A stretch of 64,000 nt of DNA from the IMG/VR virus record IMGVR_UViG_2778261689_000001, positions 38,553-102,552 of that record. One strand, written 5' to 3'. This stretch comes from a virus (lineage: Duplodnaviria > Heunggongvirae > Uroviricota > Caudoviricetes). This document shows, piece after piece, positions 1 to 64,000 of the stretch. The notes under the pieces are model-generated. The model searched no databases. It was not told the DNA's origin and worked only from the letters and a program-made list of their open reading frames with translations. The translations under genes were made by a program, and so were the position numbers. Within the stretch, counting starts at the first letter, position 1; each line of letters begins with the position of its first letter.

Positions 1-106
1 GTTACCCCAGCCTCACTAAAGGCGCAGGCCAGGTTGTAAGCCCACATTTCCGTATATGTTTTCACATCACTGATAGCTTCAAATTTTCGCCCAATGATCA
101 GGATGT

Positions 107-409
107 TCATTGCGTCTCCTTTTCCCTGACTAAAAGCTCATCCAGCTTGCTTTTATGTTTGAGCACATAGCCACATATTTTTCCTTTGGAGCTAATTTGC
201 GGAATGGAATAATATTCCGAAAATACTAATTCAGCCTTTTCTAAGACAAGTGAAACACCATAGCGCGCAACATGTCTGTCGATCATTTTTGCATCACTGA
301 GATTACCTTTAATTGATAGCCAGTCGTTGAGGTACATATGGTTGCGATTGGCTTTTTTCAGCATGTCGCTCAACCAATTTTTATTACGCTTAGTTAGTTT
401 CCGTTGCAT
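107..409 (-). CDS. Small hypothetical protein immediately downstream of the helicase gene (position of P1 dbn)
   Basis: ORF track 107..412; ATG at 409 overlaps the helicase stop (ATGA overlap, translational coupling). No recognisable motif. Confidence 0.45.
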   Translation of the reverse strand: MQRKLTKRNKNWLSDMLKKANRNHMYLNDWLSIKGNLSDAKMIDRHVARYGVSLVLEKAELVFSEYYSIPQISSKGKICGYVLKHKSKLDELLVREKETQ

Positions 410-1773
410 CAATAATCCTCTTGCCAGTCAGCACCAGCATAGTTATCAAACCGTGAGTATTGGCCGTTAAAAGCCAATCTCACCGTGCCAATTGGGCCAT
501 TTCGTTGCTTACCGATAATCACCTCGGCAATGCCCTTCATTTCGCTATCCGGGTGATAAACTTCGTCGCGATACAGAAACATGATCAGGTCTGCGTCCTG
601 CTCAATTGCTCCTGATTCACGTAAATCTGAATTTACCGGTCGTTTGTCCGCACGCTGTTCAAGTGAACGATTAAGTTGTGACAATGCCACCACCGGTACT
701 TGTAATTCCTTCGCCAAAGCCTTCAGTGAGCGAGAAATCTCGGCAATTTCCAGCGTTCGGTTATCTTGCAGCTCGGGGACGCGCATAAGTTGCAGGTAGT
801 CGATCATAATCATGCTCAAACCACCATTTTCTTTATAAACACGACGAGCGCGGGAACGAAGCTCTGTAGGTGTCAGGGCGCTTGAGTCATCAATAAAAAT
901 ATTTTGCTTGTCCAACAGAATCCCCATTGCGCCAGAAACCCGCGCCCAATCCTCGTCGTTAAGTTGCCCTGTTCGAATACGAGTCTGATCAACGCGTGCA
1001 AGAGAAGCCAGTGAGCGCATCATCAGCTGGTGGCTCGGCATCTCAAGGCTAAAAACCAATACGGGCTTATAGTTACGGACTGCGGCATTTTCGACGAGAT
1101 TCATCGCAAACGTGGTCTTCCCCATAGATGGGCGGGCGGCGACAATGATGAGATCGGACGGCTGAAGCCCTGCCGTCTTCTTATTGAGATCGGTAAATCC
1201 CGTATCAAGCCCCGTTACACCATCATGTGGTCGCTGAAACAACTCTTCTATGCGAGATACCGTTGCATCGAGAATGCTGGCGATATCTTTTGGACCACTA
1301 CCGCTCTTTTGTCGTTTTTCAGCTATTTCAAAAACGCGGCGCTCGGCCATATCCAGCAATTCATTGCTGCCCCTGCCATCCTGCGCATATCCAGCTTCGG
1401 CTATTTCATTTGCGACGGAAATCATTTCACGAACGACCGCGCGTTCACGAACGATATCCGCATAAGCACAAATATTTGCCGCGCTGGGCGTGTTCTTTGA
1501 CATCTCCGCAAGGTACGCAAAACCACCGGCGCGTTCTAATTTACCGTTCTGTTCAAGTGCTTCAGCAAGTGTTATCAAATCAATCGGTTTGCCATGACTT
1601 AATAACCTCTCCATCTCACTGAAAATTTCACGATGAGCACTGGTATAAAAATCATCAGCAACTATACGATCTGCAACTTCATCCCAGCGGCAGTTATCAA
1701 GCATTAAGCCACCAAGTACAGCTTGTTCTGCACTAAGGGAATTTGGCATGGATTCAAGAGGGGATGCAGACAT
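409..1773 (-). CDS. ban: DnaB-family replicative helicase (P1 Ban-like)
   Basis: N-terminus AEQAVLGGLMLDNCRWDEVADRIVADDFYT matches the DnaB N-terminal signature; Walker A ARPSMGKTTFA; length about 454 aa; GGAG RBS before the ATG at 1773. Confidence 0.9.
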   Translation of the reverse strand: MSASPLESMPNSLSAEQAVLGGLMLDNCRWDEVADRIVADDFYTSAHREIFSEMERLLSHGKPIDLITLAEALEQNGKLERAGGFAYLAEMSKNTPSAANICAYADIVRERAVVREMISVANEIAEAGYAQDGRGSNELLDMAERRVFEIAEKRQKSGSGPKDIASILDATVSRIEELFQRPHDGVTGLDTGFTDLNKKTAGLQPSDLIIVAARPSMGKTTFAMNLVENAAVRNYKPVLVFSLEMPSHQLMMRSLASLARVDQTRIRTGQLNDEDWARVSGAMGILLDKQNIFIDDSSALTPTELRSRARRVYKENGGLSMIMIDYLQLMRVPELQDNRTLEIAEISRSLKALAKELQVPVVALSQLNRSLEQRADKRPVNSDLRESGAIEQDADLIMFLYRDEVYHPDSEMKGIAEVIIGKQRNGPIGTVRLAFNGQYSRFDNYAGADWQEDY

Positions 1774-2059
1774 TAGCACTCCACCCAGGCGTGCTGAATG
1801 TCAGATATAATCGGCATACTCAAATCACTCCTAACGATATGAGTCATCACCAGAAAATCAGGATTAATGCGCCGGACTCTTCCCGGCTGTCACACCGAAT
1901 CGCCAGGATGGTGAATCCCTTTACCCGAGAAACAACAAACGGTGGCTTGCACATTCCGGCTACCTGGTTCGTTGCCTGAGCTAGGGGCAAGGTTCCCCCC
2001 TTTTAACGTCACCAGACCGCTAACGACGCATGTGCCAGACGCCGTGTTACAACCAAATA

Positions 2060-2135
2060 TGGTGGCCCCTACCGGACTTGAACCGGTGACCGTGCGATTA
2101 TGAGTCGCCAGCTCTAACCACTGAGCTAAAGGGCC
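2060..2135 (-). tRNA. tRNA with CAU anticodon (Met or Ile2/lysidine type), CCA encoded
   Basis: Minus-strand 76-nt cloverleaf: acceptor GGCCCTT/AGGGGCC, D-arm GCTC-AGTGGTTA-GAGC, anticodon loop CTCATAA, T-arm ACCGG-TTCAAGT-CCGGT, ACCA 3' end. One G-A mismatch at the base of the anticodon stem. Confidence 0.8.
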
Positions 2136-2138
2136 GGA

Positions 2139-2246
2139 TTACTGTTTCCTGAGTGCTTCTATGACGCCAGCAATACCGCCTACAACTATGCCAGCAATGA
2201 CAACGAGAACAATTGGATGCTTGTCAGCAAAATCCCAGAAGCCCAT
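2139..2246 (-). CDS. 35-aa hydrophobic peptide (MGFWDFADKHPIVLVVIAGIVVGGIAGVIEALRKQ)
   Basis: Hand-translated; start overlaps the upstream ORF stop (TGATG); single predicted TM helix; below the ORF-track size cut-off. Confidence 0.35.
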   Translation of the reverse strand: MGFWDFADKHPIVLVVIAGIVVGGIAGVIEALRKQ

Positions 2247-2410
2247 CACTGATCCTTAGAAGCTGTTTTTAATATCGGCCATACCAATGTTACAGCTACT
2301 GCCACCAACGCCCCGTCCGATAAAACTGACAGGATTGTGCTGGTGAAATCCACCAGCACGGACAGCAAGAGAAAACCAATGGCGATTGCGATACGTGCCT
2401 TGCTTGCCAT
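2246..2410 (-). CDS. 54-aa small membrane protein (MASKARIAIAIGFLLLSVLVDFTSTILSVLSDGALVAVAVTLVWPILKTASKDQ)
   Basis: Hand-translated; ATG overlaps the stop of the TerB-like gene (TAATG); hydrophobic; translationally coupled three-gene arrangement. Confidence 0.4.
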   Translation of the reverse strand: MASKARIAIAIGFLLLSVLVDFTSTILSVLSDGALVAVAVTLVWPILKTASKDQ

Positions 2411-2844
2411 TACAGATAATCTTCCACACGAAGACCTAAACGACGGCCTACTTCTTCCAGTACTTTGTGTTCTGCTGGCTCGATTTCACCGTCCGCTTCT
2501 GCAATTGTCAGCATGTTAACGAATACTTCTTCCGCTTCTTTTGGATCGTTTTTGATATCTTCAATTTCGCGAAGGATATTCATGCGACCAACACGGAAGC
2601 CAGCTTCCAGTTGCTCGGTAAAGCGGGTAATTGTTGCAGTAATTTCGTTACCAAAATGACTAAGACGCGGATTAGAGCGGACAAGCTGATCAAGTTTCGC
2701 TGTTTCTTCTTTTTCGATTTCACCATCAGCGGCAGACACCAACAAACAGCCACCGATGATGGCCTCCATCAGATCGCGATTCTCAACTTTTTTCAGCTCT
2801 ACTTTTGCAGAAGCGACTTTCTTGCCGAACAATTTACCGAACAT
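2410..2844 (-). CDS. TerB-domain protein (tellurite-resistance TerB family; resembles P1 TciA)
   Basis: 144 aa; paired acidic ADGEIE motifs (VSAADGEIEKEETAKL and IAEADGEIEPAEHKVLEEVGRRLGL) typical of TerB; first gene of a coupled operon ending at the CAU tRNA and ban. Confidence 0.7.
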   Translation of the reverse strand: MFGKLFGKKVASAKVELKKVENRDLMEAIIGGCLLVSAADGEIEKEETAKLDQLVRSNPRLSHFGNEITATITRFTEQLEAGFRVGRMNILREIEDIKNDPKEAEEVFVNMLTIAEADGEIEPAEHKVLEEVGRRLGLRVEDYL

Positions 2845-2868
2845 TGGTTATCCCTCAATAAAAGTGAC

Positions 2869-2885
2869 ATATTTATTAGATTGCG
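2869..2885. promoter_or_regulatory. Degenerate C1-operator-like site upstream of the TerB-like operon
   Basis: atatttattagattgcg: 12 of 17 matches to the aaatttattagagcaat motif found elsewhere in the window; lies 25 bp upstream of the TerB-like start. Confidence 0.3.
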
Positions 2886-2999
2886 GTGCCGAGTGCCTCC
2901 CGGTGACGTTAACCAGTTAACAATTAACGTCGGAATGTTTAACCATTAAGGAGGATTGTTTTAACTGTTCCGCGTGCGCTTAGCCGCATTCACCGCAAC

Positions 3000-3770
3000 G
3001 GAAAGAGCATTCCTGGTGGACCTGTAGATTGGGATATGAACCCGTTACAGGAGAATGCTCTTACCTGTTACGTGCTCCGTTTCGTGGAGCTAACGGCGGG
3101 TGATCGGGCCGCACCAGACTGGACTTATTTCAGCGTTATGCTCATGCCAGAGAATCAAACTGTGATGGTCGGTGCTGAACTCCGACACAGGGTTGTAGCA
3201 AGCCCCGCAAAGCGCGCACTACTGTAGTTGCGGCACATCAGCCTGTGCATTCACCACAATGTTGAGAACACTGGTTGTCACGCTGCAACGCAACATTTAT
3301 TCGTAGATTGGGATATGACCCCGTTACGCCAGTGTTCTCAACGTTGTAGTGCCGGTTACGGTTCCGGCCAGGCCTCTTCCTCAACGGGGTGTTCTCCATA
3401 CGGACTACCGTTTATTGGTCGTTCCTGCGGTTTATGTTGTGAAGCCAGATGCTTATCTTCTGGTTGCTTCAAAGAGCTGCACTTCATCACAACGGTAAGA
3501 GCACTCGATGCATTTAAGCCAAGCCCCATAAGGGAGAATGCCCTTACCTGTTGTGTTGTGATGACCGGTGCTGATCTCCGGCTTGCGGTTATTTCAGACT
3601 CTCACGGGCGTTTAATTGCCCCGCCGAACAGCTCTTTTCCGCAATAGCTGCAATGTCTTTCGCGCATCAGCCTGCGCATTCATCACAACGGTAAGGGTAC
3701 TTCGTAGGGATTCGAACCCTCTGCCAAGCTCGGCGATCTCCGACGTCGCAAAATACCCTTACCTGTTGTG
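3000..3770. repeat. Array of diverged tRNA-like hairpin repeat units
   Basis: At least four units (about 3003-3062, 3249-3345, 3481-3560, 3683-3770): long outer inverted repeat (e.g. CACAACGGTAAGGG...CCCTTACCTGTTGTG) enclosing a T-arm-like hairpin (minus strand GGGTTCATATCCC, GGGGTCATATCCC, AGGGTTCGAATCCCT). A fifth partial copy of the outer motif lies at 4196-4215. Confidence 0.5.
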
Positions 3771-3771
3771 C

Positions 3772-3847
3772 TGGTGCCGATTAACGGACTCGAACCGCTG
3801 ACATCCTGCTTACAAGGCAGGCGCTCTACCAACTGAGCTAAACCGGC
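3772..3847 (-). tRNA. tRNA-Thr (anticodon UGU), CCA encoded
   Basis: Minus-strand 76 nt: acceptor GCCGGTT/AATCGGC, D-arm GCTC-AGTTGGTA-GAGC, anticodon stem CCTGC/GCAGG with loop CTTGTAA, T-arm AGCGG-TTCGAGT-CCGTT, ACCA. Confidence 0.9.
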
Positions 3848-3849
3848 AT

Positions 3850-3925
3850 TGGCGATGGTGGATGGATTTGAACCATCGACCCGTTGATTAACAGTCAACC
3901 GCTCTAACCGCTGAGCTACACCATC
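3850..3925 (-). tRNA. tRNA-Asn (anticodon GUU), CCA encoded
   Basis: Minus-strand 76 nt: acceptor GATGGTG/CACCATC, anticodon stem GTTGA/TCAAC with loop CTGTTAA, T-arm GATGG-TTCAAAT-CCATC, GCCA 3' end. Confidence 0.9.
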
Positions 3926-4590
3926 ACTTGCCGGGTACGTCTCCGGCGAGGGCTTCCACCTCCGTATGCTTTTCGGCGCACCGCGCCCTGGCTGCAATTC
4001 GGTAACAGGGGATGCATAACCCTGGCTTCCAGCGTGATTAGCGCTTTCAGCATGACGGGATATACCCGTAAATTCGTGGAACTGTACCCAAAGTGCTGTT
4101 AAGCACCGCTGTTACGCTGAAAAGAAAACGCAACAGGAAAGGACGCTGACCAACAGATGGCCCCTTCTCGTTCATCTGGTTAATCACACCAGCGCCCTTA
4201 CCTGTTGTGTCTCCCCGTTCCCTAATACACAGACGGGGACACTCTGCGGTCGATTTTTTGACGGGGGACGACTCATACCCCGTGGCGTCTGGCTTCTTAG
4301 GCCGCTACCATCATCAGATCATCGTTTGCATTTACTTTAATGGTCAGTTTCTAAACCGCCGCAAAGTCGCTAACCATGACGAAAACCCTGAAAAAAAACG
4401 CCCACCCGAAGATGGGCAAACTGGAAGCTCGTAACGCACTTCGGAGTTGCCACTTAGGCGCATGGTCAACCTGGCAACTCGGTGGTTTGTCTGGGAGGAC
4501 TAGGCCCAGCCATGCTTACCGCCGCGCCTGTCGCGGCTAACAGCTAAATCGCTCTATAAATCACGATTCATTGAGGCTATATTACACTAA

Positions 4591-4607
4591 TAAATTTATT
4601 AGAGCAA
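4591..4607. promoter_or_regulatory. C1-repressor operator (exact 17-mer aaatttattagagcaat)
   Basis: Matches the P1 C1 operator consensus ATTGCTCTAATAAATTT (reverse orientation); overlaps the dmt stop and lies upstream of the minus-strand tRNA cluster; flanked by a partial inverted copy (actaataaattt). Confidence 0.6.
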
Positions 4608-6863
4608 TATACCTAAAACGTCATGAGCTACACCTCGAGTGTCCCCCTTACAAGACACAGAACGTCTGGCAAAAAGAGGTTCCACTCTGAAGCCACTGTC
4701 ATGATAAAGCTCTCTGATATTTGGCGCGCCACTGTTAGTAATGAGAACCTTTGCACCTCGACGATGAGCATCCGTCAACAGAGACACCAGGCGTTTTTGC
4801 TCTTCAAACTTAAAGTCATGACCGGAATAGTTCGTGAATCCCTCTGTATTTGGAAGCGGTTCATACGGCGGATCGCAAAAGATGACATCTCCTTCTCCGG
4901 CAGCTTCAATCACCGCTGCAAAATCACCGCATACAAACTCAGACCGCCCTTCCGCACCGAGGAAGGCTTCCATCTCCTGTAATGGGAAATACGGAGTTTT
5001 ATACTTCCCATAACCGACATTGAACTCACCGGCCTGGTTGTAACGCGTCAATCCGTTAAAACAATGTCGGTTCAGGAACAAAAACGCCGCTGCGCGATGT
5101 AAATCATCATAGACTTGTTTGTTAAACGCATTCCGTACTGCCAGGTATCCTTCCTGTGTGTTGTAGTCCTGGAAGAAACGATGTGCCAGAGTGATAAGTG
5201 AATGCGCCTCGCGTTGCAGAGTCTTGTAAAAGTTAATCAGGTCAGCATTCACATCATTTAGCAGATTTTCCTGGTATCCGGCATTCATGAAGACAGCTCC
5301 GCCACCAACGAAAGGTTCAATCAGGCGCTTCCCTTCTGGCAAATAGCGAAAGATTTGTTCCAGAACACCAAATTTTCCACCAGCCCATTTGAATATGGAC
5401 CGTTCGAATTCTGCCGCTGGTTTAACTTTTCGCTCTTTTGTTTTACTTCCTTCTTTCTGCCGACATACGGCCTTAGTAATCCGATCGCCAATCCAGCGCA
5501 TTACTGGTATTGCCATACTATTGCCGATCGCTTTGTAACGCGGTCCGTCAGCTGCAAGCATCGCGGCCTCTTCTTCGCTTAAATCTGGATAGTGATTGCG
5601 AAGATATGCCAGTTCATCTGAATTAACTTTTTTACGCTTTTCCGTCGGGATCAACGTATGCCCATCAGGAAAACCTTGCAGCCTTTCACATTCGACAGGG
5701 GTAAGACGGCGGACAGCTACTTCTGCGTTTCTTACTTCATAGCAAACAGCTGTTGGATTTTTAGCCATTAGAGATGGTGAAGTATTCTTAGTTGCAGCAT
5801 GTTGTGTACCGCTCATACGCTCAGGAAAAGCCAATGTAACAAGATGCTCATGGCTTTCTTGCTCACGTGCCCGCAATGTACCATGCCCTTCTGACCAAAA
5901 ACCTGCTCCTGTGCTGCTAAAAACGGCAAGGTCAGTGGCATCTTTAAAATCTCTTGCCTTTACTGTCGATGCGGTTTCATCGTCAATATATTCCCCAAAT
6001 GCTGCCATCCTGAAAGCGTTTACGGCTTTCGTCGATTTCATACCGGGTGGAATGTCAGCGTGTAGGCATGGATTTAGGCTTTCGCCACTGATTGCAGCGC
6101 CATTTGCAATAATGGCGGAAGCGATTTCCTTCTTTTTTCGGCTCGGCGCAATATCCCGGCGCACGCCTTCGAACTCAAAAAGTACCGTTGCGGGATCGAG
6201 GTCTGTTCGAGCACTTGCGACAACAAACACGCGTCGGCGTCGTTGTGCCACTCCGAAGTATTGGGCATCAAGGATTCTCCAGGCCACCTTTCGCTGCGGT
6301 CCATAAATACAACCACACTGCGGCCACTTTGGAGCATGGCAACCGGTTTTGCCATCCCACCGCCAGAACGCGTTACTTTTTCCTGATTCAGGTCGATCAC
6401 CTGGTTCAAATGGCGCATCTTCTCCAGCCAATCCGGCAAGGAAACATCCGAAGGCGTTATCTGCCGATGACAGGACTCCTGGGACATTTTCCCAGACGAT
6501 AACTGTCGGTTTGAGGAAGGACTCAGACCGTTTGTCGTCAATTGCATTTGCAAGCTCCACATACTTCAAAGTTAGCGCGCCGCGTTCATCATCAAGCCCA
6601 CCACGTAAGCCCGCGATACTGAATGCCTGACAAGGTGTTCCCCCGACGAGCACATCAGGGGATTCGATTTCCCCAGCCAGGACTTTTTTGGCAAGTTTTG
6701 TCATGTCGCCAAGGTTGGCGACATGGGGCCAGCGGTGCGCAAGAACGGCAGATGGAAAAGGCTCGATTTCAGCAAACCACGCCGGACGCATACCCAACGG
6801 TTCCCAGGCAATACTCGCGGCTTCAATTCCACTGCAAACAGATCCATAGCACAGCTCTTTCAC
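4599..6863 (-). CDS. dmt: Fused DNA methyltransferase: N-terminal C5-cytosine MTase plus C-terminal Dam-like N6-adenine MTase (P1 Dmt-like)
   Basis: 754 aa; N-terminal [23 protein letters not shown] (PCQ catalytic Cys) and ENVPG motifs; C-terminal CDPPYEP (DPPY) motif. Confidence 0.85.
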
Positions 6864-7765
6864 TGCTTAGCCTCTCCACCAAGGGCATTTACCAGAGCAT
6901 CAACCAGGCACGAAATTTCACTGGTTAACAGGAAGAAATCTGCGTCCAGTCGCTGCGCAACATCTTCACTATCAATATCAGAGTTCTGCTCAAGCAATTC
7001 ATCCGCAAATTTGACGCTGGTAAGGCTGAAGTTATGGTCCAGTGTAAATTTAATGCGGTTCTGCCAGTCGAGTGCCAACTTAGTGACGAGCTTGCCAGCT
7101 TCCAGGTGTGTGGAAATTTCATCGCTTCCCAAATCCTGCTTTTTCACTCGGGCAATACCGCCATCCTCAAGCACTGCCTTAAGTTCTGCCGCATCCCCCA
7201 TTTGAAATCCCTGTGGAGCACTACCATCACGTACCCAGTCGGTCAGCGTTAATTCAATGGGATTTTCAACACTCAGGGGAACAACAGGAAGAGAACCAAG
7301 AGACTTACGCATAAGCGCGAGCATATCCTCTGCCTGCCGCGCGCTGGCATTGATATAGATACGTTTAGTTGAACCGTCGTAGATCGCCTGGATAACAGAA
7401 AACTTTGAAAAAGCCCGTGGCAGAAGAGAATGCAGAACTTCGTCTTTCAGGGAGTCCTTCTCTGTTTTCTTCAGTTTACGCGCTTGTTCTTGCTCAAGTT
7501 TTTCAATTTTTTCTTGAATAGCTCGCTGGATAACCGGCGGGGGAAGAATTTTTGTTTCGCGCTTTGCTTCAACAAGGATAAAACCATTTCCATGCATAGC
7601 GATAACTTCGGAATTATCACCAAATGGCGATACAAAACCGAACTTAGCCATATCCTGACTACCGCATGGCGTGAAAAGGATCATTTTCTTTTTATCTTCT
7701 AAGTCGGTCAGATCCGCCTCACGAGAAAGTTTATAAATAGTAATGTTTTTCCAGTGCTTAAACAT
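6860..7765 (-). CDS. hrdC: RdgC-like recombination-associated protein (P1 HrdC-like)
   Basis: Strong similarity to E. coli RdgC over the full length ([55 protein letters not shown]); start taken at the MFKHWKN ATG with an AAGGG RBS; 4-bp overlap with dmt. Confidence 0.8.
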
Positions 7766-8105
7766 GTTGTAACCCTTGAATATCAACCACAGAAAGCTCG
7801 TCTTTGTAGAAAAAGGCCAGGTTGTGGCACCCCCTCGTTTGAGCGTATGAGCTGGGACCAATTTCGTTCTTCCAGACAAATGGCTTCAAATCCGTACGGC
7901 GAAGCATAAAAACGCGATTTGTTCCGCTCTGATTCCCAATGAGGCAAAAGCCTTCTTTCACCTTGATAGCCTGCAAGTTGTCGAGTTCACCGCTGGTTAC
8001 ACGGCTATCGAACTCTTTGCGGCTTATTAGCTCCATCTGCATCTGACGACTCCAAACAAATGCCCATTGAAGGGCGATGGCTGAATGGTACCGAAAATAC
8101 GACAT
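7758..8105 (-). CDS. Hypothetical protein upstream of the RdgC-like gene (position of P1 uhr)
   Basis: ORF track 7758..8114; start uncertain (TTG at 8114 or ATG at 8105). Confidence 0.4.
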
Positions 8106-8113
8106 AAAAAACA

Positions 8114-8130
8114 ATATTTATTAGAGCAAT
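8114..8130. promoter_or_regulatory. C1-repressor operator (atatttattagagcaat, 16 of 17)
   Basis: Operator motif at the 5' end of the minus-strand uhr/hrdC/dmt gene string, in the divergent intergenic region. Confidence 0.55.
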
Positions 8131-8211
8131 TTTGCAATAGTTGAACTCCATGTAGACCACAAACAACCTGAATTAAAATAACGAAAATCAGAGCAAATAA
8201 TTGGTGATGAC

Positions 8212-8496
8212 GTGGCAAGTATTGCAACAAAAGACAGCATTTGTTCGGGGCACGGAGGATTCCCATCCAGGCCTCCTGTAGAGAGTGAACCACTACTTAA
8301 AGTCAACGGAGTCGAAGTGTTAGTTGATGGTAAGCAATATGCACAGCATACCGATGGAAACAGTACGCACGGTGGGCAAGCTATATCAACCAGGGCATGG
8401 TTTACCGTCAATGGTAAAGGGATCGTATGCGTTGGTGACCCTGTTTCATGCGGATCTACCGTAGCGTCCGGAGACGGCCTGGTTCAGGTAAGTTAG
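8212..8496 (+). CDS. Small Cys/Gly-rich protein with PAAR-like motifs (hypothetical)
   Basis: 94-aa ORF (GTG start uncertain); CSGHGG, VNG-x-VLVDG and GDPVSCGSTVASGDG resemble the repeated motifs of PAAR-like domains. Confidence 0.35.
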   Translation: MASIATKDSICSGHGGFPSRPPVESEPLLKVNGVEVLVDGKQYAQHTDGNSTHGGQAISTRAWFTVNGKGIVCVGDPVSCGSTVASGDGLVQVS

Positions 8497-8504
8497 GAGA
8501 TATC

Positions 8505-9293
8505 ATGCTGGAAAAAGACTACCAGTTATCCGCATATAAAAAATTGGCCGCCGCCGGTGGGATGAAAACACCTGGTGCCATAACATCGGCACGAAACAGT
8601 GCTAACACAGCAAAACTGCTTGCAGAAGAATTGACCGGATTAATTCTGGATACAATTGTCTATCCCGACACTATTACCAGCTATGTTTCAACGATCAGAA
8701 CAACCACAACCGGCTTAACGAACATTGGAGAACTGGCAACTAAGCACGCGGACCTGTTGGCTGGTTATGCAGATCTGTCAATGCTGCTTCAACTCGATAT
8801 TGGTTGGGATGTTTACTGCCGTGCTAATGAGCGAGAAGTTTCAGAACTGCCGATCTCTATTGCCATTGGTGATGTGAATATTACTAAATCGCTTGAGGAC
8901 GCTGTTAACGCGCTTAATACATCAAGTTTAGTCGCTGCAATGGGGGAGATTAACCAGACCCTTAACACTGGCTCAGGAAGCTCGCCAGGCTCTGGTTCAG
9001 GCGGCGGCACTGCCACTCCCCCACCAGCACTAACAGAAGAGCAAATTGAATCTCTGAAAGTAGCAACTGAACAGTTTGGGGTTGTTTTCAACCAGACAAC
9101 AGCGCCCACAACTGCGTTACAACAGCAGTATGAACGAGCGAATGAAAGCGCCAATGTAGCCATAACTGCTTATAACCATGCTATCGGTACTGCGCTTGCG
9201 GAAGCATCAGCAAATAAGGCCAGCACAGCCAGCGCAGTTGCTGCTTTGGTTCCTGATTCTGTTCTTGATGAATTAAACAAAGCGGCACAGTAA
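8505..9293 (+). CDS. Hypothetical Thr/Ala/Ser-rich protein
   Basis: ATG at 8505 with an AGGAGA RBS; low-complexity GSGSSPGSGSGGG linker; no recognised catalytic motif. Confidence 0.5.
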   Translation: MLEKDYQLSAYKKLAAAGGMKTPGAITSARNSANTAKLLAEELTGLILDTIVYPDTITSYVSTIRTTTTGLTNIGELATKHADLLAGYADLSMLLQLDIGWDVYCRANEREVSELPISIAIGDVNITKSLEDAVNALNTSSLVAAMGEINQTLNTGSGSSPGSGSGGGTATPPPALTEEQIESLKVATEQFGVVFNQTTAPTTALQQQYERANESANVAITAYNHAIGTALAEASANKASTASAVAALVPDSVLDELNKAAQ

Positions 9294-9332
9294 CAAAGGA
9301 CTTCATTGATAATTTTTCTTCAGGAGGAAGAC

Positions 9333-9755
9333 ATGTCATTCTTTTCTACGTTAAAAACAGCTTTGTCTTTGAAGGAGAAACTTGCTGCTACTGGTGTTCT
9401 TGTTCTGATTTGCGCACTTGTTGGTGCCGGGTTTGCATGGGAACGTCATCAGCTAAAGCAAGCCTTGGATAAAATTGGCAGTCTTGATCAGGCTGTTAAG
9501 GAACGTGATAAGTCAATAATGGATCTTAACCAGACCATTGAGACGATGAACAAAGCAGATCAACATTTTCACAGCCAGGAAGTGAAAAATGAATCAGAAC
9601 AAGCCAAATATGCTGACAGGCAAATGGAACGAAAAGCTGAAGTTCAGAAACAACTGGTTGCGGCGGGTAATGTTCGCCAGCGCATTCCTGCTGACACTCA
9701 GCGGTTGCTCTGGGAGTCGATCAGCGAATTTAACGCCGACGCCGACAAAGGTTAA
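9333..9755 (+). CDS. Membrane-anchored coiled-coil protein (hypothetical)
   Basis: ATG at 9333 after AGGAGGAAG; N-terminal TM segment ATGVLVLICALVGAGFAW followed by a charged helical region. Confidence 0.5.
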   Translation: MSFFSTLKTALSLKEKLAATGVLVLICALVGAGFAWERHQLKQALDKIGSLDQAVKERDKSIMDLNQTIETMNKADQHFHSQEVKNESEQAKYADRQMERKAEVQKQLVAAGNVRQRIPADTQRLLWESISEFNADADKG

Positions 9756-9921
9756 CCACCCTGCCCCCAAAAGTGCATTTATGTGCAGAATGCCAGAGTT
9801 TAGCAGTGAATATTTTGATGATCTGCCAGCGTATATCCTCGATACAGAAACGATGCTGATGGGGATTAACAGGAAGAATCGCAACGTTAATGATTACAAC
9901 CGCGCTATCAGCGGTAACTAA
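9670..9921 (+). CDS. Small lipoprotein (lipobox LTLSGC; position of P1 mlp)
   Basis: Signal peptide MFASAFLLTLSGC with a lipobox Cys; different frame from, and overlapping the 3' end of, the preceding ORF; start may lie slightly upstream. Confidence 0.4.
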   Translation: MFASAFLLTLSGCSGSRSANLTPTPTKVNHPAPKSAFMCRMPEFSSEYFDDLPAYILDTETMLMGINRKNRNVNDYNRAISGN

Positions 9922-9932
9922 AAGGGATTTTT

Positions 9933-10325
9933 ATGTCTGATAAAGTAACAGTAAAGCAAACTATCAACAAAGCGACTTCAATCTACAAAATTGAGCACAT
10001 CACTGTTGGCAAGCCAGGATCTGAACAATACCGTCATGCTTTCGAGCTTGCCGATCAGCTTGGTTTAAAACACCCAGATTGCATCGAGCATGTATTTCCG
10101 ACCTATGCTGATGAGCAATGTACTCATGTTCTTACCGAAGAGGATTTTTTCAGCACTGAAGAACGAGAAGGCGTTGATCGTTGCATTGGTGTGATTTGCT
10201 CTTCAGTGAGTTATGAGTTATTCCCTAATGTTCATGAAAATGGTGGTATTGGATACCAATTCCTGTACGAAGGCGATGAGCTTAAATGTTATGAACATGG
10301 TCTTCTTATCGAAAGCGTAGAATAA
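9933..10325 (+). CDS. Hypothetical protein upstream of the plasmid origin (position of P1 upfA)
   Basis: 130-aa ORF with RBS; followed by a hairpin ccggctatgttggccgg plus T-run (about 10341-10362). Confidence 0.5.
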   Translation: MSDKVTVKQTINKATSIYKIEHITVGKPGSEQYRHAFELADQLGLKHPDCIEHVFPTYADEQCTHVLTEEDFFSTEEREGVDRCIGVICSSVSYELFPNVHENGGIGYQFLYEGDELKCYEHGLLIESVE

Positions 10326-10365
10326 TACCCTTCCTTCCAACCGGCTATGTTGGCCGGTTTTTCAC

Positions 10366-10445
10366 TTATCCACATTATCCACTGGGTAGATCCAATAATT
10401 AGGTCCATACAGATCCCAATTAGATCCATATAGATCCCTGATCGT
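10366..10445. other. Plasmid origin core (oriR-type): tandem DnaA boxes plus GATC-containing heptamer repeats
   Basis: ttatccaca (10366-10374) and ttatccact (10375-10383); five GATC sites within about 55 bp (agatcca, agatccc, agatcca, agatccc, gatcg). Confidence 0.65.
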
Positions 10446-10482
10446 TGCAGGCCGCGCCACGTCTGGCTTAGAAGTGTATCGC

Positions 10483-10586
10483 GATGTGTGCTGGAGGGAA
10501 AACGATGTGTGCTGGCGGGATAAAAATGTGTGCTGACGGGTTGCTAATGTGTGCTGGCGGGATATAGGATGTGTGCTGACGGGAAA
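10483..10586. repeat. incC iteron array: five 19-bp RepA-binding iterons upstream of repA
   Basis: gatgtgtgctggagggaaa, gatgtgtgctggcgggata, aatgtgtgctgacgggttg, aatgtgtgctggcgggata, gatgtgtgctgacgggaaa at a 21-22 bp period. Confidence 0.85.
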
Positions 10587-10642
10587 GCCTGGGTAGTTAT
10601 CACCACTTATAAAAGCTATCCACATAATTCGGAAAAAGTAAT

Positions 10643-11503
10643 ATGAATCAATCTTTTATCTCCGATATTCTTTACGCAGACATTGAAAGTAAGGCAAAAG
10701 AACTAACAGTTAATTCAAACAACACTGTGCAGCCTGTAGCGTTGATGCGCTTGGGGGTATTCGTGCCGAAGCCATCAAAGAGCAAAGGAGAAAGTAAAGA
10801 GATTGATGCCACCAAAGCGTTTTCCCAGCTGGAGATAGCTAAAGCCGAGGGTTACGATGATATTAAAATCACCGGTCCTCGACTCGATATGGATACTGAT
10901 TTCAAAACGTGGATCGGTGTCATCTACGCGTTCAGCAAATACGGCTTGTCCTCAAACACCATCCAGTTATCGTTTCAGGAATTCGCTAAAGCCTGTGGTT
11001 TCCCCTCAAAACGTCTGGATGCGAAACTGCGTTTAACCATTCATGAATCACTTGGACGCTTGCGTAACAAGGGTATCGCTTTTAAGCGCGGAAAAGATGC
11101 TAAAGGCGGCTATCAGACTGGTCTGCTGAAGGTCGGACGTTTTGATGCTGACCTTGATCTGATAGAGCTGGAGGCTGATTCGAAGCTGTGGGAGCTGTTC
11201 CAGCTTGATTATCGCGTTCTGTTGCAACACCACGCCTTGCGTGCCCTTCCGAAGAAAGAAGCTGCACAAGCCATTTACACTTTCATCGAAAGCCTTCCGC
11301 AGAACCCGTTGCCGCTATCGTTCGCGCGAATCCGTGAGCGCCTGGCTTTGCAGTCAGCTGTTGGCGAGCAAAACCGTATCATTAAGAAAGCGATAGAACA
11401 GCTTAAAACAATCGGCTATCTCGACTGTTCAATTGAGAAGAAAGGCCGGGAAAGTTTTGTAATCGTCCATTCTCGCAATCCAAAGCTGAAACTCCCCGAA
11501 TAA
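10643..11503 (+). CDS. repA: Plasmid replication initiator RepA (P1 RepA-type, iteron-binding)
   Basis: 286 aa, the same length as P1 RepA; flanked by iteron arrays on both sides, the classic P1 R-replicon layout. Confidence 0.95.
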   Translation: MNQSFISDILYADIESKAKELTVNSNNTVQPVALMRLGVFVPKPSKSKGESKEIDATKAFSQLEIAKAEGYDDIKITGPRLDMDTDFKTWIGVIYAFSKYGLSSNTIQLSFQEFAKACGFPSKRLDAKLRLTIHESLGRLRNKGIAFKRGKDAKGGYQTGLLKVGRFDADLDLIELEADSKLWELFQLDYRVLLQHHALRALPKKEAAQAIYTFIESLPQNPLPLSFARIRERLALQSAVGEQNRIIKKAIEQLKTIGYLDCSIEKKGRESFVIVHSRNPKLKLPE

Positions 11504-11800
11504 GTGTGTGCTGGAGGGCAGCTGCATTCAAAAAATGTGTGCTGCCGGGAAGGCTTGTCCAATTTCCCGTTTTTGATGTGCGCTGGAGGGGGACGCCCCG
11601 CAGTTTGCTCAGACTTTCCCTCCAGCACACATCTGTCCATCCGTTTTTCCCTCCAGTGCACATGTAATTCTCTGTCTTTCCCTCCAGCACACATATTTGA
11701 TACCAGCGATCCCTCCACAGCACATAATTCAATGCGACTTCCCTCTATCGCACATTCTGGTCCTGCATCATCCCTCCAGCACACATCTAATAGCCTCATC
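11504..11800. repeat. incA iteron array: nine iterons (copy-number control locus)
   Basis: Three copies in the direct orientation (gtgtgctggaggg type) followed by six in the inverse orientation (ccctccagcacaca type), immediately after the repA stop. Confidence 0.85.
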
Positions 11801-11896
11801 GCCATTTCTTTACGTGCAATAATTGACGCACGAATCAAAAAAAGTTGCACGTAGCAGAATCAAACGTACAATTCACTCATACGAAATGATAAGGAG

Positions 11897-13108
11897 ATGA
11901 TGATGAAACGCGATTACGGCGGTGTCGGCACCATAGCTCTTCGTGCAAGCGCATTACTTAAGGCCATGAGTCAGGATATTGAAGATCAGCGCAAAGAGTT
12001 CAATCAGACCGAGTATTATCAGACGTTCACTCGTAACGCTGTGGCAAAGTTGCCGAAGCTGAGCCGCCGCATTGTGGAGCAGGCCATCAAAGAGATGGAA
12101 GATGATGGGTACCAGTTCAACAAGAAACAGGTCGGTAACGTTGAACAGTACGCGCTGACCATCCAGAACGTCATTGATATCTATGCCCACCGTAAGATCC
12201 CCAAATATCGCGACATTCACAAATCGCCTTACGTTATTTTTGTCGTAAACCTGAAGGGTGGCGTATCCAAAACGGTTTCCACAGTCACGTTGGCGCACGC
12301 TCTGCGTGTGCATCAGGATTTACTGCGTCACGATCTGCGCATTCTGGTAATTGACCTTGACCCTCAGGCATCCAGCACAATGTTCCTCGACCATACTCAC
12401 AGTATTGGTTCCATCCTGGAAACCGCCGCGCAGGCGATGCTGAACGACCTGGACGCGGAGACGCTACGCAAAGAGGTGATTCGTCCGACCATCGTTCCTG
12501 GCGTAGACGTGATTCCAGCCTCTATCGACGATGGCTTTGTTGCCAGCCAATGGAAAGAGCTGGTTGAAGAGCATCTTCCCGGACAAAATCAGTACGAAAT
12601 CCTTCGACGCAATATCATTGATCGTGTTGCGGATGATTATGACTTTATCTTTATTGATACCGGTCCACACCTGGATCCGTTCCTGCTCAACGGTCTGGCG
12701 GCCAGCGATTTGCTGCTTACCCCTACCCCACCAGCCCAGGTTGACTTCCACTCAACACTGAAATATCTCACCCGTCTGCCAGAAATGCTGGAGCAACTGG
12801 AGGAGGAAGGCGTAGAACCGCGTTTGAGCGCCAGCATTGGTTTTATGTCGAAGATGACCGGCAAGCGCGATCACGAGACATCACACAGCCTTGCGCGTGA
12901 GGTTTACGCCAGCAACATTCTGGACTCTTCTCTGCCTCGTCTGGATGGCTTTGAGCGATGCGGCGAGTCTTTCGACACCGTAATCAGTGCCAACCCGCAA
13001 TCGTATCCAGGCAGTGCAGAGGCGCTGAAGAAGGCACGAACCGAGGCCGAGCGTTTCACTAAGGCTGTGTTTGATCGAATTGAGTTTGTTAGGGGTGAGG
13101 CGGCATGA
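11897..13108 (+). CDS. parA: Partition ATPase ParA (type Ia, P1/P7 family, diverged)
   Basis: Deviant Walker A NLKGGVSKTVSTV; DLDPQ motif; C-terminus GFERCGESFDTVISANP and AVFDRIEF conserved with P1 ParA; N-terminal third diverged. Confidence 0.9.
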   Translation: MMMKRDYGGVGTIALRASALLKAMSQDIEDQRKEFNQTEYYQTFTRNAVAKLPKLSRRIVEQAIKEMEDDGYQFNKKQVGNVEQYALTIQNVIDIYAHRKIPKYRDIHKSPYVIFVVNLKGGVSKTVSTVTLAHALRVHQDLLRHDLRILVIDLDPQASSTMFLDHTHSIGSILETAAQAMLNDLDAETLRKEVIRPTIVPGVDVIPASIDDGFVASQWKELVEEHLPGQNQYEILRRNIIDRVADDYDFIFIDTGPHLDPFLLNGLAASDLLLTPTPPAQVDFHSTLKYLTRLPEMLEQLEEEGVEPRLSASIGFMSKMTGKRDHETSHSLAREVYASNILDSSLPRLDGFERCGESFDTVISANPQSYPGSAEALKKARTEAERFTKAVFDRIEFVRGEAA

Positions 13109-14070
13109 AAAAAATAGTTTCCCGTGGACGAGTGCTGGGCAAGAATAGCTCCGAGTTTGCTCGCATGCTTGAAGGCAGTGAAGGCACCAAAACCTTTACC
13201 CTAAAATCTGGCCGCCAGGCTAAATTCTTGCTTACCGTCGTGCTGAGTGGTGAGATTGAGTCGCGCACGTTCGTTGACCCGGCAGTTAACGGCCGCGATC
13301 AGTCTCTGCTCACCCCTGAGTCGGTAAGCGATATTTCCCGCACCATTAAATTGCAACAGTTCTTCCCGGCTATCGGTCGTATGGTTGGGGAGCGCATTGA
13401 GGTATTGGACGGATCGCGTCGCCGTGCTGCGTGTATCTTCAATGAAACGAAATTTGAGATTCTGGTGACGAAAGATGAGATCAGCCTGGCGGATGCCCGC
13501 CAGCTGGCCATTGATATCCAGACAGCCCGCGAACACACTCTGCGCGAGCTGGGTAAACGCTTCGAGGTTATGTACGGTAAGAATATGACCAAAGAAGAGA
13601 TCGCCCGAGCTGAGAACATCTCAAAGGCTAAAGTGACGCGAGCTTTCCAGGCTGCCGCAGTGCCGGATGAGATGATTGCTGTCTTCCCCGTAGCCAGCGA
13701 GCTCGCCCTTCCAGATTACCAGTTACTGCTCCAGATCGCCGAGGATGCTAACGCTAAAAGCGTGCCGATTGAAGAGCTGGTTGATACGGTGCGCGAACGA
13801 ATTGCAGAGACTGAGGGCGCGAAAGAGGATAAAGCGAAGATACTGGCTATCTTCAAAGCGGAAAGCAAAAGCCTGAAGCCCGCGCCGGTTAAATCTGTGG
13901 TGGTTGAGAAGCTGCGAGACTTCTCTGACCGTCGCCAATATGCCCGAAAGAAGTCCGATCCGAAAAAACGGGTTGTCGCCTACGAGTTCTCCAGACTCCC
14001 GTCTGAAGTGCAAACTGAAATTGACGAAGCAATAAAAAAAATCATTGGGAAAATGTCTGCTGGGGAATAA
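13105..14070 (+). CDS. parB: Partition protein ParB (centromere-binding)
   Basis: 4-bp overlap with parA; ParB-box region VLDGSRRRAA and the AKVTRA helix-turn-helix segment are conserved with P1 ParB. Confidence 0.9.
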   Translation: MKKIVSRGRVLGKNSSEFARMLEGSEGTKTFTLKSGRQAKFLLTVVLSGEIESRTFVDPAVNGRDQSLLTPESVSDISRTIKLQQFFPAIGRMVGERIEVLDGSRRRAACIFNETKFEILVTKDEISLADARQLAIDIQTAREHTLRELGKRFEVMYGKNMTKEEIARAENISKAKVTRAFQAAAVPDEMIAVFPVASELALPDYQLLLQIAEDANAKSVPIEELVDTVRERIAETEGAKEDKAKILAIFKAESKSLKPAPVKSVVVEKLRDFSDRRQYARKKSDPKKRVVAYEFSRLPSEVQTEIDEAIKKIIGKMSAGE

Positions 14071-14109
14071 TCCCGCTGGTGGGAGGCGGCTTTAGCCCCC
14101 TCCCCTGTC

Positions 14110-14205
14110 TAAAATGTCCCGCGTCTATTTCATGTATAAACATATGATATATATAGATATTCATGAAAAATTTCAGACTGAAATTCCCACGGTTTCACGC
14201 CTGTT
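14110..14205. other. Partition site parS (centromere), P1-like architecture with a variant Box B
   Basis: AT-rich IHF-like core (tataaacatatgatatatatagatatt) flanked by Box-A heptamers; 17-bp palindrome aatttcagactgaaatt (14169-14185) followed by tcccac-ggtttcac where P1 has tcgcca. Confidence 0.6.
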
Positions 14206-14263
14206 TTACTTGCCCCCCTCCCCCGCACAAAAAATTTAAAAAATTACTTTTAGCGAGAAAGTC

Positions 14264-14285
14264 AACAAGTGACTTTCAATAAAAT
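14264..14285 (+). promoter_or_regulatory. Late-promoter motif (aacaagtgact-N5-taaaat) upstream of the head/tail gene block
   Basis: Same box-N5-minus10 arrangement recurs at 33502, 49830, 53573 (minus) and in weaker form at 40207 and 63135 (minus); a second box-like palindrome cacacaagtgccttgtg lies at 14304-14320. Confidence 0.45.
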
Positions 14286-14336
14286 CTCTTCCGAAAAGGG
14301 ATTCACACAAGTGCCTTGTGTTTAAGGAAGAGTAAA

Positions 14337-16043
14337 TTGAGTAACTTACGCGAATACCAGAATCGTATTGCAGATATCGCAAAACGCTCTAAAGCTGTGC
14401 TTGGCTGGGCAAGCACTGCGCAGTTCGGTACTGATAACCAATTCATTAAAGATGATGCCGCGCGTGCCGCATCTATCCTTGAAGCTGCACGTAAAGACCC
14501 GGTTTTTGCGGGTATCTCTGATAATGCCACCGCTCAAATCGCTACAGCGTGGGCAAGTGCACTGGCTGACTACGCCGCAGCACATAAATCTATGCCGCGT
14601 CCGGAAATTCTGGCCTCCTGCCACCAGACGCTGGAAAACTGCCTGATTGAGTCCACCCGCAATAGCATGGATGCCACTAATAAAGCGATGCTGGAATCCG
14701 TCGCAGCAGAGATGATGAGCGTTTCTGACGGTGTTATGCGTCTGCCTTTATTCCTCGCGATGATCCTGCCTGTTCAGTTGGGGGCAGCTACCGCTGATGC
14801 GTGTACCTTCATTCCGGTTACGCGTGACCAGTCCGACATCTATGAAGTCTTTAACGTGGCAGGTTCCTCTTTTGGTTCTTATGCTGCTGGTGATGTTCTG
14901 GACATGCAATCCGTCGGTGTGTACAGCCAGTTACGTCGCCGCTATGTGCTGGTGACAAGCTCCGATGGCACCAGCAAAACCGCAACCTTCAAGATGGAAG
15001 ACTTCGAAGGCCAGAATGTACCAATCCGAAAAGGTCGTACTAACATCTACGTTAACCGTATTAAGTCTGTTGTTGATAACGGTTCCGGCAGCCTACTTCA
15101 CTCGTTTACTAATGCTGCTGGTGAGCAAATCACTGTTACCTGCTCTCTGAACTACAACATTGGTCAGATTGCCCTGTCGTTCTCCAAAGCGCCGGATAAA
15201 GGCACTGAGATCGCAATTGAGACGGAAATCAATATTGAAGCCGCTCCTGAGCTGATCCCGCTGATCAACCACGAAATGAAGAAATACACCCTGTTCCCAA
15301 GCCAGTTCGTTATCGCGGCTGAGCACACGGTACAGGCGGCGTATGAAGCACAGCGTGAATTTGGTCTGGACCTGGGTTCCCTACAGTTCCGCACCCTGAA
15401 AGAATACCTGTCCCATGAACAGGATATGTTGCGTCTCCGCATCATGATCTGGCGTACTCTTGCGACCGACACCTTTGACATCGCTCTGCCGGTTAACCAG
15501 TCCTTTGATGTATGGGCAACCATCATTCGTGGCAAATTCCAGACTGTATATCGCGACATTATTGAGCGCGTTAAATCTTCTGGTGCGATGGGGATGTTTG
15601 CTGGTGCTGATGCAGCATCTTTCTTCAAACAGTTGCCGAAGGATTTCTTCCAGCCAGCCGAAGACTATATCCAGACTCCGTATGTTCACTACATCGGTAC
15701 CCTGTTCGGTAACGTGAAAGTGTACGAAGTACCTGCTGGTATTTGTAAGAACTTAACGACAGAGAACATTCAGTTCAGCTCGATGGATGTGCTGTGCTAC
15801 GTCCGTGATGAAAATCCGGGTAAAGCAGGCTTCGTGACTGGTGATGCTGTCCCGGCCATCCCGTTCCAGCATCCGACCACTCCGGCGCTGGTCAACCGTA
15901 CCACGCTGTGGGGTTCGGCTATCAACGATATGCACCCACGCAACGGCGCTGATTACTTCACTCGTGTAACGCTGACAATGGCCAAAAAAGGCGGGCTTAA
16001 CTTCATTAGCGGCGACACGATTGATGCCGGTGACTCTGAGTAA
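14337..16043 (+). CDS. Virion structural protein, candidate major head protein (position of P1 gene 23 next to parS)
   Basis: Large ORF directly behind the late-promoter motif; AAGGAAG RBS then TTG at 14337 (ORF track begins at 14316). Function assigned by synteny only. Confidence 0.5.
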   Translation: MSNLREYQNRIADIAKRSKAVLGWASTAQFGTDNQFIKDDAARAASILEAARKDPVFAGISDNATAQIATAWASALADYAAAHKSMPRPEILASCHQTLENCLIESTRNSMDATNKAMLESVAAEMMSVSDGVMRLPLFLAMILPVQLGAATADACTFIPVTRDQSDIYEVFNVAGSSFGSYAAGDVLDMQSVGVYSQLRRRYVLVTSSDGTSKTATFKMEDFEGQNVPIRKGRTNIYVNRIKSVVDNGSGSLLHSFTNAAGEQITVTCSLNYNIGQIALSFSKAPDKGTEIAIETEINIEAAPELIPLINHEMKKYTLFPSQFVIAAEHTVQAAYEAQREFGLDLGSLQFRTLKEYLSHEQDMLRLRIMIWRTLATDTFDIALPVNQSFDVWATIIRGKFQTVYRDIIERVKSSGAMGMFAGADAASFFKQLPKDFFQPAEDYIQTPYVHYIGTLFGNVKVYEVPAGICKNLTTENIQFSSMDVLCYVRDENPGKAGFVTGDAVPAIPFQHPTTPALVNRTTLWGSAINDMHPRNGADYFTRVTLTMAKKGGLNFISGDTIDAGDSE

Positions 16044-16103
16044 TCAGGGGAAGTTCTCCGTTTAACATAGCGCCCCCGTGCGGGGCGCATAACAGGGAAA
16101 GTT

Positions 16104-17693
16104 ATGTCTCAATATTCAATTCAACAGTCATTAGGTAATGCATCCGGCGTCGCGGTTAGCCCGATCAATGCCGATGCGACGTTATCTACCGGTGTTGCAT
16201 TAAATAGCAGCTTGTGGGCTGGTATTGGCGTATTTGCGCGTGGCAAGCCGTTTACTGTTCTTGCGGTTACTGAGTCCAATTACGAAGATGTTCTCGGCGA
16301 ACCGCTGAAGCCGTCTTCCGGCTCACAGTTCGAACCAATTCGCCATGTGTACGAAGCTATTCAGCAAACGTCTGGTTATGTTGTCCGTGCTGTTCCGGAT
16401 GATGCGAAGTTCCCGATTATTATGTTCGATGAATCAGGCGAACCGGCTTACAGTGCGTTGCCATACGGTTCTGAAATTGAACTTGATAGCGGCGAAGCCT
16501 TTGCTATCTACGTTGATGATGGTGATCCGTGTATTTCACCTACCCGTGAGTTAACCATCGAAACGGCAACAGCGGACAGCGCGGGTAATGAACGCTTCCT
16601 CTTAAAACTGACCCAGACGACTTCGCTCGGTGTGGTAACGACCCTGGAGACACACACTGTGTCTTTGGCGGAAGAAGCGAAAGATGACATGGGCCGCTTG
16701 TGTTATCTGCCTACGGCTCTGGAAGCCCGTTCTAAATATCTGCGCGCGGTTGTTAATGAAGAGCTGATTTCGACGGCGAAAGTAACAAATAAAAAATCGT
16801 TGGCGTTCACTGGTGGTACCAACGGTGATCAGTCGAAAATATCAACAGCTGCGTACCTGCGTGCGGTGAAAGTGCTGAACAATGCGCCGTACATGTACAC
16901 CGCTGTTCTTGGCCTGGGCTGCTATGACAATGCGGCTATCACCGCATTAGGTAAAATCTGTGCAGATCGCCTTATTGATGGCTTCTTTGATGTCAAACCG
17001 ACATTAACGTACGCAGAAGCACTACCAGCTGTTGAGGATACCGGTTTACTTGGTACCGATTATGTAAGCTGTTCTGTCTATCACTACCCGTTCTCCTGCA
17101 AAGACAAATGGACCCAATCCCGTGTGGTCTTTGGTCTGTCTGGCGTGGCGTATGCGGCGAAAGCTCGTGGCGTCAAGAAAAACTCTGATGTCGGCGGTTG
17201 GCATTACTCACCGGCTGGTGAAGAACGTGCCGTCATTGCTCGTGCGTCAATTCAACCGCTGTATCCGGAAGATACCCCGGACGAAGAAGCAATGGTCAAG
17301 GGCCGTCTCAATAAAGTATCTGTTGGCACCTCTGGCCAGATGATCATCGACGATGCTTTAACTTGCTGCACGCAGGATAACTATCTGCACTTCCAGCACG
17401 TCCCATCCCTGATGAATGCAATCAGCCGTTTCTTTGTCCAGTTAGCCCGACAGATGAAGCATAGCCCGGACGGTATTACTGCGGCTGGCCTGACTAAAGG
17501 GATGACCAAACTTTTAGATCGCTTTGTCGCCTCCGGCGCTCTGGTGGCTCCTCGTGATCCTGATGCTGACGGTACAGAACCGTATGTGCTGAAAGTTACG
17601 CAGGCGGAATTCGATAAATGGGAAGTAGTCTGGGCCTGCTGCCCGACTGGCGTAGCCCGTCGTATCCAGGGCGTACCGCTGCTTATTAAGTAA
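16104..17693 (+). CDS. Virion structural protein, candidate tail sheath (by size and synteny)
   Basis: 529-aa ORF co-oriented and tightly spaced with the preceding structural gene; no diagnostic motif identified by eye. Confidence 0.45.
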   Translation: MSQYSIQQSLGNASGVAVSPINADATLSTGVALNSSLWAGIGVFARGKPFTVLAVTESNYEDVLGEPLKPSSGSQFEPIRHVYEAIQQTSGYVVRAVPDDAKFPIIMFDESGEPAYSALPYGSEIELDSGEAFAIYVDDGDPCISPTRELTIETATADSAGNERFLLKLTQTTSLGVVTTLETHTVSLAEEAKDDMGRLCYLPTALEARSKYLRAVVNEELISTAKVTNKKSLAFTGGTNGDQSKISTAAYLRAVKVLNNAPYMYTAVLGLGCYDNAAITALGKICADRLIDGFFDVKPTLTYAEALPAVEDTGLLGTDYVSCSVYHYPFSCKDKWTQSRVVFGLSGVAYAAKARGVKKNSDVGGWHYSPAGEERAVIARASIQPLYPEDTPDEEAMVKGRLNKVSVGTSGQMIIDDALTCCTQDNYLHFQHVPSLMNAISRFFVQLARQMKHSPDGITAAGLTKGMTKLLDRFVASGALVAPRDPDADGTEPYVLKVTQAEFDKWEVVWACCPTGVARRIQGVPLLIK

Positions 17694-17702
17694 GGGAATA
17701 CA

Positions 17703-18518
17703 ATGAGCAAAAACTTTTTTCAATCCGGGGCATTTTTGGGGAATGGACTGTCTCGTTTCGCTTTGAACTCTGATCCTGTGCAGCTGATGGAGTCTGTCCG
17801 AGCAAGCGCCGAACCGCCAACAGATCCGGTTATTAATAATAATCCGGAACCGGCGGCACAGACTAACGATAACGTTCCATCTGCCCCGGCTCCTGAGCAA
17901 ATCCTGGAAGGGAAAGACGGTAAAGAATGGACCGTCGAACAGGCGCACCAGATGATTCTAGAAGCTGCAAATCGAAGTGCTATGCAGAATGCGTTGAGTG
18001 ATGCGGCCGACGCCGTTTTCGCCTGGGCTGATAGCGGTGATCTGACTTTCGACTCCCTTGATGGTTTCGTTCAGGCTATCGCTGGTATCTCTGATGACGA
18101 CGACTCCGAAGTTACAGAAGAACAGGACGATGCCTATAACGAAGCATGGGCAAATGTTGCTGACTTCCTCGCAGCATGCGGTGTAGATGATGACCTGATC
18201 GAAGCACTGGCTGACGATGAAGACGACGACGCAGCTGCTGATGTTGGTGCCTCTATCGCTGGTTTAGATAGCGACGACCGCGACGAACTGGAAGCGGCGT
18301 TTGTTGTTGCTGGCACTTCTGATGAAATGCTGACTGAAGCATTTAAGAAGGTTGTTCGTAACGGTGAGATCAAACTCATCCGTAAACGCCTGCGGAAAAA
18401 ACGTCTGACTGCGGCTCAAAAATCGGCGCTGAAAAAAGCGCGTCGAAAAGCCCAGACCGGCGCGGCAAAACTTGCCCGCAAAAAGTCAATGAAACTGCGC
18501 CGTAAGCGCCTTGGCTAA
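17703..18518 (+). CDS. Bipolar protein: highly acidic body (D/E-rich) with a strongly basic K/R-rich C-terminal tail
   Basis: 271 aa; DDDDSEVTEEQDD and ADDEDDDAAADV acidic runs; last about 45 aa KLIRKRLRKKRLTAAQKSALKKARRKAQTGAAKLARKKSMKLRRKRLG. Confidence 0.5.
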   Translation: MSKNFFQSGAFLGNGLSRFALNSDPVQLMESVRASAEPPTDPVINNNPEPAAQTNDNVPSAPAPEQILEGKDGKEWTVEQAHQMILEAANRSAMQNALSDAADAVFAWADSGDLTFDSLDGFVQAIAGISDDDDSEVTEEQDDAYNEAWANVADFLAACGVDDDLIEALADDEDDDAAADVGASIAGLDSDDRDELEAAFVVAGTSDEMLTEAFKKVVRNGEIKLIRKRLRKKRLTAAQKSALKKARRKAQTGAAKLARKKSMKLRRKRLG

Positions 18519-18553
18519 AGGAGGAGGCCGGAGAACTCCGGCCTTTAACTTGA

Positions 18554-19135
18554 ATGGCACCTATTCCTTATGGGGTTTACAGCCAGGCTGACGGTGTATC
18601 GCCATATCTGAAAGTTACTTTAACGAACTCTCAGTACCAGGTTACCGGATATATCAGCCAGGGAGCGGCAATGAACATGGCCCAGAATTGGGAAGCGCCG
18701 TTTACCGGTATGTCCATGGGATCTGTTGCTGGTGCCTTCAGTGGTTTTGCGCAGGTTGGTACTGAAACAACGTCGGTTGCCCGTTGGAACAGCTTAATGG
18801 TTTGGGAAGGGGGAACACCGCCGACTTTCACGCTGCCAGTAACTTTCATCGCTTTGTTTGACCCATTCACGGAGGTTTCAGGAGCTATCGCCGCATTGTC
18901 AGCGATGATTAGCCCGGAACTTAAAGATGCCAGTATTGGTGGTCGAATCCCGGAGCGTGTGACGCTAAACATTGGTCGCCGGATCAACATCATTGATGTC
19001 GCTATCCAGGACATAAGTTTCGATCTCGATGCGCCCAGGGACAGCAATGGGCATTTCCTGAAAAACACCGTCAACCTCCAGTTGACCGGTTCTTCGATAT
19101 ATAACAGCTCCGATATTGTTCGGGCGTTCCAGTAA
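18554..19135 (+). CDS. Virion structural protein, candidate tail tube (by size and synteny)
   Basis: 193-aa ORF within the late structural block. Confidence 0.45.
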   Translation: MAPIPYGVYSQADGVSPYLKVTLTNSQYQVTGYISQGAAMNMAQNWEAPFTGMSMGSVAGAFSGFAQVGTETTSVARWNSLMVWEGGTPPTFTLPVTFIALFDPFTEVSGAIAALSAMISPELKDASIGGRIPERVTLNIGRRINIIDVAIQDISFDLDAPRDSNGHFLKNTVNLQLTGSSIYNSSDIVRAFQ

Positions 19136-27430: not shown

Positions 27431-30400
27431 ATGGAAAGAAAAAACGCCAACATTGACGATGTTATAAGGACAGTTGAAACCGCCAGCGCAAAAGAGCTGG
27501 AAGAGCTTGCAGGTATCCGGGAAGCTGTTGAAGATTTGAAAGGGGGACGCGTTGCAACTGTTGATCCTGTCTCTCGCAGTGTGTCGGCATTAAATCGCAC
27601 AATCGAAAATTCCCGGCCAGACTTTGTGGCCAATGCGCCATCAGTGGACCCTATTGTTGACGCAATGAAACGGCTTAATTTAGGGGACGTTTCTCGTGTA
27701 GTTCAGGAGGGCATTGCTCAACAGGAACAGCAGGCCAAATCAACTACACCAAAGGGTAAAAAACGACGCAGGAAGGCTATACCAGAGGATATAAAGGCAC
27801 AACGGACCGAAGCAGCCGAACACGCTCGCGAAATGTTCGATCAAAAAGGCGGTGCGCAAAAAAGCCAAAACCAACGCGATGCGCGTGGTCGTTTTATTGG
27901 AAAGTCAGGGAGTAAGGCCGCAGCGGAAGATGCCCGTGCTGAACGTGCTGAAAAGGCCAGGCGCAAAGAGGATGATGAGCGTCTAAATGCTGAATCAGGT
28001 TTATTAAAAAAACTGTCAAAAGTAGCTGAAGGCATAGGTAACCCTTCAGAGACTCGTGCCGTCGATGCGTTAGGTTATGCCGTTGCTGGTCCATTGTGGG
28101 CAGCAGGGAAGGAGCTTGGCGGGATATCAAAAGAAGTTGGTGGATCGCTTAATGGTGCCAGAAAGTCTATTGCCGATGTGATTCGTGGCAATGACGATAA
28201 CAGCCGTAGAAAAGGTTTTTTTAGGCGTAAATCGCAAAATAGTGCCGATGTCGTTCAGGTTAACACCCAAAAACGGACGGTTCAGGAACTTCAGGAGCAG
28301 ACCAGCGAAATTAAAGAGGGCAATGACAAGATTCTCAGCGCCCTTGATCAGATAGCCAAAAACACCGGGAAAAAGAAGGGCGGCTTGCTGTCCAAACTAT
28401 TTAGCCTGTTAGGGAAGGGGGCCGGTGGCGTCGCGTCGTTGTTAATGGGGCGTGGCATGCTGAAAAAAGCTGGAGCACTCGCTTTTGGCGCTCTGGGGGC
28501 AAAGAAACTTGTAGGAATGCTACGCGGTGGTGGCAAGAAGACTCTCGCCCATGAAGGCGGAGATTTGGCTGCCCGGGCAGCAGGTAAACTTGGATTAAAG
28601 GCAGTTGGTAAAGGGGCGTTACGCGCAATTCCCCTGGTCGGCACAGTGGCTGGAGGTATTTATGATGCGGTAACCGGTTGGAATGATACAGAAGCGCAAC
28701 GTCGAGCGTTTGGGCTTAAATCAGGACAAGATCCATCATTCCAGCAAAAAGCCGCTTATACGTTAGCTAATGTTCTTGATATGGGGGGACTGGTATCTGG
28801 TATTAGCAGCGCCATTGGTGAGGTTCTCAAATCACTTGGATTTGAGGATATCGGCAATATGTTGCAATCATTTTCGACGGAAAGTATTGCCCAGGCCATT
28901 GATAGTGGGATTACCAACTTAGAAACATATATTTCTAACCTTGGCGACACGATTTCTACCAAGTTCGATGATTACACAGCAAAGATTGGTGATGCTGTTT
29001 CAGCATGGTTTAGCGATACATCTAATAAGCTGCTTGAAAAGCTGGATGCCATCAAAGACTTCTTTACTGTCGATAACCTGAAACAGGTTTTCAGTGATGC
29101 AATTGATAGTGCAATTGATTTCATTAAGAACCCAGGGAAACACATTAAAGAGGCGGCTGGTAATATTTGGGATGGGGTTAAAAATTTACCCGGTAAAGCA
29201 TTAGATGCAGCGGTTGATGCCGTTAAAAATACCCCTGCGGCAATGATTGTATCAAAAATACCCAATCCGATCGGCGAGGCTAATGCGAAAGAAATCACTC
29301 CAGAGTTAAAAGCTCCGGTTAATAGCCACCAGGAGACGTCTAATTCTAAAACTGAATCCGATGCCAAACAGAGTAATATTGCTACCCGCGTGATAAATGC
29401 GGCACTGGACACAGCGAAAGATAGCAATAAAACAGTTAAACAAACTGCCAATCAGATTATCAATGCAAATGCCGTAGAAACGGGCAATAGCGCGTTGCAG
29501 AAAATTGATAAAGCTATTGGTCAAAATAGCTCGTCATCATCCTCGCTTAATACCACTGGCACCAGGAATGACATTCAGAAAGCTGCGGATACCTACAATA
29601 ATGGCAACTTGGATGTAAAAGTCGGAAGTCTTGGCGCTGAAGGTAAGGCAAATCTCGATAAGTTGGCTCCGTATTTTGCTGAACTAGAGAATAAATATGG
29701 CCTTCCTGAAGGTACTCTTTACGCGATCGCTGCAACTGAATCTGGTGGTGATCCTAACGCAAAATCTACGCTTACAAGATCACCAAATGGAAAGCTAAGT
29801 GGTGGCGCTCTCGGAATGTTCCAGTTTACGAGCGTTGCTCGTGAGGAAACTGGATTATCCCGGGAAGATTCTTTTAATCCGGAAAAATCGGCAGAAGCTG
29901 CGGCTCTTCTCATGAGCAAGTATCTGAAGCAAGCCAATGGAGACTTAAACGAGGCCATCACTGCATATAACGCTGGGTTTGGCACTATCAATAAGTGGAA
30001 AAAAGGCACAGGTGACTTATCGAAAGAAAACCGTGAGTACGCGATCAAGGTCAATACTCATCGTGCTCGCTATTTAGGTGGTGAAATCTATACACCTGGA
30101 GCAGGAGCACAGGGTGGGGCGCAATATGGAGTGAGGGGACCACTGCCTGATAACGCTGTTATCGATCAGTCTACTGGCTTGGCGTTTACCCCTGGTGATA
30201 GCCCGTTTGAGAAAGGCGGTCTGGTAGACAAAATCGGCAATGCTGTTGGCGTTAACGATCTGGTCAACAAATTCATGAATGGCCGGGGTATGCGTCGGGA
30301 AGTCGTTCAGGGAACGCTCGAAGAACGTGCACGAGGGAAGGGGACCGCAACAGCAGCTGGCAATGTGTATGTTGATACCCCGATGCCAGTTGAAGAGGCG

Positions 30401-30853
30401 CGTCCGGTGGCCAACAACTCAAGTTACTTTGACCAGCTCGGCGCACAAATGGGGATTGATGGACTATTCGATAAACTCCGCAACTCGCCGGGGATGCGGA
30501 AAAATAATGCGCCTGAACCAGCCTCCACGTCCCAGGTGACGACTGCCGCCAACGATTTGCAGCAACCAACCGGTCGTATGCAGATAGACGGACAGGTTAT
30601 TAGTGACCTTGGCGGCTCCGGTGCCAAGCCGACAATGCAGTTGGCTGATAATACCGTTTCACTTGATGGTGAAACGAAGCGGCTGTTTGCGCAGATGACC
30701 TCATTGCTTGCCAGGATTGAAGAGCACACTAAAGACTCGGCGAAAGGCCAGGGAACTGTCGTAAAGGTCAGCACGCCTCAACCGGGCGTTATGCGCACGG
30801 TGCCACTGTCAATTGATGATCCGTTGATGAATGACTACGCGAGAGTTGATTGA
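27431..30853 (+). CDS. sit: Structural injection transglycosylase / tape-measure-like protein (P1 Sit-like) with a lytic transglycosylase domain
   Basis: 1140 aa, as in P1 Sit; SLT motifs around residues 750-860 (ATESGG with catalytic Glu, GMFQF, AYNAGFG); long Gly/Lys-rich and coiled regions. Confidence 0.8.
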   Translation: MERKNANIDDVIRTVETASAKELEELAGIREAVEDLKGGRVATVDPVSRSVSALNRTIENSRPDFVANAPSVDPIVDAMKRLNLGDVSRVVQEGIAQQEQQAKSTTPKGKKRRRKAIPEDIKAQRTEAAEHAREMFDQKGGAQKSQNQRDARGRFIGKSGSKAAAEDARAERAEKARRKEDDERLNAESGLLKKLSKVAEGIGNPSETRAVDALGYAVAGPLWAAGKELGGISKEVGGSLNGARKSIADVIRGNDDNSRRKGFFRRKSQNSADVVQVNTQKRTVQELQEQTSEIKEGNDKILSALDQIAKNTGKKKGGLLSKLFSLLGKGAGGVASLLMGRGMLKKAGALAFGALGAKKLVGMLRGGGKKTLAHEGGDLAARAAGKLGLKAVGKGALRAIPLVGTVAGGIYDAVTGWNDTEAQRRAFGLKSGQDPSFQQKAAYTLANVLDMGGLVSGISSAIGEVLKSLGFEDIGNMLQSFSTESIAQAIDSGITNLETYISNLGDTISTKFDDYTAKIGDAVSAWFSDTSNKLLEKLDAIKDFFTVDNLKQVFSDAIDSAIDFIKNPGKHIKEAAGNIWDGVKNLPGKALDAAVDAVKNTPAAMIVSKIPNPIGEANAKEITPELKAPVNSHQETSNSKTESDAKQSNIATRVINAALDTAKDSNKTVKQTANQIINANAVETGNSALQKIDKAIGQNSSSSSSLNTTGTRNDIQKAADTYNNGNLDVKVGSLGAEGKANLDKLAPYFAELENKYGLPEGTLYAIAATESGGDPNAKSTLTRSPNGKLSGGALGMFQFTSVAREETGLSREDSFNPEKSAEAAALLMSKYLKQANGDLNEAITAYNAGFGTINKWKKGTGDLSKENREYAIKVNTHRARYLGGEIYTPGAGAQGGAQYGVRGPLPDNAVIDQSTGLAFTPGDSPFEKGGLVDKIGNAVGVNDLVNKFMNGRGMRREVVQGTLEERARGKGTATAAGNVYVDTPMPVEEARPVANNSSYFDQLGAQMGIDGLFDKLRNSPGMRKNNAPEPASTSQVTTAANDLQQPTGRMQIDGQVISDLGGSGAKPTMQLADNTVSLDGETKRLFAQMTSLLARIEEHTKDSAKGQGTVVKVSTPQPGVMRTVPLSIDDPLMNDYARVD

Positions 30854-31209
30854 TGGCCAACAATAACGAAATTGATCCTTTGCTGACGCTGGAGTTATCC
30901 GGCGTAAAAACGTATGAGTCCCAGGAGGAGGCCTGGGGCGCTCGTTTATATGAGTGGCTAAACACTTATCAGGGTGAGGTATACGGGGATCCGTCATGGG
31001 GCAATGTTTTACCGCAGTTTAAACACGAACCGACCAACTTGTCGCATGTTCAAATTGCGGTTGAGGCAATGCTGTTGCAAAAACTGACGGTAGATTTACC
31101 TGACATACCGATTTCTGGCTTGTCAGTAGCCGAGGGAGATGCTTTTGATAAGTTGAAAATATCCATTCGTATCAGGGATATAACTATCACACAGGACGTG
31201 GTGCTATGA
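30850..31209 (+). CDS. Small baseplate-associated protein (hypothetical)
   Basis: 119-aa ORF, 4-bp overlaps on both sides. Confidence 0.5.
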   Translation: MMANNNEIDPLLTLELSGVKTYESQEEAWGARLYEWLNTYQGEVYGDPSWGNVLPQFKHEPTNLSHVQIAVEAMLLQKLTVDLPDIPISGLSVAEGDAFDKLKISIRIRDITITQDVVL

Positions 31210-32639
31210 GTAAAACAACACCGACTAAAGACAGTATTCGTGCAGAGTTTGAAGAGCTTGTCGAGAAAGATTCATTCTGGTCGAAGTTTGTCGGCTCTCA
31301 ATTTGTCTCGATGCTGACATTGTTTATTACCCAGATTGTCTACAGGTGCTTTCAGTATGCCGATGCGGCGCTGGCTGAAGGCTTTATATCGACCGCGACG
31401 CGGCGTTCCTCTATCCTGGCAGCGGCAGAAACGAATAGTTACGTTGGTACCAAGCCAACACCGTCATCGGGGATGATTGAGATCACCGCCACAAGTGAAG
31501 ATGCCCCAGCGGTAATCCCCAAAAACATGCCTTTAATATCTGACGACCAGTACCCTTACATGACTATGGATGTATGCAGGTTGGTTGACGGCACCGGTAC
31601 GGTAGAAGTGGCACAGTTGGAAATCCAGGAGGTGACATATACCGTTACGGCTGCCAAAGAATTTCTGGAAGTCGTGTTATCAAAGGCTCTCACTGCTGTC
31701 TGCTATAAGCTGGAAGTATTCGTGACGACCGATGGTAAGACCACGCAGTGGTCTTCCAGCACTATGTTCCGGTTAGCCGGTAGTAAAAGCCAGGTCTACG
31801 TTGAGTTTTATAAACCATCCGAGCAGTTGGGGGTTCGATTCGGTGATGGGCTAATTGGGCAAATACCGCCAGAAGGCTCGACCATTACACTTAAGGTATG
31901 GTGCACCAACGGAGATATAACCTTGGTTGCTGGCCAAAATCTGACGCCTGTCGATTCTGCGGCTAATTTAGCTAATTTGATTTCAGTTAAGACAACGACA
32001 CCCATAACCGCAGGTACCGATGCCGAAACAACGGAGATCACACGTAATCGTGCACAATATTACCTTGCCTATGATGATCAGGTCGTATGGGGCGGGGACT
32101 ATACGTATTTTCTGGTGCGTAACATCCCGGGACTGTCCTGGGTAAAGGCATGGGGCGAAGGCCAGCAAGAGAAATTAGATGGTGCTTATAATGTTCGGAA
32201 TATCAATAAGATATTTATTTCAGGATGGCATCCAAACAAAAGCCAGTCAGAGCTTGAAGAAATGATCCTGGCTGCCTTTAAGAAGGTGCCGAATGAGTTG
32301 AACAAGAAATTCTCGTATAAAGAGGTCAGAAAACTACCCTTTAAGATCACCATCACCGGGCGGATATCGGCAAGCCTGACCATTGAGAACGTGACTGATG
32401 AGCTGAAGTCGGCACTGGAAACAAAATTTGGGCGTGACTCAACTTTCTTTGATCCGAACCGTGTCGGCAAGTACATCCTAATCAAGAAAAAAGACGTTTG
32501 GGCATTTATCGAAACGCTGGGTTATTTCCGCGACTTTTATCTGGAATTTGTCGAGTGGAATGAGTCCAACGGCTTTTACGATTTCGTTTATCTGGATACA
32601 GAAAACTCCACCTTTAATATTTCGTATGAGGAGGAGTGA
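31206..32639 (+). CDS. Baseplate protein (candidate, by size and synteny)
   Basis: 477-aa ORF in the coupled baseplate operon. Confidence 0.5.
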   Translation: MSKTTPTKDSIRAEFEELVEKDSFWSKFVGSQFVSMLTLFITQIVYRCFQYADAALAEGFISTATRRSSILAAAETNSYVGTKPTPSSGMIEITATSEDAPAVIPKNMPLISDDQYPYMTMDVCRLVDGTGTVEVAQLEIQEVTYTVTAAKEFLEVVLSKALTAVCYKLEVFVTTDGKTTQWSSSTMFRLAGSKSQVYVEFYKPSEQLGVRFGDGLIGQIPPEGSTITLKVWCTNGDITLVAGQNLTPVDSAANLANLISVKTTTPITAGTDAETTEITRNRAQYYLAYDDQVVWGGDYTYFLVRNIPGLSWVKAWGEGQQEKLDGAYNVRNINKIFISGWHPNKSQSELEEMILAAFKKVPNELNKKFSYKEVRKLPFKITITGRISASLTIENVTDELKSALETKFGRDSTFFDPNRVGKYILIKKKDVWAFIETLGYFRDFYLEFVEWNESNGFYDFVYLDTENSTFNISYEEE

Positions 32640-33475
32640 TGCAGCGTTCCTGGTTTAATAACCGGCTTACATCAGCTAAGCAAAAGTCATTGCTCTATAA
32701 ATCATTGGCTGATTTGGTTCAGTCAATGATGGATACCTTTGTTGACCCATGGTTGGAGCGAATTACCAACCGGAAGTCTATTTTTTCCATGAGCAAGGAG
32801 GATCTGGAGACCAGGACAAATGAACTTGGCCAGTTCTTTACTATCAGAACGTCGAACTCATCTTCCGTTCCGATGTTGTTACAACAGCGTCTTGATGAGA
32901 TTCACTTTAAGGGGACTGAACGCCCTATAAACCAGACAATTTACCGCGAATTTAACGGTATTTCTGTTTTATGGGATCCGATATATGCACCGGTGGACCT
33001 TGAGCGTCATCCCTATGGCACGGTTCTAATACCAGAAAGCACACTGGAGACTACCGGCGGCACATTCGGCGAGATGTTTCTGACTTCCAGAGGGATGATC
33101 AGTATTCCCATAAACGACCTGGCCCGGACAATGGGGATTACTGGCACGATAGATCAGTCCGCAATTACAGAAGAAATTCTCAGAAAGTTTAATCAGTTCG
33201 TAAAGCCTCTACTGCCACTGCATATAGTGTTTGATGGGCTTACGCTCTATTTGTCGGTTGTTGTAAATGAACAGGCCGACATGATCACTTTGAACGAGAT
33301 TTCTGATACCGAAAAAGCATTCTGCTGGTTTGAAACTTCGGATACAACTTCGCTTACTGGAGTTACGTCGATTAGCGCCCCGATCACCGCAACGCCTGGT
33401 GGCACTATTGTGAAAGCGACACCTACGTTTGATCGCACACGCGCAGATGATTTGTTGCTGGATAGCGACGCCTGA
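32636..33475 (+). CDS. Baseplate/tail protein (hypothetical)
   Basis: 279-aa ORF; followed by a hairpin caccccgtccgcagggcggggtg and the late-promoter motif. Confidence 0.5.
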   Translation: MMQRSWFNNRLTSAKQKSLLYKSLADLVQSMMDTFVDPWLERITNRKSIFSMSKEDLETRTNELGQFFTIRTSNSSSVPMLLQQRLDEIHFKGTERPINQTIYREFNGISVLWDPIYAPVDLERHPYGTVLIPESTLETTGGTFGEMFLTSRGMISIPINDLARTMGITGTIDQSAITEEILRKFNQFVKPLLPLHIVFDGLTLYLSVVVNEQADMITLNEISDTEKAFCWFETSDTTSLTGVTSISAPITATPGGTIVKATPTFDRTRADDLLLDSDA

Positions 33476-33501
33476 CAATCACCCCGTCCGCAGGGCGGGG
33501 T

Positions 33502-33523
33502 GACAAGTTACTTCTCTTACAAT
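33502..33523 (+). promoter_or_regulatory. Late-promoter motif upstream of the tail-fibre operon (gacaagttact-N5-tacaat)
   Basis: Box at 33502-33512, minus-10 tacaat at 33518-33523, about 30 bp upstream of the next ORF. Confidence 0.5.
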
Positions 33524-33553
33524 GAGGCTTCACAACATTGATTAGGGAAAATC

Positions 33554-33988
33554 ATGTCTGACGTCTCAACAAACCTCTATAAGAGTCAGTTGTTGGACTA
33601 TTACTATCAGCGGCGCGCTGAATCGTCCATTAACAAAGGCTCTCGATTTTTAATCAGCAAGGCCGTTTTCGGTACCAGTTCACTGGTTACTAAGAAAGGA
33701 GATGGCACTTATGAGATTGGAGAACTGCCAAAGGTTTTCGATCTGGCAGAACTGACCAGTCAATTTTGCACCATCAACCTCGTCCCAACCTACTCAGGCG
33801 GGATAATTACTGTCCGAATGGACCTTGATCAAAGCCAGTTGCAGGAAGGGAAAAACTACCCATTCAACACTCTGGTTGTTCTGGATAACGAGAACAAGCC
33901 AATCGCCATTATTTGTGTCCAGGAAGACTCGCTGTATGTGGGCAAAACATATACCGCAGTTATGGCCATAAACACGACAACAGCATAA
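33554..33988 (+). CDS. Tail-fibre-associated protein (position of P1 R)
   Basis: 144-aa ORF directly upstream of the tail-fibre gene. Confidence 0.5.
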   Translation: MSDVSTNLYKSQLLDYYYQRRAESSINKGSRFLISKAVFGTSSLVTKKGDGTYEIGELPKVFDLAELTSQFCTINLVPTYSGGIITVRMDLDQSQLQEGKNYPFNTLVVLDNENKPIAIICVQEDSLYVGKTYTAVMAINTTTA

Positions 33989-33999
33989 GGATATGCTTG

Positions 34000-36639
34000 A
34001 TGAATGACGTTACAGTTGTTACATCAGTTACTTACCCATCACCCGAGTCGTTGGCTCTGGTGGCTGATGTGCAATACCACGAACCATATCTGTCAGCCGC
34101 GCTAAACCGAAAATTCAGGGGGATTGTTGACCCGGGATTTTATGCCGGTTTCTTACCTAAGCCTGGCGGTGGGATGAACCTGTTAATCACCTCAGTGGAT
34201 GGTGATAAAACCGCAGGCGCGGCGTCGGTGGATATTGGTGAATTCTACCAGGTAACTATTCAGCACCGTAAGGATATTTCTCTTGCACTTAGTGCAGGCA
34301 AGAAATATGCAATTGTGCTGAAGGGAAGATACCTCCTTGGAGAAGATACCTATCAGGTTAATACAGCGTCACATATTCATGCGGCTGAATTTATTGCCAG
34401 AACCTATACCGATTCATATCAGTTAGGAGATGGAGAGCTGCTTGTTTGTACGGTGAATATTCCTGCTGGTGTATCTGCCATTACCCAAGAGATGATTGAT
34501 ACATCAGAGCGTATCAACCGCACTATCGGCATTGATATTTCAGACTCTGTAACCAGTACCAGAAGTGATGTTGCGGCAAGTTCGCTGGCAGTTAAAAAAG
34601 CCTACGATCTGGCGAAAAGCAAGTATACGGCGCAGGATGCAAGCACAACGCAAAAGGGATTAGTTCAGCTCAGTAGCGCAACTAACAGCGACAGCGAAAC
34701 AATGGCGGCTACCCCTAAAGCTGTTAAGTCTATAAAAGATCTGGCTGATACCAAAGCGCCAATAGAAAGCCCGAGTCTGACAGGAACGCCAACAGCGCCG
34801 ACGGCAGCGCAAGGTACAAACAGCACGCAGATCGCAAATACAGCCTTTGTTAAGGCAGCTATAACTGCACTTATCAACGGTGCGCCTGGCACACTGGATA
34901 CGCTGAAAGAAATAGCGGCTGCGATCAATAACGACCCGAATTACAGCACAACTATCAACAATGCCTTGGCTCTCAAAGCGCCTTTGGCAAGCCCTGCATT
35001 AACGGGTGTCCCTACTGCGCCTACGGCTGCACAGGGCACAAACAATACGCAGATCGCTACGACTGCTTACGTACGGGCTGCTATCTCTGCATTGGTCGGC
35101 TCATCACCTGAAGCTCTTGATACCCTGAATGAGCTTGCAGCAGCACTGGGCAATGACCCGAACTTTGCGACAACAATGACAAATGCGCTGGCAGGGAAAC
35201 AGCCACTTGATGCAACTTTAACCGCGCTTGCTGGTCTTGCGACAGGCGCAAATAAATTGCCGTACTTTACCGGTACAGACACTGTTTCTCAGACTGACTT
35301 AACGTCAGTTGGTCGCGATATTCTGGCCAAAACAAGCGTTCTTGCTGTTATCCAATACCTTGGTTTAAGAGAACTCGGTACCAGCGGTGAAAAGATCCCC
35401 CTGTTGAGCACGGCTAACACATGGAGTGCGCGCCAGACTTTCAACGGCGGGATCACCGGGGCACTGACAGGGAACGCCGACACCGCGACGAAATTGAAAA
35501 CAGCACGCACGATTGGCGGTGTGTCATTCGATGGTAGTGCCAATATCGACCTGCCAGGTGTGAATAAAACAGGTAATCAGAACACAACCGGTAATGCAGC
35601 GACAGCGACCAAGTTACAAACCGCTCGAACTATAAATGGGGTCTCGTTTGATGGTTCTAAAAATATTGAGCTAACGGCTGAAAATTTAAATCTTGAGCGA
35701 ACAGTAGAATTAGCCGCTGGGTCATTGCAGAAAAATCAGAACGGCGCGGATATTCCTGGAAAAGATACCTTCACTAAAAATATTGGTGCATGTCGCGCTT
35801 TTCACAGTTCTATTAGTACAGGTGCAGGGAACTGGACAACGGCACAATTGATTGAATGGCTGGATTCTCAAGGGGCATTCAATCACCCATACTGGATGTG
35901 CAAATGTTCATGGTCGTACGGCAATAATAAAATTATAACCGATACTGGCTGTGGAACTATTCATCTTGCAGGTTGCGTTATTGAGGTTATGGGTAATAAA
36001 GGTGCCATGACCATCCGTGTAACAACACCAAGCACTTCCAGCGGTGGCGGAATCACTAATGCTCAATTCACTTATATTAATCATGGTGATGCTTACGCTC
36101 CTGGCTGGCGACGAGACTACAACACGAAAAACCAGCAGCCTGCATTTGCTTTAGGGCAAACAGGACGCAGGGTCGCAAATGATAAAGCTGTTGGCTGGAA
36201 CTGGAATAGCGGCGTTTATGATGCAGATATCAGTGGCGCATCGACATTAATCCTCCACTTTAATATGAATGCGGGGAGTTGCCCTGCTGTACAGTTCCGC
36301 GTGAATTACAGAAATGGCGGTATCTTTTATCGTTCAGCGCGTGATGGTTATGGCTTTGAAGCTAACTGGTCAGAGTTTTACACCACAACACGCAAACCCT
36401 CTGCGGGAGATGTTGGTGCATATACGCAGGCAGAATGTAACTCAAGGTTTATTACAGGTATTCGCCTTGGCGGTCTGTCATCTGTTCAGACATGGAATGG
36501 TCCTGGCTGGTCTGACAGGTCAGGTTATGTCGTTACTGGTTCAGTTAACGGAAACCGTGATGAATTAATTGATACAACTCAGGCAAGGCCAATTCAGTAT
36601 TGCATTAATGGAACGTGGTATAACGCGGGGAGTATTTAA
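34000..36639 (+). CDS. Tail fibre protein: constant N-terminal part (Sc) fused to the variable part (Sv) in the current C-segment orientation
   Basis: ATG at 34000 (MNDVTVV); about 880 aa; the crossover site cixL lies inside the ORF at 35348-35373; the C-terminal part contains the repeated module TATKLQTARTINGVSFDGSKNIELTAENLNL. Confidence 0.8.
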   Translation: MNDVTVVTSVTYPSPESLALVADVQYHEPYLSAALNRKFRGIVDPGFYAGFLPKPGGGMNLLITSVDGDKTAGAASVDIGEFYQVTIQHRKDISLALSAGKKYAIVLKGRYLLGEDTYQVNTASHIHAAEFIARTYTDSYQLGDGELLVCTVNIPAGVSAITQEMIDTSERINRTIGIDISDSVTSTRSDVAASSLAVKKAYDLAKSKYTAQDASTTQKGLVQLSSATNSDSETMAATPKAVKSIKDLADTKAPIESPSLTGTPTAPTAAQGTNSTQIANTAFVKAAITALINGAPGTLDTLKEIAAAINNDPNYSTTINNALALKAPLASPALTGVPTAPTAAQGTNNTQIATTAYVRAAISALVGSSPEALDTLNELAAALGNDPNFATTMTNALAGKQPLDATLTALAGLATGANKLPYFTGTDTVSQTDLTSVGRDILAKTSVLAVIQYLGLRELGTSGEKIPLLSTANTWSARQTFNGGITGALTGNADTATKLKTARTIGGVSFDGSANIDLPGVNKTGNQNTTGNAATATKLQTARTINGVSFDGSKNIELTAENLNLERTVELAAGSLQKNQNGADIPGKDTFTKNIGACRAFHSSISTGAGNWTTAQLIEWLDSQGAFNHPYWMCKCSWSYGNNKIITDTGCGTIHLAGCVIEVMGNKGAMTIRVTTPSTSSGGGITNAQFTYINHGDAYAPGWRRDYNTKNQQPAFALGQTGRRVANDKAVGWNWNSGVYDADISGASTLILHFNMNAGSCPAVQFRVNYRNGGIFYRSARDGYGFEANWSEFYTTTRKPSAGDVGAYTQAECNSRFITGIRLGGLSSVQTWNGPGWSDRSGYVVTGSVNGNRDELIDTTQARPIQYCINGTWYNAGSI
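35348..35373. other. cixL: 26-bp Cin crossover site (ttatccaatacc-tt-ggtttaagagaa)
   Basis: Two 12-bp half-sites around a 2-bp core, resembling gix/hix sites; the inverted-repeat homology starts exactly here. Confidence 0.6.
35362..35512. repeat. Left copy of the about 150-bp inverted repeat bounding the invertible C-segment
   Basis: Near-identical (3-4 mismatches) to the reverse complement of 39063-39213; encodes the shared tail-fibre junction STANTWSARQTFNGGITGALTGNADTATKLKTAR. Confidence 0.8.
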
Positions 36640-36641
36640 TT

Positions 36642-37175
36642 ATGATGCACTTAAAAAATATTACTGCTGGCAACCCTAAAACAAAAGAGCAATACCAGCT
36701 AACGAAACGATTTAACATCAAATGGCTTTATACAGAGGATGGGAAGAACTGGTATGAGGAACAAAAGAACTTTCAGCCTGATACGTTGAAAATGGTCTAT
36801 GACCACAACGACGTTATTATTTGTATTGAAAAGGATGTTTCAGCAATTAATCCAGAAGGCGCAAGCGTCGTTGAGGTTCCTGATATTACAGCAAATCGCC
36901 GGGCTGATATTTCGGGTAAATGGATGTTCAAAGATGGCGTAGTGATAAAGCGAACTTATACCGAGGAGGAACAGAGGCAGCAGGCAGAGAATGAAAAGCA
37001 AAGCCTGTTGCAACTTGTCAGGGATAAAACCCAGCTATGGGACTCACAGCTACGGCTGGGCATCATTTCCGACGAGAATAAACAAAAATTAACCGAGTGG
37101 ATGCTCTATGCGCAGAAAGTCGAATCTACAGACACCTCCAGCCTGCCAGTAACGTTTCCCGAACAACCAGAATGA
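36642..37175 (+). CDS. Tail-fibre assembly chaperone (U)
   Basis: 177 aa immediately after the fibre gene; N-terminal about 60 aa closely similar to the inverted paralogue at 37204-37731. Confidence 0.7.
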   Translation: MMHLKNITAGNPKTKEQYQLTKRFNIKWLYTEDGKNWYEEQKNFQPDTLKMVYDHNDVIICIEKDVSAINPEGASVVEVPDITANRRADISGKWMFKDGVVIKRTYTEEEQRQQAENEKQSLLQLVRDKTQLWDSQLRLGIISDENKQKLTEWMLYAQKVESTDTSSLPVTFPEQPE

Positions 37176-37178
37176 GAG

Positions 37179-37198
37179 AAGGCCCGATATTGGGCCTT
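37179..37198. terminator. Bidirectional hairpin terminator between the convergent U and U' genes
   Basis: aaggccc-gatatt-gggcctt followed by aattttta. Confidence 0.55.
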
Positions 37199-37203
37199 AA
37201 TTT

Positions 37204-37731
37204 TTACTCAGGCTTTTGTGGCCATTCGGGATTTGCTGTATCCACACGGCTGACCAGAACGCTGTAGCGTTCCCATGACTCCAGTCGTGTGCGTTCCTCA
37301 TCCGTCGCCATATTCAGCCTGACAGCGCGTTCCAGTGGCTGAATAACGCTTTCAGCTTCAGAAAGCAACGCGACCTTTTGTGATTCGGCCTGTTGTTGCT
37401 GTTCGTCTGCTGTATAAATCCGCTTAACCACAGTTCCGTCCTTAAACATCCACTTCCCTGAATCATCGGCACGACGATTGGCTGTTATATCTGGAATCTC
37501 AACGACACTAAAGCCTTCGGGATTAAGCGTTGAGGCATCTTTGGTTATGGCAACAATAATATTATTTTCGTCGTATACAATCTTTATGGTGTCGTCCTGA
37601 AAGTTATTTACTTCCTCATACCAGTTTTTACCGTCTTCGGACCATAACCAGATAACATCAAAATTCTTTGTTAGCTGATATTGTTCTTTTGTTTTTGGAT
37701 TTCCGGACTTAATATTTTTTAAATGCTGCAT
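37204..37731 (-). CDS. Alternative tail-fibre assembly chaperone (U')
   Basis: 175 aa; paralogue of U on the opposite strand inside the invertible segment. Confidence 0.7.
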
Positions 37732-37734
37732 AAT

Positions 37735-39171
37735 TTACACCTGTGCGACGTTATACCATGTGCCATTGATGTATTTTTGTATTGGTCTGAAGATGGCTTC
37801 ATCATCGCCATCTACTTCACCAATGATTCTTAATCCGGTAATTGCGTGCCCGGCTTTTTCATAACGACCACCACGCGCCATCAATTGAACAACACGCGTA
37901 CCCAGGCGAACATCTTTTACATAGCGTGAATCAAAATTCCCCCAGTTGCTGGGCTGTATCTGACCGTTAACAGAAAATATTACCGAGTTATCTGTATTTC
38001 GCTGGCTATAGAAATGCCATCCTGCCTCATCGCCTAACTCTGCAACTACTGGACGGGTTGAAGCACCCCATAAATTAAACGTTGCATTCTTTGTGGAGGT
38101 GTTGGAGCTGGATAGCGAGAACTTTTTACTATCACCTGCCTGAATGTTTTTAAAAGCAATAGCAACTCCATTCTGAAAGCGGAATACTCGCTGACTATTA
38201 GCGTAAACATCCAGAATACCATCACCATTCTGTTTGAATCCGGTGTCATTATCACCAAGAACAATAGAGCTACCACCTAACGCATTCGTCGTACCAACTC
38301 CAAGACTGCCATTAATGACGGCATTTACCAGAATATTTAGTGCATCCCATTTCAGCGTCATCAGGTCTTTTGTTGTGGTGCTCCGGCGGCTTCTCCATTT
38401 GAAATATTCATTGCCGTTGTCGCCTGTTTCAAACCACATGTATGAATCAGTGTCGCTGTCGGCATCATTTTTAAATCCAATCTTTGCCCAGTCAGTATTT
38501 CGAATCCAGGCAAGGATTGAGTCGTTTTCAAAAGTAAGTCCGCCGGACAAGATATCGCCTGAACGCTGAACGGCATTATTTGCTTTATTAATAAATTCCT
38601 GTAGATTTAAATCTTCCGCCGTTAGCTCAATATTTTTAGAACCATCAAACGAGACACCGTTGATAGTACATGCTGTCTGCAACTTGGTCGCTGTAGCCGC
38701 ATTACCAGAGGTATCCTGATCCCCTTTGGCATTGACGCCGGGAATTGAATCTTTTGACGTATAGACCTGCGCCCATTCAGACCAGTTGGCAGAATCAGTA
38801 TCCCGCCGCGAACGGATATGTACGGGCGCATGGGCACCGCTCGTGCCACTCCAGCCAATGAATAACTCACCTTCGCCAGCAGCGGTGGCACCTTTAAGGT
38901 GAAGCACATTGCCATAGGGGGAAGGGTAGCCATTGTTGTATGCCTCATACAGCTGAATCCCGGATGTTCCCTGTGCATTCGCCTCCAGGGCCGTTACGCG
39001 ACCGCGCGATACCAGAGTATTGATATTAATGTCACCAGAACCATCGAACCTGACGCCATTAATGTTTCTGGCTGTTTTCAATTTAGTTGCGGTATCGGCG
39101 TTCCCTGTCAGCGCCCCGGTGATCCCGCCGTTGAAAGTCTGGCGTGCACTCCATGTGTTAGCCGTGCTCAA
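37735..39171 (-). CDS. Alternative tail-fibre variable segment (Sv'), promoterless; expressed only after Cin inversion fuses it to Sc
   Basis: Begins within the right inverted repeat with the same junction peptide as Sv, then diverges; the coding segment extends up to cixR. Confidence 0.7.
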   Translation of the reverse strand: MSTANTWSARQTFNGGITGALTGNADTATKLKTARNINGVRFDGSGDININTLVSRGRVTALEANAQGTSGIQLYEAYNNGYPSPYGNVLHLKGATAAGEGELFIGWSGTSGAHAPVHIRSRRDTDSANWSEWAQVYTSKDSIPGVNAKGDQDTSGNAATATKLQTACTINGVSFDGSKNIELTAEDLNLQEFINKANNAVQRSGDILSGGLTFENDSILAWIRNTDWAKIGFKNDADSDTDSYMWFETGDNGNEYFKWRSRRSTTTKDLMTLKWDALNILVNAVINGSLGVGTTNALGGSSIVLGDNDTGFKQNGDGILDVYANSQRVFRFQNGVAIAFKNIQAGDSKKFSLSSSNTSTKNATFNLWGASTRPVVAELGDEAGWHFYSQRNTDNSVIFSVNGQIQPSNWGNFDSRYVKDVRLGTRVVQLMARGGRYEKAGHAITGLRIIGEVDGDDEAIFRPIQKYINGTWYNVAQV

Positions 39172-39213
39172 CAGGGGGATCTTTTCACCGCTGGTACCGA
39201 GTTCTCTTAAACC
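39063..39213. repeat. Right copy of the about 150-bp inverted repeat bounding the invertible C-segment
   Basis: Reverse complement matches 35362-35512. Confidence 0.8.
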
Positions 39214-39227
39214 AAGGTTTAGGATTG
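39202..39227. other. cixR: 26-bp Cin crossover site (ttctcttaaacc-aa-ggtttaggattg)
   Basis: Inner half-site is the exact reverse complement of the inner half of cixL; overlaps the cin stop codon. Confidence 0.6.
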
Positions 39228-39779
39228 AAATGATGACGCCGGAAACTTCTTATAAAGAGTGGAAACAGCCACATCATAGATGATTGCAACCTGCTTACGG
39301 GGGATGCCCTTCTCCAGCAATCGCCGCATTTGCTGCCATGTTTCTTTCTGGTATTTAGGCCGACGCCCACCTATTCGACCTTCTGCGCGAGCTGCATCAA
39401 GTCCAGCGCGTGTACGTTCAACAATAAGTTCACGTTCCATTTCTGCCAGCGCCCCCATTACGTGAAAGAAAAAGCGCCCCATTGGTGTACTGGTGTCGAT
39501 GGAGTCAGTGAGACTCCGGAAGTTAATGCCTCTGTCACGCAGCTCTTCCACCAGCACAACTAAGTGACGCATGCTGCGCCCAAGACGATCTAACTTCCAT
39601 ACGACCAGGGTGTCACCTCTGGAAAGCATACGAAGAACCTTTTTTAACCCAGGGCGTTCAGCCTTTTTGCCGCTCGCCTTGTCCTCAAAAATTAGCTCAC
39701 ATCCTGCGCTTTCAAGGGCATTTCGTTGTAAAGCAGTGTTTTGTTCATTTGTTGATACGCGTACATAGCCTATTAGCAT
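39219..39779 (-). CDS. cin: Cin serine recombinase (DNA invertase of the Hin/Gin/Cin family)
   Basis: 186 aa; MLIGYVRVSTNEQN with the catalytic Ser; C-terminal helix-turn-helix; adjacent to the cix site. Confidence 0.9.
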   Translation of the reverse strand: MLIGYVRVSTNEQNTALQRNALESAGCELIFEDKASGKKAERPGLKKVLRMLSRGDTLVVWKLDRLGRSMRHLVVLVEELRDRGINFRSLTDSIDTSTPMGRFFFHVMGALAEMERELIVERTRAGLDAARAEGRIGGRRPKYQKETWQQMRRLLEKGIPRKQVAIIYDVAVSTLYKKFPASSFQS

Positions 39780-39906
39780 ATTTTCTGCTCACTATCGTTA
39801 TTTATAGCAAGCTGCTGATTTTAATTAACAAAAACCAGTATGTGTGGAAATCACAAAGTACATACCGTTTCCCAATGAGATTTAATTCACTATTGAGGAA
39901 ATAGTT

Positions 39907-40188
39907 ATGTTTGATTTCACAATAATGCTCCTCTCCATCCTTGGCGGGGTGCATTCGTTTCTGAATGGGGTTCGTGAAAAACGTTACGAAGCGTCATGCA
40001 GGCAATTGATGGCCGAGTGTATTGCTGCCGTACTTGCAGGCTTTATAGGCATGTATTTCGCGGAATATAAGGGTATGGATGAAAGTCTTCAGAATTGCGT
40101 GACTATTATTTGCAGCATCAATAACAGGCTCATTCTTGAAAAGTCACAAAGGATTATCGATTCGTACCTCAATAGAAATGCCTCTTAA
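39907..40188 (+). CDS. Small membrane protein (lysis-cluster, holin/antiholin-like)
   Basis: 93 aa with two hydrophobic helices; first gene after cin. Confidence 0.4.
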   Translation: MFDFTIMLLSILGGVHSFLNGVREKRYEASCRQLMAECIAAVLAGFIGMYFAEYKGMDESLQNCVTIICSINNRLILEKSQRIIDSYLNRNAS

Positions 40189-40206
40189 GCAACAAATGAC
40201 CGGTTG

Positions 40207-40227
40207 AGAAGTTACTTTGCATACCAT
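40207..40227 (+). promoter_or_regulatory. Weak late-promoter motif (agaagttact-N5-taccat) upstream of the holin-like gene
   Basis: One mismatch to the box seen at the tail-fibre promoter; a further weaker copy (agaagttacg) lies at 40975-40984 before the hdf/darA genes. Confidence 0.3.
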
Positions 40228-40255
40228 TACCTCCTGACAACGTAGGAGGGAACTT

Positions 40256-40585
40256 GTGCTTGACACACAGGAATTAGCTCCAGTTGCTATTGCGCTCCTG
40301 CTTTCAGTAATTGGTGGGATAGGCACGTTCCTGATGGATGTCCGAGACGGTCGCCAGTCTGGTAATTTGTTGGGATTGGTTACGGAGATCTTTGTTGCAG
40401 TGACAGCTGGCGCGGTGGCGTACCTATTGGGGCAACACGAGGGCTGGGAGTTATCAATTACGTACTTAATGGTAACGATAGCCAGCAATAACGGTCATGA
40501 GGTGATTTCAGGGATGAAACGAGTGAATATCGATAGCATTCTGAATGTTCTTACAAGTTTGGTGAAAAAGGGAGGCGGGAAATGA
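40256..40585 (+). CDS. Holin-like membrane protein (P1 LydA-like, by size and position)
   Basis: 109 aa; GTG start after a GGAGGG RBS; two or three TM segments. Confidence 0.5.
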   Translation: MLDTQELAPVAIALLLSVIGGIGTFLMDVRDGRQSGNLLGLVTEIFVAVTAGAVAYLLGQHEGWELSITYLMVTIASNNGHEVISGMKRVNIDSILNVLTSLVKKGGGK

Positions 40586-41025
40586 TTGGCTGGGGTGTAT
40601 GCGTTCTTGCGTTAGCCTTAGCCGATCGCTATTTGCTAAAACGCAAGGACATCACACATTTAGAACTTGGTGATGTGGAAATTAAACCGGGTTTCATCCG
40701 GGTGCCGTTCAAATACCGGTCTAAATTCCCGTTTTTGCGCGGCGCAACGGTCAGATATTGGATCCGCGATGTTCAGAAGCCGACGACAGTGATTGAAGGC
40801 GAACAACGTTGTTTGACGTCGGCTGAACAGGGCGAAAACAGTGAATGGTTGTACATACCCACTGAATATATGGGTAAAGGAGAGCGACTGTGGCATTTCA
40901 ACGTCATGGTTACGCATGGCGACTCGTTCATTAACCCGTTGTATCGGATTTTCCCTGTTACTCAGCAAATCCGCAGAAGTTACGTAATAAATCTCGCACA
41001 GGATGTGTCAGATGACGAAAAATAA
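40582..41025 (+). CDS. Antiholin-like / lysis-regulator protein (P1 LydB position)
   Basis: 147 aa; 4-bp overlap with the holin-like gene; N-terminal hydrophobic segment. Confidence 0.45.
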   Translation: MIGWGVCVLALALADRYLLKRKDITHLELGDVEIKPGFIRVPFKYRSKFPFLRGATVRYWIRDVQKPTTVIEGEQRCLTSAEQGENSEWLYIPTEYMGKGERLWHFNVMVTHGDSFINPLYRIFPVTQQIRRSYVINLAQDVSDDEK

Positions 41026-41614
41026 GTATGCAACGGTCGATTTTGACCAGGTTAATGAAAAGGGGCTGAAATCCCTTATCGCGGCGATCAATAAAACCGG
41101 TGTTACGGTAATTGAGGTTGACTCCAGCAACCGCGCAACAACGAAAGATGGGGTTAAAGTTAAAACCGCAAAGCTGGTTCTTAACGACGGACAAATTCTT
41201 GCCATACAGGTAAACGATACTGGCGATATATCGGCAGTGAAACTGAATGGAAAAGCTATTCCTAACGCACAGTCGCCAGATATCAAGACGCTTGGTACCG
41301 TCATGGGGCAAGCGGCCCGCAAAAACTCCGCAAAATTCCAGAAATCACTGATCGCCAAAGCGAAGCGTGTTGCTAATCCGGTAGACAAGAAACCAGCAGT
41401 TAAATCCAACTTTCAGCGCCTGCAAGAGGCAAAACAGCGGAATGCTCAGGTGGTTGCCGCTTATAAGTCCGCGCAGAACTCGGTGTCTTTCAATCAACAG
41501 CAGATCACTGATTTGCGGGCGAAGCTGGATAAGGAGACAGGCCGACTCAATAACGAAAAGGCCCGAAATGGCGAACTCAAACGCCGTCTTAAGCAACTGA
41601 AAGCAGGAAATTAA
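41003..41614 (+). CDS. Head-associated Dar-operon protein (P1 Hdf position)
   Basis: 203 aa; basic coiled-coil C-terminus; precedes the DarA-like gene. Confidence 0.5.
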   Translation: MCQMTKNKYATVDFDQVNEKGLKSLIAAINKTGVTVIEVDSSNRATTKDGVKVKTAKLVLNDGQILAIQVNDTGDISAVKLNGKAIPNAQSPDIKTLGTVMGQAARKNSAKFQKSLIAKAKRVANPVDKKPAVKSNFQRLQEAKQRNAQVVAAYKSAQNSVSFNQQQITDLRAKLDKETGRLNNEKARNGELKRRLKQLKAGN

Positions 41615-41615
41615 C

Positions 41616-43535
41616 ATGGAACAGTTCAATATCAATAAAGGGGTGACGATCAAACCTGGGCTTGACGTGCTTCCCCCGCCAGTGACTGATGATGAATATC
41701 GCGCATTAATGGCCGGTGAGGACCGCTATCTGATGACGGAATCCAACACCCTGGAGGAAATCGAGGCTACGTTCTTCTATGACACGCCGATCCACTGGTG
41801 TGCTACGGATTTACTGGAGGCGATTAGTTCTACTCGTTTGCAGTTACACCGGACCATGCAGGCATTTGTCCGGGCATTGAACCAGAAGCTGAATGGTACC
41901 GGAATCTCTGCGGGGAGTGATAAAACGGGGGATGTGGCCCAGAGCGGCGCGCGCGCGATCGGCGGCGCTGAAATTGGCCGGGCACGTAACGTTAACGGGC
42001 TGCCAGTCCTGCCAGCCATTATTCCGCTCAGTGATGGTCAGACTATCAGCATTCTGTTTCATAGCCCGACAGCGGAAAACCGGATCACCAATAGCGATAC
42101 GCTGGTTGCTTTCCAGTTCTTACTGAATAAAAAAGACGTTACTCACACCGTTGCTCCGATGAGTGGACGTGATATGACGCTGGCGCAGGTCACCATGAAA
42201 CTTGCCAACCTTGCAGAGAAAAACTCGGCAAAATTCCAGCGTGCGCAGAAGAAGAAAAAAGCCCTTGTTGATGAAATAACCCAACTACAGGCTGACAGTG
42301 ACCAGAAAGAGGATGCCATGAGCGACCTCGCGGATCAGGTGGCAGCGGTAGAAGGGCAGAAGGCAGATCTGGAGCAGAAAATTAACGCTGTTGCATCGGA
42401 AGCGGATTCTCTTTATGAAGAGAATGAGCGTTTGCAGACGGAGATTGATCAGCTCAATCGCACTGGTGGGCGCGAAACCATTGCTCCTGCGGGGATGACT
42501 GGTGGACACTCTCGCGCGATGACGGATCGCCTTGCCAGTATCAAAAATCGTATGCATATGAACGGGGAAGTGACGCTCAGTAATGGTGCATCAATGAAGC
42601 AATTCATTGAGGACGGCGAAGGGTATATCCAGTTAACCGATTCGGATGGCAGCGTGTACATGATCAAGGCTAAATCCATACAGGGTGTGGACATGGCAGA
42701 TGCGATCGGCAAGCTGTTTAAAGCCTATAAAGCGGGTAATGTATCGGAATATCTGGTCCAACCAGAAGAACATAAACCGGAAAACGTCGAACCTGAATCA
42801 GCGGAGGATACCGGTAGCTCTTTGCCTGAACCAGAAGTCTCTGTAGGTGCATATCGATATGCCCTGCAAATGCGTCCGGCGGCCCCTGGCGCAATACCTG
42901 AAGGTAACAAAGCAATTCTGCCGCGCCCTGATGAAGGTGACCCGTATTATGAATATGCACGCTACGGCATTGTTACTTACGATACCCCGCTTTCTGATCA
43001 GCAAATGAGTGAGTACGACCTGAAGTTATTGCCTCGCGAGGATTCTTTCGACTTCCTGGCGAAGACACTTACTAATGGTCCGTTTGGCAAATATGCACAA
43101 AAAGCTCTGGAGCTGGCCACCAGCTCACCAGACGAGTTCCGCGTAATGCTGAAAACTCAGTTTCAAAAAACTTTCCCCAATATTGCGTTTCCAGGGGGCG
43201 CTGGCATCGAGAAAATGGTGCAGAGCATGATCAATGCATTGCAGGCCGAAGTCGGTGAGATTACTCAACCAGAACCGGTCCCGGCACAGCCTGATGAAAC
43301 GGTTAGCGAAGCAGATGCAGAGGCTAATAAAGCCATTGAATATCTCAATAGCGTGATGGATATGCAAAGCACTGACATGGCGGAGATCCGTAACGCCCGG
43401 GGTAATGTCCGGGAAGCGATTGCAGCCCTTCAGGCTGCCGGGCGTTTTGAGGAAAACGAAGAGCTGGTTAATGGCGCAGCTCGCCACCTGGCTGATCTGC
43501 TGGTAGCAATCCAGAAAGCGGGGGTAGCGGCATGA
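41616..43535 (+). CDS. darA: DarA-like internal head/antirestriction protein
   Basis: 639 aa, the length I recall for P1 DarA; central coiled-coil; operon position between the hdf-like and ddr-like genes. Confidence 0.55.
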   Translation: MEQFNINKGVTIKPGLDVLPPPVTDDEYRALMAGEDRYLMTESNTLEEIEATFFYDTPIHWCATDLLEAISSTRLQLHRTMQAFVRALNQKLNGTGISAGSDKTGDVAQSGARAIGGAEIGRARNVNGLPVLPAIIPLSDGQTISILFHSPTAENRITNSDTLVAFQFLLNKKDVTHTVAPMSGRDMTLAQVTMKLANLAEKNSAKFQRAQKKKKALVDEITQLQADSDQKEDAMSDLADQVAAVEGQKADLEQKINAVASEADSLYEENERLQTEIDQLNRTGGRETIAPAGMTGGHSRAMTDRLASIKNRMHMNGEVTLSNGASMKQFIEDGEGYIQLTDSDGSVYMIKAKSIQGVDMADAIGKLFKAYKAGNVSEYLVQPEEHKPENVEPESAEDTGSSLPEPEVSVGAYRYALQMRPAAPGAIPEGNKAILPRPDEGDPYYEYARYGIVTYDTPLSDQQMSEYDLKLLPREDSFDFLAKTLTNGPFGKYAQKALELATSSPDEFRVMLKTQFQKTFPNIAFPGGAGIEKMVQSMINALQAEVGEITQPEPVPAQPDETVSEADAEANKAIEYLNSVMDMQSTDMAEIRNARGNVREAIAALQAAGRFEENEELVNGAARHLADLLVAIQKAGVAA

Positions 43536-43897
43536 CACTATCAGCGATTGAGTTAATGGACCTCAGCGATAAGTTGGATGCTCTGATGTCCAAAGCGGCT
43601 ACCGCGAGTGGCATGGAGTTGCTGGATATCAGCGATGAAATTGACCAGATCATGCAACAGATGGGGTACGGCGCGTCTGGCGGCGGTAGTGGCGAAGAAA
43701 AACAACCTTCGGAACATGATGGTGTGCCAAAACTGGTTGCTGAATTCCTGGCTGATAAATTCGTCGATCAGAGCACTGATGCATTTATCGGTACGTTACA
43801 GGACTTGAGTCAATATGTTGGCACATACATCGACCTGGACCAGGTTAAACAGCACACGGCGGCATGGATAGCCGCCAACATTAAAGAGGCAGCATAA
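43532..43897 (+). CDS. Small acidic Dar-operon protein (P1 DdrA position)
   Basis: 121 aa; 4-bp overlap with the darA-like gene. Confidence 0.5.
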   Translation: MTLSAIELMDLSDKLDALMSKAATASGMELLDISDEIDQIMQQMGYGASGGGSGEEKQPSEHDGVPKLVAEFLADKFVDQSTDAFIGTLQDLSQYVGTYIDLDQVKQHTAAWIAANIKEAA

Positions 43898-43909
43898 GGC
43901 GTAACAGGG

Positions 43910-46897
43910 ATGAGCTTAAGCGATCAGGTGGTAATGGCCACCAGCATAGAAACGCTGATCGAGCTGCTAAAAAACCTGCCCGATTTCGGGCGGGTTTCGT
44001 ATGTGGTGACAGCGAAGGGAGACGAGGTAAAAACAGCGTTTGATATCGTCGATGCCTCAGCTCTTTTGGTATCCAATACTCTGGACGGGAAAATTAATCC
44101 GGACTATCCCCAGGAACTTCAGCCGCGCGACCGGACCCGCGCATCCAGCCTTCTTCAGGTTAACCAGATATCCAAGGATTTGCGGCCTGCTCAGCTTACC
44201 GATTCCGGTTTATCCAGCCATGGAGCGCCGATAATTGGTGAGGACAATGCCGTTGAGTCAGGTAATGGACGGACCATGGGGATCATCAAAGCCTATCAGG
44301 ACGGCAATGCGGATCGGTATCGTGAGTACCTGATTGATCATGCGACCGAATTCGGCATACGACCTGAAAAGGTTGAATCAATGGCGGCTCCGGTACTGGT
44401 GCGCCGCCGGTTAACTAAGGTTGACCGCGTTCAGTTTGCCAAGGACTCAAATATTTCTGATCTTCAGGAAATGGCAGCCAGTGAAAAGGCTTTTGTTGAT
44501 GCCGACAACATAACTTCGGCGATGATGGCGCTGTTTAACCCGTCAGAAAGCGGAGATCTGCTTAGCCGCAGTAATGACGCGTTTATCCGCGGATTCATGA
44601 CGCAAGTTGGTGCCACACAGGCTGCTGGCCTTGTAACGGAAGATGGGCGACCAACACGGCAACTTGTAGACCGTATACAAAACGCGATCTTTGCCAAGGC
44701 ATATAAGGATGCGCGCCTGGTAAGGATGGTTGCAGAAGAACCTGATCCAGATATGCGTAATGTTCTGACGGCGCTTAATGCGGCAGCCAATGATTTTGTC
44801 CAGATGCAGGCTTTATCAGGTGAAGCGCACAAGCAGGCTGTGACAACTATTGTTGATGGTATTGAGACAGCGGATAGTCTCGATAAAAAGGCGCTGGCGG
44901 CATTGAAAGATGCGGTAGACCTGGTAAGGCAATCGAAGGAGTCAGGCCAACATATTACCGATGTTATTGCTCAGGGGGATATGTTCAGCGAAACAGCCCC
45001 GGAAGTGAAAGCTCTCGCGTTATTCATCGTCGCGAATAACCGTAGCGCGAAGCGTATGGCCACCGCCTTTAAATTGATGGCTCAACGTATCAATGATGAG
45101 TTACAGCACCAGTGCCAGGCGCTGGGGGATATGTTTGGCGGTGGTGATGTGTCGTTACAGGATATCCTTCGCCAGGTGTCTCAGGAACTGGAAAACGAAG
45201 GCATGCAAGGGATATCCGGCGGTCTTTTCGAGTCCGTTTCCGGCGGTAGTTACAACGGTGTTGCTCCATATACCAGTTTGCTATTACATCGGGCATCCGG
45301 CATCAAAGACATTATTCATCTGATCAGGCTGCTTTCCCGTACAGATCCCCAGGATGAACAGCTTGTTCAAGTGCTTGCGCATTTTGTTCGAATGCCTGTT
45401 GCCGACGTGAAAAAATGGTGCCGATTATTCGGTATCAGCAATTCGTTACTTCGCGGCTTGTTAAATCACGCATCCTCCCTTGGGCGCGATGGCTTTGACG
45501 AGATAGCGCAGGCGATAAAAAACGGAGATATGCCACCAGCTATTGACTGGTTTTCCATTCGCCCAACCAGGGTGAAAGCATTCCTTAGCGCGGCGCATTC
45601 GGCATCACCATTGGCAGAAATGGTTCAGAGGTTGTCGCTCATATTCACAGACCATACCGCGTTGGGTGATCTGACTCTGGACGAGATGAAAGAAGCCTCC
45701 ATTCAGTGGGCCGATCAACAAAATGAGGTTAACTCAGACTTCTTGCCAGCATTCAGGAAGGCCGTTAGTAAAGCGGATGATGCCCGTGGAATTCTGAAGG
45801 CATTTAAGGCATTGCAAAGTCGGGTTAATAAACATGTCGGTGATATCGATGGGGTAACGGCGGAAGGCAGGGATATCCTTAAAGAGCACGGTATAACGCC
45901 AGAGTTTATTGATGAGATCAGGACGGATATGCAGCGTGAGGTCGTATCGTCCCTGCAAATTGTAGCCAGAGCATTGGCGGATGCTAATCCGAAGAGTGCG
46001 GCCATTGTTAACCGGGTTATTGGTGATATTGAAGCATCGGAGGGCATGGGGGCGCTGAAACTCTTCCTTTCGCGAGCGTTTAATCCTAACGGCAATATTC
46101 TCCCTGGCATTATTGGTGAGGCTAAAAGGTATGTCAGTGAAGAAGAACTTGAGCAGCTTGACCAACTACTTAAGCGATTCTCATATAACCCGCAGACACG
46201 CTGGCAAATGAATCAGCGAAGTATGGGTTCGGTCCACGAGAAAGTGTTATCTGCCATGAACAGTGCGATCGCAAACTCATCCGTATCTGAAGAAAAAGCT
46301 CTTGAGTGGGCCGACTCTTTTATCACGGAAGAAGTGGAAGAAGCCCGCGCTGGACAGAATGGTGGGATAGACCTGCGCAAGGAACTTGCTGATATTTATC
46401 GCCTGACCGGCGGTAAAATTTCGACCTTATCAAAGGTGGTTCACCACCAGGGAAGGGCATATGCAAATCTTAATGGTGTTGTTGCTGTCAATTTGAACGA
46501 TGAAAATGCAAGTGCACTGTGGCACGAGCTGGGTCATCATCTTGAGTACAGTAACCCTGGTTTGTTAGAGAAAGCCCGGTCATTCCTGAAGGCCAATGTT
46601 GAAGGGGATAAGCCATCTTTCGTTAATATCGGTGGGCGTGGCAAGCCTGAATGGTGCTTCAGATCTCGATTGAGTAATATTTATATGGCGAAGGTATACC
46701 CGCCAGCCTCAGTGAGTAACTCCGGGAAAATTCGGCAGAAAGCACCGACTATTTCAAAAACATCAGCAACGGAAGTATTCTCTATGGCTCTTCAGTTGTA
46801 TCATGACAAAGAGGCCGCTGCCGCATCACTGATGAATGGTGACGGATTGCTGGAACTGTTATTAGGTGTGGCAAAGGAGCTAAATAATGCAGATTAA
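43910..46897 (+). CDS. Large Dar-operon protein (P1 DdrB position) with an HExxH zinc-metallopeptidase-like motif
   Basis: 995 aa; WHELGHHLEYS near the C-terminus. Confidence 0.55.
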   Translation: MSLSDQVVMATSIETLIELLKNLPDFGRVSYVVTAKGDEVKTAFDIVDASALLVSNTLDGKINPDYPQELQPRDRTRASSLLQVNQISKDLRPAQLTDSGLSSHGAPIIGEDNAVESGNGRTMGIIKAYQDGNADRYREYLIDHATEFGIRPEKVESMAAPVLVRRRLTKVDRVQFAKDSNISDLQEMAASEKAFVDADNITSAMMALFNPSESGDLLSRSNDAFIRGFMTQVGATQAAGLVTEDGRPTRQLVDRIQNAIFAKAYKDARLVRMVAEEPDPDMRNVLTALNAAANDFVQMQALSGEAHKQAVTTIVDGIETADSLDKKALAALKDAVDLVRQSKESGQHITDVIAQGDMFSETAPEVKALALFIVANNRSAKRMATAFKLMAQRINDELQHQCQALGDMFGGGDVSLQDILRQVSQELENEGMQGISGGLFESVSGGSYNGVAPYTSLLLHRASGIKDIIHLIRLLSRTDPQDEQLVQVLAHFVRMPVADVKKWCRLFGISNSLLRGLLNHASSLGRDGFDEIAQAIKNGDMPPAIDWFSIRPTRVKAFLSAAHSASPLAEMVQRLSLIFTDHTALGDLTLDEMKEASIQWADQQNEVNSDFLPAFRKAVSKADDARGILKAFKALQSRVNKHVGDIDGVTAEGRDILKEHGITPEFIDEIRTDMQREVVSSLQIVARALADANPKSAAIVNRVIGDIEASEGMGALKLFLSRAFNPNGNILPGIIGEAKRYVSEEELEQLDQLLKRFSYNPQTRWQMNQRSMGSVHEKVLSAMNSAIANSSVSEEKALEWADSFITEEVEEARAGQNGGIDLRKELADIYRLTGGKISTLSKVVHHQGRAYANLNGVVAVNLNDENASALWHELGHHLEYSNPGLLEKARSFLKANVEGDKPSFVNIGGRGKPEWCFRSRLSNIYMAKVYPPASVSNSGKIRQKAPTISKTSATEVFSMALQLYHDKEAAAASLMNGDGLLELLLGVAKELNNAD

Positions 46898-47192
46898 AAT
46901 CGCAGCGCCATTAGGCGGAGATGCCATTATCGAATTTGATGATAATGAAGAAGTTTCCGGGCGTTTAAGCATTATCTCCGGTGACATTACCGAGGACATG
47001 ATCGCTGAAGCCATAGCTGGGGCAAATCCCAATAGCTATATGGGATTCGTTAACACCCTTGATGCTCCCGCAAGTGATGTTCTCCGAACGCTGCATCTTT
47101 ACGCTGGCTGGTTTGTCGATTGGCCAGCAGTAGAGGGTGGCGATGAGGACGACGATGATTTTGGGGATCATGTAGACCAGATCGTATATTAA
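46887..47192 (+). CDS. Small acidic protein (hypothetical), last gene of the Dar operon
   Basis: 101 aa; acidic C-terminus GGDEDDDDFGDH. Confidence 0.45.
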   Translation: MQIKIAAPLGGDAIIEFDDNEEVSGRLSIISGDITEDMIAEAIAGANPNSYMGFVNTLDAPASDVLRTLHLYAGWFVDWPAVEGGDEDDDDFGDHVDQIVY

Positions 47193-47804
47193 CTCCCTGA
47201 TAGTGCACAAATAATCTGTTCTGATATGTTAATTGTGTACTTAAAGTAAACGCGTAGTGGCTTGCTTTAGGTTATGGAAGCAAGCTATTGCCTAATATGT
47301 TAGATCAAAAAATTTTAATTTTTGCGTTTCGCTCACCACATATTGAACACTTTAGCCGATCTTTTAATTCTTCCAGAGTCAATCCTGAAGCTACATATTG
47401 TTTAATATCTCTTCGTCATTGCATATTCAGAGGGTAAAGATATACACATACTAAAATGAATTGGCTTAGCTCGTTATTAATCAGAATTCGATGAGACTAC
47501 TCCATTTTAGGGAATAACATGTATAACTAAAACACATCGTCTTTAACTCTCACAATATAGATTCAGTTTAATACCCAATCGACAGTAATTAATTTGACTC
47601 TACTTTTTAAGTAGATTTCAAATCCACATCCATTAAAACCCTATTAATTAACAGACTATCTATTTTTGCAGTTATTATTTTTGTGCTAATTTAATTGTTT
47701 GTCTTTTGTGCTTATTGTTGATTGTGTTTTGTTCTATTTTGTCAATTTTTATTCTGTGAATTGAGATTTTTCTAATAGTCCATTGGGTTTTCAAGGTTAT
47801 TATT

Positions 47805-47820
47805 TGTGATTTTGATCACA
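47805..47820. promoter_or_regulatory. Perfect CRP-type site tgtga-ttttga-tcaca upstream of the porin gene
   Basis: Exact TGTGA-N6-TCACA palindrome 112 bp upstream of the porin ATG within a very AT-rich 700-bp region. Confidence 0.4.
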
Positions 47821-47931
47821 AAAATACCTTGATTTTTATTTGCAAAACTTGAAACACGAATCCAAAAAAGATAAACATTTGTCCGCAGTGACCTCTTTTC
47901 TACTGAAAAGTTCAATCTAAAGGGCAAAAAA

Positions 47932-49047
47932 ATGAAAAAAATCACAGTGGCACTTTCTGCGGTTGCAGCATCAGTCCTGATGGCAATGTCTGCACAAGCG
48001 GCAGAAATCTATAACAAAGACGGTAACAAACTGGATCTGTACGGCAAAGTTAATGCAGAGCATTACTTCTCTTCTTCAGCTAGTGATGACGGGGATAAAA
48101 CTTATGCTCGTATGGGTTTCAAAGGTGAAACTCAGATTAATGACCAGTTAACCGGTTTTGGTCAGTGGGAGTACGAATTTAAAGGTAACCGTACTGAAAC
48201 TGAAGGTTCTGATAAAGATAAAACTCGTCTTGCGTTTGCAGGGCTTCGCTTTGGCGATTATGGTTCGCTCGACTATGGTCGCAACTACGGTGTAGCGTAT
48301 GATGTTGGCGCTTGGACTGACGTGCTGCCGGAGTTTGGTGGAGATACCTGGACTCAGACTGATGTATTTATGACCCAGCGTGCTACTGGCGTCGCGACCT
48401 ATCGTAACAATGATTTCTTCGGCTTGGTTGATGGTCTGAACTTTGCTTTGCAGTATCAGGGTAAAAATGATAGTGCTGCAAAAGTGAACAACTGGAAAGG
48501 CCGCGACGTAGTTGAATCTAATGGTGATGGCTTCGGTCTGTCAGCTACTTATGATTATGAAGGATTTGGCATTGGCGCAACTTATGCAAAATCTGACCGT
48601 ACTGATGGACAGGTATCCTATGCTAAAGCCCCTCTGAATCTGAATGCCTCTGGTAAAACTGCTGAAGTATGGGCTACGGGCCTGAAATATGATGCAAACA
48701 ACATTTACCTGGCTACAACTTATTCTGAAACTCAGAATATGACAGTCTTCGGTGATGACCATATCGCGAACAAGGCGAAAAACTTTGAAGCCGTTGCTCA
48801 ATACCAGTTTGATTTCGGCCTGCGTCCGTCCATCGCTTACCTACACTCTCGCGGTGAAAATATTGGTGCGTTCGGTAACCAGGATCTGGTTGAATACATC
48901 GACGTGGGCGCGACTTATTACTTTAACAAAAATATGTCCGCTTTCGTTGACTACAAGATCAACCTGATTGATGAAAGTGAATTTACCAAAACATCTGAGG
49001 TTGCAACCGACAACATCGTTGCTGTTGGTATGACCTACCAATTCTAA
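47932..49047 (+). CDS. General porin of the OmpC/OmpF/NmpC(OmpD/Lc) family, with signal peptide
   Basis: 371 aa; signal peptide ending SAQA; [47 protein letters not shown] and C-terminal VGMTYQF match enterobacterial general porins, closest in pattern to the NmpC/Lc group. Confidence 0.9.
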
Positions 49048-49202
49048 TTTTGGTAGGTAAGAATATGCGGGAAGGGAGTGATGTCACTGCCCGCATATAG
49101 GTGGCACCCTCATGCCACCTTTGAAGAGGCAATAAAATTGCCTCTTCTCAATTTAACTTCATGTTATTTATTACCTTTTTATTAATTTGAAACTCTATTG
49201 TT

Positions 49203-49230
49203 GGGGCGCTTTGTTGCGCCCATTTTTTTA
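49203..49230 (+). terminator. Rho-independent terminator downstream of the porin gene
   Basis: ggggcgc-tttgtt-gcgccc followed by attttttta; further hairpins at 49062-49146. Confidence 0.6.
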
Positions 49231-49280
49231 CACCAATTAGGTAAAGTTATTTTTAAGTAATCGAGCAACTTTCAGCCCTC

Positions 49281-49769
49281 TCAAAATGGAATATCGTCTT
49301 CAAAGTCCATTGGAGGTTCGCTATTGGCGTTGCTCTGAGGTTTACTGCCACCGCTGTATTGCTGGTGGTTTTGAGGTTGGTTTGACTGCCCCCAGCCATT
49401 TGAGAATTGTGAATCGTCGCGGCGAGCGCCGATCATTTGCATGGTGCCGCCCTGGCTGACGATAATTTCCGTCGTGTAACGATCTACACCGGCGTCATCT
49501 GTCCACTTACGGGTTTTAAGTTTCCCTTCGATGTAGACCTGAGAACCTTTTCGTAAATACTCACTCGCAATTTCAGCAAGTTTCCCGAACAAAACGACTC
49601 TATGCCATTCTGTTTGCTCTTTCTGTTGGCCCGTTTGCTTGTCGCGCCATGATTCATTTGTTGCGATGCTTAGTCTTCCGACCGTTCCGCCATTTGGTAT
49701 ATACCTGATCTCCGGGTCTTGCCCCAGGGTACCAATCAGGATGACTTTGTTTACACCGCGTTGTGCCAC
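49281..49769 (-). CDS. ssb: Single-stranded DNA-binding protein Ssb
   Basis: 162 aa; [20 protein letters not shown]-fold start; Gly/Gln-rich linker; C-terminal acidic tail DFEDDIPF; GTG start. Confidence 0.9.
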
Positions 49770-49788
49770 TTTTCTTACCCAATAAAAT

Positions 49789-49805
49789 AAATTAATTAGA
49801 GCAAT
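49789..49805. promoter_or_regulatory. C1-repressor operator (aaattaattagagcaat, 16 of 17) in the ssb/lyz divergent region
   Basis: 20 bp upstream of the ssb start. Confidence 0.5.
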
Positions 49806-49829
49806 AATGTATATCTTTGAAACGTAGCT

Positions 49830-49851
49830 AACAAGTGATTTGCATTATCCT
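49830..49851 (+). promoter_or_regulatory. Late-promoter motif upstream of the endolysin gene (aacaagtgatt-N5-tatcct)
   Basis: Box at 49830-49840, minus-10 at 49846-49851. Confidence 0.45.
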
Positions 49852-49938
49852 GTGTCTTCTAAAGGGATCGAGTCAGTCGGTATTGGCTGTGAATGGGTGT
49901 TTGTCCTGGAGCGTAAAAAATTCGCTTATGAGGTCTTT

Positions 49939-50496
49939 ATGAAGGGAAAAACAGCCGCAGGAGGCGGTGCAATTTGCGCTATCGCGGTGATGATTACCAT
50001 CGTGATGGGTAATGGCAATGTGCGAACCAACCAGGCGGGGCTTGAGCTGATTGGTAACGCTGAAGGTTGCCGACGTGATCCATACATGTGCCCGGCGGGG
50101 GTATGGACTGACGGGATCGGTAATACACACGGGGTAACGCCGGGTGTGCGAAAAACCGACCAGCAAATCGCCGCTGATTGGGAAAAGAATATCCTGATCG
50201 CTGAACGCTGTATTAATCAGCACTTTCGGGGCAAAGACATGCCCGATAATGCCTTCAGTGCAATGACAAGCGCGGCATTCAATATGGGATGCAATAGCTT
50301 ACGGACCTACTACAGCAAAGCGCGAGGCATGCGAGTCGAAACGTCCATCCACAAGTGGGCGCAGAAAGGGGAATGGGTAAATATGTGTAACCATCTCCCT
50401 GATTTTGTGAACAGTAACGGCGTGCCCCTGCGAGGTTTAAAGATTCGCCGTGAAAAAGAACGCCAGCTTTGCCTGACGGGGCTGATCAATGAATAA
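49939..50496 (+). CDS. lyz: SAR endolysin (T4-lysozyme family with N-terminal signal-anchor-release domain; P1 Lyz-like)
   Basis: 185 aa from the MKGK ATG; Gly/Ala-rich weakly hydrophobic N-terminus GGGAICAIAVMITIVMG followed by a lysozyme-type catalytic region (ELIGNAEG...DGIGNTHG). Confidence 0.8.
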   Translation: MKGKTAAGGGAICAIAVMITIVMGNGNVRTNQAGLELIGNAEGCRRDPYMCPAGVWTDGIGNTHGVTPGVRKTDQQIAADWEKNILIAERCINQHFRGKDMPDNAFSAMTSAAFNMGCNSLRTYYSKARGMRVETSIHKWAQKGEWVNMCNHLPDFVNSNGVPLRGLKIRREKERQLCLTGLINE

Positions 50497-50743
50497 ACTC
50501 CGGCAGCTCCGCCGACTTTCGACAATGAAGTTATCGCTGGCGGCGATAGTTTTCGACTCGATTTTCATGGCGGTATATGTGCTCAATGAGACGTGGCCAC
50601 TGGAACCGCTATTGTATGCTGGGCTTCGACTGTGCCTGACATTTTTGAGCATGGCTGCAAGATTGATGCAGCAGAAAGAAACCGCTTCAGATTGTCCACG
50701 CCGCGCGGTGCGCAAATATATGGCACGCAGGCGAAGGCGATAA
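50489..50743 (+). CDS. Possible small membrane protein overlapping the endolysin 3' end (lysis accessory?), uncertain
   Basis: 84-aa ORF with one hydrophobic segment and an Arg-rich C-terminus; no RBS checked; may be non-coding. Confidence 0.3.
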   Translation: MNKLRQLRRLSTMKLSLAAIVFDSIFMAVYVLNETWPLEPLLYAGLRLCLTFLSMAARLMQQKETASDCPRRAVRKYMARRRRR

Positions 50744-50756
50744 TAGTTAACGATAA

Positions 50757-50782
50757 CCCCGGCAGCCGCCGGGGTTATTTTT
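50757..50782. terminator. Hairpin terminator between the lysis genes and the convergent protease gene
   Basis: ccccggc-agcc-gccgggg followed by ttattttt. Confidence 0.6.
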
Positions 50783-50787
50783 GGTGG

Positions 50788-53518
<2,731 letters not shown>

Positions 53519-53551
53519 TTAATTAGAATAATTCGCATCGTGTTTGAACGG

Positions 53552-53573
53552 AATTTAACACTAGTCACTTGTT
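53552..53573 (-). promoter_or_regulatory. Late-promoter motif on the minus strand driving portal/protease (aacaagtgact-N5-taaatt)
   Basis: Plus strand agtcacttgtt at 53563-53573, inside a 21-bp palindrome ttaacactagtcacttgttaa; 12 bp from the darB ATG on the other strand. Confidence 0.4.
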
Positions 53574-53584
53574 AAGGATTACCA

Positions 53585-56500
53585 ATGAACAAGCTATCTA
53601 TGGGTGTGTTTCGCTGTTCAAGTGTCAGCGAAATATTGAAATACATTAGGGCAATAACATCTCACCGAGCGCCGATTAAATACGGCGTGGAAAAGGTGGA
53701 AGGCAAAAGCTATGACCGACTGCGCCGGGAGGCGAATCAGAAGGCGATAGATTTGCTTAATTCGCTGGTGGACGGCGCGACACTGACAGATGAACAGCGC
53801 CAGATCCTGGCCGGGTACACTGGTGAAGGCGGCATTGGCGGGTCCGTCTCCGAATATTACACACCAAAGCCTATCGCTGAAGGTGTCTGGGAGATCATGA
53901 AGCTCTACGGCGCGGACGTAGGTAACACTCTGGAACCATCGGCGGGAACCGGCGTTTTTAATGAGACAAAACCGGTTGGTACGGTGATGACCGCGACTGA
54001 GATCAGCAGTGTTTCCGGTCGTATAAACCAGTTGTTACACCCGGAAGACAGCGTACAGATTTCCCCGTTCGAACAGCTGGCTATAAACACGCCTAACGAT
54101 TCATTCGACCATGTTGTGGGTAACGTTCCGTTCGGCGGTCGTGATAACACACGCAACATCGATAAGCCTTACGCAGAAGAAACGGACATGGGGTCTTACT
54201 TCATGCTCCGCATGCTGGACAAGATAAAACCTGGCGGATTCATGTGTGTGATTGTGCCGCCGTCCATTGTTTCAGGTTCAAACATGAAACGGTTACGCCT
54301 GCGCCTATCACGGAAAGCTGAATTTCTTGGTGCCCACCGCTTGCCTACCGGTACTTTTGACGCAAACGGGACCAGTACAGTTGTTGATGTGGTGCTGATG
54401 CGCAAACATCCGGCAGAGATGGCTGAGAAAATCCCCCTGGTGGATGAAAGCACTCTCGAATCGGCAAATGTGCTTTGGCCAACGTTTATTTCTGGCAAGT
54501 GGTTTGAAAAGGACGGCCGCCGGTTTGTTCATGGCACCCAGGAAAAGGGCTTCCAGGGGCGTATTGAGGTTCGTGCCGACGGTCAGATTGATAACCAGGC
54601 TCTTAAAGCGAAGCTGATTCATCGTTTCGAAAGCCGTATCGACTGGTCTTTGCTCGATATGGCTGAACCGTCACCGACCGCAGACGTTGTTGGTGAAGGG
54701 GAAATGCGCCTGATTAATGGCGTATGGCAAAAATATGCTGGTGGTCGCTGGATTGAAGCTGATGCAGGGAAGGAACTTAAGATCGATGCTGCCAGTTATG
54801 GCGCGGATAGCTGGGAGGCTCTTCAGCGTAACCTGACTACAACAGAAGGCCGTCTCGGCATGACATTTACCCAGATGGCAAATGTCCGCGATAAGTACAC
54901 CACATCAATCAGCGACGATATGGTGCAGCTGGTGGACTGGATTAACAGCCAGCCTGAAAAATACCGTGAACGCTTGTATCGCGGGGCGATGATTGGCCGG
55001 ATGTTAATTGAATATCAGGACATGAAGGCCGCCGGGCATAGTGCTGAACAAATCGAACAGCAGCGCCTTTCTCTGGTATCCCGTTTGCAGGCAGAGATTG
55101 ACCGTTTTGGTAACCCCGGTCGCGGTCCGATAGCGAAATTATCGGGGAGCGGTGCGCGCGCCTGGTTTGCTTTCCGTGGTGCAATTAAGCTGGATGGCAC
55201 TATTTCTGACGAGCTGACAGGAAAACTGGTTACGCATGATTCCAGCGCCAGTTATGACTCCACCAGCTATCAGGACACCCTGCGTTATCTCTACAGTGAT
55301 CTCACTCGCGATCCAATCCAGCTCGATGATTTCCGCCTTGCGTTTACCGGCGAACTGCCAGCCAGTGATGACGAGTTGCTTAATTTATTGGCCAGCACCC
55401 CTGGCATTGCGGTTTCACCGTATGGCGGGATTGTTCCGTTCGCCCGCGCCACCAGCGGCGACATTAACGAGATAGTGGCTCCAAAACAGGAATTCCTCGC
55501 CACGCTCCCCGACGGTCCAGTAAAGAACAACGTCCTTAATCAGCTGGCAGCGATCGAAGAGAAGCGCATCAAGACGCCAGCAGAGAATATCCGCTTTAAG
55601 CTCAATAGCCGTTGGTTCGACCGTTCCGTCATTCTGGAGTTTTTGCAGGAAAACGGCTATCCGGATCTGCGCTATGTGCAGTCAGTGCAGCTGGAAGGCG
55701 ACGAAATGGTTTCTGACACCTATCACGGTGGTGATGGCCTGTTCGTCGGGCACCGATACGGTGTCGTCCAGCGTAAGGATAAAGAAACAGGCGAGATCCG
55801 CTACGAGTGGGACCGTAAATCAGGTGAAAACGCGACCGGGTTCCCGGCACAGCTGGAAAAGTATCTCAATGGTGCGCGTATCGGTGGCAAAGATAGCGCG
55901 ACGGCGAACGGCTACCGCGAGCAGATGGCACTGCTTGAGGACCAGTTCAATAAGTGGATCAAGACGCACGATCGCTACGATGAGCTGGTTGCTAAATACA
56001 ACGATGTGTTCAATAGCAATATCCCGTATGAACACTCTGGCGATCCGCTTGGGTTGAAGGGATTAAGCGGTAAGCGCCAGCCATTTGATTACCAGAATAG
56101 CGAGGTGCGCCGACTGTCCGAAGATGGGCGCGGCATCCTGGGCTTCGGCACCGGGCTGGGTAAAACCACGACCGCGCTGGCGCTTGAGGCGTTCAACTAT
56201 GAGAACGGTCGCTCCACCCGTACTGCGTATGTAGTGCCTAAATCAGTGCTGGAAAACTGGTATTACGAAGCAAAAGAATTCCTGAGTGAAGAGGCATTCA
56301 GTAACTACCTGTTCGTCGGTCTTGATGTGCTGATGGATGGCGATCAGATTCGCCAGGTGCAGGTGCTCGATGAGAACGGTAAACCTGTTCTTGGTACTGA
56401 TGGCACTCCAGTTATGCGCGATGCTCTTAAGCTGGCAGATGAAGCCACTATCACGGCGCGGATGAACGCGATCCCGCACTCAAATTACCGTGCAGTCGTG

Positions 56501-59500
56501 TTTACCAAAGAACAATACGCCCGCATTCCGCTACGTGATGACACCGTAGATGAGCATGCACAGGATATGCTTTATGACTTCGTTGCCGCCGGACGCGTAG
56601 CCAGCGCAATGGACTCCGACTCCCACCGCAAAGAGGCCGCGCGTCGCCGGGTATTGTCGGAGTATTCAGATACCGGCACCGAAAAAGCAGAGAAGTATCC
56701 GTACTTTGAGGATATGGGCTTCGATAGTGTGATCGCCGACGAAGGCCACAACTACCGCAATAGCTATAAAAATGGTCGCGAAGCGTCACAGCTAGCCTAT
56801 CTGCCCACCAGCGCGGTAGCGCAATCGGCGCGAGATATGGCAATTAAAAACGCGTACCTGATGAAAAAGAATGGTGGGCGCGGGCCGGTTCTCCTGACTG
56901 CAACGCCAGTCGTTAACACCCCGATCGATGCATACAACATGCTTTCTCATGTTCTGCCGAAGGAATACTGGCAGAACATGGGGATCTACGGTCCTGATGA
57001 CTTCGTTAAATTCTTCGGCAAGACCAGGCTGGAAACGGTACAGAAAATTAGCGGTGAAGTTGAAGAAAAAATGGCGCTGGTGGGCTTTGAAAACCTTGAT
57101 GCGCTGCGCGGTATATTCCATCGCTGGGTAACGCTTAAAACGGCGGAAGACGTTAAGGATACCGTGGAGATCCCGGAGCTGGACGAACACCAGCAGGATG
57201 CACCACTTACTGAAGAACAACTGGCGGCGTATGAAGAATTGCGTCAGCAGGCGGAAGCGGCGGCCAAAGCCAACAATGGCGTAACGACCTCGGTCAATGA
57301 AGACGGCGTGATTGAGCACGAGAAAGCCCGTCCGATCTTCTCAATAATCAGGGATATGGACCGCGTATGTACTGACATGGACCTGTACTATCGCCGGATC
57401 ACCTATCGTTTCCTGCCGGAGTACGCCGATGCGGTGCAGCAGCTGGCGGACAGTTTGCCTAAACAAGCCACCAGCGAAGACGACGACAGTGATGATTCAA
57501 TCACGCAGCAATCGCAATACTCCCTGATAGATAAGGGCGAGTTTATTCAGTTGCAGGTTCCGGAAGCGTTCGAGCAGGAAGTGAATAAGCGCCTGGCCAG
57601 GTTTGGCATTGACGAACAGACCGTAACTCACCCCGTTACGCCCAAATACGCGAAGCTGATTGCCACGCTGAAGGAGTTTTTCCCGGAAGGTAAGCAAATC
57701 ATCTTCACCGATGAAAAAACGCAGCACCAGAAGCTCAAGCGCATTATCTGCAATGCTCTTAACCTTGAACCTTCAAAGGTGGGGATACTGAATGCTCAGA
57801 CGGTTGCCGAGGCAGGTAAAACCGGTAAGAAACTGAAAGCGGTTAAACCGCCGAAAGAGTTACCGGATGAACCAACAGATGCACAGATAGCGAAATACAA
57901 CGAGCAAATGGCTCTGTATGACGCCTATATCGCGCAGCAAAATGAAATGTCGTTGGGCGGTCTGGAAAAGATTGCAGCCGACTTCCAGGAGGGCCGGACT
58001 CCGATCATCATCTGCAACAAAAAGGCAGAGGTGGGTATCAACCTGCATCGAGGAACGACTGACATCCATCATCTGACGTTGCCATGGACTCCAGCCAGTA
58101 TTGCGCAACGAAACGGTCGCGGTGCCCGAGTTGGCTCCAACCGTGCAAGCGTTCGCGTTCACTACTACTGCGGCAAGGGGTCTTTCGATGAATACCGACT
58201 GAAGACGCTGAAGCGTAAAGCAGGCTGGATCTCCGATATCCTCCGTTCAGATAAGTCAGAAATGGAGAACGCCGACGCCAACGATATGATCGAAATGCAG
58301 ATGTATACCGCGAAGGATGACGGCGAACGTCTGGCAATGATGCAGGTTCAAATGGATAAGGCGAAAGCTGCGAAACGCGCTCGCCAGAAAGAACAGGCTA
58401 CTATCGACCTTCAGAACTACATCAAGGCGCAGCACGCAGCTGGTGAGGATGTGGAGGTACTTACCGCTGAATTGGAGCGAAGCAAAGCGGAACTTGAAAA
58501 GACCACCGCCGACGTCGCCAAATTCAAACAGGCGGTAATGGCCAAAGCAGCTGATAACGCAGACTGGAAAGCCCGCTGGGGTAGCGTCCATCACACAGAC
58601 CGTATGTTGTTAGCACAGTATCGCGCGTCGTTGAAAAGCGCCATTCAGCGCAAGGCTAATATCTCTCAGGCCATCTCCCGCTATGAGAAATTATTGAACC
58701 GTACTCAGAAGGCCGCGACGGATATCAAACGCCTGCGCCCGCTGGTGGAGGATGCAATAAATAAAGGCATTCTGGATGTTGATCCTGATCTGGTTAACCA
58801 TGCGAATGAGTTCCTTGTTATCGGCGATCGCTCATGGCGTGTAGGCCAATACTATGATTGTGCCGGTGATATCGTTCGCATTAAGTCGCTGGACTTCGAC
58901 AGCCAGCGCGCAGACGTGGAGATCATCTTTACCTTCAAAGGCACCAAATCGGGTAACTGGGATGTGAAGACGCTGGATAAACAGGTTGATGTAACTCCCG
59001 ATGAAGATGCTGTTATGCAGAAAATCAGTGGTGGCGTCTCCATCGCCGGGATTAACGACATCGTTTCCTGTGACGATTTCTACCGTTTCCAGCAGCGCGG
59101 CATGATCAAAATCACTGACTCATACGGCGTTCAGACTACAGAGTCAGGCTATAGCATTGATTTTGTTGGTACCTATACGGACCCACTGAAGCATGCGGTT
59201 TACCCGGATCGCCGTGACGGCGCGCTGAAGTCGTCAATTGCAAAATGGGTGCTTGGTATGATGTCGGAAGGGAATAACCGCCAGATCCGTTCGGCAGAAG
59301 CATTCCTGGTTGAACTGTTTGGCTCCAATTATGGCGATGTAATCGCGTCATACGGAGATACGCTATCCCCTGAAGCACTTCAGGAGAAAATAGCGGATGC
59401 GATCGCCAGAATGCCGGAGAAAACAAGCCAGGGGGCTACTCGTAACGGGGATTCTGAACTTGAAGTCACCAATGCCATTTTCGGTACCAATGAGTTCCGG

Positions 59501-60352
59501 GCGTCAGATTATGAGATCACCACAGCACAGTTTGGCACCATTGGCATTTACAGCAATAAAGCCGAGATCAAGCAGGCAATGGACGCAGCAAGCGCGCGCA
59601 TCGCAGCAGAACGGGAAGCCAATCTGAATCATGCAGTCGCCGCGCTGACTCAATCGTGGGTAACAGCAATCAGGGAGGCCGCCACCACAGGGAAAATCAC
59701 ACCTGCAATAGCGGATGTCGTAAACGACGGCTCTAAATTTATGGATGCCTATCAAATGGATGCGGTGAAGTTGCCATCAGCCTATGGTCAACTCAGCTAT
59801 CGCATGACCTACAACCTGGTATCAATGTTTTCCGACCTTGCCATCCTTGGGCTGGTGGATCTTAACGAGGTTACGCCGGAATTGCTCAGCATGCGCAAGA
59901 ATCATGTGGAGATATTGCAGAGAATTAACACGGTTCTTGCCGGGCGCACCGATGAAGAGAAACAGGCCGACGCTGATCGGATAAACCTGGCCCTTGGCAA
60001 CATCACGGAGGAAGAGATTGCCGCCAGAAACGAGAAACAAGAAGAGTTATCATCAATACAGGGTGATGCCACCAGCATAGCTCAGTCTCTTGGTCTGAAT
60101 TATCGCGTATCCACCGCCGACCTGAAGATGATGTACGCACCAAAATTCGCCGCTGGCGAGGTATTTGGGCTTCAGGAAGCCTCAGGCATGAAAGGCGTTC
60201 TTTTCCGTGCGAAAGACGCAATCAAGGCGAAATTCGGCGCTCGCTGGCTGCCAGCGAAGGCGAAGAACAGCGATTTCCCGGGTAACTGGTGGATTATCGA
60301 GACAAAACACAACGTGGCGGACGTTCTGGCCGTCATCCAACAATACGCATAA
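53585..60352 (+). CDS. darB: Giant antirestriction protein DarB (methyltransferase-like N-terminal domain plus SF2 helicase domain)
   Basis: 2255 aa, as in P1 DarB; MTase-like motifs LEPSAGTGVF and VVGNVPFGG; helicase motifs GFGTGLGKT, VIADEGHNYRN (DEGH) and LLTATPVVNTP. Confidence 0.85.
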   Translation: MNKLSMGVFRCSSVSEILKYIRAITSHRAPIKYGVEKVEGKSYDRLRREANQKAIDLLNSLVDGATLTDEQRQILAGYTGEGGIGGSVSEYYTPKPIAEGVWEIMKLYGADVGNTLEPSAGTGVFNETKPVGTVMTATEISSVSGRINQLLHPEDSVQISPFEQLAINTPNDSFDHVVGNVPFGGRDNTRNIDKPYAEETDMGSYFMLRMLDKIKPGGFMCVIVPPSIVSGSNMKRLRLRLSRKAEFLGAHRLPTGTFDANGTSTVVDVVLMRKHPAEMAEKIPLVDESTLESANVLWPTFISGKWFEKDGRRFVHGTQEKGFQGRIEVRADGQIDNQALKAKLIHRFESRIDWSLLDMAEPSPTADVVGEGEMRLINGVWQKYAGGRWIEADAGKELKIDAASYGADSWEALQRNLTTTEGRLGMTFTQMANVRDKYTTSISDDMVQLVDWINSQPEKYRERLYRGAMIGRMLIEYQDMKAAGHSAEQIEQQRLSLVSRLQAEIDRFGNPGRGPIAKLSGSGARAWFAFRGAIKLDGTISDELTGKLVTHDSSASYDSTSYQDTLRYLYSDLTRDPIQLDDFRLAFTGELPASDDELLNLLASTPGIAVSPYGGIVPFARATSGDINEIVAPKQEFLATLPDGPVKNNVLNQLAAIEEKRIKTPAENIRFKLNSRWFDRSVILEFLQENGYPDLRYVQSVQLEGDEMVSDTYHGGDGLFVGHRYGVVQRKDKETGEIRYEWDRKSGENATGFPAQLEKYLNGARIGGKDSATANGYREQMALLEDQFNKWIKTHDRYDELVAKYNDVFNSNIPYEHSGDPLGLKGLSGKRQPFDYQNSEVRRLSEDGRGILGFGTGLGKTTTALALEAFNYENGRSTRTAYVVPKSVLENWYYEAKEFLSEEAFSNYLFVGLDVLMDGDQIRQVQVLDENGKPVLGTDGTPVMRDALKLADEATITARMNAIPHSNYRAVVFTKEQYARIPLRDDTVDEHAQDMLYDFVAAGRVASAMDSDSHRKEAARRRVLSEYSDTGTEKAEKYPYFEDMGFDSVIADEGHNYRNSYKNGREASQLAYLPTSAVAQSARDMAIKNAYLMKKNGGRGPVLLTATPVVNTPIDAYNMLSHVLPKEYWQNMGIYGPDDFVKFFGKTRLETVQKISGEVEEKMALVGFENLDALRGIFHRWVTLKTAEDVKDTVEIPELDEHQQDAPLTEEQLAAYEELRQQAEAAAKANNGVTTSVNEDGVIEHEKARPIFSIIRDMDRVCTDMDLYYRRITYRFLPEYADAVQQLADSLPKQATSEDDDSDDSITQQSQYSLIDKGEFIQLQVPEAFEQEVNKRLARFGIDEQTVTHPVTPKYAKLIATLKEFFPEGKQIIFTDEKTQHQKLKRIICNALNLEPSKVGILNAQTVAEAGKTGKKLKAVKPPKELPDEPTDAQIAKYNEQMALYDAYIAQQNEMSLGGLEKIAADFQEGRTPIIICNKKAEVGINLHRGTTDIHHLTLPWTPASIAQRNGRGARVGSNRASVRVHYYCGKGSFDEYRLKTLKRKAGWISDILRSDKSEMENADANDMIEMQMYTAKDDGERLAMMQVQMDKAKAAKRARQKEQATIDLQNYIKAQHAAGEDVEVLTAELERSKAELEKTTADVAKFKQAVMAKAADNADWKARWGSVHHTDRMLLAQYRASLKSAIQRKANISQAISRYEKLLNRTQKAATDIKRLRPLVEDAINKGILDVDPDLVNHANEFLVIGDRSWRVGQYYDCAGDIVRIKSLDFDSQRADVEIIFTFKGTKSGNWDVKTLDKQVDVTPDEDAVMQKISGGVSIAGINDIVSCDDFYRFQQRGMIKITDSYGVQTTESGYSIDFVGTYTDPLKHAVYPDRRDGALKSSIAKWVLGMMSEGNNRQIRSAEAFLVELFGSNYGDVIASYGDTLSPEALQEKIADAIARMPEKTSQGATRNGDSELEVTNAIFGTNEFRASDYEITTAQFGTIGIYSNKAEIKQAMDAASARIAAEREANLNHAVAALTQSWVTAIREAATTGKITPAIADVVNDGSKFMDAYQMDAVKLPSAYGQLSYRMTYNLVSMFSDLAILGLVDLNEVTPELLSMRKNHVEILQRINTVLAGRTDEEKQADADRINLALGNITEEEIAARNEKQEELSSIQGDATSIAQSLGLNYRVSTADLKMMYAPKFAAGEVFGLQEASGMKGVLFRAKDAIKAKFGARWLPAKAKNSDFPGNWWIIETKHNVADVLAVIQQYA

Positions 60353-60385
60353 CAGGAGCGCCCGGTTCGCCGGGCGTCGCATAAT

Positions 60386-60826
60386 ATGGCCACACTATCT
60401 GATACAATAAAACCGAATAAAACATATCTTGAGGCGGTACTCCGTACAGCGTTGTTAGGAAAGACAGAAGACGAATACGTTGATTTCTTCCTGTCAGGGC
60501 TACGCGGGCGATTACTGAAAAATCCCCGCCTGTACCGCAGCTATGGTCCATACTGGCCGGAAATTAAAAAATTATTACTGGAGCGCGGTTATGGTAATTT
60601 CGGTCGTCTCGTTGACCGTGACGTTCGCAAAATTTACCGTTATGACCGCCCGGCGCTAACACTCATAGCCGCGACGCTCTACAGCCAGGAGCGTTTTGAT
60701 AATGGTCAGATATACTCAGCCTGGCATTTACTGCCAGTGCCTGAAGAAGTTGACGACCAGGACTATGAGTTTGAGTCTTACGATTTGGAAGTTGAAGCCT
60801 TGGCACAGGCTGGAGAGAAAACTTGA
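60386..60826 (+). CDS. Hypothetical protein downstream of darB (P1 Ulx position)
   Basis: 146-aa ORF. Confidence 0.5.
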   Translation: MATLSDTIKPNKTYLEAVLRTALLGKTEDEYVDFFLSGLRGRLLKNPRLYRSYGPYWPEIKKLLLERGYGNFGRLVDRDVRKIYRYDRPALTLIAATLYSQERFDNGQIYSAWHLLPVPEEVDDQDYEFESYDLEVEALAQAGEKT

Positions 60827-61071
60827 AAAAGCGATACTACACAGTAAAGCATGGGACGCTACGAGCATTACAAGAGTTTGCTGATAAGCATAACGTTGAG
60901 GTGCGCAGGGAAGGGGGAAGTAAAGCTCTGCGCATGTACCGTCCGGACGGGAAATGGCGTACGGTCGTCGATTTCAAAACTAACAGCGTTCCCCAGGGCG
61001 TCCGCGACCGGGCATTCGAAGAATGGGAGCAGATCATCATAGATAACGCATTGCTCCTGAATGCTGATTAA
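60823..61071 (+). CDS. Small protein at the P1 Lxc position (modulator of C1 repression), by size and synteny
   Basis: 82 aa; 4-bp overlap with the preceding gene. Confidence 0.5.
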   Translation: MKKRYYTVKHGTLRALQEFADKHNVEVRREGGSKALRMYRPDGKWRTVVDFKTNSVPQGVRDRAFEEWEQIIIDNALLLNAD

Positions 61072-61079
61072 ATCTTTGG

Positions 61080-61104
61080 CTATGCCTGGCTAAGCCAGGC
61101 ATAG
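61080..61104. terminator. Perfect 11-bp-stem hairpin between convergent lxc-like and toxSAS genes (backbone/cargo boundary)
   Basis: ctatgcctggc-tta-gccaggcatag; T-tracts are weak on both strands, so terminator function is uncertain. Confidence 0.5.
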
Positions 61105-61108
61105 GAAT

Positions 61109-62248
61109 TTACACAGTATCAATGTGTCTGCTAAGGAATCTCCCGAACTGATTTGTTGACCCAAAATAGTTAGGATAAGCCTTTTTAAGAGATTTAATGT
61201 TGTTAGTGGCAAGCAGCACCGCAATTAATACTTCAGGATCCGCATCATCCTTATTAAGTTCCTGGAGGGCTTGTTCCGATTCTTTTTTCCTAAAAGGTTT
61301 CACAGAAACAAGAAACTTTCCAGTATCCTTGCCATTTTTTGTTATGGCGTTTCTCATCCTCACCAAAAAGAATCCATTATGGTTTTTGGGCAGGCTTTTC
61401 TTTAGGTTTGCATCTGATGTCAGCTTCATTGCAAATGTATATGTACTTAATTTTGAGCGAACAGATAAAGCCTCCTCCAATGTTTTAAGCTCTGTTTGAT
61501 AATTTTTGATGGTTTCATCATCAAGAATACAGGCACCTTCATCATGAGCAACTAGGCATCCAGAAAGATAAAAAAATCTTCTCCACTCAGGGTGACCTTC
61601 ATTAGAAGTTTTCAGCTTAATATTTTCAAGTGTATCTATTATCTCCAGACTTGTTGCCCAAGCATGTTGGAGTTCTGTTCTTAGTTGTACTTCGATTTTA
61701 GTTTTACTCCACGGATTGTTACCGTTTTCTTCATCAAAACAACTATATGCAAGGTGAATGCCACTATATCCGCTTGGCTTTGGAGTTAAATAGTCATATT
61801 CCTTTAAGATTTTATGCTTGGAGCGACTTTTAACTAGTCGGTCTTTTAGTTTCTTTAGTTGTTCGATGTTTCTAACTATAGCTCTACATCCGCCAATATC
61901 CTGCATTCTAGTAAGGGCTATTGCATTATTTGTTGCGCCGCCGTCAAGACTTGGACGCTCCAGTTTATCAATTATTGTGCTAAGTCTTTTTAGGCGTCTT
62001 GCAACAATAATCTTATTCTCTTTATCAACTTTTTTTGCAGCCCTATCAAGATGATTTTTCATTAGCATCAATGGATATAAATGAAGCTCGCGGAAATTTT
62101 GAATCATTTTAATTGCTTCTTCTCGCTCTGCGCCCTCACAACCATGTCTAATTTTTCTGGCTGCTTTTTCTATTTGAGATTTCGAATATTTAAGTTCGCA
62201 TTTTTGGCTTTGATATACTTCACTGCCCATTACTAACATCCAGTTCAA
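61109..62248 (-). CDS. Fused toxSAS-type RelA/SpoT-homologue nucleotidyltransferase with a C-terminal regulatory extension (CapRel-like single-gene toxin-antitoxin defence candidate)
   Basis: 379 aa; ordered RSH synthetase motifs RLKRLSTIIDK, DIGGCRAIV, GYSGIHLAY, EVQLRTELQHAWA in the N-terminal about 270 aa; about 100-aa K/N-rich C-terminal domain; AT-rich; occupies the site where P1 carries res-mod. Confidence 0.8.
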   Translation of the reverse strand: MNWMLVMGSEVYQSQKCELKYSKSQIEKAARKIRHGCEGAEREEAIKMIQNFRELHLYPLMLMKNHLDRAAKKVDKENKIIVARRLKRLSTIIDKLERPSLDGGATNNAIALTRMQDIGGCRAIVRNIEQLKKLKDRLVKSRSKHKILKEYDYLTPKPSGYSGIHLAYSCFDEENGNNPWSKTKIEVQLRTELQHAWATSLEIIDTLENIKLKTSNEGHPEWRRFFYLSGCLVAHDEGACILDDETIKNYQTELKTLEEALSVRSKLSTYTFAMKLTSDANLKKSLPKNHNGFFLVRMRNAITKNGKDTGKFLVSVKPFRKKESEQALQELNKDDADPEVLIAVLLATNNIKSLKKAYPNYFGSTNQFGRFLSRHIDTV

Positions 62249-62342
62249 ATGATTAATGTGTTGTTACATATAATAACAAATCAAGCTAGAAATCAATGGG
62301 TATGAAAATGAAACATACCCATAATGTTACCTAACGTAACTA

Positions 62343-62984
62343 TTATAAATAGTTCTGTTTACCTGTTAATTCTCCTTGCGGCACTTGTTTTTGCGTTAGT
62401 GTTTGAGTTCCGCGAATTATGTTAATCAGGGGACTTAGTAATGATGGTTCCTGATGGGCCTCAACTTCTCCAGCCATTGCCCTGATGTAGTCGGCGCTGG
62501 CAACGTTGTTGTATTCCGTCGCAAAGCAACATAGTAACGTCAGAACATGTTCTGTCGTTATTTCGCTCCAGTTGATGTTGAAAAATTCATCGCCTTTTTT
62601 ATCGTGTTCGGAATCGAAGATGCTTTGGTGAAGGATGTATTTGCCGGATTCCTTGCGCGGTAACTTGATCGCTTTCTGGCGTTCCAATTCCTTGTAAATC
62701 TGCATTGCTTCAATCAGTACCGGTCTGCCGTTCATGAAGGGATCACGCAACCTTACACGCTGGCCAACTCGACCGGTAATAAAGCTGTTTTCCTCTTCCA
62801 CCAGCACGATAAAACCCTTTTCCTCTTTTTCTCGCAATTCGCGCAGCAGCTGGAGTTCCATATCGCGGCGGCGTTCAGGGTAGCTGGTCCGCTCAGCCAT
62901 TATCAGCTCATTGTTGATCCATGCAGCAGTCATTGACGCCGGTTTGCCGACGCTCATTGAAACAACGCATATTTTCTTATCCAT
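62343..62984 (-). CDS. Hypothetical protein (213 aa) between the toxSAS gene and the ref-like gene
   Basis: ATG at 62984 (MDKKICVV); no recognisable motif; a weak late-promoter motif lies upstream; hairpin atgggtatg...catacccat downstream (62291-62317). Confidence 0.5.
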   Translation of the reverse strand: MDKKICVVSMSVGKPASMTAAWINNELIMAERTSYPERRRDMELQLLRELREKEEKGFIVLVEEENSFITGRVGQRVRLRDPFMNGRPVLIEAMQIYKELERQKAIKLPRKESGKYILHQSIFDSEHDKKGDEFFNINWSEITTEHVLTLLCCFATEYNNVASADYIRAMAGEVEAHQEPSLLSPLINIIRGTQTLTQKQVPQGELTGKQNYL

Positions 62985-63113
62985 AGCGCCCCTACAAAAA
63001 AGAAAAGCCACCAGCGGCGGCTTAGCAATACAACTGAAGGTAGCGCCCGGTACTCAGACTGTGCCGTCCATGGAATATTTGAAAAGGGATCCATCCGTAC
63101 CGGGCGTGTGATG

Positions 63114-63135
63114 ATTCTGACTCAAGTCACTTGTC
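63114..63135 (-). promoter_or_regulatory. Weak late-promoter motif on the minus strand (gacaagtgact-N5-cagaat) upstream of the 213-aa gene
   Basis: Plus strand agtcacttgtc at 63125-63135; the minus-10 is a poor match. Confidence 0.3.
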
Positions 63136-63165
63136 AGTTGTCAATCATTTAAGATTAAAAATAAT

Positions 63166-63182
63166 ATATTTATTAGTGCATG
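63166..63182. promoter_or_regulatory. Degenerate C1-operator-like site (13 of 17) overlapping the ref-like stop codon
   Basis: atatttattagtgcatg has the atttattag core conserved. Confidence 0.35.
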
Positions 63183-63607
63183 ATGTTTGCCATTTCATAG
63201 GCGTCAGCCAGCAACTCCATCTCTGACTTGTTCAACAAGGTGAATTCTTTCTTGCCTCCTACCACGCCATCTGCATGAACAGGGACCAGCCAAGGGTATT
63301 TTTCTCTTACTTCAGCCGGTGCTGCATGCTGGTGGTGCCATCTGCAAAGGGGCAATTGCTTTTTGTGACAACCCGGCGCGGTACGACCGGAGATATGGTG
63401 CAGAGACACCTCTTCAGATATTACTCCATGCATGTAGCAGGCAATGCAGGGGAGAGTGCCAAGAGCATTGGCGATGGTCCGTTCCTCCGCCGTCGGTGTT
63501 CGCCCCTTCAAGCCACGAGATTTTATTTTTACCGCACTTTTCCGCGTTTTGCTGGCTGGTGGGCGCTCTTTCTGTTTAGCGATACGGCGGTCGATAGAAT
63601 CCCGCAT
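63173..63607 (-). CDS. ref: HNH-type endonuclease (P1 Ref-like recombination enhancement function)
   Basis: 144-aa ORF; basic N-terminal region; Cys/His cluster LPCIACYMHG...LHHISGRTAPGCHKK...CRWHHQH typical of an HNH zinc finger. Confidence 0.6.
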   Translation of the reverse strand: MRDSIDRRIAKQKERPPASKTRKSAVKIKSRGLKGRTPTAEERTIANALGTLPCIACYMHGVISEEVSLHHISGRTAPGCHKKQLPLCRWHHQHAAPAEVREKYPWLVPVHADGVVGGKKEFTLLNKSEMELLADAYEMANIMH

Positions 63608-64000
63608 TTTCTGATAGGGGTCAGTTTGGATATCGAAAATTATTGTACGTTAAGCTCATTTTTTATCATTTCTGGTTTTTTTGGAAACGTAATATTCTGG
63701 ATGTTAAGACGGTCATGCGGGGACATTGAACACAGATAATCATGTCCAGGTACGAACGTCCCATATAGAGTGTGAGCATTGATCGTGCTGTATTTTCGTT
63801 TATAGTAGATAGATTCTGTATCATACAGAGCACGTGGTCAGCACTAAAGTACATTACGCTGACTTATTCTGTTCACTGAGGGCTGAGTACCTGCTTTCAA
63901 GGATTTATCTGCTGAATCATGCGGGTAATGACTCCAACTTATTGATAGTGTTTTATGTTCAGATAATGCCCGATGACTTTGTCATGCAGCTCCACCGATT

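What the first reader, a model, noticed from the sequence alone, without database searches (positions are those of the whole stretch)
3000..4260. Array of tRNA-like hairpin repeats interleaved with bona fide tRNA genes
Seen in sequence: besides three canonical tRNAs (CAU at 2060-2135, Thr-UGU at 3772-3847, Asn-GUU at 3850-3925) there are at least four diverged copies of a structured unit. Each has a 10-17 bp outer stem (CACAAC(A)GGTAAGGG paired with CCCTTACC(T)GTTGTG, or a diverged equivalent) enclosing a T-arm-like hairpin (GGG-TTCATAT-CCC, GGGG-TCATAT-CCC, AGGG-TTCGAAT-CCCT on the minus strand) but no obvious D-arm or anticodon arm. One copy sits immediately 3' of tRNA-Thr, and a fifth outer motif is at 4196-4215. 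Long ORFs predicted here are on both strands and overlap the repeats, so the region is more likely RNA than protein. Inference: these may be tRNA pseudogenes, unusual tRNA-like RNAs, or processing signals for the polycistronic tRNA transcript.
Basis: seen in the sequence. Interest (0 to 1): 0.5.

Follow-up and report, generated by a model that had tools for sequence, protein, structure and literature searches.

The report
Phage leader-RNA hairpins separating small RNAs
The "tRNA-like repeats" are real: five long RNA hairpins in the untranslated leader of a P1-type phage operon that alternate with tRNA genes and clover-leaf small-RNA modules, belong to an unannotated family found in phage lambda and hundreds of other phages, and most likely mark where the long transcript is cut into separate small RNAs.

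Summary
The window is a P1-like phage. On the minus strand, in the untranslated leader of the C1-controlled ban operon, five long hairpins (units A-E, 15-25 bp stems) sit beside tRNA-Asn and tRNA-Thr.

They are not tRNA pseudogenes. Only unit D carries a canonical T arm, and no tRNA model matches any unit.

They belong to a widespread, unannotated phage family. A sequence homologue lies a few bases after the tR' terminator of phage lambda. Others lie in late or PL leaders of lambdoid phages and in tRNA/small-RNA islands of virulent phages. Across 116 contexts the stems covary strongly and fold better on the transcribed strand.

The hairpins alternate with interchangeable cassettes:
- tRNA genes;
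- a four-way-junction "module M" with the same architecture as the STnc100 model (related to PasD), whose 22-nt core is identical in bacteria of several phyla;
- a tmRNA-like tag template (ANDDLMMVAA*).

The P1 ORFs upl and plp that overlap the array show no protein-level constraint.

Best explanation: the hairpins are double-strand-specific (RNase III-type) processing and insulating stems that punctuate a polycistronic non-coding transcript. Cleavage itself is inferred, not shown. Rivals are boxA/Nus-type elongation control, recombination linkers and hairpin-derived small RNAs.

The parts
4129..4209 (-). Hairpin unit E. The 5' arm is CACAACAGGUAAGGGCGCUGG and the 3' arm is CAGCGUCCUUUCCUGUUGCG. 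The insert is itself a hairpin with no T arm.
   Evidence: Fold -46.4 kcal/mol, z -5.4, against -34.2 on the plus strand. Coordinates. Aligned with its paralogues in A1.
3684..3770 (-). Hairpin unit D. It starts 2 nt after the CCA of tRNA-Thr. Its insert holds a canonical T-arm-like hairpin, AGAGGGUUCGAAUCCCUAC (3722-3704).
   Evidence: Fold -41.6 kcal/mol, z -5.6. Coordinates. Relaxed ARAGORN gives only a poor tRNA-Tyr call. No homology to real tRNA-Tyr or tRNA-Ser beyond the T loop.
3488..3555 (-). Hairpin unit C. Together with module M1 it forms a cassette that is absent from P1 itself.
   Evidence: Fold -37.8 kcal/mol, z -5.4. P1 lacks window ~3500-3671, and the junction is a 22-nt repeat.
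3255..3348 (-). Hairpin unit B. Its arms have diverged (UACAACGUUGAGAACACUGG / CCAGUGUUCUCAACAUUGUG) but stay complementary.
   Evidence: Inverted repeat I1, 23 nt and 91% complementary. Fold -49.2 kcal/mol, z -6.2. Compensatory changes relative to units A, C, D and E.
2994..3072 (-). Hairpin unit A, the last unit before the STnc100-like module and tciA.
   Evidence: Fold -36.3 kcal/mol, z -4.3. Coordinates.
3772..3925 (-). tRNA-Asn(GUU) at 3925-3850 and tRNA-Thr(UGU) at 3847-3772.
   Evidence: ARAGORN. Rfam tRNA, 74.5 and 72.9 bits.
3555..3689 (-). Module M1, a four-way junction. It has a closing helix GUUGUGAUG/CAUCACAAC, hairpin H1 GCGCA-GGCUGA-UGCGC (3677-3662), a central arm, and hairpin H2 GCCGG-AGAUCAGCA-CCGG (3582-3564) that abuts the closing helix. 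It is 98% identical to a segment in PL leaders of lambdoid phages.
   Evidence: Fold of 3775-3550. Lambdoid matches. Family-wide covariation of the closing helix.
3159..3260 (-). Module M3, a second copy of the same module. H1 is GCACA-GGCUGA-UGUGC (3248-3233), H2 is UCGG-AGUUCAGCA-CCGA (3185-3169), and the closing helix is AUUGUGGUG/CAUCACAGU.
   Evidence: Direct repeats D3 and D7. Coordinates. The H1 stem is compensated relative to M1, read directly from the sequence.
3436..3493 (-). Module M2, a degenerate mini-module. It keeps the closing strands GUUGUGAUGAAG/CUUCACAAC and an H2-like hairpin CCAGA-AGAUAAGCA-UCUGG, but has no H1.
   Evidence: Direct repeat D5. Coordinates.
2882..2997 (-). 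STnc100-like module (M4) between unit A and the tciA start. Its closing helix is UGCGGUG/CACCGCA, with GAAU plus a hairpin at the 5' side and CCGGGAGGCACUCGG abutting the 3' strand.
   Evidence: Rfam RF02076, 42.0 bits, E 2.8e-7, below the gathering score of 47.
4297..4370 (-). tmRNA-like tag template. The conserved leader GCGACUUUGCGG..UUUAGAAACUGACC..AAAU is followed by GCA AAC GAU GAU CUG AUG AUG GUA GCG GCC UAA, which encodes ANDDLMMVAA*.
   Evidence: Rfam tmRNA_permuted, 26 bits, below the gathering score of 47. Eight tag variants occur in about 30 loci, each of exactly 10 codons, with synonymous changes. ARAGORN reports it only at an 80% threshold.
4381..4482 (-). The 'dicF-like region' of the P1 annotation, ending in the only strong intrinsic terminator of the leader (4417-4391).
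   Evidence: Coordinates transferred from AF234172. Terminator scan.
3074..3090 (-). Small hairpin GCUCC-ACGAAAC-GGAGC immediately 5' of unit A. Analogous small hairpins precede unit B (3368-3351) and unit E (4240-4211).
   Evidence: Coordinates. In other phages the same position holds a tRNA 3' end, a T-run terminator or a GRAAGA-loop hairpin.

Best explanation
The repeats are copies of a conserved leader-RNA hairpin, transcribed on the minus strand as part of the roughly 1.7-kb untranslated leader of the C1-controlled ban operon.

Order of elements along the minus strand: P1ban promoter, DicF-like RNA with its terminator, tmRNA-like tag module, unit E, tRNA-Asn, tRNA-Thr, unit D, M1, unit C, M2, unit B, M3, unit A, STnc100-like module, tciABC, tRNA(CAU), ban.

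The hairpins act as punctuation between interchangeable small-RNA cassettes: tRNAs, four-way-junction M / STnc100-type small RNAs, and the tag module. Their 15-25 bp irregular duplexes are most likely cut by the host double-strand-specific RNase III. Cutting would free the neighbouring RNAs for final trimming and leave stable hairpin ends. The dense structure would also shield the untranslated transcript.

The nearly identical arms also serve as homologous-recombination junctions through which cassettes are swapped between phages. The T-arm-like inserts are variable cargo or fossils, not working tRNAs.

Shown here: RNA-level structure, strand, family membership, cassette grammar and lack of coding constraint. 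Inferred: RNase III cleavage and its consequences.
For: 1. The structure is selected.
- In a 12-sequence alignment of the five units with lambda, HK620, Bas80, mEp460 and D6 homologues, 93.4% of cells are paired against 84.7% in shuffles (0/500). Nine of 18 pairs change on both sides. Slid controls give 42-55%.
- In 116 distinct contexts, 96 have at least 14 of the last 22 nt paired in one hairpin. There are 72 different 3' arms and 4-6 pair types at most of the 22 stem positions.

2. It works as RNA on the transcribed strand.
- The sense strand folds better than the antisense strand in 88 of 96 cases, by 5.7 kcal/mol on average, and in all five window units.
- All 30 instances with a tRNA within 1 kb have it on the same strand.

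3. The setting is a polycistronic non-coding transcript.
- P1 annotation places the C1-controlled P1ban/P2ban promoters and their C1 operator upstream of this leader, with ban downstream on the same strand.
- There is only one intrinsic terminator, and the simple consensus scan found no minus-strand promoter inside 1700-4700.

4. The hairpins always sit between structured RNAs.
- A tRNA CCA end, a terminator or a small hairpin lies immediately 5' of the hairpin. Module M or the tag module lies immediately 3'.

5. There is a lambda homologue.
- It lies at 44787-44862, a few nt after tR' in the late leader.
- A 1988 paper reports RNase III processing sites in lambda late RNA. The citation was seen; the site coordinates were not checked.

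6. STnc100/PasD-type modules are experimentally detected Hfq-dependent small RNAs of 80-240 nt. The 5' end of the 84-nt PasA small RNA comes from cleavage of a longer transcript.

7. Cassettes are exchanged at the arms.
- P1 lacks the M1 + unit C cassette, and the junction is a 22-nt repeat.
- L012 has M1 after unit B. L002 has unit C directly after tRNA-Thr.

8. The overlapping ORFs are not constrained.
Against: - No cleavage data exist for these hairpins, and I could not confirm that the lambda RNase III sites map to the homologous hairpin.
- In a whole-leader lambda fold the base of the hairpin is used by the neighbouring module instead. Another 16-bp hairpin (45085-45125) is an equally good RNase III candidate.
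- The arms are conserved in sequence, not only in pairing. They keep a bulged A, a U-U mismatch and a U-G wobble (47 of 98 contexts at that position, 10 of 11 in A1). This suggests a sequence-specific partner other than RNase III.
- The 3' arm of the main family carries a boxA-like GCUCUUU, which fits a Nus-factor role.
- How RNA polymerase passes the strong terminator at 4417-4391 is unexplained.
Confidence: 0.5

Rival explanations
1. Transcription-elongation control. The hairpin plus its 3' flank would be a nut/rrn-like site: a boxA-like GCUCUUU in the 3' arm, the GU-rich GUUGUGGUG, and the small hairpin H1. It would load host Nus factors, or bind RNA polymerase directly as put RNA does. That would keep polymerase resistant to Rho and terminators across a long untranslated leader.
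For: - The main-family 3' arm UGCUCUUUCC matches the rrn boxA UGCUCUUUAAC at 7 of 8 core positions. On the opposite strand, the complement of the 5' arm reads GCUCUUAC, the same as lambda nutR boxA (sequence read; boxA consensus from own knowledge and PMC3177189, listed).
- The layout resembles P22 nutL.
- The elements sit in PL, pR' and ban leaders, where antitermination matters.
- A 1.7-kb untranslated leader is an obvious Rho target.
- The conserved mismatch and wobble in the stem suggest a specific binding partner.
Against: - BoxA must be single-stranded to bind NusB-NusE. Here it is locked in a 15-25 bp stem.
- Many family members have arms with no boxA-like sequence but keep the stem.
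- In lambda and several other phages the unit lies downstream of tR', not upstream of the terminator it would need to overcome.
- Neither the hairpin units nor module M occur in HK022, the put paradigm.
- The annotated putL-like RNA of HK639 aligns only weakly with the separate pre-ban / mEp460 PL-leader segment.
- No N-like gene was recognised in the ORF list of window 1500-5200. The rest of the window was not searched.
Confidence: 0.17
2. Recombination linkers or selfish palindromic DNA. The conserved inverted arms would persist because they promote exchange or duplication of cassettes between phages, like lambdoid boundary sequences or a MITE. No RNA-level function of their own would be needed.
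For: - Near-identical arms occur in very different phages. These include lambdoid, P1-like, T1-like, N4-like and Ackermannviridae phages.
- The copy number and order of units and modules differ among P1 relatives, with repeat junctions.
- The inserts fall into a few shared types that recur in unrelated phages.
Against: - The strand asymmetry is strong. G-U pairs favour the sense strand in 88 of 96 cases.
- Orientation relative to tRNAs is invariant, 30 of 30.
- Stems are kept by compensatory changes even when the arm sequence is completely different, so homology for recombination is lost while pairing is kept.
- No target-site duplications or insertions into genes were seen.
- This role can coexist with the best explanation.
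Confidence: 0.12
3. Hairpin-derived small RNAs. Each unit would be a precursor whose variable insert, once released by cleavage of the stem, acts as a base-pairing or decoy RNA. The T-arm-bearing inserts might act as tRNA-enzyme decoys.
For: - The inserts are 40-90 nt and fall into recurrent, conserved types rather than random sequence.
- Several inserts carry perfect T arms next to the 3' arm. Examples are unit D, L010, L026, L038 and L052.
- The neighbouring leader regions of prophages are known sources of Hfq-bound small RNAs.
Against: - No expression data exist for the inserts.
- Insert types vary freely at the same position in close relatives, which suggests they are dispensable.
- The conserved sequence features lie in the arms and flanks, not in the inserts.
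Confidence: 0.1
4. Degenerate tRNA genes (pseudogenes) left over from a once larger tRNA array.
For: - Relatives carry extra real tRNAs in this array. D6 has tRNA-Ser(UGA), followed directly by a unit. Ro157c2YLVW has tRNA-Tyr.
- Unit D has a canonical T arm.
- ARAGORN at an 80% threshold calls it tRNA-Tyr.
Against: - There is no hit at normal or 90% thresholds, nor with the Rfam tRNA model at E<=10.
- The relaxed cloverleaf borrows tRNA-Thr sequence and has poor D and acceptor stems.
- Similarity to real tRNA-Tyr and tRNA-Ser is limited to 11-14 nt of the universal T loop.
- Most family members have inserts with no tRNA features. The conserved part is the long stem, which no tRNA has.
Confidence: 0.06
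5. The region encodes the proteins Upl and Plp on the plus strand, as annotated in P1, and the repeats are incidental.
For: - ORFs of 63 and 139 aa exist and are annotated in AF234172 with predicted promoters.
- Upl matches two PHROG families built from the same P1-like annotations.
Against: - There are no Pfam hits, and Plp has no PHROG hit.
- In relatives Plp is truncated, interrupted by stop codons, or rearranged module by module, following the nucleotide cassettes.
- P1 Plp overlaps tRNA-Thr on the opposite strand.
- Variable sites in upl fall 4/11/11 on codon positions 1/2/3, not the third-position excess of a constrained protein.
- Plp starts with TTG and is Cys-rich and of low complexity.
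Confidence: 0.03

Closest known systems
RNase III processing hairpins of phage polycistronic transcripts (T7 early R1-R5 sites; lambda N-leader, sib and late-leader sites)
   Same: - Irregular 15-25 bp hairpins with conserved bulges or mismatches.
- They lie between functional units of a long phage transcript.
- One family member lies in the lambda late leader, where RNase III processing was reported (Daniels et al. 1988, cited).
   Different: - Cleavage was not demonstrated for any member.
- The arms are conserved in primary sequence across very different phages.
- They carry large variable inserts and separate non-coding cassettes rather than mRNAs.
- No Rfam family exists for them.
STnc100 (Rfam RF02076) / PasD prophage small RNAs
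   Same: - The module after unit A matches the STnc100 model at 42 bits.
- Modules M1 and M3 share its architecture: a closing helix GGUG/CACC, GAAU, a 5' hairpin, a variable body, and a 3' hairpin abutting the closing helix.
- STnc100 hits are frequent in prophage and phage regions flanking the Pas small-RNA genes.
   Different: - The match is below the gathering score.
- M1 and M3 are not detected by the STnc100 model at all and have different, near-invariant hairpins (GCGCA-GGCUGA-UGCGC and GCCGG-AGAUCAGCA-CCGGC).
- The hairpin units themselves are not part of the model region that matched.
tRNA genes and tRNA-like structures (C4/CI RNAs of P1/P4, YrlA, MHV68 tRNA-miRNA units)
   Same: - The units are co-transcribed with real tRNAs.
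- Unit D has a T arm.
- Module M is a four-way junction with an acceptor-like helix stacked on a T-arm-like hairpin. This recalls the RNase P-processed C4 RNA (own knowledge).
- The alternation of tRNA(-like) structure and hairpin recalls herpesvirus TMERs (own knowledge).
   Different: - No tRNA, C4 or YrlA model matches the units or M.
- There is no anticodon arm, CCA end or identity elements.
- The H1 and H2 loops are complementary over 5 nt, rather than forming the tRNA-type G18/G19-Psi55/C56 contacts.
tmRNA (SsrA), including permuted two-piece forms
   Same: - The adjacent module has a resume-codon context and a 10-codon tag, AN[DE][DEN]..A*, like ANDENYALAA.
- A small helix brackets the stop codon.
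- It gives weak hits to tmRNA_permuted.
   Different: - No tRNA-like domain with G3:U70 and CCA was found.
- It is below all curated thresholds.
- The halves proposed by relaxed ARAGORN are absent from D6 (whose similarity to the window ends at 4420), Bas80 and HK620.
- It concerns the neighbouring module, not the hairpin units.
nut / rrn boxA-boxB-boxC antitermination sites
   Same: - A boxA-like GCUCUUU, a GU-rich spacer and a small hairpin occur in the same order as P22 or lambda nut.
- The location is in early and late leaders.
   Different: - BoxA is sequestered in a long stem.
- No N-like gene was recognised in the ORF list of window 1500-5200.
- Many members lack boxA.
- The position is often downstream of the terminator.

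Membership tests
tRNA (RF00005) | Cloverleaf with D, anticodon and T arms that is detected by tRNA covariance or heuristic models. | tested here: not met
   ARAGORN at default, -ps and -ps90 settings, and Rfam tRNA at E<=10, find only the three real tRNAs. At -ps80, unit D gives a poor cloverleaf that overlaps tRNA-Thr.
tRNA (RF00005) | T arm with the GGUUCGAAUCC-type T loop. | tested here: inconclusive
   Present in unit D only (3722-3704). Units A and B have UUCAUAU or UCAUAU loops without A58. Units C and E have none.
RNase III processing hairpin | About two helical turns of mostly Watson-Crick duplex, often with an internal loop or bulge. | tested here: met
   Stems of 15-25 bp with a conserved bulged A, a U-U mismatch and a U-G wobble.
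RNase III processing hairpin | Location between functional units of a polycistronic transcript. | tested here: met
   The units are flanked by tRNAs, M/STnc100-like modules or the tag module, here and in about 100 other contexts.
RNase III processing hairpin | rnc-dependent cleavage in vivo or in vitro. | not testable with these tools
   The only lead is that RNase III sites were reported in lambda late RNA (citation seen). The lambda homologue is at 44787-44862, but the site coordinates were not verified, and another candidate hairpin exists.
STnc100 (RF02076) | Score at or above the Rfam gathering threshold (47 bits). | tested here: not met
   Window 2882-2997(-) scores 42.0 bits, E 2.8e-7, over model positions 31-147 of 206. 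M1 and M3 give no hit.
STnc100 (RF02076) | Architecture: closing helix, GAAU, 5' hairpin, and a 3' hairpin abutting the closing helix. | tested here: met
   Alignment to the model. The same layout is seen in M1 (fold) and in 100 of 114 contexts.
tmRNA | Tag reading frame with a resume codon and a C-terminal hydrophobic ..AA/..VA end. | tested here: met
   ANDDLMMVAA* at 4329-4297. There are eight variants, all of 10 codons, with synonymous changes.
tmRNA | tRNA-like domain with an acceptor stem (G3:U70), a T arm and a CCA end, and detection by ARAGORN or Rfam at curated thresholds. | tested here: not met
   No tmRNA at default thresholds. Rfam scores are 26-28 bits against a gathering score of 47. 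The halves proposed at an 80% threshold lack CCA and G3:U70 and are not conserved in relatives.
nut / boxA antitermination site | Single-stranded boxA (GCUCUUUA-type) available to NusB-NusE. | tested here: not met
   The boxA-like sequence lies inside the 3' arm and is paired in every predicted fold. Many members lack it.
nut / boxA antitermination site | Cognate N-type protein encoded by the phage. | not tested
   No N-like ORF was noticed in the ORF list of 1500-5200. The rest of the window was not searched for one.
MITE-like palindromic mobile element | Orientation-independent insertion with terminal inverted repeats and target-site duplication. | tested here: not met
   Inverted arms are present, but orientation is fixed relative to tRNAs (30/30) and to folding asymmetry (88/96). 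No duplications were seen at the junctions.

The most novel reading that the evidence does not exclude
The array may be the P1 copy of an undescribed non-coding RNA cassette system of tailed phages.

Its parts would be:
- punctuation hairpins;
- a tRNA-shaped four-way-junction RNA (module M);
- an orphan tmRNA-like tag template.

The 22-nt core of module M (GGUGAAUGCGCAGGCUGAUGCG) and its partner hairpin are invariant from Enterobacterales to Beta- and Alphaproteobacteria, and they also occur in MAGs of other phyla. That invariance would be explained if module M docks onto a universal host machine, such as RNase P, RNA polymerase or the ribosome/SmpB. The tag template could redirect trans-translation during infection.
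Probability: 0.2. Interest if true: 0.85.

Novelty: new variant of a known kind. Interest (0 to 1): 0.6.

Why it matters
1. Annotation. It corrects a 20-year-old annotation. The P1 genes upl and plp, copied into hundreds of P1-like phage-plasmid records, are most likely not genes. The tag-module-to-unit-E stretch queried (window 4120-4400) is present in 660 of 5426 complete E. coli genomes and is left unannotated.

2. A shared toolkit. The long untranslated leaders of phage operons (lambda pR', lambdoid PL, P1 ban) and the tRNA islands of virulent phages share modular non-coding parts. These are hairpins, clover-leaf small RNAs, tRNAs and a tmRNA-like tag template. The hairpin units and the GGCUGA-type module M have no Rfam family, and the tag template matches tmRNA models only weakly.

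3. Testability. The origin and processing of prophage small RNAs of the STnc100/PasD kind become directly testable.

4. An open question. A 22-nt RNA core conserved across bacterial phyla has no known partner.

Tried and rejected
- Rfam gave nothing for the units or for M1/M3. I used gathering and E<=10 modes on the window, and E<=1 on the HK620, Bas80 and lambda loci. Only sub-threshold STnc100, tmRNA_permuted and chance miRNA matches appeared. The Rfam DicF model gave no match for P1's 'dicF-like region'.
- Self-cleaving ribozymes (HDV-like, hammerhead, twister-sister, hatchet) were considered, because the 5' arm abuts tRNA 3' ends and CUGAUG occurs in H1. No model hit and no core match were found.
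- C/D-box-like UGAUGA/CUGA motifs were seen on both strands. I dropped them as a by-product of the palindromic layout.
- An integron attC-like site (CACAAC...GUUGUG) was dropped: I saw no integron-type integrase in the annotated neighbourhood (not searched for systematically), and the core sites do not fit.
- A small N-like peptide, MNAQADARKTLQLLRKRAVRRGN, overlaps H1. I rejected it because the paralogues change the frame content while compensating the hairpin (GCGCA/UGCGC, GCACA/UGUGC, UCGCA/UGCGA).
- HK022 put: neither the units nor module M occur in HK022. HK639's annotated putL-like RNA aligns only weakly with the window 2059-1850 / mEp460 PL-leader segment.
- The tmRNA tRNA-like domain proposed by ARAGORN at an 80% threshold was rejected. 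It lacks CCA and G3:U70 and is absent from relatives.
- Several literature leads failed. The P1 genome paper and King et al. 2011 are not held. P1vir transcriptome papers give no strand-resolved data for this region. The E. coli RNase III site survey does not cover these elements. The lambda records carry no RNase III features.


Full report
**Identity of the window and setting**

The window is a P1-family phage or phage-plasmid. It carries C4 antisense RNA, its a1b1 target and sok. Region 2850-4600 is 97-99.7% identical to P1, RCS47 and related Punavirus records.

In the annotated P1 record AF234172, the C1-controlled P1ban/P2ban promoters and their C1 operator lie at the end of dmt. They read the minus strand of the window. 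The annotated order is a 'dicF-like region', tRNA-Asn, tRNA-Thr, then tciA-tciB-tciC, tRNA-Ile(CAU) and ban. The stretch between tRNA-Thr and tciA is annotated on the opposite strand as upl and plp. The finding therefore lies in a long untranslated leader of the ban operon.

**Check of the observation**

- ARAGORN and Rfam confirm the three tRNAs at the stated coordinates, all on the minus strand.
- The repeats are real. The 5' arm motif matches four times with at most 3 mismatches, against 0.12 expected, and all matches are on the minus strand.
- Direct and inverted repeat families tie together units at 2994-3072 (A), 3255-3348 (B), 3488-3555 (C), 3684-3770 (D) and 4129-4209 (E).
- Each unit folds into a long hairpin with z-scores of -4.3 to -6.2. 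Each is 5-12 kcal/mol more stable on the minus strand than on the plus strand, because of G-U pairs.
- Unit D starts two bases after the CCA of tRNA-Thr.

**Not tRNAs**

No unit is called by ARAGORN at 100-90% thresholds or by the Rfam tRNA model at E<=10. At 80%, ARAGORN builds a poor 'tRNA-Tyr' from unit D plus the end of tRNA-Thr. Unit D resembles the real tRNA-Tyr of phage Ro157c2YLVW and the real tRNA-Ser of D6 only in the universal T loop. Only unit D has a canonical T arm.

**A widespread family**

The sequence right after units B and D, GUGGUGAAU-GCRCAGGCUGAUGYGC, was used as a pattern.
- It hit at least 120 viral contigs, giving 117 distinct contexts.
- It hit 209 GenBank phage records.
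- The consensus on the sense strand is GCACAACAGGUAAGAGCAUUG, a 40-90 nt variable insert, then CAGUGCUCUUUCCGUUGUG.
- Phage lambda has it at 44787-44862, a few bases after the tR' terminator of the 6S RNA.
- HK620 has two copies between pR'/qut and the holin gene.
- mEp460 and Stx2a_WGPS2 have them in the PL leader.
- The virulent phage Bas80 has one in a small transcription unit, preceded by a promoter-like TTGACA-17-TAGATT, that ends with tRNA-Met.
- The Ackermannviridae phage Magnus has one about 2.4 kb from its tRNA genes.
- The element is never annotated as a feature.

**Selection on structure and strand**

In a 12-sequence alignment of the five window units with lambda, HK620, Bas80, mEp460 and D6 homologues:
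- 93.4% of cells pair, against 84.7% in shuffles (0/500).
- Nine of 18 pairs change on both sides.
- Slid controls fall to 42-55%.

Across 116 contexts:
- 96 have at least 14 of the last 22 nt paired in one hairpin.
- There are 72 different 3' arms and 4-6 pair types at most of the 22 stem positions.
- The sense strand is the more stable one in 88 of 96.

All 30 instances with a tRNA within 1 kb have it on the same strand. This argues for an RNA-level function on the transcribed strand and against an orientation-free DNA element. A bulged A, a U-U mismatch and a U-G wobble are conserved in the main family.

**What lies between the hairpins**

In 76 of 114 contexts, the nine bases ending in GGUG just 3' of the hairpin are complementary to nine bases 75-205 nt (one at 274, one at 369) downstream. 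In nearly all of them those nine bases are directly preceded by a second conserved hairpin, GCCGG-AGAUCAGCA-CCGGC.

When that hairpin is located independently, 87% of closing-helix cells pair against 80% in shuffles, about 10 sd. There are many compensated variants: GAUGUGGUG/CACCACAUC, AUGAUGGUG/CACCAUCAU, and GUUGUGAUG/CAUCACAAC in the window against GUUGUGGUG/CACCACAAC in mEp460.

Folding 3775-3550 gives the unit D hairpin followed by a four-way junction. The junction has a closing helix, H1, a central arm and H2 stacked on the closing helix. The H1 and H2 loops are complementary (GCUGA/UCAGC).

This 'module M' occurs in the window at 3689-3555 and 3260-3159. It occurs in degenerate form at 3493-3436, and as an STnc100-like version at 2997-2882 (Rfam 42 bits, gathering score 47).

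STnc100 and its relative PasD are prophage small RNAs. PasD and the other Pas RNAs were detected as Hfq-dependent species of 80-240 nt, and the 5' end of the 84-nt PasA small RNA arises by cleavage of a longer transcript.

So the clover-leaf shapes in this region are the modules, not the hairpins. The overall grammar is hairpin, cassette, hairpin, cassette. A cassette is a tRNA, a module M or the tag module described below.

**Plasticity**

- P1 itself lacks window ~3500-3671 (M1 plus unit C), and the junction is a 22-nt repeat.
- Contig L012 has M1 after unit B.
- Ro157c2YLVW has unit C directly after tRNA-Thr.
- D6 has a real tRNA-Ser followed directly by a unit.
- M1 is 98% identical to the PL-leader copy in lambdoid phages.

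The conserved arms therefore also act as junctions for cassette exchange.

**Coding potential**

- upl and plp have no Pfam match, and plp has no PHROG match.
- In relatives plp is truncated, interrupted by stops or rearranged piece by piece, following the nucleotide modules.
- P1 plp overlaps tRNA-Thr.
- Variable sites in upl fall 4/11/11 on codon positions 1/2/3.

**Mechanism**

The best-supported reading is that the hairpins are RNase III-type processing and insulating stems. They would punctuate a polycistronic non-coding transcript.

What is shown:
- The duplex length and irregular geometry fit known phage RNase III sites.
- The position is always between structured RNAs that must be released.
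- A sequence homologue sits in the lambda late leader. RNase III processing of lambda late RNA was reported by Daniels et al. 1988 (citation seen).

What is not shown: I could not verify that the mapped lambda sites coincide with this hairpin. A whole-leader fold shows a competing pairing with the neighbouring module and a second candidate hairpin at 45085-45125. Cleavage is therefore inferred. I put 0.5 on this mechanism. I put about 0.9 on the weaker statement that these are selected RNA structures on the minus strand and are neither tRNA genes nor protein-coding.

The main rival is a Nus/boxA-type elongation element. The 3' arm of the main family reads UGCUCUUUCC, followed by a GU-rich stretch and a small hairpin. 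Three points count against it. The boxA-like sequence is paired. Many members lack it. The element often lies downstream of the terminator.

Only one intrinsic terminator lies in the leader, at 4417-4391. The simple scan found no minus-strand promoter in 1700-4700. How polymerase passes that terminator is unexplained.

**Side observations**

1. The tag module. Just upstream of unit E (4370-4297) lies a tmRNA-like tag template encoding ANDDLMMVAA*.
- The same module occurs in about 30 loci, including HK620, Bas80 and Magnus.
- It has a conserved leader and eight tag variants of exactly ten codons. Synonymous changes are present, and a small helix surrounds the stop codon.
- Rfam tmRNA_permuted gives only 20-28 bits.
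- No credible tRNA-like domain was found.

2. The 22-mer. The exact 22-mer GGTGAATGCGCAGGCTGATGCG occurs in 111 stretches of species-representative bacterial genomes.
- These span Enterobacterales, many Beta- and other Gammaproteobacteria and some Alphaproteobacteria.
- They also include MAGs labelled Geobacteraceae, Acidobacteriota, Coriobacteriia and Phycisphaerales.
- In most of them the H2 hairpin and a compensated closing helix are kept.
- The flanking ORFs in the loci inspected look phage-like, but they were read by eye only.
- No Rfam family covers this module.

3. The pre-ban leader. Window 2059-1850, between tRNA(CAU) and ban, is homologous to the start of the mEp460 PL leader.

**Novelty and verdict**

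The kind of element is known: phage processing hairpins and prophage leader small RNAs. What appears undescribed:
- this hairpin family;
- its alternation with tRNAs and clover-leaf modules;
- its presence in P1, where it is mis-annotated as two genes;
- the neighbouring tag module.

I rate it a new variant of a known kind, with interest 0.6.

Noticed in passing
window 4297-4370 (-); also L127 2250-2334 (HK620), L126 2270-2356 (Bas80), L128 (Magnus): An orphan tmRNA-like tag template. A conserved leader precedes GCA AAC GAU GAU ... UAA, which encodes ANDDLMMVAA*. Other phages carry ANDDVVLMAA*, ANEEMYLAVA* or ANDEQFLAVA*. The tag is always 10 codons and shows synonymous variation. No tRNA-like domain was found, and scores are below all curated tmRNA thresholds.
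   Followed up: partly
window 3662-3689 and 3233-3260 (-); loci L131-L241: The exact 22-mer GGTGAATGCGCAGGCTGATGCG (closing strand + AAU + hairpin H1 of module M) occurs in 111 stretches of bacterial genomes. These span Gamma-, Beta- and Alphaproteobacteria and MAGs of other phyla. Usually the partner hairpin GCCGG-AGAUCAGCA-CCGGC and a compensated closing helix are present too. No Rfam family covers it, and its partner is unknown.
   Followed up: partly
window 2882-2997 (-): A sub-threshold match to the Rfam small RNA STnc100 (42 bits, gathering score 47) lies directly upstream of the tciA start. It has the same architecture as modules M1 and M3.
   Followed up: partly
window 1850-2059 (-): The leader between tRNA(CAU) and ban is about 85% identical to the first ~115 nt of the PL leader of lambdoid phage mEp460. 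It includes a boxB-like hairpin GCCGG-GAAGAGU-CCGGC at 1887-1871. Similarity to the annotated putL-like antiterminator RNA of HK639 is weak.
   Followed up: partly
window 3036-3227 (+) and 3228-3647 (+): The ORFs corresponding to P1 upl and plp overlap the hairpins and modules on the opposite strand and show no protein-level constraint. They are probably mis-annotations that have propagated through P1-like records and PHROGs (phrog_14500, phrog_7444).
   Followed up: yes
window 4391-4417 (-): A strong intrinsic terminator (GCCCAUCUUCGGGUGGGC + U8) lies about 170 nt downstream of the ban promoters, at the end of the 'dicF-like region'. All downstream leader elements and ban need read-through of it. 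The Rfam DicF model does not match this region.
   Followed up: no
window 3500-3671 versus L001 (P1), L012, L002: The array differs among P1 relatives by whole cassettes. M1 + unit C is absent from P1, M1 follows unit B in L012, and unit C follows tRNA-Thr in L002. Junctions fall in the repeated arms.
   Followed up: yes
L243 22330-22925 (HK639 late leader): Between Q and the holin genes, HK639 carries two tRNA-like sequences and a full STnc100-type module (GUGGUGAAUCC...CACCGGGAGGCACCCGGCACCAUG). This shows the same cassette grammar in another lambdoid late leader.
   Followed up: no
alignment A1 columns 29/114; family-wide stem position 16: A U-G wobble is conserved at a fixed position near the top of the hairpin stem (10 of 11 sequences in A1; 47 of 98 contexts). 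A bulged A and a U-U mismatch are conserved lower down. Together they suggest a sequence-specific ligand.
   Followed up: no

Follow-up and report, generated by a model that had tools for sequence, protein, structure and literature searches.

The nmpC locus of phage P7 and its boundaries

The window, as we call the whole stretch of DNA analysed (64,000 nucleotides), is 100% identical to phage P7 (AF503408). In that record the open reading frame at 47932–49047 (+) is annotated as nmpC, with a signal peptide. By sequence, the island that a sequence-only reading had flagged as a candidate for lysogenic conversion corresponds to this previously annotated porin gene of P7; the finding is real and largely known. 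The features recognised in and around the island are the following.

46887–47192, + strand: odaA, an hxr homologue with which the late dar operon ends; part of the flanking backbone, ~90% identical to P1 hxr and named in the P7 record
47222–47295, + strand: dar-operon terminator region with a 15-bp stem (47254–47291); backbone, also in P1
47305–47415, − strand: isaB 3′ remnant, the final 36 codons and stop; P7 has lost the 5′ part by deletion
47415–47446, + strand: left end of the cassette region; P1 keeps the same stretch immediately left of IS1, and it includes the IS1 target CAGAGGG(C/T)A
47447–47773, + strand: AT-rich upstream spacer, ~26–34% GC, specific to P1-type elements
47774–47931, + strand: regulatory region conserved among nmpC/lc cassettes (alignment with ECSD228, PA-2 and JL22)
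47802–47823, no strand assigned: CRP-type site ATTTGTGATTTTGATCACAAAA, core at 47805–47820, centre 119 nt 5′ of the ATG
47849–47877, + strand: candidate sigma-70 promoter, with −35 TTGAAA (47849–47854), a 17-nt spacer and a weak −10 TAAACA (47872–47877)
47932–49047, + strand: nmpC, a 371-aa general porin precursor; signal peptide encoded by 47932–48000, cleavage after AQA
49048–49230, + strand: structured 3′ UTR of 183 nt, homologue of the lc/nmpC 3′ UTR (IpeX), with hairpins at 49063–49098, 49099–49120 and 49123–49147, then the linker and the terminator
49155–49175, + strand: core of the single-stranded linker, AACTTCATGTTATTTATTACC; by prediction an antisense seed for the translation-initiation regions of ompF and ompC
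49204–49230, + strand: Rho-independent terminator, GGGCGC-N6-GCGCCC and a T-run
49281–49769, − strand: ssb, backbone flank

The island had been delimited as 47200–49230. The features reported for it are present at those coordinates, whereas its first ~250 bp proved to be P1-type backbone including the isaB remnant, and the cassette itself extends from about 47447 to 49230. The segment 47193–47446 is ~90% identical to P1, which rules it out as foreign DNA; within it are the terminator of the dar operon and, on the − strand, the final 36 isaB codons, whose translation, RRDIKQYVASGLTLEELKDRLKCSICGERNAKIKIF up to the stop, matches the C-terminus of P1 IsaB. The terminator region folds at −21.3 kcal/mol (z −3.1), and a terminator is annotated at the equivalent position in the P1 record AJ000741. 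Plasmids L094 and L095 have an intact isaB upstream of the cassette. On the other side isaA, which in P1 lies between ssb and the position of the cassette, is deleted in P7.

The contrast in composition with the flanking backbone, also claimed from the sequence, was confirmed: GC content is 0.26–0.29 over 47400–47850 and ~0.48–0.52 in the flanks. AT-rich DNA upstream of a gene fits the expectation for H-NS-silenced genes. The spacer at 47447–47773 was found at 96 plasmid places and two chromosomal ones and is almost confined to P1-type plasmids. It has no homology to the upstream DNA of the lambdoid copies or of ECSD228, and an Rfam search of the spacer gave no match; it is possibly a target for H-NS-type silencing. 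A divergent upstream sRNA, in the manner of micF and ompC, was considered and rejected (no Rfam hit, no minus-strand terminator found).

Host-type control signals precede the porin gene

Among P1-type copies the regulatory region (47774–47931) is 95–100% conserved. The exact TGTGA-N6-TCACA palindrome reported there is indeed present at 47805–47820 as TGTGATTTTGATCACA. It is the only perfect match in the 64-kb window, where 0.12 are expected, and at least one perfect match arose in 10 of 100 shuffles. In seven cassettes the site lies 117–120 nt from the ATG, with a core matching at 10/10 positions in the P7-type copies and 8/10 in the lambdoid ones, and the 1986 record of PA-2 lc carries a CRP-binding annotation at the equivalent offset. 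JL22, L093, L094 and L096 have the identical 22-mer; in L095 a single flank position is substituted, which leaves the 16-bp core unchanged in all five (5/5). Reading the palindrome as an FNR site was rejected because the half-sites GTGAT/ATCAC carry the CRP-type G. The related ompD gene is CRP-activated (PMC5137417).

Downstream of the CRP-type site, the TTGAAA element is invariant in P7, PA-2, ECSD228 and JL22. A consensus promoter scan gave no call for TTGAAA-17-TAAACA, so that the candidate promoter is proposed from conservation and spacing. It would place CRP near −71.5 (class I), and we infer that the nmpC promoter depends on CRP.

Within 47193–49280, searches for a P1 C1 operator and for the −22 box of late promoters found none. 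Judged by sequence, the control signals of the cassette are host-type, with phage-type ones absent. This bears on the possibility that the porin serves the lytic cycle or the virion, being read through from the late dar operon without any lysogenic conversion. In favour of such read-through, nmpC lies on the same strand directly downstream of that operon; we nevertheless regard it as very improbable. The terminator annotated between the two in P1, with its hairpin conserved in P7, and the lack of a late −22 box nearby both count against it, as do the host-type control signals and the lambdoid copies, which have the same CRP site and run antiparallel to the late genes.

The porin belongs to the Lc/NmpC clade and is maintained

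The prediction of a 371-aa porin with a signal peptide was fully upheld, by a Pfam match and by the signal peptide annotated in the record. NmpC matches PF00267 (Porin_1) end to end with 494.2 bits (E 3e-148, cut-off 23.7), residues 29–371 aligning on profile positions 1–337 of 337. Its translation shows a Sec signal peptide, the expected mature N-terminus, the loop-3 motif PEFGGD and a C-terminal Phe, and solved OmpC/Omp36 chains align with it end to end (E 2e-136). A trimeric diffusion channel of 16-stranded beta-barrels is the probable structure.

Comparison with other porins, which the sequence-only reading had proposed as a check, gave Lc/NmpC as nearest: identity is 79–84% to PA-2 Lc and lambdoid NmpC, then 69–74% to the OmpD type, and 59–65% to other porin paralogue loci of other genera. 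At the DNA level P7 nmpC is 65–70% identical to E. coli ompC and ompN. These values place the P7 porin, as far as sequence can tell, in the Lc/NmpC clade, nearer to Lc/NmpC than to OmpC, OmpF, PhoE or OmpN.

Against eight other copies the dN/dS of nmpC is 0.06–0.17, and dS reaches 0.24 among P1-type copies. The gene is therefore under purifying selection and its protein is maintained.

A structured, IpeX-like 3′ UTR separates the gene from its terminator

A strong terminator after the porin gene had been reported and is present at 49204–49230; it does not, however, stand directly behind the gene, since 157 nt of structured 3′ UTR intervene. This IpeX-like element had been overlooked. IpeX is described in secondary sources as part of the porin transcript and as a repressor of ompC and ompF (PMC12197685, PMC5069750, PMC3333887), and its location in the porin 3′ UTR is that of the P7 element (PMC12197685). 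The latter likewise lies between the porin stop and a Rho-independent terminator, on the porin strand.

The P7 3′ UTR is collinear with those of PA-2, DLP12 and lambdoid copies at ~54% identity overall, and the blocks invariant between the two types include the linker core and the terminator. It folds at −66.9 kcal/mol (z −6.1), and the PA-2 3′ UTR, with a like architecture, at −62.9 kcal/mol (z −9.2); each type, folded separately, gives three hairpins, a linker and the terminator. Helix 2 is 98% paired, with compensatory pairs at 3/8 (7 sequences, two types); covariation of helices 1 and 3 and of the terminator is unscorable as the two types align 1–2 nt out of register. The terminator is conserved in PA-2 and in the P1 scar described below, with stem changes that preserve pairing.

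Conservation of the 3′ UTR above that of synonymous sites was rejected as proof of selection, because recombination mosaicism explains it equally well. Rfam contains no IpeX model or family. The only Rfam hit was a GcvB match of 30.5 bits, under the threshold of 42; it was set aside because it recurs in near-identical P7-type copies only, not in PA-2, and hence gives no independent support. The 3′ UTR is the part of the cassette most likely to alter the porin content of the host.

The linker is predicted to pair with ompF and ompC

The linker core is invariant in all P7-type copies, and a 14-nt core of it is also found in the lambdoid type. Duplex energies were calculated for the linker alone against 60-nt start regions and ranked against 6394 natural decoys. 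With ompF the P7 linker reaches −24.5 kcal/mol, a stability equalled by 0.09% of the decoys, and with ompC −20.8 kcal/mol (0.4%); with its own nmpC leader it gives −10.9 kcal/mol, equalled by 33%. As a control, MicF with ompF gave −27.4 kcal/mol. AT-matched decoys weaken the ranks of the P7 linker to 0.8% (ompF) and 1.2% (ompC). The linker is thus predicted to be antisense to the start regions of ompF and ompC and not to that of nmpC itself, and repression of OmpF and OmpC by the 3′ UTR may be inferred from this modelling. AT-rich linkers in general pair readily with AT-rich start regions.

The best pairing of the P7 linker is with the ompF start region and the ompC start codon, and that of the DLP12 linker with the ompC Shine-Dalgarno region (−26.7 kcal/mol, 0/6394 decoys). 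In the original IpeX paper, complementarity to the ompC leader was reportedly not apparent. The 12-mer UUAUUUAUUACC occurs both in MicF and in the P7 linker. Homology to MicF was rejected: this is the one common 12-mer (p ~0.03 by shuffles) and Rfam gave no MicF hit. The single likeness was therefore treated as an effect of the same ompF target and not of common descent.

P1 has lost the cassette, which is widespread among P1-type plasmids

P1 had been said to carry IS1 at the equivalent place, correctly. Beside this IS1 we found a deletion scar of the cassette, in which both cassette ends are kept and fused; its alignment score was reached by 0/5000 shuffles, and with IS1 removed P1 is identical to 47415–47446 at 29 of 32 nt. 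Retention of both ends next to IS1 shows that P1 lost the porin, not that P7 gained it: the ancestor that P1 shares with P7 already had the cassette, and a deletion of ~1.7 kb removed it from P1. The description of the porin as horizontally acquired cargo holds in so far as homology supports a mobile porin gene with host-type control, a candidate for lysogenic conversion; to say that P7 gained it relative to P1 reverses the direction. Since P1 thrives without it, the cassette is dispensable.

In PLSDB the cassette was found in 114 of 487 P1-type plasmids (~23%), and 112 of the 114 matches span at least 80% of it. Many P1-type plasmids originate from clinical or livestock isolates in which resistance genes are also present. 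The locus is the variable region RD-2 of P1-type elements, and several plasmid copies are IS-interrupted (PMC6906374), as also seen in our sequence comparison. Apart from one island flanked by IS elements and rare integrated copies, no E. coli chromosome has a copy of more than 80% identity. As expected of a moron, the cassette has its own putative promoter and terminator, a composition unlike the backbone, and presence/absence variation among close relatives.

These distributions also dispose of mis-assembly, which the sequence-only reading had named as a possible refutation: porin DNA of the host chromosome, wrongly fused to that of a phage, would account for the break in composition, the one observation in its favour. 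It was excluded because the same junctions recur in independent records, namely four of phages (two of P7 and two of other phages) and ~100 complete plasmids from different laboratories (more than 90 independent plasmid assemblies). The near absence of similar chromosomal copies and the two cassette ends retained in P1 likewise oppose an artefact, to which we attach a negligible probability.

A more serious alternative is that nmpC is an intact, normally silent gene like that of K-12, held down by nucleoid proteins on the AT-rich DNA and without regular effect on the lysogen. The low GC content upstream, the IS-interrupted copies and the loss from P1 would all agree with this, and the K-12 copy is an IS5-disrupted pseudogene described as unexpressed (PMC3333887). 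On the other hand, the low dN/dS over a dS of this size points to ongoing selection on the protein, neither the CRP core nor the linker core varies, nearly all plasmid matches cover most of the cassette, and conditional silencing is itself compatible with activation by CRP. We therefore hold a purely quiescent passenger to be rather unlikely.

A predicted porin swap

We favour, with a probability of roughly 0.7, the reading that the region is the nmpC cassette of P7, a host-type expression module (CRP-dependent promoter, porin, IpeX-type 3′ UTR and terminator) carried on a plasmid prophage, for which a porin swap is predicted. cAMP-CRP at 47802–47823 would activate the weak sigma-70 promoter, probably from about −71.5. 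The nmpC product would be a trimeric general-diffusion porin of the Lc/NmpC/OmpD clade. The 3′ UTR would act as the P1-type version of IpeX, its linker pairing with ompF and ompC mRNAs over their ribosome-binding sites and start codons but not over those of nmpC, and the Rho-independent terminator would close the module. When glucose is scarce, the lysogen would make the phage porin, and the same transcript or a processed fragment would lower OmpF and OmpC. Such a swap would change how permeable the outer membrane is and deprive other phages of their receptors. It presupposes that nmpC is expressed in lysogens, which is likewise a prediction.

Porin composition influences beta-lactam entry and the host range of phages used in therapy. 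The gene and its porin family were already known, and their finding in itself adds little. What is added is that an IpeX-type riboregulator also seems to travel with P1-type phage-plasmids, in a variant whose predicted seed favours ompF, and that the P1 scar beside IS1 decides in which direction P1 and P7 came to differ at the nmpC locus.

A bolder proposal, which we advance tentatively and with somewhat less than even confidence, is that the P1-type cassette is a two-part porin-swap module with a distinct IpeX variant, in which a single transcript under CRP control both supplies the phage porin and silences ompF and ompC. If this is true, it would represent a hitherto unexamined modifier, acting on permeability to antibiotics and on how susceptible the host is to porin-dependent phages. 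As about one quarter of P1-type phage-plasmids (from E. coli, E. fergusonii, Klebsiella and Salmonella) carry the cassette, the modifier would be widespread, and laboratory P1 would be a deletion derivative lacking the porin-swap function.

Comparison with known systems

The nearest relative is Lc (protein 2, J02580) of PA-2, also a cassette borne by a temperate phage. Its porin is 79–80% identical to that of P7, and it has in common with P7 a CRP-type site whose centre is 119 nt upstream of the ATG, the TTGAAA element, the leader blocks, and a 3′ UTR in which three hairpins are followed by the linker core UGUUAU-N-UAUUACC and the terminator. The two differ in several respects. The CRP core is imperfect in PA-2 (AGAGA-N6-TCACA, 8/10) and perfect in P7; the P7 3′ UTR has 19 extra linker nt and is ~54% identical; surface-loop segments of the porins differ, with a 6-aa insertion in P7; and the AT-rich upstream DNA of PA-2 is unrelated to that of P7. 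In PA-2, an integrated lambdoid genome, Q and the lysis genes flank the cassette, whereas in the plasmid prophage P7 its neighbours are isaB and ssb; more generally, lambdoid copies are found between quuD and essD and the P7 copy between odaA/isaB and ssb. From their shared parts, the P7 and lambdoid copies appear to be one cassette on different carriers, a self-contained unit of CRP site, porin, IpeX-like regulatory 3′ tail and terminator that P7 shares with lambda-like phages.

The nmpC/ipeX locus of the cryptic prophage DLP12 in E. coli K-12 is a PA-2-type cassette with a 3′ UTR essentially identical to that of PA-2. Its IpeX is described as an RNA of 167 nt that derives from the porin transcript and reduces OmpC and OmpF (PMC12197685, PMC5069750). 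K-12 nmpC is split by IS5, whereas P7 nmpC is intact, and the predicted seed preferences diverge, the DLP12 linker favouring the ompC Shine-Dalgarno region and the P7 linker the ompF start together with the ompC start codon.

OmpD of Salmonella and its Enterobacter and Citrobacter orthologues are the next-closest porins (69–74% identity to P7). They are chromosomal core genes with the signal peptide MKLKLVAV...; most have a GATC-N-GATCACA half-site 150–161 nt upstream, with no full CRP palindrome at −119, and in their short 3′ UTRs the IpeX linker motif is absent. MicF, finally, is a separate gene divergently transcribed next to ompC, whereas the P7 element is a 3′ UTR outside the MicF family; the two are alike by functional analogy, each being a porin-linked RNA antisense, in P7 by prediction, to the ompF start region.

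The nmpC porin cassette of phage P7

The sequence here matches Enterobacteria phage P7 (AF503408 / NC_050152) at 100% identity, and the P7 record already names the porin ORF nmpC ('NmpC precursor', signal peptide included). Neither the gene nor this type of porin is new. In P7, nmpC is flanked on one side by odaA, the hxr homologue and final gene of the dar operon, and on the other by ssb. The corresponding P1 interval is isaB-IS1-isaA, in agreement with the sequence-only reading, which had placed IS1 here. Among P1-type elements this locus counts as a variable region, RD-2 (PMC6906374). The AT-rich DNA, palindrome, porin gene and terminator described in that reading were all recovered:

47447-47773, AT-rich spacer
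47805-47820, TGTGATTTTGATCACA, CRP-type core
47849-47854, + strand, TTGAAA element, invariant across all cassette types
47932-49047, + strand, porin ORF of 371 aa (ORF reading)
49204-49230, + strand, GC-rich hairpin and T-run, terminator (from sequence)

GC content falls to 0.26-0.29 across ~47400-47850, compared to ~0.5 in the flanks. This drop is real, but the island does not start at 47200 as proposed, since direct alignment extends P1 homology to ~47418. Mis-assembly with host chromosome was excluded as a source of the junctions because identical ones recur in four phage records and ~100 complete plasmids.

NmpC belongs to the general porins, as claimed: it gives a full-length Pfam Porin_1 match (494 bits) and can be aligned over its whole length with OmpC-type porins of solved structure (E 2e-136). 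Its signal peptide ends in AQA|, loop 3 holds a PEFGGD motif and the C-terminal residue is Phe. Its closest relatives (79-84% identity) are lambdoid phage porins, PA-2 Lc and DLP12-type NmpC, together with many lambda-like phage genes annotated 'OmpD'. A second tier (69-74%) comprises the OmpD-type porin encoded on the chromosomes of Salmonella, Enterobacter and Citrobacter, and remaining paralogues are at ~60%. Differences between NmpC and Lc are grouped in short blocks, one of them a 6-aa insertion, as would be expected of surface loops. The dN/dS ratio of nmpC against eight other copies (0.06-0.17) shows it to be under purifying selection.

Distribution of the cassette

Among 487 PLSDB plasmids having the adjacent prt/odaA backbone, 114 (~23%) carry the cassette. 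They are mostly from E. coli, with some from E. fergusonii, Klebsiella and Salmonella, and a few copies are IS-interrupted. The E. coli ECSD228 chromosome (L004, 4873-8430) holds a mosaic whose regulatory region and 3′ UTR are of P7 type and whose coding region is of Lc type. An ISKpn26 element borders it on one side and IS3/IS30/IS21 fragments on the other, and a type I restriction-modification operon adjoins it. Such a mosaic among IS elements speaks for recombination and phage-independent movement of the cassette.

A deletion scar in P1

For comparison with P1, its IS1 was removed together with a single copy of the duplicated 9-bp target CAGAGGGCA. The first 32 nt then match P7 47415-47446 (29/32) and the following 28 nt match the P7 linker, the single-stranded stretch preceding the terminator (49155-49182, 24/28). 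Next comes a terminator whose stem carries a compensatory change, and then P7-matching DNA to ~49254. The score of this alignment was reached by 0/5000 shuffles. The cassette ends retained in P1 (L002, AF234172) are:

P1 5862-5893, equivalent to window 47415-47446
P1 6662-6760, equivalent to window 49155-49254

IS1 and its target duplication were inserted at the left end of these fused ends. Because both cassette ends persist fused in P1, the alignment identifies P1 as a deletion derivative at this locus, with a scar in place of ~47447-49154; the sequence-only reading, which took the porin as horizontally acquired cargo, had the direction of change relative to P1 wrong. Most parsimoniously, the cassette was present in the P1/P7 ancestor and the porin was lost from P1, since the linker and terminator that P1 retains have homologues in the lambdoid lc 3′ UTR.

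In P7 itself, isaA is lost entirely and isaB has lost its 5′ part. Plasmids pEF-3 and pHNBY4G-2 have a fuller arrangement, with intact isaB, AT-rich spacer and cassette in direct succession; their isaB reaches the base where P1 IS1 starts. The spacer is nearly confined to P1-type plasmids, no homologue being detected outside them, bar rare cases. Some P1-type plasmids (L093 and L094, 2384-2560) keep ~155 extra bp between cassette terminator and ssb, including 87 bp with 76% identity to the 3′ portion of P1 isaA, a further intermediate state of the locus.

CRP-type site and control signals

TGTGATTTTGATCACA, the palindrome noticed in the sequence-only reading, is the sole perfect TGTGA-N6-TCACA of the window (0.12 expected by chance). 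Across seven cassettes, the distance from the best CRP-type core to the ATG is 117-120 nt. P7-type copies and one chromosomal island (ECSD228) have a perfect core, whereas that of lambdoid copies scores 8/10 (AGAGA-N6-TCACA). The 16-bp core is identical to that of P7 in 5/5 other P1-type copies examined, and the 22-mer site in four of these, L095 having one flank substitution. The core also sits within a longer imperfect palindrome (47791-47832, TCAAGGT...TGTGA-N6-TCACA...ACCTTGA), exceeding the length needed by a CRP site; in ECSD228 its arms are perfect over 14 nt each (GATATTATTTGTGA / TCACAAATAATATC).

The TTGAAA element and a weak TAAACA, 17 nt apart, form a candidate promoter, with CRP inferred near -71.5 (class I); a consensus scan did not call it. 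Neither a P1 C1 operator nor the late-promoter -22 box AACAAGTGA was found within 47193-49280. In the P1 dar-operon record a terminator is marked immediately after hxr, and the P7 equivalent (47222-47295) folds a 15-bp stem. The control signals are therefore host-type, none being phage-type, and would fit expression from the prophage state.

Elsewhere in the window the C1 operator consensus matches seven times (0.28 expected; none in the cassette), at 4581-4608 (overlapping divergent pair), 8114-8130, 22151-22167, 23822-23838, 49789-49805 and 53639-53655, presumably the known P7 immunity operators. Annotated LPlyz (49830) and LPpro (53565) account for two exact -22 boxes; a third, at 14264-14272, is probably another late promoter.

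An IpeX-like 3′ UTR with predicted porin mRNA targets

The sequence-only reading was incomplete in that it overlooked the 157 nt separating the nmpC stop codon from the terminator. This 3′ UTR aligns collinearly with those of PA-2 lc and DLP12 nmpC, themselves a nearly identical pair. Secondary sources describe the lc/nmpC 3′ UTR as IpeX, a ~167-nt RNA from the porin promoter, within the porin transcript, that lowers OmpC and OmpF (PMC12197685, PMC5069750, PMC3333887, PMC7177473).

The P7 and PA-2 types are ~54% identical; in the fold of each, three hairpins precede a single-stranded linker and the terminator (P7, -66.9 kcal/mol, z -6.1; PA-2, -62.9 kcal/mol, z -9.2). Pairing in helix 2 is 98%, three of its pairs being compensatory; alignment register shifts made the remaining helices unscorable. 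Both types share the linker core UGUUAU-N-UAUUACC; ompD-type genes on the chromosomes of other genera have short 3′ UTRs that lack it. Rfam GcvB gave a sub-threshold, full-length match at 49043-49229 (+) (30.5 bits, gathering score 42, E 2.8e-4), over a region holding an ACUUC-N-UGU stretch resembling GcvB region R2. PA-2 does not give this match, which recurs only in the near-identical copies JL22 (P1-type) and ECSD228, so that it probably reflects a resemblance in architecture.

The linker alone was paired with 60-nt windows around start codons, with natural (n=6394) and AT-rich decoys.

Predicted duplexes and share of decoys as stable (natural; AT-rich)
P7 linker with ompF: -24.5 kcal/mol; 0.09%; 0.8%
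P7 linker with ompC: -20.8 kcal/mol; 0.4%; 1.2%
P7 linker with own nmpC leader: -10.9 kcal/mol; 33%; 33% (not significant)
DLP12/PA-2 linker with ompC Shine-Dalgarno region: -26.7 kcal/mol; 0/6394; 0%
MicF with ompF (control, known interaction): -27.4 kcal/mol; 0%; 0%

The P7 linker would form 12 contiguous pairs on GGUAAUAAAUAA and 6 on AUGAAG of ompF; on ompC it would form 11 contiguous pairs at AAUAACAUGAA and a further 7-8. The DLP12/PA-2 linker favours ompC over ompF; in DLP12 (L006, 5960-5995) it is strongly complementary to the ompC 5′ UTR/Shine-Dalgarno region (L007) through AAAUAAAGG and AUAUAACAGAGGGUU. The predicted duplexes suggest seeds tuned differently between the two cassette types. 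The original IpeX paper, Castillo-Keller et al. 2006, reportedly saw no obvious or simple complementarity with ompC, a view with which the predicted linker-ompC pairing seems at odds.

Comparison with related porin loci

Apparently unrecorded are a P1-type IpeX variant with predicted dual targeting (ompF and ompC), the cassette frequency among P1-type plasmids and the cassette scar in P1. As an analogy to Lc/NmpC, the interpretation of the sequence-only reading appears essentially right. In PA-2, the site equivalent to the P7 CRP-type core was annotated as CRP-binding in the 1986 record. Unlike the P7 cassette, chromosomal ompD-type genes are without an IpeX-type 3′ UTR. The ompD-type loci of Enterobacter, Salmonella arizonae, Citrobacter and Huaxiibacter (L014-L023, L049) have a conserved GATC-N2-3-GATCACA 150-161 nt before the ATG, that is, one CRP half-site at a fixed upstream distance, and the related ompD gene is reported to be CRP-activated (Santiviago 2003, as cited in PMC5137417).

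Follow-up and report, generated by a model that had tools for sequence, protein, structure and literature searches.

Introduction

In P1 and P7, the res and mod genes of a type III restriction-modification system (EcoP1I and EcoP7, respectively) are located precisely between mat and lxc. This interval (P1 3,469-9,749) has already been published as variable region RD-1 or 'region 1' (Venturini et al. 2019, PMC6906374; PMC9603915). In the accessible text of the two papers, other ORFs are described in place of res-mod (in pTZ20_1P, for instance, 'a putative phosphokinase'), and the region is associated with a low GC content; the cargo is neither identified as defence systems nor catalogued by class there. 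Hotspots of a similar kind have been described for a different phage family with different flanks: these, too, hold mutually exclusive low-GC cassettes rich in known or candidate anti-phage systems between conserved flanks (Rousset et al. 2022, PMC9122126).

The presence of CapRel in variable phage regions is also established in the literature. The best studied case for our purpose is CapRelSJ46 of the Salmonella phage SJ46 (PDB 7ZTB, 9ERV; PMC9712102; 2024 Nature, PMC11578894), a protein that senses a phage capsid protein and pyrophosphorylates tRNA, thereby blocking translation but not transcription (Zhang et al. 2022 Nature, PMC9712102). The protein cuts plaquing of T2, T4, T6, RB69 and SECphi27 10- to 1,000-fold, and the Y155A substitution results in the loss of defence. 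Pyrophosphorylation of tRNA is stimulated by Gp57 of SECphi27, which binds CapRelSJ46 at 350 nM, and CapRelSJ46 defends alone, cloned without mat (PMC9712102). Thus, both the idea of a hotspot and CapRel are already known; our work adds a catalogue of the cassettes and a probable recombination junction inside mat, and these allow a few candidate genes for defence to be shortlisted, but do not amount to a new kind of system.

Results

The stretch of DNA analysed here (the window) has a length of 64,000 nucleotides. Its end most probably corresponds to the accessory slot between lxc and mat in a P1-like phage-plasmid (Punavirus, IncY-type), with capRelSJ46 as the cargo, mat as a backbone gene and cassettes that would be exchanged between conserved flanks; for this reading as a whole, we estimate a probability of about 0.93. 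On the plus strand, the conserved backbone upstream of the hotspot begins with darB (53585-60352), a 2255-aa ORF annotated as darB or N-6 DNA methylase in P1, RCS47 and SJ46, with a role as anti-restriction methyltransferase/helicase. It is followed by the conserved flank gene ulx (60386-60826, +; Ulx-like anti-restriction, 98-100% nucleotide identity to P1-like elements, PHROG 1629 with E 4.5e-66) and by lxc (bof; 60823-61071, +), which encodes a modulator of the C1 repressor and is 94-100% identical at the nucleotide level across loci and 96% identical to P1. The ORF listing for the interval between lxc and ref (63173-63607, -) contains just two minus-strand genes, as the initial annotation had stated. 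The flank order ref-mat-slot-lxc-ulx-darB is shared with P1 and P7, and the conservation extends to the mat gene and its control region. The slot is different: here a single gene within 1.27 kb runs in the direction of mat, whereas in P1 mod and res occupy 5.08 kb (IS5 included, 6.28 kb) and run in the direction of lxc. The 1,271-bp cassette with its only gene, capRelSJ46, has a GC content of 37% as compared to about 50% in the backbone.

The gene next to lxc (61109-62230, -) encodes 373 amino acids from the ATG at 62230; the ORF would extend to 62248 (379 aa) with a TTG start. The product is identical in all 373 of 373 residues to chain A of PDB 7ZTB, and the DNA from darB to mat (60300-63201) is 100% identical to phage SJ46. 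Thus protein, cassette and flanks are all those of SJ46, and what had been called a toxSAS fusion can be renamed CapRelSJ46: by its sequence, it is a fused toxSAS toxin-antitoxin, with the toxin and a C-terminal antitoxin/sensor in one polypeptide. The product also matches Pfam RelA_SpoT (PF04607; E 3.1e-13; 50.4 bits, cut-off 27) and, over residues 11-370, PADLOC PDC-S33 (E 7e-87), and counting residues in the alignment places the catalytic Tyr155 of the G-loop within the motif SGYSGIH. A search of PLSDB yielded 22 plasmids in which the cassette is at least 99% identical and 52 plasmids with a second capRel allele (about 70% nucleotide and 74% amino acid identity).

The second gene (62343-62984, -; 213 aa from the ATG at 62984, or 222 aa up to 63011 with a GTG start) had been regarded as one of two unrelated transcription units that replace res-mod, and either as a P1 mat-type maturation gene or as an accessory factor. 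The former turned out to be correct: judged by sequence, the ORF is P1 mat, the gene for the control of particle maturation, and belongs to the backbone rather than to the cargo. The protein shares 201 of 213 residues (94%) with P1 Mat, and the 12 substitutions are confined to residues 163-213; the nucleotide identity over the whole gene is 93%, and PHROG 1837 is matched with E 4e-113. No match was obtained in Pfam or NCBIfam, and PADLOC gave no name either. The order of ref and mat is that of P1. In the control region (63114-63182, -), the alignment shows that all annotated positions of Omat, Pmat and LPmat are identical to P1, i. e. the C1 operator Omat (63165-63182), the Pmat -35 (63139-63144), the LPmat -22 box (63124-63132) and the -10 (63114-63119); the only substitution is located between the -22 box and the -10. 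The mat gene would thus be a conserved backbone gene under C1/late-promoter control. Moreover, a mat gene of 213-214 codons occurs in P1 and P7 as well as in each of the 14 cargo classes, among them the Res-Mod and the empty class. A homologue at this position in all relatives, carriers of res-mod included, was therefore found in the case of mat, which contradicts its interpretation as cargo; the slot of res-mod is occupied by the RelA/SpoT gene alone. Since mat adjoins res-mod in P1 and P7, it is one gene, not two, that replaces res-mod, and capRelSJ46 is the sole true replacement in the slot. For the mat leader, which is perfectly conserved, a structured RNA was considered and rejected: the fold z-score is -1.27, and 60300-64000 contains no Rfam match at E of 1 or below.

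The initial annotation was right that P1 carries res-mod at this locus, and also that an ORF of the size of Res (about 970 aa) or Mod (about 650 aa) is absent from the lxc-ref interval here. When P1-type proteins (Res, 970 aa; Mod, 653 aa) were used as tblastn queries, neither was found anywhere in the 64 kb of the window (best E 0.76), and the complete sibling plasmid p1303_95, which has an identical locus, gave no match at E of 1 or below. The absence of res-mod thus refers solely to the 64-kb window and one complete sibling.

The locus was aligned with P1 relatives to define the conserved flanks and to catalogue the alternative cargo. Both flanks were present in 74 of 80 IMG/VR P1-like loci, and these fall into 13 length classes. 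The sample consists of the loci with the Mat most similar to the query, and the following class frequencies are therefore biased: SIR2_2 (14 of the 74 loci), CapRel (10, of which seven are CapRelSJ46 and three CapRel-2), GNAT (10), empty (10), DUF2971 (9), Res-Mod (8), PIN_12 (5), YaaC with an NDT-like protein (3), Ant/HTH (3) and lipoprotein (2). Beyond the 74 loci, EAL+AraC cargo was found in two phage records, and the GTDB species representatives contributed just two loci, one with Res-Mod and the other cut short. Among P1-like plasmids, at least 343 records match the 20-kb flank over 80% or more of its length. The textbook state of P1, EcoP1I in the slot, is thus a minority state in this biased sample of P1-like loci (8 of 74). 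The sequences support the view of the locus as a swap hotspot with many mutually exclusive cassettes between conserved flanks, as had been proposed. Known defence cargo is represented by Res-Mod and the two CapRel alleles, and PADLOC candidates by SIR2_2 (PDC-S25/ThsA-like), DUF2971 (PDC-S31) and PIN_12 (C-terminal part, PDC-S34). In contrast, no defence signature was detected in the GNAT, YaaC+NDT-like, lipoprotein, EAL+AraC and Ant/HTH cargo; the GNAT, YaaC, NDT-like and lipoprotein cassettes received no name from NCBIfam or PADLOC, and a literature search for YaaC in defence retrieved nothing. The slot is not exclusively used for defence: GNAT, EAL+AraC, lipoprotein and antirepressor are not recognisable defence genes.

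Between classes, the flanks share at least 95% identity. On the left, the junction coincides with the lxc stop codon: the identity between classes is at least 0.95, and 0.90 in the last 30 nt of lxc. On the right, the junction zone is formed by the roughly 40 terminal codons of mat (62343-62464, -), a variable 3' end that co-varies with the cargo: here the nucleotide identity between classes drops to 0.60-0.73 as compared to 0.96-1.00 upstream. Expressed in codons, mat diverges between classes by 29% in codons 174-213 but only by 2.7% in codons 1-160, whereas the divergence of the 3' end is 0-9% within a class. The C-terminal Mat peptides are class-specific, and the last 40 or so mat codons of the window represent a different allele from that of P1. 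By sequence comparison, the variable module would thus extend from 61072 to about 62464 and comprise, besides a single gene and two hairpins, some 40 codons at the end of mat. The boundary differs from that at the mat stop in the accessible text of the RD-1 papers (P1 3,469), and a junction inside a coding gene as well as the neighbourhood of the Dar genes distinguish the P1-like slot from the hotspots of PMC9122126.

The hairpin boundary attributed to each of the two genes was also found. A palindrome with a perfect 12-bp stem (61080-61104; z-scores -5.1 and -5.3) lies between the convergent stop codons of lxc and capRel and is likely a bidirectional terminator; the junction alignment assigns it to the cargo, as each class has its own, different hairpin there. 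The intergenic region between mat and capRel (62231-62342, -) contains the mat-distal hairpin (62296-62322; 9-bp stem, z-score -4.2) and the native capRel promoter: a region of ~110 nt upstream of capRel is sufficient for defence from a promoter-less vector, and the gBlock TZ-1 of Zhang et al. begins 2 nt past the mat stop, i. e. at window position 62341 (PMC9712102). A candidate sigma-70-like site, TTAACA-16-TATAAT (62342-62369, -; 11/12), overlaps the last mat codons and the stop and points into capRel. It is the sole match of at least 11/12 in the whole 64-kb window; the equivalent position in other classes, scored by eye, gives 8-11/12 with a weak trend toward co-directional cargo. We rejected the site as the capRel promoter and regard such a role as a mere possibility: the TZ-1 construct is functional without it.

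Discussion

The sequence patterns suggest that the cassettes are exchanged via homologous recombination between the conserved flanks, with the left junction at the lxc stop and the right one within mat about 120 nt before its stop. With junctions at these positions, every cassette would travel together with a mat 3' end and a terminator hairpin of its own. A history in two steps, a deletion to the 39-bp 'empty' state followed by an insertion, would leave similar traces. Site-specific insertion was discarded: the direct and inverted repeats of the flanks are chance-level matches of 13-15 nt, and none is att-like.

Once in place, the cassette is expected to act against phages in the way that other groups have worked out for an identical protein. 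The fused C-terminal antitoxin/sensor domain would keep the N-terminal RelA/SpoT-type toxin domain with Tyr155 closed. The major capsid protein of an infecting phage, such as Gp57 of SECphi27, would bind the C-terminal domain; the capsid-bound protein would then open and pyrophosphorylate tRNA, so that translation halts and the infection aborts. This capsid-triggered action, derived from the experiments on the identical protein (PMC9712102), is part of the joint reading to which we assign the probability given above.

Three other interpretations deserve consideration. It is conceivable that both minus-strand genes are variable cargo that jointly replaces res-mod, perhaps with the 213-aa protein as a defence accessory factor: the two genes are on the same strand between lxc and ref, Pfam and NCBIfam do not recognise the 213-aa protein, and the ~40 codons at the 3' end of its gene indeed vary together with the cargo. 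However, the 94% identity to P1 Mat, the preserved Omat, Pmat and LPmat, the occurrence of mat in P1, P7 and every one of the 14 classes, beside res-mod as well as in empty slots, and the activity of CapRelSJ46 cloned without mat make this very improbable. It seems even less probable that the RelA/SpoT gene encodes a small alarmone synthetase that produces (p)ppGpp or (p)ppApp and modulates host physiology or lysogeny. This idea could be based on the database labels 'GTP pyrophosphokinase' and '(p)ppGpp synthetase' and on weak sequence matches to the structures of RelQ, RelP and YjbM (E 1e-4 to 1e-7), but the score of 39 bits for NCBIfam YjbM is far below the cut-off of 320 bits, and the identical protein pyrophosphorylates tRNA, blocks translation rather than transcription and defends against phages (PMC9712102).

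Finally, the cassette might mainly serve plasmid addiction by post-segregational killing, and thus have assumed the stabilising role ascribed to res-mod in P1. The cassette encodes a toxin-antitoxin system, and the plasmid prophage that carries it has a low copy number; the accessible text of Venturini et al. (PMC6906374) counts res-mod among the addiction systems of P1. Yet a single polypeptide does not allow the classical release of a toxin by differential decay after plasmid loss, phd-doc is kept in the backbone (as seen in the sibling p1303_95), and the slot is empty in 10 of the 74 loci and thus dispensable for maintenance. We therefore regard addiction as improbable too, if slightly less so than the other two, and prefer capRelSJ46 as the only cargo, with a function in phage defence.

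Many small cassettes replace one another in the slot, which has the Dar anti-restriction genes as neighbours. It is tempting to speculate that it is a true defence hotspot, that its uncharacterised cassettes include new anti-phage systems, and that the divergence of the mat 3' end reflects long-term balancing selection; we consider the chances of this being so slightly below even. The cassette of the window, a known system, does not belong to the new ones. If the idea holds, the candidates would be the 201-aa GNAT protein, the pair of a YaaC-like and a nucleoside-deoxyribosyltransferase-like protein, DUF2971, the PIN_12 protein, the 135-aa lipoprotein and the EAL+AraC pair. For the annotation of the window, the consequences are immediate: the "toxSAS fusion" becomes CapRelSJ46, and the 213-aa ORF becomes mat.

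At the very end of the window, ref, which encodes a RecA-dependent HNH nuclease (PF16786, RecA_dep_nuc; E 4.5e-50), is truncated at its 5' end: the first 42 codons as well as the promoters and the operator are missing, and the product matches positions 43-186 of the 186 positions of the PHROG Ref profile. The homology to P1-like elements stops at 63616. It is followed by non-P1 sequence that is widespread in other plasmids (63617-63922) and by an IS1 end (63923-64000); 63617-64000 is thus foreign DNA plus IS1, and marks a rearrangement breakpoint in ref. The junction between ref and the foreign DNA was not found in the phage, PLSDB and E. coli RefSeq collections. Past mat, the window and SJ46 part company: SJ46 carries Tn1721, whereas in the window the truncated ref is followed by foreign plasmid DNA and IS1.

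The lxc-mat slot carries capRelSJ46 in place of res-mod

The window closes, over its final 10 kb, with the darB-ulx-lxc / mat-ref corner of a P1-like phage-plasmid. On the plus strand lie darB (53585-60352), ulx (60386-60826) and lxc (60823-61071), and the minus strand carries a RelA/SpoT ORF (61109-62248; Pfam RelA_SpoT), an ORF of 222 or 213 aa (62343-63011 or 62343-62984) and a ref-like ORF (63173-63607; Pfam Ref nuclease family). This map bears out the initial annotation on two points: lxc is separated from ref by only two minus-strand genes, and this interval has no ORF of Res or Mod size. Moreover, tblastn with the 970-aa Res and the 653-aa Mod of a P1-type locus found no homologue in the full 64-kb window (best E 0.76). 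As for a res-mod pair just outside the window, the one complete sibling covered, the IncY plasmid p1303_95 (94,959 bp, identical locus), has no tblastn match to either protein at E<=1 and neither is annotated there.

Translated from the ATG at 62230, the RelA/SpoT product has 373 aa, all of them the same as in PDB 7ZTB chain A (E 1.6e-250), and Salmonella phage SJ46, in which the gene is annotated as 'RelA/SpoT family protein', has 100% nucleotide identity to the window over 60300-63201. These protein and DNA identities identify the gene as CapRelSJ46. The N-terminal fragment of CapRelSJ46 is toxic and is rescued by the C-terminal fragment in trans; the intact protein reduces plaquing of T2, T4, T6, RB69 and SECphi27 10- to 1,000-fold via abortive infection. 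The major capsid protein Gp57 of SECphi27 directly binds its C-terminal domain (350 nM, 1:1), which switches on tRNA pyrophosphorylation and blocks translation, and protection is lost with the Y155A substitution (Zhang et al., PMC9712102). In the window's protein, Tyr155 (numbering from the alignment) sits in an SGYSGIH motif.

The cassette is thus a known defence gene of characterised structure and mechanism, and it sits in a variable region that has been published before: Venturini et al. (2019, PMC6906374) describe P1 3,469-9,749 (res-mod) as RD-1, among five hot-spots, with other ORFs in place of res and mod, e.g. 'a putative phosphokinase' in pTZ20_1P, and res-mod is variable region 1 across 54 P1-like elements (PMC9603915). 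The P1-like hot-spots are described as low in GC (PMC6906374); in the window, GC is 0.33-0.41 over 61000-62600, down from about 0.50-0.53 in darB. According to the iLund4u preprint, CapRel is often found in variable regions of temperate phages. Our literature search found no paper that catalogues the slot as a defence hotspot or puts a junction inside mat; the catalogue and the junction presented here are an incremental addition, with nothing new in kind. Overall, the initial observation is partly confirmed and its interpretation partly supported, the cassette and the variable region being already known.

The 213-aa ORF is mat, a backbone gene

The 213-aa ORF has no Pfam match. It is 93% identical to P1 mat in nucleotides over the whole gene and 94% in amino acids (201/213), and it aligns with PHROG 1837 over the full length (E 4e-113). 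Alignment with the P1 annotation places the C1 operator Omat at 63165-63182, the Pmat -35 at 63139-63144, the LPmat -22 box at 63124-63132 and the -10 at 63114-63119, the sole substitution relative to P1 in this control region falling between the -22 box and the -10. Since the ORF is a P1 homologue with P1 control elements, and mat directly adjoins res in P1 and P7, it is P1 mat and part of the backbone. The secondary guess of the initial annotation, a P1 mat-type maturation gene, was right, and its headline of a replacement by two unrelated transcription units was wrong: a single gene replaces res-mod.

P1 Mat is annotated with 250 aa and most relatives with 213 aa because a G indel sets the frame of an upstream ATG: the G run ahead of the mat ATG (~62990-62993) is GGGG in the window and JL22 and GGGGG in P1 and RCS47. 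It is the 213-aa form that all relatives conserve. The 5' leader of mat (63005-63094) is 100% identical in all 14 cargo classes, which exceeds the conservation of the coding sequence, and holds a terminator-like hairpin with a T-run (63005-63023) about 20 nt ahead of the mat ATG; it has no Rfam match and a fold z-score of only -1.27.

Alternative cassettes and their junctions

The census started from the 80 IMG/VR loci whose encoded Mat is closest to the query, so class frequencies are indicative only. We placed ref, mat, lxc and ulx in each locus, took the DNA from the mat stop to the lxc stop as cargo and scanned representative ORFs; both flanks were found in 74 of the 80 loci. The slot was empty (29-39 bp) in 10 of the 74, as also in RCS47. 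The others carried a SIR2_2 protein (14 loci; 434-435 aa, PDC-S25 / ThsA-like, two alleles), a GNAT acetyltransferase (10; ~201-202 aa, two alleles), a DUF2971 protein (9; 346 aa, PDC-S31), Res-Mod (8; two alleles), CapRelSJ46 (7; 1,271 bp), a second CapRel allele (3; 74% aa identity), a PIN_12 protein (5; 316 aa, C-terminus matching PADLOC PDC-S34), a pair of YaaC-like and nucleoside-deoxyribosyltransferase-like proteins (3; 1,698 bp), an antirepressor / HTH / MsyB-like block (3; 3.56 kb) or a 135-aa lipoprotein (2). Phage records Ro157c2YLVW and OP279344 add an EAL plus AraC-type pair. In PLSDB, the CapRelSJ46 cassette occurs at >=99% identity in 22 plasmids and the second allele in 52; the adjacent 20 kb are matched over >=80% of their length by at least 343 records.

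So many alternatives at one slot support the proposal of a swap hotspot. Res-Mod and CapRel justify the label 'defence', and the SIR2, DUF2971 and PIN cassettes plausibly do so as well; several classes lack a defence signature, and PADLOC and NCBIfam gave nothing for the YaaC-like pair (L042), the 201-aa GNAT (L046/L041) or the lipoprotein (L079).

At the nucleotide level, with one representative per class, identity between classes is 0.95-1.00 in ulx and lxc, falling to 0.90 only in the final 30 nt of lxc. In mat, it is 0.96-1.00 up to about window position 62555, then 0.90, then 0.60-0.73 over 62464-62343; divergence is 29% in codons 174-213 versus 2.7% in codons 1-160, and 0-9% in the last 40 codons within classes. 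The final 25 residues of Mat are class-specific, yet the pattern VPxGxLTGKxN[YI][LF] is kept. Nearly every cassette has its own distinct GC-rich hairpin directly after the lxc stop, in the window a 12-bp palindrome (61080-61104), and no att-like repeats were found flanking the window's cassette. As judged from this pattern rather than from observed events, cassettes would be exchanged through homologous recombination within lxc and mat, and the mat 3' end would hitch-hike with each old cassette allele. The Res-Mod and 3.56-kb classes have the same Mat C-terminus, and their divergence begins precisely at the mat stop; thus, some replacements have their junction there.

Expression signals of capRel

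The 'native promoter' construct of Zhang et al., TZ-1, begins 2 nt past the mat stop codon by comparison with the window, and it worked in a promoter-less vector (PMC9712102). Therefore, a working capRel promoter lies within the ~110-nt intergenic region 62231-62341, in which a hairpin (62296-62322, z -4.2) comes after the mat stop. The sole match of >=11/12 to the sigma-70 consensus in the 64-kb window, TTAACA-16-TATAAT (62369-62342, minus strand), overlaps the last mat codons and points into capRel; it is missing from the functional TZ-1 and so is not required. Overall, promoter-like and terminator-like sites were no more frequent in the region than in shuffled sequence. In other cargo classes, the codons for the conserved end of Mat (LTGK...NY[LF]stop) yield similar, weaker sigma-70-like sites.

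The right edge and further observations

The ref gene has lost its 5' end: the match to the Ref profile covers positions 43-186 of 186, and the promoters and C1 operator of the gene are missing too. Homology to every P1-like record ends at 63616; 63617-63922 is present in 2,856 PLSDB plasmids from many different genera, and IS1 begins at 63923. The junction of ref with foreign DNA was absent from the phage collection (megablast with 60300-64000), PLSDB and E. coli RefSeq.

From the ref stop to the mat ATG, the window has an uninterrupted 188-nt spacer. A second small insertion point is seen here in NZ_CP102949.1 (L089 3839-4588), with a 249-aa DUF4145 gene, and ref-mat spacing is ~800 bp longer in L016, L046, L047 and L062.

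In L042 (IMG/VR UViG_2718218131_000011), the YaaC-like protein (PF14175) has 346 aa and its partner 169 aa; the 135-aa lipoprotein has a C-terminal hydrophobic tail. In OP279344.1 (L006), recorded as 'P1 isolate del res del mod', the slot is occupied by genes for an EAL-domain protein and an AraC-type HTH protein, and the Mat C-terminus is of the Ro157c2YLVW type; the record thus resembles a natural cassette allele more than a clean deletion. Two Res-Mod alleles occur at the slot (L055, L061, L066 and L077 compared with L063/P1/P7). One is 99.8% identical to P1/P7; the alignment of the other with it, at ~91% nt identity, is confined to ~3.4 kb on the res side and the final ~0.8 kb, and the unalignable central ~0.9 kb, within mod, suggests a different recognition specificity.

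Follow-up and report, generated by a model that had tools for sequence, protein, structure and literature searches.

The closest described system is CapRelSJ46, a fused toxic small alarmone synthetase (toxSAS) and antitoxin characterised by Zhang et al. (Nature 2022, PMC9712102; Nature 2024, PMC11578894). The N-terminal region is toxic, an effect that the C-terminal fragment rescues in trans, and the full-length gene under its native promoter gave E. coli MG1655 Y155-dependent protection against several phages (PMC9712102). The major capsid protein of phage SECphi27, Gp57, is necessary and sufficient for activation and binds the C-terminal pseudo-zinc-finger domain (pseudo-ZFD) at 1:1 and ~350 nM; direct binding of the trigger, without proteolysis, yields an active enzyme that pyrophosphorylates tRNA and thereby blocks translation (PMC9712102). 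The crystal structure represents the open state, and the closed state, with the YXXY motif between R79 and R116, is an AlphaFold prediction (PMC9712102). A second and unrelated trigger, the 66-aa protein Gp54 of Bas11, contacts an overlapping surface that includes helix alpha9 (PMC11578894). No bacterial immunity protein before CapRelSJ46 had been shown to be activated by a viral capsid protein binding to it directly, and it later became the first for which sensing of two unrelated phage proteins was demonstrated.

Related systems are known from several hosts. CapRelEbc (Enterobacter chengduensis) and CapRelKp (Klebsiella pneumoniae) are fused toxSAS–antitoxin defence proteins of the same subfamily (PMC9712102), although, compared by description, their C-terminal sensors and phage ranges differ from those of CapRelSJ46. 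CapRelEbc, which responds to Gp0.4 in combination with FtsZ, gives protection against T7 (PMC13423816, abstract). PhRel/ATphRel of mycobacteriophage Phrann and the unfused CapRel/ATcapRel pairs are likewise prophage-borne and exclude other phages but, again compared by description, consist of two separate genes, in contrast to the one fused polypeptide of CapRelSJ46.

Identity and domain architecture of the capRel product

In the ORF listing of the window (the whole 64,000-nt stretch analysed here), a minus-strand frame at 61109–62248 encodes 379 aa from a TTG codon. The original prediction read this frame as a fused, CapRel-type, phage-borne abortive-infection toxSAS of 379 aa. The ORF exists at these positions, but the biological length is 373 aa: the most probable start codon is the ATG at 62230 rather than the TTG at 62248, which adds just six codons to the mechanical ORF, because a 1122-nt CDS is annotated in SJ46 (NC_031129) and in RefSeq plasmids and the 373-aa protein is the one that was crystallised. 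Antisense ORFs within capRel (e.g. 61197–61499, 100 aa) were taken as fortuitous frames on the AT-rich opposite strand.

A search of PDB chain sequences returned 7ZTB chain A as identical to ORF residues 7–379 at 373 of 373 positions (E=1.6e-250), and 9ERV (372 residues) also matched the capRel product at 100%. Both PMC11578894 and a 2026 preprint cite the former as the crystal structure of CapRelSJ46; the latter is named once in the text of PMC11578894, the paper reporting the complex of CapRelSJ46 with Gp54(Bas11). Identity extends to the DNA, with 100% agreement between window positions 60300–63200 and Salmonella phage SJ46 (KU760857, NC_031129), so that the gene, both intergenic regions, ulx, lxc and mat are the same in the two, as is the upstream fragment published as the native promoter. 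The protein further matches the PADLOC candidate single-gene family PDC-S33 (E=5.1e-87, profile positions 4–342 of 349). The original prediction had mentioned a CapRel homologue in a P1-like Salmonella phage and left open whether the present gene was that allele or had diverged from it; the two alleles are the same, and the 373/373 identity to the crystallised protein rules out a diverged form. The match to the crystallised chain leaves no divergence from CapRelSJ46, the C-terminal sensor domain included. Judged by sequence, the gene is therefore capRelSJ46, encoding a single-protein, anti-phage toxin–antitoxin module, one already characterised and not new. We found no evidence that contradicts this explanation and saw no sequence difference from the published protein.

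Pfam assigns the N-terminal half to the RelA/SpoT homologue (RSH) synthetases, with RelA_SpoT (PF04607) matching aa 85–199 of the 379-aa ORF at E=3.1e-13 and 50.4 bits, above the gathering score of 27. All four synthetase motifs named from the raw sequence are present and lie in the canonical order: R-x-K..S..K as RLKRLSTIIDK at aa 85, D-x-x-G-x-R as DIGGCRAIV at aa 117, the G-Y-x-S-x-H G-loop as GYSGIHLAY at aa 160 and E-x-Q-x-R-T as EVQLRTELQHAWA at aa 186, corresponding to aa 79, 111, 154 and 180 in the published 373-aa numbering, to which the named residues below refer. The profile match thus bears out the RSH fold expected of this half.

The shared RelA_SpoT domain would also be expected of an ordinary small alarmone synthetase of the RelP/RelQ type, producing (p)ppGpp for phage or host and serving neither as toxin nor in defence. 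Weak matches to RelP/RelQ structures (2BE3, E=1.8e-7; also 6EWZ and 5DEC) point the same way, as do the labels ‘GTP pyrophosphokinase’ and ‘(p)ppGpp synthetase’ that public records give to the gene. However, the likeness to housekeeping enzymes is distant and limited to aa 65–200, and the published biochemistry already refutes this reading, in that the identical protein pyrophosphorylates tRNA, is toxic through its N-terminal part alone and confers Y155-dependent defence (PMC9712102). We consequently give an ordinary synthetase practically no credence and retain the identification as CapRelSJ46. As to activity, the original prediction had allowed for either tRNA pyrophosphorylation or (pp)pApp synthesis; the former holds for the identical protein, and the latter is not reported for CapRelSJ46 (PMC9712102).

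The C-terminal antitoxin and sensor region has the architecture of a fused CapRel. It includes anchor helix alpha9 (aa 270–279), carries the YXXY motif (Y352 and Y355) in its C-terminal helix and contains no zinc-binding cysteines, there being no Cys after residue 234, so that the pseudo-ZFD is cysteine-less; the fold of this domain was assigned from the crystal structure of the identical sequence. A separate antitoxin gene is absent. Every residue singled out in PMC9712102 and PMC11578894, where the functional roles of the catalytic, anchor, sensor, interface and YXXY residues are described, is retained: the ATP-coordinating R79 and R116 and the G-loop Y155, the anchor-helix residues L270, N275, L276 and K278, the sensor residues L280, L307, R314 and K316, and the interface residues A77, V338, L339 and A341. 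The C-terminal extension had been described as rich in lysine and asparagine, and residues 273–373 (101 aa) do contain 12.9% K and 9.9% N; the N-terminal part is likewise K-rich (10.7%).

Borders, promoter region and carrier of the cassette

The gene order around capRel is darB–ulx–lxc on one side and mat–ref on the other, with capRel co-oriented with mat and convergent on lxc (Table 1). In a blastn comparison with reference P1 (NC_005856), window positions 53000–61072 correspond to P1 17821–9749 at 98.3% identity and positions 62343–63616 to P1 3468–2194 at 94.1%. Homology stops at 61072 (P1 9749), one base beyond the lxc stop codon, and restarts at 62343 (P1 3468), where the stop codon of mat has its final base. 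The intervening segment, which takes the place of 6280 bp in P1 (3469–9748), has the features of a P1-like accessory cassette, with conserved backbone on either side and homology breaking at its borders.

Table 1. Features of the capRel region and of its surroundings, with positions in the window
Feature	Position	Strand	Description
Porin gene	47932–49047	+	OmpC-type, 371 aa
darB	53585–60352	+	Single 2255-aa ORF
ulx	60386–60826	+	
lxc	60823–61071	+	
capRel cassette	61073–62342		AT-rich, 1270 bp, GC 0.366; lies in the lxc–mat slot between the breaks in P1 homology
lxc-side hairpin	61080–61104		Perfect 11-bp hairpin between the convergent stops of lxc (61071) and capRel (61109); assessed by folding energy and shuffles
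capRelSJ46 CDS	61109–62230	-	Start codon ATG at 62230, then 373 codons in all before the stop (61109–61111); ORF residues 7–379 equal 7ZTB chain A
C-terminal antitoxin/sensor region	61112–61414	-	About aa 273–373; anchor helix alpha9, pseudo-ZFD and C-terminal helix with YXXY
N-terminal toxin region	61415–62230	-	About aa 1–272 (boundary approximate); toxSYNTH pyrophosphokinase fold, PF04607 over aa 79–193 (373-aa numbering)
Upstream region	62231–62342	-	112 nt from mat stop to capRel ATG; equals the published native-promoter fragment
mat-side hairpin	62291–62317		9-bp stem within the upstream region
Sigma-70-like site	62369–62342	-	TTAACA-16-TATAAT, 11 of 12 consensus matches
mat	62343–63011	-	Extent given as ORF; P1 backbone
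ref	from 63173	-	Truncated

From mat to lxc, reference P1 carries res and then mod, the latter containing IS5. The placement proposed from the sequence, at the site where P1 has its res-mod system, proved exact to the base, falling between the lxc and mat stop codons. The EcoPI type III restriction-modification system encoded by res and mod occupies the identical slot and also serves a prophage in defence; it differs from capRel in its unrelated proteins and mechanism, in its size (6.3 kb in reference P1, including IS5) and in its orientation, being transcribed opposite to mat, whereas capRel runs in the same direction as mat. Base composition sets the cassette apart as well, its GC content of 36.6% being lower than that of the window (48.1%) and of darB (52.2%), in line with the description of the gene as AT-rich. 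The gaps between capRel and the stop codons of lxc and mat measure 37 and 112 nt, respectively, and both neighbours are conserved P1 backbone; there is therefore no room for a separate antitoxin gene, and none had been seen in the initial reading.

The same reading had reported strong hairpins bracketing the gene, and both are real. The lxc-side hairpin has a folding energy of -20.2 kcal/mol (z -4.5) on one strand and of -19.5 kcal/mol (z -4.3) on the other, and none of 200 shuffles was as stable. It probably acts as a bidirectional terminator, albeit one without a clear T-run, and belongs to the cassette rather than to the P1 backbone, given that P1 homology stops at 61072. The mat-side hairpin lies within an enclosing fold of z=-3.7.

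The upstream region can be compared directly with the construct used in the published work. In gBlock TZ-1 (PMC9712102 supplement), the native part begins TAGTTACGTTAGG, which corresponds to window position 62342 read downward, and this 112-nt fragment gave native expression on a pBR322 backbone that the authors term promoter-less (PMC9712102). The sigma-70-like site listed in Table 1 faces capRel and extends over the final codons of mat and its stop. We rejected it as the required capRel promoter, since TZ-1 keeps only the last base of its -10 hexamer; because TZ-1, starting at 62342, sufficed for native expression, the site is dispensable, although it might boost capRel transcription in the native context. 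A working capRel promoter should accordingly lie within 62231–62342, where a consensus scan found no sigma-70 site with 16–18 nt spacing. Read-through from the vector is a possible source of the TZ-1 expression. By eye, a candidate promoter, TTGATT-15 nt-TATTAT, was seen in the 112-nt fragment.

The carrier is closely related to SJ46 but is not SJ46 itself, an identification that we rejected because the carrier has an intact darB and lacks the Tn1721 that SJ46 carries beyond 63213. Between 54300 and 63213 the two are 99.2% identical; past that point SJ46 has Tn1721, whereas the window continues into ref up to 63616. In SJ46, darB is annotated as two CDS (L001 1–6053), in contrast to the single intact ORF of the window, which reflects either a real disruption or a sequencing error in SJ46. 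The best matches to the window are P1-like plasmids of E. coli such as pUTAK-11-1 (99.4% over 23.6 kb); with the 24 kb of window positions 40000–64000 as query, about 350 records reached a coverage of 80% or more. On these comparisons, the carrier is best described as a P1-like phage-plasmid related to SJ46, with intact darB and truncated ref. The cassette itself occurs at an identity of at least 99.9% in 14 of 5426 complete E. coli genomes, plasmid-borne every time, and is found too in P1-like plasmids of Klebsiella and Salmonella.

Two further observations concern the carrier. Homology of ref (63173–63616) to P1 and to P1-like plasmids stops at 63616 (P1 2194), with approximately the first 39 codons lost; positions 63617–64000 are DNA that adjoins IS1 in IncF/IncX1 plasmids, with more than 5000 matching plasmid records, and IS1 terminal sequence begins at about 63925. 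The DNA from 63617 onward has the look of an insertion bounded by IS1 and may be a resistance region, whose continuation falls past the end of the window. Elsewhere, a full-length OmpC-type porin gene (Pfam Porin_1, E=3e-148) lies between a ddrB-like gene and ssb, preceded by a very AT-rich upstream region of 740 bp (47190–47931); related plasmids have it annotated as ‘porin OmpC’. The receptor display or permeability of the host could be altered by such a prophage-encoded porin.

Occupants of the lxc–mat slot in P1-like elements

The slot has variable contents among P1-like elements: EcoPI res-mod in P1, the present capRel allele in SJ46 and in the window, a second capRel allele in pEC974-2, an AraC and EAL gene pair in vB_EcoM-Ro157c2YLVW and no cassette in RCS47. 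In the available portion of a 2025 preprint (10.1101/2025.09.12.675607), the main defence systems of P1-like phage-plasmids are given as CapRel, type III restriction-modification, dGTPase and PrrC, and a slot-level mapping was not found in that portion. The lxc-side hairpin differs among the window, RCS47 and pEC974-2, the three non-P1 slots that were read for it.

The second allele (WP_071447930.1, pEC974-2, NZ_CP021842; L004 4472–5599, minus strand) has the same slot, orientation and fused architecture, encodes 375 aa, matches PDC-S33 at E=8.5e-86 and is also present in similar E. coli plasmids. It keeps the catalytic motifs and YXXY of CapRelSJ46, with 74% identity overall, 77% in the toxin region and 53–61% in the pseudo-ZFD. 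This divergence of the pseudo-ZFD fits the published account of the sensor domain as the least conserved part of CapRel (PMC9712102). A further homologue, in vB_EcoM-673R5 (L005 2835–3934, minus strand), is annotated as two adjacent CDS, and tblastn recovered it in two pieces covering 96% of the query at 71% identity; this copy is apparently frameshifted, as a pseudogene or through a sequencing or assembly error. Separately, pEC974-2 has a DUF4145 protein gene inserted between mat and ref (L004 6499–7248, minus strand), which suggests a second variable slot one gene on.

In vB_EcoM-Ro157c2YLVW (L007), the slot holds two divergent genes. One, at 1011–1733 (minus strand), encodes an AraC-family HTH protein (PF12833, E=2e-13); the product of the other, at 1986–2585 (plus strand), has 199 aa and an EAL domain (PF00563, E=7e-13). 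Neither has a convincing PADLOC match, and the pair may represent a c-di-GMP-related host-modulating cassette. A broader proposal is that lxc–mat constitutes a slot dedicated to the exchange of cassettes and bordered exactly by the two stop codons, that uncharacterised occupants such as the AraC and EAL pair represent novel modules acting against phages or modulating the host, and that a systematic search of the slot could bring out more of them; we offer this tentatively and consider it, as a whole, somewhat unlikely.

The empty slot of RCS47 (L006 972–1012), 39 bp with a GC-rich hairpin only, bears on the role of capRel in the carrier. P1 carries addiction systems. The presence of a toxin–antitoxin system on a low-copy plasmid prophage, taken together with this precedent, could suggest that capRel is mainly a plasmid-addiction module that stabilises the P1-like prophage by post-segregational killing, with defence as a side effect. 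Since RCS47 has nothing in the slot, the P1-like backbone needs no cassette there and is independent of it. Moreover, toxin and antitoxin form one polypeptide, so that differential decay of an unstable antitoxin is unavailable in its usual form, and trigger binding activates CapRelSJ46 directly, with no proteolysis (PMC9712102). A primary role in addiction is, in our assessment, very improbable, and we regard defence by CapRelSJ46, borne on a 1.27-kb accessory cassette of a P1-like phage-plasmid, as nearly certain both in identity and in mechanism.

Proposed action in the lysogen and significance

The original prediction of C-terminal auto-inhibition relieved by capsid binding agrees with the published findings on a protein of identical sequence (PMC9712102). 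At rest, the pseudo-ZFD would fold onto toxSYNTH, and YXXY would block the ATP site between R79 and R116. During infection, a newly made phage protein would bind the C-terminal domain and keep the enzyme open; known triggers are the SECphi27 major capsid protein, with its counterparts in related phages, and Bas11 Gp54. Once open, the enzyme would move pyrophosphate from ATP onto the tRNA 3' CCA end, halting translation and aborting the infection, so that the lysogen population, and hence the resident phage-plasmid, would be protected. The published tests used E. coli MG1655 that carried the gene on pBR322 or integrated in the chromosome, and not a P1-like lysogen; the word ‘lysogen’ is absent from the 2022 paper (PMC9712102). 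We infer that the native P1-like lysogen likewise expresses capRel and is protected by it.

Activation by the resident phage itself was considered by searching for relatives of the known capsid trigger. The gene for SECphi27 Gp57 was located in the unannotated record LT961732 (L010 27099–28070) and encodes 323 aa, with L114 and I115 present and a match to the PHROG major head protein family. No Gp57-like sequence was found in the 64-kb window, which holds part of the genome (best tblastn E=1.1), and this search operated at the level of sequence, whereas trigger recognition is structural. The result argues weakly against self-activation by the resident phage. In the window, the ORF at 14316–16043 is a tentative candidate, by position, for the P1-type major head protein gene; PHROGs lists it without a known function.

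Another exact copy of CapRelSJ46 on a P1-like phage-plasmid brings no new biology, although its recovery indicates that a reading of raw sequence alone can recognise a CapRel system. The additions to the known system are modest and consist of base-exact borders, alternative contents of the slot and a native fragment that excludes the strongest predicted promoter. With them, the native setting of CapRelSJ46 is documented as a 1270-bp cassette that lies between the lxc and mat stop codons, in exchange for the EcoPI restriction system.
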